DNA from: Schizochytrium sp. TIO01
Taxonomy: Eukaryota > Protista > Bigyra: Labyrinthulomycetes
Assembly: GCA_004764695.1 (NCBI GenBank)
Contig: SMSO01000022.1
Span: forward strand, 1-31,783
Length of the DNA stretch: 31,783 nucleotides
Reading direction: 5' to 3'
The position numbers and the translations under genes were made by a program. How positions within the stretch are numbered: the first letter of the stretch is position 1; the number at the start of each line of letters is the position of its first letter. Shown in pieces: positions 1 to 31,783 of the stretch. Below the pieces are notes generated by a model. That model worked only from the letters and a program-made list of their open reading frames with translations, made no database searches and was not told where the DNA came from.

Positions 1-270
1 TAACCTAACCTAACCTAACCTAACCTAACCTAACCTAACCTAACCTAACCTAACCTAACCTAACCTAACCTAACCTAACCTAACCTAACCTAACCTAACC
101 TAACCTAACCTAACCTAACCTAACCTAACCTAACCTAACCTAACCTAACCTAACCTAACCTAACCTAACCTAACCTAACCTAACCTAACCTAACCTAACC
201 TAACCTAACCTAACCTAACCTAACCTAACCTAACCTAACCTAACCTAACCTAACCTAACCTAACCTAACC
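1..270 (-). repeat. Telomeric repeat (TAACC)54 = (TTAGG)n on the minus strand
   Basis: Perfect 5-mer array from base 1, C-rich strand 5', as expected for a left chromosome end. Confidence 0.98.
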
Positions 271-476
271 TTACCTAACCTTACCTAACCTTACCTAACC
301 TTACCTAACCTTACCTAACCTTACCTAACCTTACCTAACCTTACCTAACCTTACCTAACCTTACCTAACCTTACCTAACCTTACCTAACCTTACCGAACC
401 TTACCGAACCTTACCGAACCTAACCTTACCGAACCTAACCTTACCTAACCTACTATCATTCACCTAACCTTACCTA
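271..476 (-). repeat. Variant/degenerate proximal telomeric repeats
   Basis: (TTACCTAACC)x12 at 271-390, (TTACCGAACC)x3 at 391-420, then mixed TAACC/TTACC/GAACC decaying to ~476. Confidence 0.95.
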
Positions 477-744
477 TTATTATACATTATATTTATTAAT
501 GATTTTACAATAAAAAGTTTAATGAAGAATTTAAAATATTTTCTTTTAAAAATTAAAAAGATTTTATGCGCCTGCTGACATTCGTGGATATGGGAGACTT
601 CAATAAGAACAGTATATAATATGATGGAAGTCCTTTGTCTAATTTGTAGAACTATTTTTTCACCACAATTCAATGTTGATCGTCGATGAATTGTGAAGCG
701 TTCTAGTGGTGCTTGTAGAAAAGTTCTACCTATTTCATTGATAG

Positions 745-831
745 TGTCAAGAGATAATCTATATATGGGACCGGGGTATACTAGGTATTGACGAGTGGTC
801 ATTAGTCACGCCTTTTTATAGCCCCTTAACA
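745..831 (+). mobile_element. Solo LTR of TRIM-A (87 bp), inverted relative to the full element
   Basis: TGTCAAGAG...CCCCTTAACA is the exact reverse complement of 1880-1966 and 2157-2243. TG...CA ends. Flanks GATAG/ATATC do not form a TSD. Confidence 0.93.
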
Positions 832-1879
832 ATATCTTTCCCCGTTGTTGAGAAAATGAGTCTTATACTAAACAATTTATTCTCTGTCCTGCTCACAAAA
901 TAGAGTGACAACTTGGAGCTTCTTTTCTCAAACTTAAAAGAAGATTTTCTCTCATAAATCAAATGAGGCCACCTCAACAAGCCATGCCTTATCCAGTGGT
1001 TCTTCTAGAAAAGTTCTGCTTATTCTACTCATAGAGTTAGAACACTACTAAATTCGGTTCCTCCCCCCTATTAATAATATGGGAGACTAAGAAATGTCTT
1101 TCAAAAGTCAATAAAACATACTTTAAATTTTATTTTTTCTGAACCAACACATCTACCCTGTTGCAAATGAAAACTGCTTTCCAACGGTACCACTCGATGA
1201 TTAATATATTACTCCATTGTTGAGAAAATGAATCTTATACTAACCATTTAATTCTCTGTCCTGCTCACAAAATAGAGTGACAACTTGGAGCTTCTTTTCT
1301 CAAGCTTGCAAGAAGAATTTCTCTCATAAATTAAATGCGAACATCTCAGCAATTAATTTCCTATCGATTGGTTCTTCCATAAAAGTTCTGTTTATTCTTC
1401 TCAAAGAGTTAGATCACTACTAAACTTGGTTTCCTTCCCCTATTAATAATATGAGAGACCAAAAATAAACTTTCAAAGGTCAGTAAAAAAACATTTCAAT
1501 ACTATTTCACCTGAGCAAACACATCTACCCTGTTGCAAATGAAAACTGCTTTCCAACGGTACCACTCGATGATTAATATATTACTCCATTGTTGAGAAAA
1601 TGAATCTTATACTAACCATTTAATTCTCTGTCCTGCTCACAAAATAGAGTGACAACTTGGAGCTTCTTTTCTCAAGCTTGCAAGAAGAATTTCTCTCATA
1701 AATTAAATGCGAACATCTCAGCAATTAATTTCCTATCGATTGGTTCTTCCATAAAAGTTCTGTTTATTCTTCTCAAAGAGTTAGATCACTACTAAACTTG
1801 GTTTCCTTCCCCTATTAATAATATGAGAGACCAAAAATAAACTTTCAAAGGTCAGTAAAAAAACATTTCAATACTATTT

Positions 1880-2243
1880 TGTTAAGGGGCTATAAAAAGG
1901 CGTGACTAATGACCACTCGTCAATACCTAGTATACCCCGGTCCCATATATAGATTATCTCTTGACACCCCCCCATTCTCTGGGCGAAAGGTTCATATTTC
2001 GGTTAGAGACTGATTCGACATCCCAGCAGGAATAGGACTCCCCTACCCCCCAGTAAGTCCTTCTTTTTCCAGGCACTTACATCATGGGGGGATCGAACCC
2101 GGGACCAACATACGGCAACTCTATCTCCTAGAGTTTCAGCTATTTGACTCTTAATCTGTTAAGGGGCTATAAAAAGGCGTGACTAATGACCACTCGTCAA
2201 TACCTAGTATACCCCGGTCCCATATATAGATTATCTCTTGACA
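1880..2243 (-). mobile_element. TRIM-A: miniature non-autonomous LTR retrotransposon, 364 bp
   Basis: Identical 87-bp LTRs (1880-1966, 2157-2243) with TG...CA ends. 5-bp TSD TATTT (1875-1879, 2244-2248). PPT AGAGAATGGGGGGG (1980-1967). PBS 2156-2141 shared with the Copia. No ORF. The empty site is visible in the neighbouring identical unit at 1503-1507. Confidence 0.95.
2141..2156 (-). promoter_or_regulatory. TRIM-A primer-binding site (half-tRNA-Lys(CUU) type)
   Basis: GATTAAGAGTCAAATA directly abuts the 5' LTR and is identical to the Copia PBS. Its complement contains GACT-CTT-AATC, the tRNA-Lys(CUU) anticodon loop. Confidence 0.8.
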
Positions 2244-2908
2244 TATTTCACCTGAGCAAACACATCTACCCTGTGGTAAATTGCATCAGCTTTCCAACGG
2301 TACCCCTCCATGATTAATATATTGCTTCATTGTTGAGAAAATTAATCCTATACTAATCATTTTATTCTTTATCCTGCCAACAAATAGAGTAACAACTTAG
2401 AGCTTCTTTTCTCAAAATTTAAAGAAGATTTTCTCTCATAAATCAAATGAGGCCACCTCAAAACTACATGCCTTATCCAGTGGTTCTTCTAGAAAAGTTC
2501 TGTTTATTCTACTCATAGATTTAGAACATTACTAAATTCGGTTCCTTCCCCCTATTAATAATATGAGAGACCAAAAATAAACTTTCAAAGGTCAGTAAAA
2601 CTATATGTTAAAAGTATTTTTTCTGAGAAAACACATCTACCCTGTTGTAAATTCAAGCAGCTTTCCAATGGTACCACTCGATGATTAATATATTATCTCA
2701 TTGTTGAGATATTGAATCTTCTACTATTCAATTTACCCTTTATCCTGCTAATAAATAGAGTAACAACTTGGAGCTTCTTTTCTCAAGCTTGCAAAAATAT
2801 TTTCAATCATAAATCAAATGTGGGCATCTCATCAATGAATTTGCTATCGATTGGTTCTTCTATAAAAGTTCTGTTTACTCTACTTATAGAGTTAAAACAC
2901 TACTAACT

Positions 2909-3490
2909 TGACAAGCGATAGCGAAGGTTGGTGACAACAAAGATCGGTTTAAACTTTAAGGCTTGTTGCTCTGTAACTTAGTTTCGGGTCTGCTGCCATC
3001 GAAGACTTTCTGCTTCGATTTTGCAGCATATAACTCGGACTCCTAGTGTTTACGCAATGTATTCACTAGTGCCTCGGACTTCTATTGTTTACCCAATGTA
3101 AACATTAGCAGCCATTTTCTTTTCCCTCTCTCTGAGAGAAACTGGTCGGCTTTTGGAAGAAGACTCCTAGCCAGAGTCTTAGTCCAAGTACAAGCCGTCC
3201 CGCGTTGGTCAACAAGTCGAACGCCATCTGTCGTTCTTCCCGTGGCCAGCGAATCAACCGTCCGTCGTTCACCTCAGGTCCCCCCTCTACTTAAGAGGGG
3301 ACCTGAACTTTCTGAGGCACACGGCTCACCAGCACCTCTTGCGTCAGACGTTTGCGCAGTGCCTCACTAGCCAGTCCAACAGTCGACCAGGTACTCAACT
3401 TACCTGCCGACTCTCTGACTGGCTCTCGTGGCACGGAACCGGGTAACGGGACAGCAGCCCCGCAGGGACGTTCCTCTCTGTGCTCCGACA
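2909..3490 (-). repeat. Copia copy 1, 3' LTR
   Basis: Direct repeat of 8313-8894, preceded on the minus strand by the PPT. Confidence 0.97.
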
Positions 3491-6400
3491 CCCCCTGCCC
3501 CCAATGCTCTGGTTGACACTCCAACAAGAATTCCATGTTGGTGCTCAACCCATTGCGGGACACGGAGCCCAGTCTCTGCAACACATTGACTCCGACAGGC
3601 TTGGTTAGAATGTCTGCCAACTGATGAGTGGTCTTGACAAAATATAAGTCAAACTCACCATTTCGCAACATGTCTCGAACAACCAACTCTCGAATGTCAA
3701 GGTGTTTGGCACGTGAGGCAAACTGATGGTTACGCAAAGTAGCCAAGGTTGACTGGCTATCGCTAATCATCATGCTGGGTTCCTTCAACTGACCACCCAA
3801 CTCAGCAAAGAGTCTTCTCATTTTGCATAAGTCTGCAGCAGCCTGAGATAACGCATACATCTCACTTTCCATGCTGCTCATCGCAATAGCAGGTTGGGAC
3901 TTGGACTTGGCCAGAATTAGGCTACCTCCAAGAAAGATCATCCAACCACTCGTACTACTGCGAGTACTTATGCAATCCGCCCACGACGCGTCAACGTTAC
4001 ACTTCAAGTTAAGTTCTGACTCCTTAACTCCAGTCAGTGTGAACGTTTGACCCATGGTCTTCTTGATGTAACCATATGCACGTTCAAGCTCTTTCATATG
4101 CTCAGGCCCATTGCTGTGCAAGTGTCGAGAGAGAAGACGGACTGTATTTCTCAATTCAGGGCGAACATTGCATAGGTACACCAAGCAGCCTACCATGTTC
4201 CGGTAGCGGTCCTGCGACTCTTTGCCTTCGAGGAATGGTAGTTGTACATTCGGAGTACTCGGACTTCTGGCTGTGTGCACACCTTCAAGACCAAAGCGAG
4301 TGAGTATACTTTGTTCATACTCAGCCATGTCGAAGGTGACAGTTCTCGCAGTAGCATCGAACTTCCATGTCATACCAAGAAGACGGCCTTGCTGTTGATC
4401 AACAGTGATGCCTATATCGTTCTTCTGCAAGTGAAGAATCAGCTTCTTGATAAAGAGTTCGGTACCAAAGACCACCATGTCATCTACGTAGATGATCAAC
4501 ATCAGGTCACTACAAGTGAACATGCACGGTGCCGTATCACATGCCTTGAGTCCAAAACTCTCAAGGATTCCTCGAATGTGCAGATACCAGTCCAGACTCG
4601 CACTGGCAAGGCCGTAGCAGGCCTTGTTAAGCTTGACAACATGACCAGGTGGAACATTTAACATACGGGACACTTCTTTGGATGGACGCATGAACACATC
4701 ACGGTCCAACTTGGGATGGAGGAAGGCTTGCTTGGCATCGATGGTCATCATGACCCAATCTTTGTGACTCAAGCCCATAACAATTCCCATAAAGACCTCT
4801 GTCATGCTGGCAGTGGGGGATGAGAACTCCCCCGGAGTGAAACCCTTTTCATAGTTTCCACGCATGCACAGACGCATCTTCATTCGTCCCGAAGACTTCA
4901 CTTTGCCAGCCCAAATGGTCGGCAGAATCTCACCAGTCTTCTTTGCAACAGCTTCCTTAACAAATCCGTCAAAGGTATTATGGCGTTTCATACCTTCGAT
5001 CTCGGCTTCCGCAGCTCGGAGCCAGAGGGTTTGTTCAGCACGTGGTAGCTTTGCAATCTGTCCAAAATGTTCAGGTGTCGTCAGCTTACTCAAGTCTGTA
5101 CCTTCCGGAGCGTAGACCTTGTCAATGTACATGTCCAGAGGATCATCAGCAATCAAGTCATCAATCTCTACATCTTTCAACAAACGTTCAGGAGTAGAAA
5201 GAATCTTACGGCGTCTTTTCGCAGCATCAGATTGAGCCATGAGGGCGGCATTGGTGCGAGGACGAAGGCGTGTTGGTAGGATATTCGCTTGCGCTTCTTG
5301 AGAGGTAGGCTTAACAGCAGGTAGCATACCATTGCCATAGCGAACATTATTATGAATCACCACGTTTCCTTCGTCAGACGAGTCTTCATCCACAACAGCT
5401 GAGTCCCCCACATCACCGGATGCATCTTCTTCAGCGTTAAGGTCAGGCTCGTCTTCGTCACCACTATCCTCCAAAGAGACAAGGTCTTCCACATGTTGAG
5501 CCACATTGGTGTCTTCCACTGCTGCATCTTCTTCTTCATAAACAGGTGCTGCATCTGATCCAGCAATAGTAGACACGTCATCCCAGTCATCAGACTTTGC
5601 TAAAGTGTCTAGTGCTTCTCCCCCCTGGAGTGATGGGGAAACCTGAGGAGAAGAAGAGACAGGGTCAAGGCCACGCGACTGCGCAGTGGCCAGAGCAAAG
5701 GCCTCCTCCGGATGATCTTGCGGAGAAGGAAACGTATACTCAAAGAAGGTTGCGGTACGGCGATACACAAGCTTGTGTGTATCCAGCATGAAAAATATAG
5801 ATGTACCAAACGTGTGAGTATCAGAAGGTCCTAAATAAATCCCAGAACGAGCTCGGCCACTGAACTTAGACTTTTCCAGCGGGGTTCCAGGGTGAGCACG
5901 ATGAACCAACGAGTAACACCCAAAAACACGAAGAGACGATAGGTCAGGACGCTGGCCAGTTCCAAGTTCATACGGAGACTTCCCCCCAGACGATGGAGGG
6001 ATATGACTAAGCACATAAGCGGCCATGTGAATAGCATAAGGCCAGAACTTGGTGGGAAGTTTCGTTTCAGCCATTGCTGCTTGAGCAAGAGGAACAACAC
6101 TTCCAATCGCTCGTTCAGCAATACCATTTCCCCAGTGTTCATGCGCTGCACACGCATGAATTGGCCATTGACGACGTGTCATGACCGCTTCAAACTCATC
6201 CGCAAGAAAGGCATTATCGGCATAAACCTGCACATGTGGTGAGATTTCTCCACCCTTGGACCACTTTGCGACAAAATGGTCGAACGCATCCAAAAGCGAT
6301 TCCGCAGTAAGGTCCTTGACAAACTCCACAAAGATCTCTTTCGTGAACACATCACGAAAGAGAATAAAGTATCGATGGCCACCGATACTCATAACTTTCT

Positions 6401-8267
6401 TGCCACTGGCGTCAATCGATACCCCCTGTCTGGGACCCTCTACTCTTTGTACGTGAGGTCCACTTGGCACAGCTAAAAGACGGGATTTCGAGAGTCCACA
6501 CGCAGGACAAGCACGACTTTCTTCGTCAAGCTTGACATGAAAGTTGTCCACATTCTTCTCAATGTCCTGGAGTCGAGAGACTCCCACATGACAGAGACGA
6601 CGATGAGCAAGCTCAACCGGCAAAGTCTTCTTTCCTGGGAAACCTTTTGGCTTGGGTTTCACAGTCTCCAAGACTTCTTGTTGCAGTTCCTGGGGAACAT
6701 CTTTGTCCCCCTTACTCGTCGGAGTTACCTCCTCAACTTCATGTTCTTGCGGAACGAAATATTCCGCTGGAACACGAAGTAATCCACCGTTGGTGATCAG
6801 CTTGATCACCAACTTCTCCTTGGGCTTAACCAAAGTCCAAGGTTTGTTGACTCCAGATTCAATATAAATGCCTTCTGCCTCCAAAGCATCACGGCCTAAG
6901 AGAGTAACGGCAAGTCCCGGGGCATATAGGGCATTTCGAACCTTTAGGTAGCGCAGCCTACAACCTTCAGTAATGACCTTGATTTTCAGGGTACCGCGAT
7001 GAGTGGCAATCAAAGGTCCGCCCTTGGCAATGTTGATCTCCACTTGATCCGAAGTGCTGAGCTTTTCGACACCAACTAACATGTCCAAGTTGTGGACTAG
7101 TACGTCAGTTGCTCCAGTGTCAACAAGAACATGTCCTCGCTCCGCAAGTTCATGGGAATCAGAAAAGTAGGCCGAATTCGATGCCTTCCTCATGCGCTGA
7201 TGTTCCCAAGTAGAGATGGCATGCTTCAGACCTTCTGGCACATTGGCTTGCCAGTCAGGGTCAATGTCTTTCTCCAGAGTTTGGCACTCTGCGACAGTAT
7301 GGCCATCATTCTTGAGGCAGCGAAAACAGAAGAGGTTCTTCTTTCTCGAGCGCTTCGGTCCTTGGGCAACGAAAGCGGTTCGTTGCTTTCCACTAGTCGG
7401 GCCTGCTCCACGATAGGCAGATGACTCAAGTCTAGTAGTACTTGGAGTAGGTTGAGCCAAAGACTTTCCCTGACCTTCAAGTCCTTGCAGCGTTGACTTG
7501 ATCATCTGCATCAGCTTGATGGGATCCACCGAGTCTTGTGTCTCCGTGAATTGAAGCACAACACTTTCCACAGCAGGAATGTAAGTGGGGGCATTGTTCT
7601 TCACAATCATAAAGGTCACAAGGTTGATTGCCTCTTGTGGATCGGATACGCGAAGCTTCGCGTGAAGCTTCTGCATTTCGATCATGTACGATTGATATCC
7701 TTCAGATCCTTTCGAGGGATCCCACGATAGGATTGACTGCTTGTTGATGGTTTCAACCATCCGCGACGGTTTGCTCCGAGCGTTTACCTTCACCAGGTTG
7801 TACAACGCATGTATTCCCATCGTAGGGTTCACATTGCCATCTTGGTGAAGAACTCCTATAAACATCTCGGCTCCAAACCTAAGTACTTCGTATAGTACCA
7901 TGTCCACAGTATTATTCCACCCATTGGGTAGGTTCGTGTTACGCATGGGCATCCCATTCATATTGACCATTGGTCTCCAGTTGAGCGTCCAATGGCTCTC
8001 TCCAATTCGGACTGAGAAGTTGAAGAGCATAAACACCGACAGTGCATTCCAGAAGGTCTCAAATCCTTCCGCCGTAGCGTCTTCAAGCTTTACCTTGTCC
8101 AGTCCCTTCCACGAGGGGGCAAGCGCTTGCCCCACTCTGGCTCCCATCGGGAGTTCGGCGGTCTCTACCGCAGGCGCCGCCCTCATCGGCGTGCCATTCA
8201 ACCCACGACCAACTCGCCCACGCGGCGGTGTCATATCATCAGCCTCAAAATCCTCTTGGCGATTCAT
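3291..8267 (-). CDS. Copia Gag-Pol polyprotein (Gag-protease-integrase-RT-RNase H), 1658 aa from the first ATG
   Basis: Zn knuckle CFRCLKNDGHTVAEC; protease VDTGAT; HHCC AHRRLCH...CPAC; integrase SIDAS/YADNA/NGIAER; RT IDAKQAFL, LNKACYGL, YVDD; RNase H VDASWAD...ADILTK. IN before RT is Copia order. The ORF track starts at GTG 8285; first ATG is 8267. Confidence 0.97.
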   Translation of the reverse strand: MNRQEDFEADDMTPPRGRVGRGLNGTPMRAAPAVETAELPMGARVGQALAPSWKGLDKVKLEDATAEGFETFWNALSVFMLFNFSVRIGESHWTLNWRPMVNMNGMPMRNTNLPNGWNNTVDMVLYEVLRFGAEMFIGVLHQDGNVNPTMGIHALYNLVKVNARSKPSRMVETINKQSILSWDPSKGSEGYQSYMIEMQKLHAKLRVSDPQEAINLVTFMIVKNNAPTYIPAVESVVLQFTETQDSVDPIKLMQMIKSTLQGLEGQGKSLAQPTPSTTRLESSAYRGAGPTSGKQRTAFVAQGPKRSRKKNLFCFRCLKNDGHTVAECQTLEKDIDPDWQANVPEGLKHAISTWEHQRMRKASNSAYFSDSHELAERGHVLVDTGATDVLVHNLDMLVGVEKLSTSDQVEINIAKGGPLIATHRGTLKIKVITEGCRLRYLKVRNALYAPGLAVTLLGRDALEAEGIYIESGVNKPWTLVKPKEKLVIKLITNGGLLRVPAEYFVPQEHEVEEVTPTSKGDKDVPQELQQEVLETVKPKPKGFPGKKTLPVELAHRRLCHVGVSRLQDIEKNVDNFHVKLDEESRACPACGLSKSRLLAVPSGPHVQRVEGPRQGVSIDASGKKVMSIGGHRYFILFRDVFTKEIFVEFVKDLTAESLLDAFDHFVAKWSKGGEISPHVQVYADNAFLADEFEAVMTRRQWPIHACAAHEHWGNGIAERAIGSVVPLAQAAMAETKLPTKFWPYAIHMAAYVLSHIPPSSGGKSPYELGTGQRPDLSSLRVFGCYSLVHRAHPGTPLEKSKFSGRARSGIYLGPSDTHTFGTSIFFMLDTHKLVYRRTATFFEYTFPSPQDHPEEAFALATAQSRGLDPVSSSPQVSPSLQGGEALDTLAKSDDWDDVSTIAGSDAAPVYEEEDAAVEDTNVAQHVEDLVSLEDSGDEDEPDLNAEEDASGDVGDSAVVDEDSSDEGNVVIHNNVRYGNGMLPAVKPTSQEAQANILPTRLRPRTNAALMAQSDAAKRRRKILSTPERLLKDVEIDDLIADDPLDMYIDKVYAPEGTDLSKLTTPEHFGQIAKLPRAEQTLWLRAAEAEIEGMKRHNTFDGFVKEAVAKKTGEILPTIWAGKVKSSGRMKMRLCMRGNYEKGFTPGEFSSPTASMTEVFMGIVMGLSHKDWVMMTIDAKQAFLHPKLDRDVFMRPSKEVSRMLNVPPGHVVKLNKACYGLASASLDWYLHIRGILESFGLKACDTAPCMFTCSDLMLIIYVDDMVVFGTELFIKKLILHLQKNDIGITVDQQQGRLLGMTWKFDATARTVTFDMAEYEQSILTRFGLEGVHTARSPSTPNVQLPFLEGKESQDRYRNMVGCLVYLCNVRPELRNTVRLLSRHLHSNGPEHMKELERAYGYIKKTMGQTFTLTGVKESELNLKCNVDASWADCISTRSSTSGWMIFLGGSLILAKSKSQPAIAMSSMESEMYALSQAAADLCKMRRLFAELGGQLKEPSMMISDSQSTLATLRNHQFASRAKHLDIRELVVRDMLRNGEFDLYFVKTTHQLADILTKPVGVNVLQRLGSVSRNGLSTNMEFLLECQPEHWGQGVSEHREERPCGAAVPLPGSVPREPVRESAGKLSTWSTVGLASEALRKRLTQEVLVSRVPQKVQVPS
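3491..3502 (-). promoter_or_regulatory. Copia copy 1 polypurine tract
   Basis: GGGGGCAGGGGG immediately before the 3' LTR TGTC. Confidence 0.88.
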
Positions 8268-8296
8268 TGTTCTCCAGTCACTCACGGCTTCAAGCT

Positions 8297-8312
8297 TATT
8301 TGACTCTTAATC
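8297..8312 (-). promoter_or_regulatory. Copia copy 1 primer-binding site (half-tRNA-Lys(CUU) type)
   Basis: GATTAAGAGTCAAATA abuts the 5' LTR. No TGG start. Complementary to a tRNA-Lys(CUU) anticodon arm ending at position 40. Confidence 0.8.
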
Positions 8313-8894
8313 TGACAAGCGATAGCGAAGGTTGGTGACAACAAAGATCGGTTTAAACTTTAAGGCTTGTTGCTCTGTAACTTAGTTTCGGGTCTGCTGC
8401 CATCGAAGACTTTCTGCTTCGATTTTGCAGCATATAACTCGGACTCCTAGTGTTTACGCAATGTATTCACTAGTGCCTCGGACTTCTATTGTTTACCCAA
8501 TGTAAACATTAGCAGCCATTTTCTTTTCCCTCTCTCTGAGAGAAACTGGTCGGCTTTTGGAAGAAGACTCCTAGCCAGAGTCTTAGTCCAAGTACAAGAC
8601 GTCCCGCGTTGGTCAACAAGTCGAACGCCATCTGTCGTTCTTCCCGTGGCCAGCGAATCAACCGTCCGTCGTTCACCTCAGGTCCCCCCTCTACTTAAGA
8701 GGGGACCTGAACTTTCTGAGGCACACGGCTCACCAGCACCTCTTGCGTCAGACGTTTGCGCAGTGCCTCACTAGCCAGTCCAACAGTCGACCAGGTACTC
8801 AACTTACCTGCCGACTCTCTGACTGGCTCTCGTGGCACGGAACCGGGTAACGGGACAGCAGCCCCGCAGGGACGTTCCTCTCTGTGCTCCGACA
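8313..8894 (-). repeat. Copia copy 1, 5' LTR
   Basis: Direct repeat of 2909-3490, followed by PBS on the minus strand. Confidence 0.97.
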
Positions 8895-9759
8895 TAACTC
8901 GGTTCCTTCCCCATATTAATAATATGAGAGACCAAAAATTAACTTTCAAAGGTCAGTAAAACTATATGTTTAAAGTATTGTTTCTGAGAAATTTCATCTA
9001 CCCTGTTGTAATTTCAAGCAGCTTTCCAATGGTACCACTCCATGATTTATATGTTTCCCCGTTGTTGAGAAAATGAATCTTGTACAAATCTTTTAATTAT
9101 TTCTTTTGTTATCAACTAGAGTGACAACTTAGAGCTTCTTTTCTCAAGCTTACAAGAAGCTTTTCTGTCATAAATCAAACGTAGCCATCTCTACAATTCA
9201 TGCGCTATTGAGTGGTGCTTCTAGAAAAGCTCTGTATATTCTACTCATAGAGTTAGAACACTACTCAACTCGGCTCCCTTCCTATTAATAATATGAGAGA
9301 CCAAAGAATAAATTTCAAAGGTCAGTAGAAACACATTTTAAGAATATTTCAGCTAAGCAAACACATCAACCCTATTGTACATTGCCCCAGCTTTCCAACA
9401 GTACCCCTCCACGATTAATATTTTTCCCTGTTGTTGAGAAAATGAATTTTATACTAGCCGTTCAATTCTCTATCCTGCTCACCAATAGAGTGACAACTTG
9501 GGGCTTTTTTTCTCCAGCTTGCAAGAACATATTTTCTCATAAATCAAATGCACTCATCTTAACACTTCATAAACTATCGAATGATGTCTGTAGAAAAGCT
9601 CTGTCGATTGTATTTATAGAGATACAACACTACTAACCCAGTTCCTTCCCCCTATTAATAATATGAGAGACAAAAAAATTAACTTTTAAAGGTCAGTCAA
9701 ATGCATGTTAAAAGTATTTTTTCTGAGAAAACACATTCAATCTGTTGTAAATTCAACCA

Positions 9760-10394
9760 TGTCGCGAGGACTGTTGCTCGGTTCTTATATGCAGGTCTTA
9801 TATTAGGTGGGAACACGGGTAAGCGTTTCCCACAGTAGAGGGAAAAGGGAAAGAAAAACAGAAGAGACGGGAATCGAACTCAAGACGTAAGAGACCTTTT
9901 AATTATTTTAACCAAAAGGTGGTCTTAGCACTAAGCCGAATATTGTTGCTTCGCTGTACCTTATATAGACAATAGCTCCCAACAATACACCCCTTACGGA
10001 CGTGAGAAACGATTTGTTCTTTCTGTGAAAGTTGAAGTTTATTAGTACGTACCACTGGAGCTATGACTGTGAATGTCCAGCTGGCGGACACCCCTGACTG
10101 TGAGGGGGGTACGACTAAGCTTTTCACTGCTCTACCCCAGAGTGCAAGCACTTTGGGCCCATAACCTGTCGCGAGGACTGTTGCTCGGTTCTTATATGCA
10201 GGTCTTATATTAGGTGGGAACACGGGTAAGCGTTTCCCACAGTAGAGGGAAAAGGGAAAGAAAAACAGAAGAGACGGGAATCGAACTCAAGACGTAAGAG
10301 ACCTTTTAATTATTTTAACCAAAAGGTGGTCTTAGCACTAAGCCGAATATTGTTGCTTCGCTGTACCTTATATAGACAATAGCTCCCAACAATA
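9760..10394 (-). mobile_element. TRIM-B: second miniature non-autonomous LTR retrotransposon, 635 bp
   Basis: Apparently identical 228-bp LTRs (9760-9987, 10167-10394). TSD AACCA (9755-9759, 10395-10399). 179-bp interior. PBS GGTTATGGGCCCA and PPT-like TAAGGGGTG. Sense-strand termini 5'-TA...CA-3'. Confidence 0.93.
10154..10166 (-). promoter_or_regulatory. TRIM-B primer-binding site (half-tRNA-iMet type)
   Basis: GGTTATGGGCCCA abuts the 5' LTR. Its complement TGGGCCCATAACC is the initiator tRNA-Met anticodon arm, as used by Drosophila copia-type elements. Confidence 0.88.
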
Positions 10395-11240
10395 AACCAG
10401 CTTTCCAATGGTAGACTCCAATAATTAATATATTATCCCGTTGTTAAGAAAGTGAATCTTATACTAACCATTTAATTCTCTGTCCTGCTCACAAACAGAA
10501 TGATAACTTGGAGCTTCTTTTCTCAAGCTTGACAGGGTCGTTTTTCTCACAAATCAAATTCGGGTATCTCAGCAATTCATGTTCTATCAAGAGGTGCCTA
10601 TAGCAAAGTCCTTTCTATTCTATTCATTGAGTTAGAGCACTACTAAACTCACTTCTTTCTCCCTATTATTGATATGGGCGATTAAGAAATAACTTTCAAA
10701 GGTCAGTAAAAATAAATTTAAAAATATTTCGCCTGAGAAAACACATCTACCCTGTGTCAAATCTTAACAGCTTTCTAACGGTACCATCTGATGAGTAATA
10801 TCTTTTCCCGTTGTTGAGAAAATGAACCTTATACTAATCACTTTTCTGCTCACAAATATGACAAGCGATAGCGAAGGTTGGTGACAACAAAGATCGGTTT
10901 AAACTTTAAGGCTTGTTGCTCTGCAACTTAGTTTCGGGTCTGCTGCCATCGAAGACTTTCTGCTTCGATTTTGCAGCATATAACTCGGACTCCTAGTGTT
11001 TACGTAATGTATTCACTAGTGCCTCGGACTTCTATTGTTTACTCAATGTAAACATTAGCGGCCATTTTCTTTTCCCTCTCTCTGAGAGAAACTGGTCGGC
11101 TTTTGGAAGAAGACTCCTAGCCAGAGTCTTAGTCCAAGTACAAGCCGTCCCGCGTTGGTCAACAAGTCGAACGCCATCTGTTGTTCTTCCCGTGGCCAGC
11201 GAATCAACCGTCCGTCGTTCACCTCAGGTCCCCCCTCTAC

Positions 11241-14200
11241 TTAAGAGGGGACCTGAAATTTCTGAGGCACACGGCTCACCAGCACCTCTTGCGTCAGACG
11301 TTTGCGCAGTGCCTCACTAGCCAGTCCATCAGTCGACCAGGTACTCAACTTACCTACCGACTCTCTGACTGGCTCTCGTAGCACGGAACCGGGTAACGGG
11401 ACAGCAGCCCCGCAGGGACGTTCCTCTCTGTGCTCCGACACCCCCTGCCCCCAATGCTCTGGTTGACACTCCAACAAGAATTCCATGTTGGTGCTCAACC
11501 CATTGCGGGACACGGAGCCCAGTCTCTGCAACACATTGACTCCGACAGGCTTGGTCAGAATGTCTGCCAACTGATGAGTGGTCTTGACAAAATATAAGTC
11601 AAACTCACCATTTCGCAACATGTCTCGAACAACCAACTCTCGAATGTCAAGGTGTTTGGCACGTGAGGCAAACTGATGGTTACGCAAAGTAGCCAAGGTT
11701 GACTGGCTATCGCTAATCATCATGCTGGGTTCCTTCAACTGACCACCCAACTCAGCAAAGAGTCTTCTCATTTTGCATAAGTCTGCAGCAGCCTGAGATA
11801 ACGCATACATCTCACTTTCCATGCTGCTCATCGCAATAGCAGGTTGGGACTTGGACTTGGCCAGAATTAGGCTACCTCCAAGAAAGATCATCCAACCACT
11901 CGTACTACTGCGAGTACTTATGCAATCCGCCCACGACGCGTCAACGTAACACTTCAAGTTAAGTTCTGACTCCTTAACTCCAGTCAGTGTAAACGTTTGA
12001 CCCATGGTCTTCTTGATGTAGCCATATGCACGTTCAAGCTCTTTCATATGCTCAGGCCCATTGCTGTGCAAGTGTCGAGAGAGAAGACGGACTGTGTTTC
12101 TCAACTCAGGGCGAACGTTGCAGAGGTACACCAAGCAGCCTACCATGTTCCGGTAGCGGTCCTGCGACTCTTTGCCCTCAAGGAATGGTAGTTGTACATT
12201 AGGAGTACTCGGACTTCTGGCTGTGTGCACACCTTCAAGACCAAAGCGAGTGAGTATACTTTGTTCATACTCAGCCATGTCGAAGGTGACAGTTCTCGCA
12301 GTAGCATCGAACTTCCATGTCATACCAAGAAGACGGCCTTGCTGTTGATCAACAGTGATGCCTATATCGTTCTTCTGCAAGTGAAGAATCAGCTTCTTGA
12401 TAAAGAGTTCGGTACCAAAGACCACCATGTCATCTACATAGATGATCAACATCAGGTCACTACAAGTGAACATGCACGGTGCCGTATCACATGCCTTGAG
12501 TCCAAAACTCTCAAGGATTCCTCGAATGTGCAGATACCAGTCCAGACTCGCACTGGCAAGGCCGTAGCAGGCCTTGTTAAGCTTGACAACATGACCAGGT
12601 GGAACATTTAACATACGGGACACTTCTTTGGATGGACGCATGAACACATCACGGTCCAGCTTGGGATGAAGGAAGGCTTGCTTGGCATCGATGGTCATCA
12701 TGACCCAATCTTTGTGACTCAAGCCCATAACAATTCCCATAAAGACCTCTGTCATGCTGGCAGTGGGGGATGAGAACTCCCCCGGAGTGAAACCCTTTTC
12801 ATAGTTTCCACGCATGCACAGACGCATCTTCATTCGTCCCGAAGACTTCACTTTGCCAGCCCAAATGGTCGGCAGAATCTCACCAGTCTTCTTTGCAACA
12901 GCTTCCTTAACAAATCCGTCAAAGGTATTATGGCGTTTCATACCTTCGATCTCGGCTTCCGCAGCTCGGAGCCAGAGAGTTTGTTCAGCAGGTGGTAGCT
13001 TTGCAATCTGTCCAAAATGTTCAGGTGTCGTCAGCTTACTCAAGTCTGTACCTTCAGGAGCGTAGACCTTGTCAATGTACATGTCCAGAGGATCATCAGC
13101 AATCAAGTCATCAATCTCTACATCTTTCAACAAACGTTCAGGAGTAGAAAGAATCTTACGGCGTCTTTTCGCAGCATCAGATTGAGCCATGAGGGCGGCA
13201 TTGGTGCGAGGACGAAGGCGTGTTGGTAGGATATTCGCTTGCGCTTCTTGAGAGGTAGGCTTAACAGCAGGTAGCATACCATTGCCATAGCGAACATTGT
13301 TATGAATCACCACGTTTCCTTCGTCAGACGAGTCTTCATCCACAACAGCTGAGTCCCCCACATCACCGGATGCATCTTCTTCAGCGTTAAGGTCAGGCTC
13401 GTCTTCGTCACCACTATCCTCCAAAGAGACAAGGTCTTCCACATGATGAGCCACATTGGTGTCTTCCACTGCTGCATCTTCTTCTTCATAACCGGGTGCT
13501 GCATCTGATCCAGCAATAGTAGACACGTCATCCCAGTCATCAGACTTTGCTAAAGTGTCTAGTGCTTCTCCCCCCTGGAGTGATGGGGAAACCTGAGGAG
13601 AAGAAGAGACAGGGTCAAGGCCACGCGACTGCGCAGTGGCCAGAGCAAAGGCCTCCTCCGGATGATCTTGCGGAGAAGGAAACGTATACTCAAAGAAGGT
13701 TGCGGTACGGCGATACACAAGCTTGTGTGTATCCAGCATGAAAAATATAGACGTACCAAACGTGTGAGTATCAGAAGGTCCTAAATAAATCCCAGAACGA
13801 GCTCGGCCACTGAACTTAGACTTTTCAAGCGGGGTTCCAGGGTGAGCACGATGAACCAACGAGTAACACCCAAAAACACGAAGAGACGATAGGTCAGGAC
13901 GCTGGCCAGTTCCAAGTTCATACGGAGACTTCCCCCCAGACGATGGAGGGATACGACTAAGCACATGAGCGGCCATGTGAATAGCATAAGGCCAGAACTT
14001 GGTGGGAAGTTTCGTTTCAGCCATTGCTGCTTGAGCAAGAGGAACAACACTTCCAATCGCTCGTTCGGCAATACCATTTCCCCAGTGTTCATGCGCTGCG
14101 CACGCATGAATTGGCCATTGACGACGTGTCATGACTGCTTCAAACTCATCCGCAAGAAAGGCATTGTCGGCATAAATCTGCACATGTGGCGAGATTTCTC

Positions 14201-16217
14201 CACCCTTGGACCACTTTGCGACAAAATGGTCGAACGCATCCAAAAGCGATTCCGCAGTAAGGTCCTTGACGAACTCCACAAAGATCTCTTTCGTGAACAC
14301 ATCACGAAAGAGAATAAAGTATCGATGGCCACCGATACTCATAACTTTCTTGCCACTGGCGTCAATCGATACCCCCTGTCTGGGACCCTCTACTCTTTGT
14401 ACGTGAGGTCCACTTGGCACAGCTAAAAGACGGGATTTCGAGAGTCCACACGCAGGACAAGCACGACTTTCTTCGTCAATCTTGACATGAAAGTTGTCCA
14501 CATTCTTCTCAATGTCCTGGAGTCGAGAGACTCCCACATGACAGAGACGACGATGAGCAAGCTCAACCGGCAAAGTCTTCTTTCCTGGGAAACCTTTTGG
14601 CTTGGGTTTCACAGTCTCCAAGACTTCTTGTTGCAGTTCCTGGGGAACATCTTTGTCCCCCTTACTCGTCGGAGTTACCTCCTCAACTTCATGTTCTTGC
14701 GGAACGAAATATTCCGCTGGAACACGAAGTAATCCACCGTTGGTGATCAGCTTGATCACCAACTTCTCCTTGGGCTTAACCAAAGTCCAAGGTTTGTTGA
14801 CTCCAGATTCAATATAAATGCCTTCTGCCTCCAAAGCATCACGGCCTAAGAGAGTAACGGCAAGTCCCGGGGCATATAGGGCATTTCGAACCTTTAGGTA
14901 GCGCAGTCTGCAACCTTCAGTAATGACCTTGATTTTCAGGGTACCGCGATGAGTGGCAATCAAAGGTCCGCCCTTGGCAATGTTGATCTCCACTTGATCC
15001 GAAGTGCTGAGCTTTTCGACACCAACTAACATGTCCAAGTTGTGGACTAGTACGTCAGTTGCTCCAGTGTCGACAAGAACATGTCCTCGCTCCGCAAGTT
15101 CATGGGAATCAGAAAAGTAGGCCGAATTCGATGCCTTCCTCATGCGCTGATGTTCCCAAGTAGAAATGGCATGCTTCAGACCTTCTGGCACATTGGCTTG
15201 CCAGTCAGGGTCAATGTCTTTCTCCAGAGTTTGGCACTCTGCGACAGTATGGCCATCATTCTTGAGGCAGCGAAAACAGAAGAGGTTCTTCTTTCTCGAG
15301 CGCTTCGGTCCTTGGGCAACGAAAGCGGTTCGTTGCTTTCCACTAGCCGGGCCTGCTCCACGATAGCCAGATGACTCAAGTCTAGTAGCACTTGGAGTAG
15401 GTTGAGCCAAAGACTTTCCCTGACCTTCAAGTCCTTGCAGCGTTGATTTGATCATCTGCATCAGCTTGATGGGATCCACCGAGTCTTGTGTCTCCGTGAA
15501 TTGAAGCACAACACTTTCCACAGCAGGTATGTAAGTGGGGGCATTGTTCTTCACAATCATAAAGGTCACAAGGTTGATTGCCTCTTGTGGATCGGATACG
15601 CGAAGCTTCGCGTGAAGCTTCTGCATTTCGATCATGTACGATTGATATCCTTCAGATCCTTTCGAGGGGTCCCACGATAGGATTGACTGCTTGTTGATGG
15701 TTTCAACCATCCGCGACGGTTTGCTCCGAGCGTTTACCTTCACCAGGTTGTACAACGCATGTATTCCCATCGTAGGATTCACATTGCCATCCTGGTGAAG
15801 AACTCCTATAAACATCTCGGCTCCAAACCTAAGTACTTCGTATAGTACCATGTCCACAGTATTATTCCACCCATTGGGTAGGTTCGTGTTACGCATGGGC
15901 ATCCCATTCATATTGACCATTGGTCTCCAGTTGAGCGTCCAATGGCTCTCTCCAATTCGGACTGAGAAGTTGAAGAGCATAAACACCGACAGTGCATTCC
16001 AGAAGGTCTCAAATCCTTCCGCCGTAGCGTCTTCAAGCTTTACCTTGTCCAGTCCCTTCCACGAGGGGGCAAGCGCTTGCCCCACTCTGGCTCCCATCGG
16101 GAGTTCGGCGGTCTCTACCGCAGGCGCCGCCCTCATCGGCGTGCCATTCAACCCACGACCAACTCGCCCACGCGGCGGTGTCATATCATCAGCCTCAAAA
16201 TCCTCTTGGCGATTCAT
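11241..16217 (-). CDS. Copia Gag-Pol polyprotein, copy 2
   Basis: Same length and motifs as copy 1, about 15 amino-acid differences, no stop or frameshift. GTG at 16235; first ATG at 16217. Confidence 0.97.
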   Translation of the reverse strand: MNRQEDFEADDMTPPRGRVGRGLNGTPMRAAPAVETAELPMGARVGQALAPSWKGLDKVKLEDATAEGFETFWNALSVFMLFNFSVRIGESHWTLNWRPMVNMNGMPMRNTNLPNGWNNTVDMVLYEVLRFGAEMFIGVLHQDGNVNPTMGIHALYNLVKVNARSKPSRMVETINKQSILSWDPSKGSEGYQSYMIEMQKLHAKLRVSDPQEAINLVTFMIVKNNAPTYIPAVESVVLQFTETQDSVDPIKLMQMIKSTLQGLEGQGKSLAQPTPSATRLESSGYRGAGPASGKQRTAFVAQGPKRSRKKNLFCFRCLKNDGHTVAECQTLEKDIDPDWQANVPEGLKHAISTWEHQRMRKASNSAYFSDSHELAERGHVLVDTGATDVLVHNLDMLVGVEKLSTSDQVEINIAKGGPLIATHRGTLKIKVITEGCRLRYLKVRNALYAPGLAVTLLGRDALEAEGIYIESGVNKPWTLVKPKEKLVIKLITNGGLLRVPAEYFVPQEHEVEEVTPTSKGDKDVPQELQQEVLETVKPKPKGFPGKKTLPVELAHRRLCHVGVSRLQDIEKNVDNFHVKIDEESRACPACGLSKSRLLAVPSGPHVQRVEGPRQGVSIDASGKKVMSIGGHRYFILFRDVFTKEIFVEFVKDLTAESLLDAFDHFVAKWSKGGEISPHVQIYADNAFLADEFEAVMTRRQWPIHACAAHEHWGNGIAERAIGSVVPLAQAAMAETKLPTKFWPYAIHMAAHVLSRIPPSSGGKSPYELGTGQRPDLSSLRVFGCYSLVHRAHPGTPLEKSKFSGRARSGIYLGPSDTHTFGTSIFFMLDTHKLVYRRTATFFEYTFPSPQDHPEEAFALATAQSRGLDPVSSSPQVSPSLQGGEALDTLAKSDDWDDVSTIAGSDAAPGYEEEDAAVEDTNVAHHVEDLVSLEDSGDEDEPDLNAEEDASGDVGDSAVVDEDSSDEGNVVIHNNVRYGNGMLPAVKPTSQEAQANILPTRLRPRTNAALMAQSDAAKRRRKILSTPERLLKDVEIDDLIADDPLDMYIDKVYAPEGTDLSKLTTPEHFGQIAKLPPAEQTLWLRAAEAEIEGMKRHNTFDGFVKEAVAKKTGEILPTIWAGKVKSSGRMKMRLCMRGNYEKGFTPGEFSSPTASMTEVFMGIVMGLSHKDWVMMTIDAKQAFLHPKLDRDVFMRPSKEVSRMLNVPPGHVVKLNKACYGLASASLDWYLHIRGILESFGLKACDTAPCMFTCSDLMLIIYVDDMVVFGTELFIKKLILHLQKNDIGITVDQQQGRLLGMTWKFDATARTVTFDMAEYEQSILTRFGLEGVHTARSPSTPNVQLPFLEGKESQDRYRNMVGCLVYLCNVRPELRNTVRLLSRHLHSNGPEHMKELERAYGYIKKTMGQTFTLTGVKESELNLKCYVDASWADCISTRSSTSGWMIFLGGSLILAKSKSQPAIAMSSMESEMYALSQAAADLCKMRRLFAELGGQLKEPSMMISDSQSTLATLRNHQFASRAKHLDIRELVVRDMLRNGEFDLYFVKTTHQLADILTKPVGVNVLQRLGSVSRNGLSTNMEFLLECQPEHWGQGVSEHREERPCGAAVPLPGSVLREPVRESVGKLSTWSTDGLASEALRKRLTQEVLVSRVPQKFQVPS

Positions 16218-16246
16218 TGTTCTCCAGTCACTCACGGCTTCAAGCT

Positions 16247-16262
16247 TATTTGACTCTTAATC
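16247..16262 (-). promoter_or_regulatory. Copia copy 2 primer-binding site
   Basis: Same GATTAAGAGTCAAATA abutting the 5' LTR. Confidence 0.8.
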
Positions 16263-16840
16263 TGACAAGCGATAGCGAAGGTTGGTGACAACAAAGATCG
16301 GTTTGAACTTTAAGGCTTGTTGCTCTGCAACTTAGTTTCGGGTCTGCTGCCATCGAAGACTTTCTGCTTCGATTTTGCAGCATATAACTCGGACTCCTAG
16401 TGTTTACGTAATGTATTCACTAGTGCCTCGGACTTCTATTGTTTACTCAATGTAAACATTAGCAGCCATTTTCTTTTCCCTCTCTCTGAGAGAAACTGGT
16501 CGGCTTTTGGAAGAAGACTCCTAGCCAGAGTCTTAGTCCAAGTACAAGCCGTCCCGCGTTGGTCAACGAGTCGAACGCCATCTGTCGTTCTTCCCGTGGC
16601 CAGCGAATCAACCGTCCGTCGTTCACCTCAGGTCCCCCCTCTACTTAAGAGGGGACCTGAACTTTCTGAGGCACACGGCTCACCAGCACCTCTTGCGTCA
16701 GACGTTTGCGCAGTGCCTCACTAGCCAGTTCAACAGTCGACCAGGTACTCAACTTACCTATCGGCTCTCTGACTGGCTCTCGTAGCACGGAACCGGGTAA
16801 CGGGACAGCAGCCCCGCAGGGACGTTCCTCTCTGTGCTCC

Positions 16841-16960
16841 AAAGGTCAGTAAAAACACATGTTTAAGTATTGCTTTTCTGAAAAAACACATTTACCCTGT
16901 TGCAAATTGAAGCAGCTTTCTGGTGATACTTGTCAAATATTAATATCTTTAGAGGTTATT
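16841..16960. repeat. ~370-bp satellite, last partial unit
   Basis: AAAGGTCAGTAAAA...ACACATTTACCCTGTTGCAAATTGAAGCAGCTTTC matches the unit, then grades into the next array. Confidence 0.8.
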
Positions 16961-16979
16961 GACATATTGTCCCTTGTGA

Positions 16980-18905
16980 GGATCCATCAACTGCTTGTTT
17001 AAATAAAGTGATAACTAGGAGCTTCTTTTCGCAAACTTGAAAACATATTTTTTCGCAGCGATTATGACTATCCTGTGGTAACAACGACGCACCTCCCGAC
17101 GGTGCTTGTCGAAATGACCCTACAATTTTATCAAGAAATTTATAACAGTACTAAGTTTAGTTCTTTCCTCTTATTAATAATATAGAAGAGTAACATTTTC
17201 TTTTAAAAGTTCGAAAAATACTTTCAAAGATTTGTTTTTTCTCACTCATGCCATCATCCGTATTCGGTATTGCTTGTGCTTTCTACTGGTCCAAATCTTT
17301 AAATGATCAATAATGTAGTTGTGGAGATAATGGGGTTTTGAAAAGAGCTTTTTTTCGTAAGCTTAAAAACATAGTTTTTTGCAACGATTATAACTATCCT
17401 GTGGTAAAACCGACGCACGTTCTGTCGGTGCCTGTCAATAAGATCTAGCTATTTTATCCAGAAAGTTACAACAGTACTAGGTTTAGTTCTTTCCTCTTAT
17501 TAATAGTATGGAAGAGTAACATTTTCTTTTAGAAGTTCGAAAAATACTTTCAAAGATTTGTTTTTTCTCACTCATGCCATCATCCGTATTCTGTATTGCT
17601 TGCACTTTCTACTGATCCAAATCTTTAAATGATCAATAAAGTAGTTGTGGAGATAATGGGGTTTTGAAGAAGTGGGAGGCTGCTGCCAAATTCCTGGAAG
17701 GGTATTTTCTCATCATTTAAGAACGATTTCCTCTGGAGAACTTCAATAGTATAGCTCTGCATAAATTTTCTGATCTAATGGTGCAAAAATAACATGTGTC
17801 TTTCAAGTAGTTGTCGAGAAAATATGTCTTTCTTTCTTTCGATAATCCATCAGTTGCCTGATAAAGTGATAACTAGGAGCTTCTTTTCGCAAGCTTGAAA
17901 GCATATTTTCTCGCAACGATTATAACTATACTGTGGTAACAACGACGCACTTCCCGACGGTGCTTGTTGAAAAGACCTAACAATTTTATCAAGAAAGTTA
18001 TAACAGTACTAAGTTTAGTTCTTTTCTCTTATTAATAATATAGAAGAGTAACATTTTCTTTTAAAAGTTCGAAAAATACTTTCAAAGATTTGTTTTTTCT
18101 GACTCATGCCATCATCCGTATTCTGTATTGCTTGCGCTTTCTACTGATCCAAATCTTTAAATGATCAATAATGTAGTTGTGGAGATAATGGGGTTTTGAA
18201 GAAGTGAGAGGCTGCTGCCAAATACCTGGAAGGGTATTTTCTCATAATTTAAGAACGATTTCCTCTGGAGAACTTCAATAGTATAGCTCTCCATAAATTT
18301 TCTGGTCTAATGGTGCAAGAATAACATGTGTCTTTCAAGTAGTTGTCGAGAAAATATGTCTTTCTTTCTTTCGATAATCCATCAGTTGCCTGATAAAGTG
18401 ATCGCTTGGAGCTTCTTTCCGCAAGCTTGAAAACATATTTTTTCGCAACGATTATAACAATCATGTGGTAAAACCGACGCAGGTCCCGTTAGTGCTTGTC
18501 AAAAAGATCTAGCTATTTTATCCAGAAAGTTACAACAGTAGTAAGTTTAGCTCTTTTCTCTTATTAATATTATGGAAGAGTAACATTTTCTTTTAGAAGT
18601 TCGAAAAATACTTTCAAAGATTTGTTTTTTCTCACTCATGCCATCCTCCGTATTCTGTATTGCTTGCGCTTTCTACTGATCCAAATCTTTAAATGATCAA
18701 TAAAGTAGCTGTGGAGATAATGGGGTTTTGAAGAAGTGGGAGGCTGCTGCCAAATACCTGGAAGGGTATTTTCTCGTAATTTAAGAACGGGTTCCTCTTG
18801 AGAACTTCCACAGTACAGCTCTCCATAAATTTTCTGATCGAATGGTGCAAGAATAGCATGTGTCTCTCAAGTAGTTGTCGAGAAAATATGTCTTTCTTTC
18901 TTTAT
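16980..18905. repeat. ~532-bp tandem satellite (one shortened plus about three units)
   Basis: GAGCTT(C)TTT..CG marker at ~17018, ~17344, ~17876 and ~18408: spacings ~326, ~532, ~532. Confidence 0.9.
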
Positions 18906-18919
18906 TCTGAGTTAAATTA

Positions 18920-31783: not shown

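What the first reader, a model, noticed from the sequence alone, without database searches (positions are those of the whole stretch)
8297..8312. Copia apparently primed by a half-tRNA-Lys(CUU) rather than a tRNA 3' end or half-tRNA-iMet
Seen: the 16 nt after the 5' LTR are GATTAAGAGTCAAATA in both Copia copies (8297-8312, 16247-16262) and in TRIM-A (2141-2156), with no TGG to pair with tRNA CCA. Known: eukaryotic tRNA-Lys(CUU) anticodon arms read GA-CT-CTT-AA-TC, and Drosophila copia and yeast Ty5 prime from a tRNA-iMet fragment ending in the anticodon stem. Inference: the complement ATTTGACTCTTAATC is tRNA-Lys positions ~26-40. It stops at the same position (40) as the half-iMet PBS of TRIM-B in this window, which works as an internal control. 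I do not know of a described Lys half-tRNA-primed Copia lineage, but cannot search.
Basis: partly seen in the sequence, partly recalled or inferred. Interest (0 to 1): 0.85.

Follow-up and report, generated by a model that had tools for sequence, protein, structure and literature searches.

The report
Copia retrotransposon primed by half tRNA-Lys
Two intact Copia retrotransposons and a miniature partner element at a chromosome end of a thraustochytrid protist start reverse transcription from a site that exactly matches the anticodon arm of the host's tRNA-Lys(CUU); this is a sound example of "half-tRNA" priming, but a tRNA-Lys internal priming site is already published for a fungal Copia clade.

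Summary
Observation confirmed. GATTAAGAGTCAAATA follows the terminal CA of the 5' LTR, with no spacer, in both Copia copies and in a 364-bp TRIM. All three lie on the minus strand.

The host genome has at least 26 tRNA-Lys(CUU) genes of essentially one sequence, with anticodon arm TTTGA-CTCTTAA-TCAAA. The first 14 nt of the site are a perfect complement of tRNA positions 27-40; nt 15 could form a U·G26 wobble and nt 16 mismatches.

Nine other LTR families in this genome carry a 14-nt site complementary to positions 27-40 of the host tRNA-iMet. That match exists only in the spliced tRNA, because the genes carry an intron after position 37. Self-priming is not supported. The elements are young and intact.

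Cleavage of the tRNA and priming itself remain inferred.

Novelty is limited. Donnart et al. [quoted passage not shown] Truncated-tRNA primers from Arg, Ile, Tyr, Asp and Asn are also published.

What is new is the host lineage (a labyrinthulomycete, probably Aurantiochytrium) and the autonomous/TRIM pair. Earlier first-stage notes of this scan flagged the same TRIM elsewhere in this genome.

The parts
2909..8894 (-). Copia copy 1: a complete Ty1/copia-type LTR retrotransposon of 5986 bp, inserted in the 372-bp subtelomeric satellite.
   Evidence: Self-BLAST. The 5-bp TSD AGTTA lies at 8895-8899 and 2904-2908.
8313..8894 (-). 5' LTR of copy 1 (582 bp, TGTCGG...GCTTGTCA).
   Evidence: One mismatch to the 3' LTR.
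8299..8312 (-). Primer binding site GATTAAGAGTCAAA, a perfect complement of host tRNA-Lys(CUU) positions 27-40.
3291..8267 (-). Single gag-PR-IN-RT-RH open reading frame of 1658 aa (ATG 8267-8265, TAA 3293-3291). It runs through the PPT and about 200 nt into the 3' LTR.
   Evidence: Catalytic motifs are conserved in the alignments.
3491..3510 (-). Polypurine tract region AGAGCATTGGGGGCAGGGGG, directly upstream of the 3' LTR.
   Evidence: A similar motif (CCAGAGAATGGGGGG) sits at the same place in TRIM-A.
2909..3490 (-). 3' LTR of copy 1.
10859..16840 (-). Copia copy 2, with an intact 1658-aa ORF (11241-16217) that differs from copy 1 at 15 aa. Its LTRs have 9 mismatches and the first bases of the 5' LTR are lost.
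16249..16262 (-). PBS of copy 2, identical to that of copy 1.
1880..2243 (-). TRIM-A: a 364-bp non-autonomous LTR element with two identical 87-bp LTRs, a 190-bp interior and no ORF. TSD AAATA at 2244-2248 and 1875-1879.
   Evidence: The genome holds 33 copies.
2143..2156 (-). PBS of TRIM-A, identical to the Copia PBS. The next bases (TA, then GCTGAA) also resemble the Copia leader.
9760..10398 (-). TRIM-B, the internal control: about 232-bp LTRs and PBS GGTTATGGGCCCAA at 10153-10166, complementary to positions 27-40 of the spliced host tRNA-iMet.

Best explanation
The 14 nt GATTAAGAGTCAAA directly after the 5' LTR are the minus-strand primer binding site of a young, probably still active Ty1/copia lineage and of its miniature non-autonomous partner, TRIM-A.

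Shown:
- The site is exactly complementary to positions 27-40 of the host's nuclear tRNA-Lys(CUU). This covers the 5' strand of the anticodon stem, the whole loop and the first two bases of the 3' strand.
- Position 40 abuts the last base of the LTR, and position 41 (A) cannot pair with that base.

Inferred:
- The primer is a 39-nt 5' fragment of tRNA-Lys(CUU) whose 3' OH is at C40. It would be made by a cut in the 3' strand of the anticodon stem, as shown experimentally for Drosophila copia and yeast Ty5 with tRNA-iMet.
- Reverse transcriptase extends it into U5-R, followed by the usual strand transfers.
- Complementarity stops at position 27, next to G26. This would fit a block at a modified G26 when the primer is copied during plus-strand synthesis.
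- TRIM-A is mobilised in trans by the Copia proteins, because it shares the PBS, a PPT-like motif and the TGTC LTR start.
For: 1. The exact 16-mer abuts the LTR end in three elements with unrelated LTRs.
2. The arm TTTGACTCTTAATCAAA occurs 26 times in the host genome, and every locus checked has a tRNA-Lys(CUU) gene of essentially one sequence there. These genes score 68 bits on Rfam tRNA. The match is 14/14 at linear nt 26-39, which is canonical 27-40.
3. The 15-nt scan of the genome found the site only in those tRNA genes, 37 element copies and one unrelated place.
4. Nine other LTR families in the genome carry TTGGGCCCATAACC-type sites. All 48 exact genomic copies of that 14-mer lie in elements. 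It equals positions 27-40 of the host tRNA-iMet only after removal of a 30-31-nt intron at 37/38. This shows that mature tRNAs set these sites, in the same 14-nt register.
5. Self-priming complementarity in either LTR is at shuffle level.
6. The elements are young and intact: LTRs with 1/582 mismatches, 5-bp TSDs and intact 1658-aa ORFs with PR, IN, RT and RNase H motifs. The family has 4 full copies plus 6 solo LTRs, all at least 97% identical.
7. Suggestive only: the 43-nt Copia leader pairs collinearly with the whole 39-nt tRNA half. The part beyond the PBS gives -25.5 kcal/mol against -17.3±3.0 for shuffles (11/1000), -16.3 for tRNA-iMet and -18.4 for tRNA-Lys(UUU).
8. Published precedent for truncated-tRNA priming in Copia: PMC6317226, PMC10886601, PMC4139406 and PMC5445492.
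Against: - There is no direct evidence for a cleaved tRNA-Lys or for priming.
- No cross-species covariation test was possible.
- The Copia and TRIM-A sites may share descent, so they are not two independent observations.
- PBS invariance across 37 copies is uninformative because all copies are young.
- tRNA-Lys(UUU) has the same arm apart from position 34, where the site's G could wobble-pair with U, so it is not excluded as a primer.
- Many TRIM-A copies sit about 2 kb from chromosome ends. They may have spread by subtelomere exchange rather than by transposition.
- The extended leader pairing is one nominal hit among 11 tests.
Confidence: 0.8

Rival explanations
1. The same site is used, but the primer comes mainly from tRNA-Lys(UUU), or from both Lys isoacceptors.
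For: tRNA-Lys(UUU) genes (L029, L030) have the same stem and loop apart from T at position 34. The site's G could pair with U34 as a wobble.
Against: CUU gives 14/14 Watson-Crick pairs and has at least 26 gene copies, against 3 UUU-type hits. U34 of Lys(UUU) is usually heavily modified (general knowledge). The leader beyond the PBS pairs better with the CUU 5' part (-25.5) than with the UUU part (-18.4).
Confidence: 0.08
2. Self-priming as in Tf1: the 5' end of the element's own transcript folds back on the site and is cleaved to give the primer.
For: There is no TGG, and the site abuts the LTR, as in self-priming elements.
Against: The longest Watson-Crick/GU complement to the site is 7 nt in the 582-bp Copia LTR and 6 nt in the 87-bp TRIM-A LTR. 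Neither is better than shuffles: 166/200 and 163/200 shuffles reach the observed value. A perfect 14-nt tRNA match would then be a coincidence of roughly 1e-6 (my estimate).
Confidence: 0.02
3. The site is a non-functional relic or a captured antisense tRNA-Lys fragment, and priming happens elsewhere in the leader.
For: TRIM-A also carries a tRNA-like B-box motif (GGTTCGATCC) in its interior, so tRNA-derived pieces do occur in these elements.
Against: There is no spacer to the LTR end. The 14-nt register matches nine iMet families. No conventional TGG site lies near the LTR. The elements are young, have TSDs, and all 37 copies keep the site.
Confidence: 0.04

Closest known systems
FunCo1 clade of Copia elements in filamentous ascomycetes (Donnart et al. 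2017, BMC Genomics 18:410, PMC5445492)
   Same: Its PBS, ATTAAGAGTCT, is described as complementary to an internal region of tRNA-Lys. It shares the core ATTAAGAGTC (the anticodon loop CTCTTAA plus neighbours) with the site here.
   Different: The hosts are Pezizomycotina fungi, not a stramenopile. The stem part follows a different tRNA-Lys sequence (..GTCT against ..GTCAAA). Phylogenetic relatedness to the element here was not tested. The paper compared the site with a Drosophila tRNA, not with the host's own.
Drosophila copia and yeast Ty5 (Hemivirus-type priming; Kikuchi 1986 and Ke 1999, as cited in PMC10886601)
   Same: The PBS abuts the LTR, lacks TGG, and is complementary to the anticodon stem-loop. 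The implied primer is a roughly 39-nt 5' tRNA fragment ending in the 3' strand of the anticodon stem.
   Different: Those elements use tRNA-iMet, and there the primer was shown experimentally. Here the tRNA is Lys(CUU) and the primer is inferred. The RT-RH region is only about 27-30% identical to other Copia proteins.
Puccinia Copia families and their Helenus TRIMs (Kojima 2024, PMC10886601); plant Bianca (1/2 tRNA-Ile) and Osser/Bryco/Gymco-II (1/2 tRNA-Met) (Neumann 2019, PMC6317226); Candida albicans families with tRNA-Arg(UCU) internal sites (PMC4139406)
   Same: Truncated-tRNA primers of several tRNA species. Autonomous Copia and TRIM partners share the same PBS. TSDs are 5 bp. The sites match spliced, mature tRNAs whose genes carry introns.
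   Different: None of these papers lists tRNA-Lys. Helenus carries its tRNA-like sequence in the LTR, whereas TRIM-A has only a B-box-like motif in its interior.

Membership tests
Ty1/copia LTR retrotransposon (Pseudoviridae) | Two LTRs with TG...CA ends and a 5-bp target site duplication. | tested here: met
   582-bp LTRs (TGTCGG...TTGTCA) with 1 mismatch, and TSD AGTTA.
Ty1/copia LTR retrotransposon (Pseudoviridae) | Integrase lies upstream of reverse transcriptase in the polyprotein, and the RT is of RVT_2 type. | tested here: met
   Pfam hits: Pol_BBD 377-462, gag_pre-integrs 543-591, SH3_retrovirus 766-843 and RVT_2 1112-1332. HHCC, DDE and YVDD columns are invariant in the alignment.
Half-tRNA (truncated-tRNA, Hemivirus-type) priming | The PBS abuts the 5' LTR, has no TGG, and is complementary to an internal tRNA segment ending in the 3' strand of the anticodon stem. 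| tested here: met
   14/14 complement of host tRNA-Lys(CUU) positions 27-40, with position 41 mismatched to the last LTR base. Nine iMet families use the same register.
Half-tRNA (truncated-tRNA, Hemivirus-type) priming | A cleaved 5' tRNA fragment is physically attached to minus-strand strong-stop cDNA. | not testable with these tools
   This needs VLP cDNA or small-RNA data.
Half-tRNA (truncated-tRNA, Hemivirus-type) priming | The primer is tRNA-iMet, as in the type members copia and Ty5. | tested here: not met
   The site matches tRNA-Lys(CUU), not the host tRNA-iMet.
FunCo1 Copia clade | A PBS complementary to an internal region of tRNA-Lys (ATTAAGAGTCT). | tested here: met
   10 of the 11 published bases are shared (ATTAAGAGTC). 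The last base follows the host tRNA stem.
FunCo1 Copia clade | Groups with FunCo1 in an RT/RNase H phylogeny. | not tested
   No FunCo1 sequences could be fetched. The nearest database relatives are unnamed or from other taxa.
TRIM (terminal-repeat retrotransposon in miniature) | Shorter than 1 kb, with two short LTRs, a PBS and a PPT, no coding capacity, and a TSD. | tested here: met
   TRIM-A is 364 bp with identical 87-bp LTRs, a PBS, a PPT-like AGAGAATGGGGGGG and TSD AAATA.
Self-priming LTR elements (Tf1/Sushi-like) | The PBS is complementary to the 5' end of the element's own transcript, within the LTR. | tested here: not met
   The longest complement is 6-7 nt, which is at shuffle level.

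The most novel reading that the evidence does not exclude
This would be the first Copia lineage outside fungi, and the first in stramenopiles, that primes from a tRNA-Lys(CUU) 5' half.

It would come with a dedicated TRIM partner. Its leader would anneal to almost the whole 39-nt tRNA half rather than to 14 nt only.

Together with the nine iMet-half families, it would make truncated-tRNA priming the main Copia priming mode seen in this genome. It would also tie these elements to the build of the 'LORE-TEARS' subtelomeres of Aurantiochytrium.
Probability: 0.45. Interest if true: 0.4.

Novelty: new member of a known kind. Interest (0 to 1): 0.3.

Why it matters
It gives a clean, internally controlled computational case that the half-tRNA priming register (positions 27-40) is independent of which tRNA is used. 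The case rests on a Lys family and nine iMet families in one genome. The iMet sites match only the spliced tRNA.

It extends tRNA-Lys half priming from ascomycete fungi to a labyrinthulomycete.

It also shows that the subtelomeres of an Aurantiochytrium-like genome hold young LTR elements and TRIMs. The genome preprint describes these regions only as repeats without database similarity and never mentions LTR elements.

It does not change what is known about the mechanism.

Tried and rejected
- Arthropod origin, suggested by the TTAGG telomere. Rejected: the best protein relative is from Hondaea fermentalgiana, and the telomere and repeat layout match the Aurantiochytrium limacinum preprint.
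- Searching for host tRNA-iMet genes with contiguous anticodon-arm patterns failed. All 48 exact hits were elements. The genes were found once a gap for an intron was allowed.
- The whole-genome tRNA census by RF00005 scored only 63 of 2948 candidates, so not every tRNA could be ranked against the site.
- Rfam found no tRNA or other family in TRIM-A.
- Extended pairing of the tRNA 5' part with leaders was not significant for TRIM-A or for any of the nine iMet families.
- Relatives elsewhere: none in metagenome or viral contigs. An alignment of six distant relatives was too divergent to search with.
- The 82 metagenome hits to the 17-mer are at roughly the number I would expect by chance. The 78 loci held after I set aside two contigs labelled human-gut metagenome encode no Copia.
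- Cluster names gave no useful taxonomy.

Full report
**What is there.** The window starts with about 480 bp of (CCTAA)n telomere, followed by 372-bp satellite repeats. Self-comparison shows two copies of one LTR retrotransposon on the minus strand.
- Copy 1 spans 2909-8894. Its 582-bp LTRs differ at one base, its TSD is AGTTA, its PPT is ...GGGGGCAGGGGG, and it has one intact 1658-aa ORF.
- Copy 2 spans 10859-16840. It is 98.9% identical to copy 1, also has an intact ORF, has 9 LTR mismatches, and has lost the first bases of its 5' LTR.
- Pfam and alignments give the order PR, IN, RT (RVT_2), RNase H with conserved catalytic residues, so this is a Ty1/copia element.
- TRIM-A (1880-2243) is a 364-bp element with identical 87-bp LTRs, TSD AAATA and no ORF.

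**The observation.** GATTAAGAGTCAAATA occurs exactly three times, against a chance expectation of 0.01. Each time it starts at the base after the LTR's terminal CA. No TGG follows the LTR. The coordinates are right; the strand is minus.

A pattern search of the window's own genome (64 Mb, 37 contigs) for TTTGACTCTTAATCAAA gave 26 exact hits.
- At every locus checked, ARAGORN calls a 72-nt tRNA-Lys(CUU) gene at the match. The hits include a tandem array on contig 35 (14 hits at about 208-bp spacing) and repeated Lys-Leu-Gln clusters.
- The genes are essentially one sequence and score 68 bits on Rfam tRNA.
- The reverse complement of the site matches linear nt 26-39 of the tRNA, which is canonical 27-40, at 14 of 14 positions.
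- Position 41 (A) faces the last LTR base (A). The paired segment therefore ends exactly at the LTR border, and the implied primer is 39 nt long.
- tRNA-Lys(UUU) has the same arm apart from position 34.
- A 15-nt scan (the 14-mer plus C, G or T) finds the site only in the tRNA genes, in 37 element copies and at one unrelated place.

TRIM-B (9760-10398) has GGTTATGGGCCCAA directly after its LTR.
- The complementary 14-mer occurs 48 times in the genome. Every copy lies next to an LTR end, and they belong to nine distinct families.
- No contiguous tRNA gene contains it.
- Allowing a gap revealed six tRNA-iMet genes on contig 6 with a 30-31-nt intron after position 37. These genes have A1:U72, the GGG/CCC stem and an ATCGAAA T-loop.
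- The element sites therefore equal positions 27-40 of the spliced tRNA only.
- In this genome, then, LTR elements carry 14-nt sites set by mature tRNAs in a fixed 27-40 register, and the Lys site follows it. In none of the families does the next base pair with G26 in Watson-Crick fashion.

**Alternatives.**
- Self-priming is not supported. The best complement to the site in either LTR is 6-7 nt, no better than shuffles.
- A chance match of 14 nt to one register of some 50 tRNA species is of the order of 1e-6 (my estimate).
- A relic or captured fragment is unlikely, given the zero spacing, the shared register and the youth of the elements.
- tRNA-Lys(UUU) cannot be excluded as a second primer.

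**Further observations.**
- TRIM-A and the Copia have unrelated LTRs. They share the site, the next few bases, a PPT-like motif (CCAGAG.AT.GGGGG) and the TGTC LTR start. This fits mobilisation of TRIM-A by the Copia proteins.
- The family is small and young: 4 full copies and 6 solo LTRs, all at least 97% identical, plus 33 TRIM-A copies. All carry an unchanged site.
- Many copies are subtelomeric, so some may have spread by exchange between chromosome ends.
- The 43-nt Copia leader can pair collinearly with the whole 39-nt tRNA half, at -43.9 kcal/mol. The part beyond the PBS is stronger than dinucleotide shuffles (11/1000) and stronger than with tRNA-iMet or tRNA-Lys(UUU). TRIM-A and the nine iMet families show nothing similar, so I treat this as suggestive only.

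**Host and relatives.**
- The only close protein relative is a 'Transposon, partial' from Hondaea fermentalgiana, at 61% identity over the RT-RH part and 51% overall.
- The iMet-half Copias of the same genome are only 27-28% identical. The best hits in a 1.8-billion-protein library are at most 38% identical.
- TTAGG telomeres of about 500 bp and subtelomeric repeats of about 366, 406 and 529 bp match the Aurantiochytrium limacinum assembly (bioRxiv 10.1101/2023.06.15.545109). That text never mentions LTR elements.
- Cross-species comparison of sites was not possible.

**Comparison with what is known.**
- Priming from a tRNA cut in the anticodon stem is the mode demonstrated for copia and Ty5 with tRNA-iMet.
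- Other tRNAs are already on record: 1/2 tRNA-Ile in plant Bianca, next to 1/2 tRNA-Met in Osser, Bryco and Gymco-II (PMC6317226).
- Tyr, Ile, Asp, Asn and iMet are used in Puccinia Copia families and their Helenus TRIMs, with sites matching spliced tRNAs (PMC10886601).
- Most to the point, Donnart et al. [quoted passage not shown] The core ATTAAGAGTC is the same as here.

**Verdict.** The biochemical steps remain inferred. This is a new member of a known kind: a tRNA-Lys(CUU) half-primed Copia, with a cognate TRIM, in a labyrinthulomycete. Interest is modest.

Noticed in passing
L072-L077 (G000 contig 6, 316.4-320.2 kb); window 10153-10166: All six host tRNA-iMet genes found carry a 30-31-nt intron after position 37. 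The 14-mer TTGGGCCCATAACC occurs 48 times in the genome, only in LTR elements, and it matches the tRNA only after splicing.
   Followed up: yes
window 9760-10398; G000 contig 36 at 2,342,034-2,344,470; contig 6 at 5,808/6,215: TRIM-B-type sites recur at 406-407-bp spacing in tandem arrays. This is the unit length of the 'Group 1 LORE-TEARS' subtelomeric repeats of Aurantiochytrium limacinum, which were described as lacking similarity to known sequences. Those repeats may be tandem TRIM arrays, as an earlier first-stage note also proposed.
   Followed up: partly
window 3291-3510 (minus strand): The Copia ORF reads through the polypurine tract and about 200 nt into the 3' LTR. The residues encoded by the PPT and the LTR start (PEHWGQGVSEH) are conserved in the Hondaea homologue.
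   Followed up: partly
window 2080-2115 (minus strand), inside TRIM-A: The TRIM-A interior holds a tRNA T-arm or B-box-like motif (GGTCCCGGGTTCGATCCCC). Neither Rfam nor ARAGORN calls a tRNA there. Whether it acts as a Pol III promoter, as proposed for Helenus TRIMs, is open.
   Followed up: partly
window 1-480 and 831-2910, 8896-9760: The window begins with a TTAGG-type telomere whose inner units vary (TTAGGTAAGG, TTCGGTAAGG). It is followed by 372-bp satellite units, into which both Copia copy 1 and TRIM-A inserted.
   Followed up: partly
window 770-850: A further stretch matching the TRIM-A LTR in the opposite orientation lies near the telomere. It is probably a solo LTR.
   Followed up: no
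L112 (G000 contig 3, 208,000-216,800), plus strand 3-7418: A 2472-aa open frame has SAM and LRR domains and a C-terminal NEL (novel E3 ligase) domain. That domain is best known from bacterial effectors. The frame lies beside an LTR element with an iMet-half site.
   Followed up: no
G000 contig 35, 885.9-888.7 kb (L011-L024): A tandem array of tRNA-Lys(CUU) genes (14 pattern hits at about 208-bp spacing). Lys-Leu(AAG)-Gln(CUG) tRNA clusters are also repeated on many contigs, several of them near contig ends.
   Followed up: partly
G000 contigs 15 and 37: These contigs hold tRNA sets repeated at a 41,149-bp offset. That suggests a concatenated circular organelle genome of about 41 kb.
   Followed up: no
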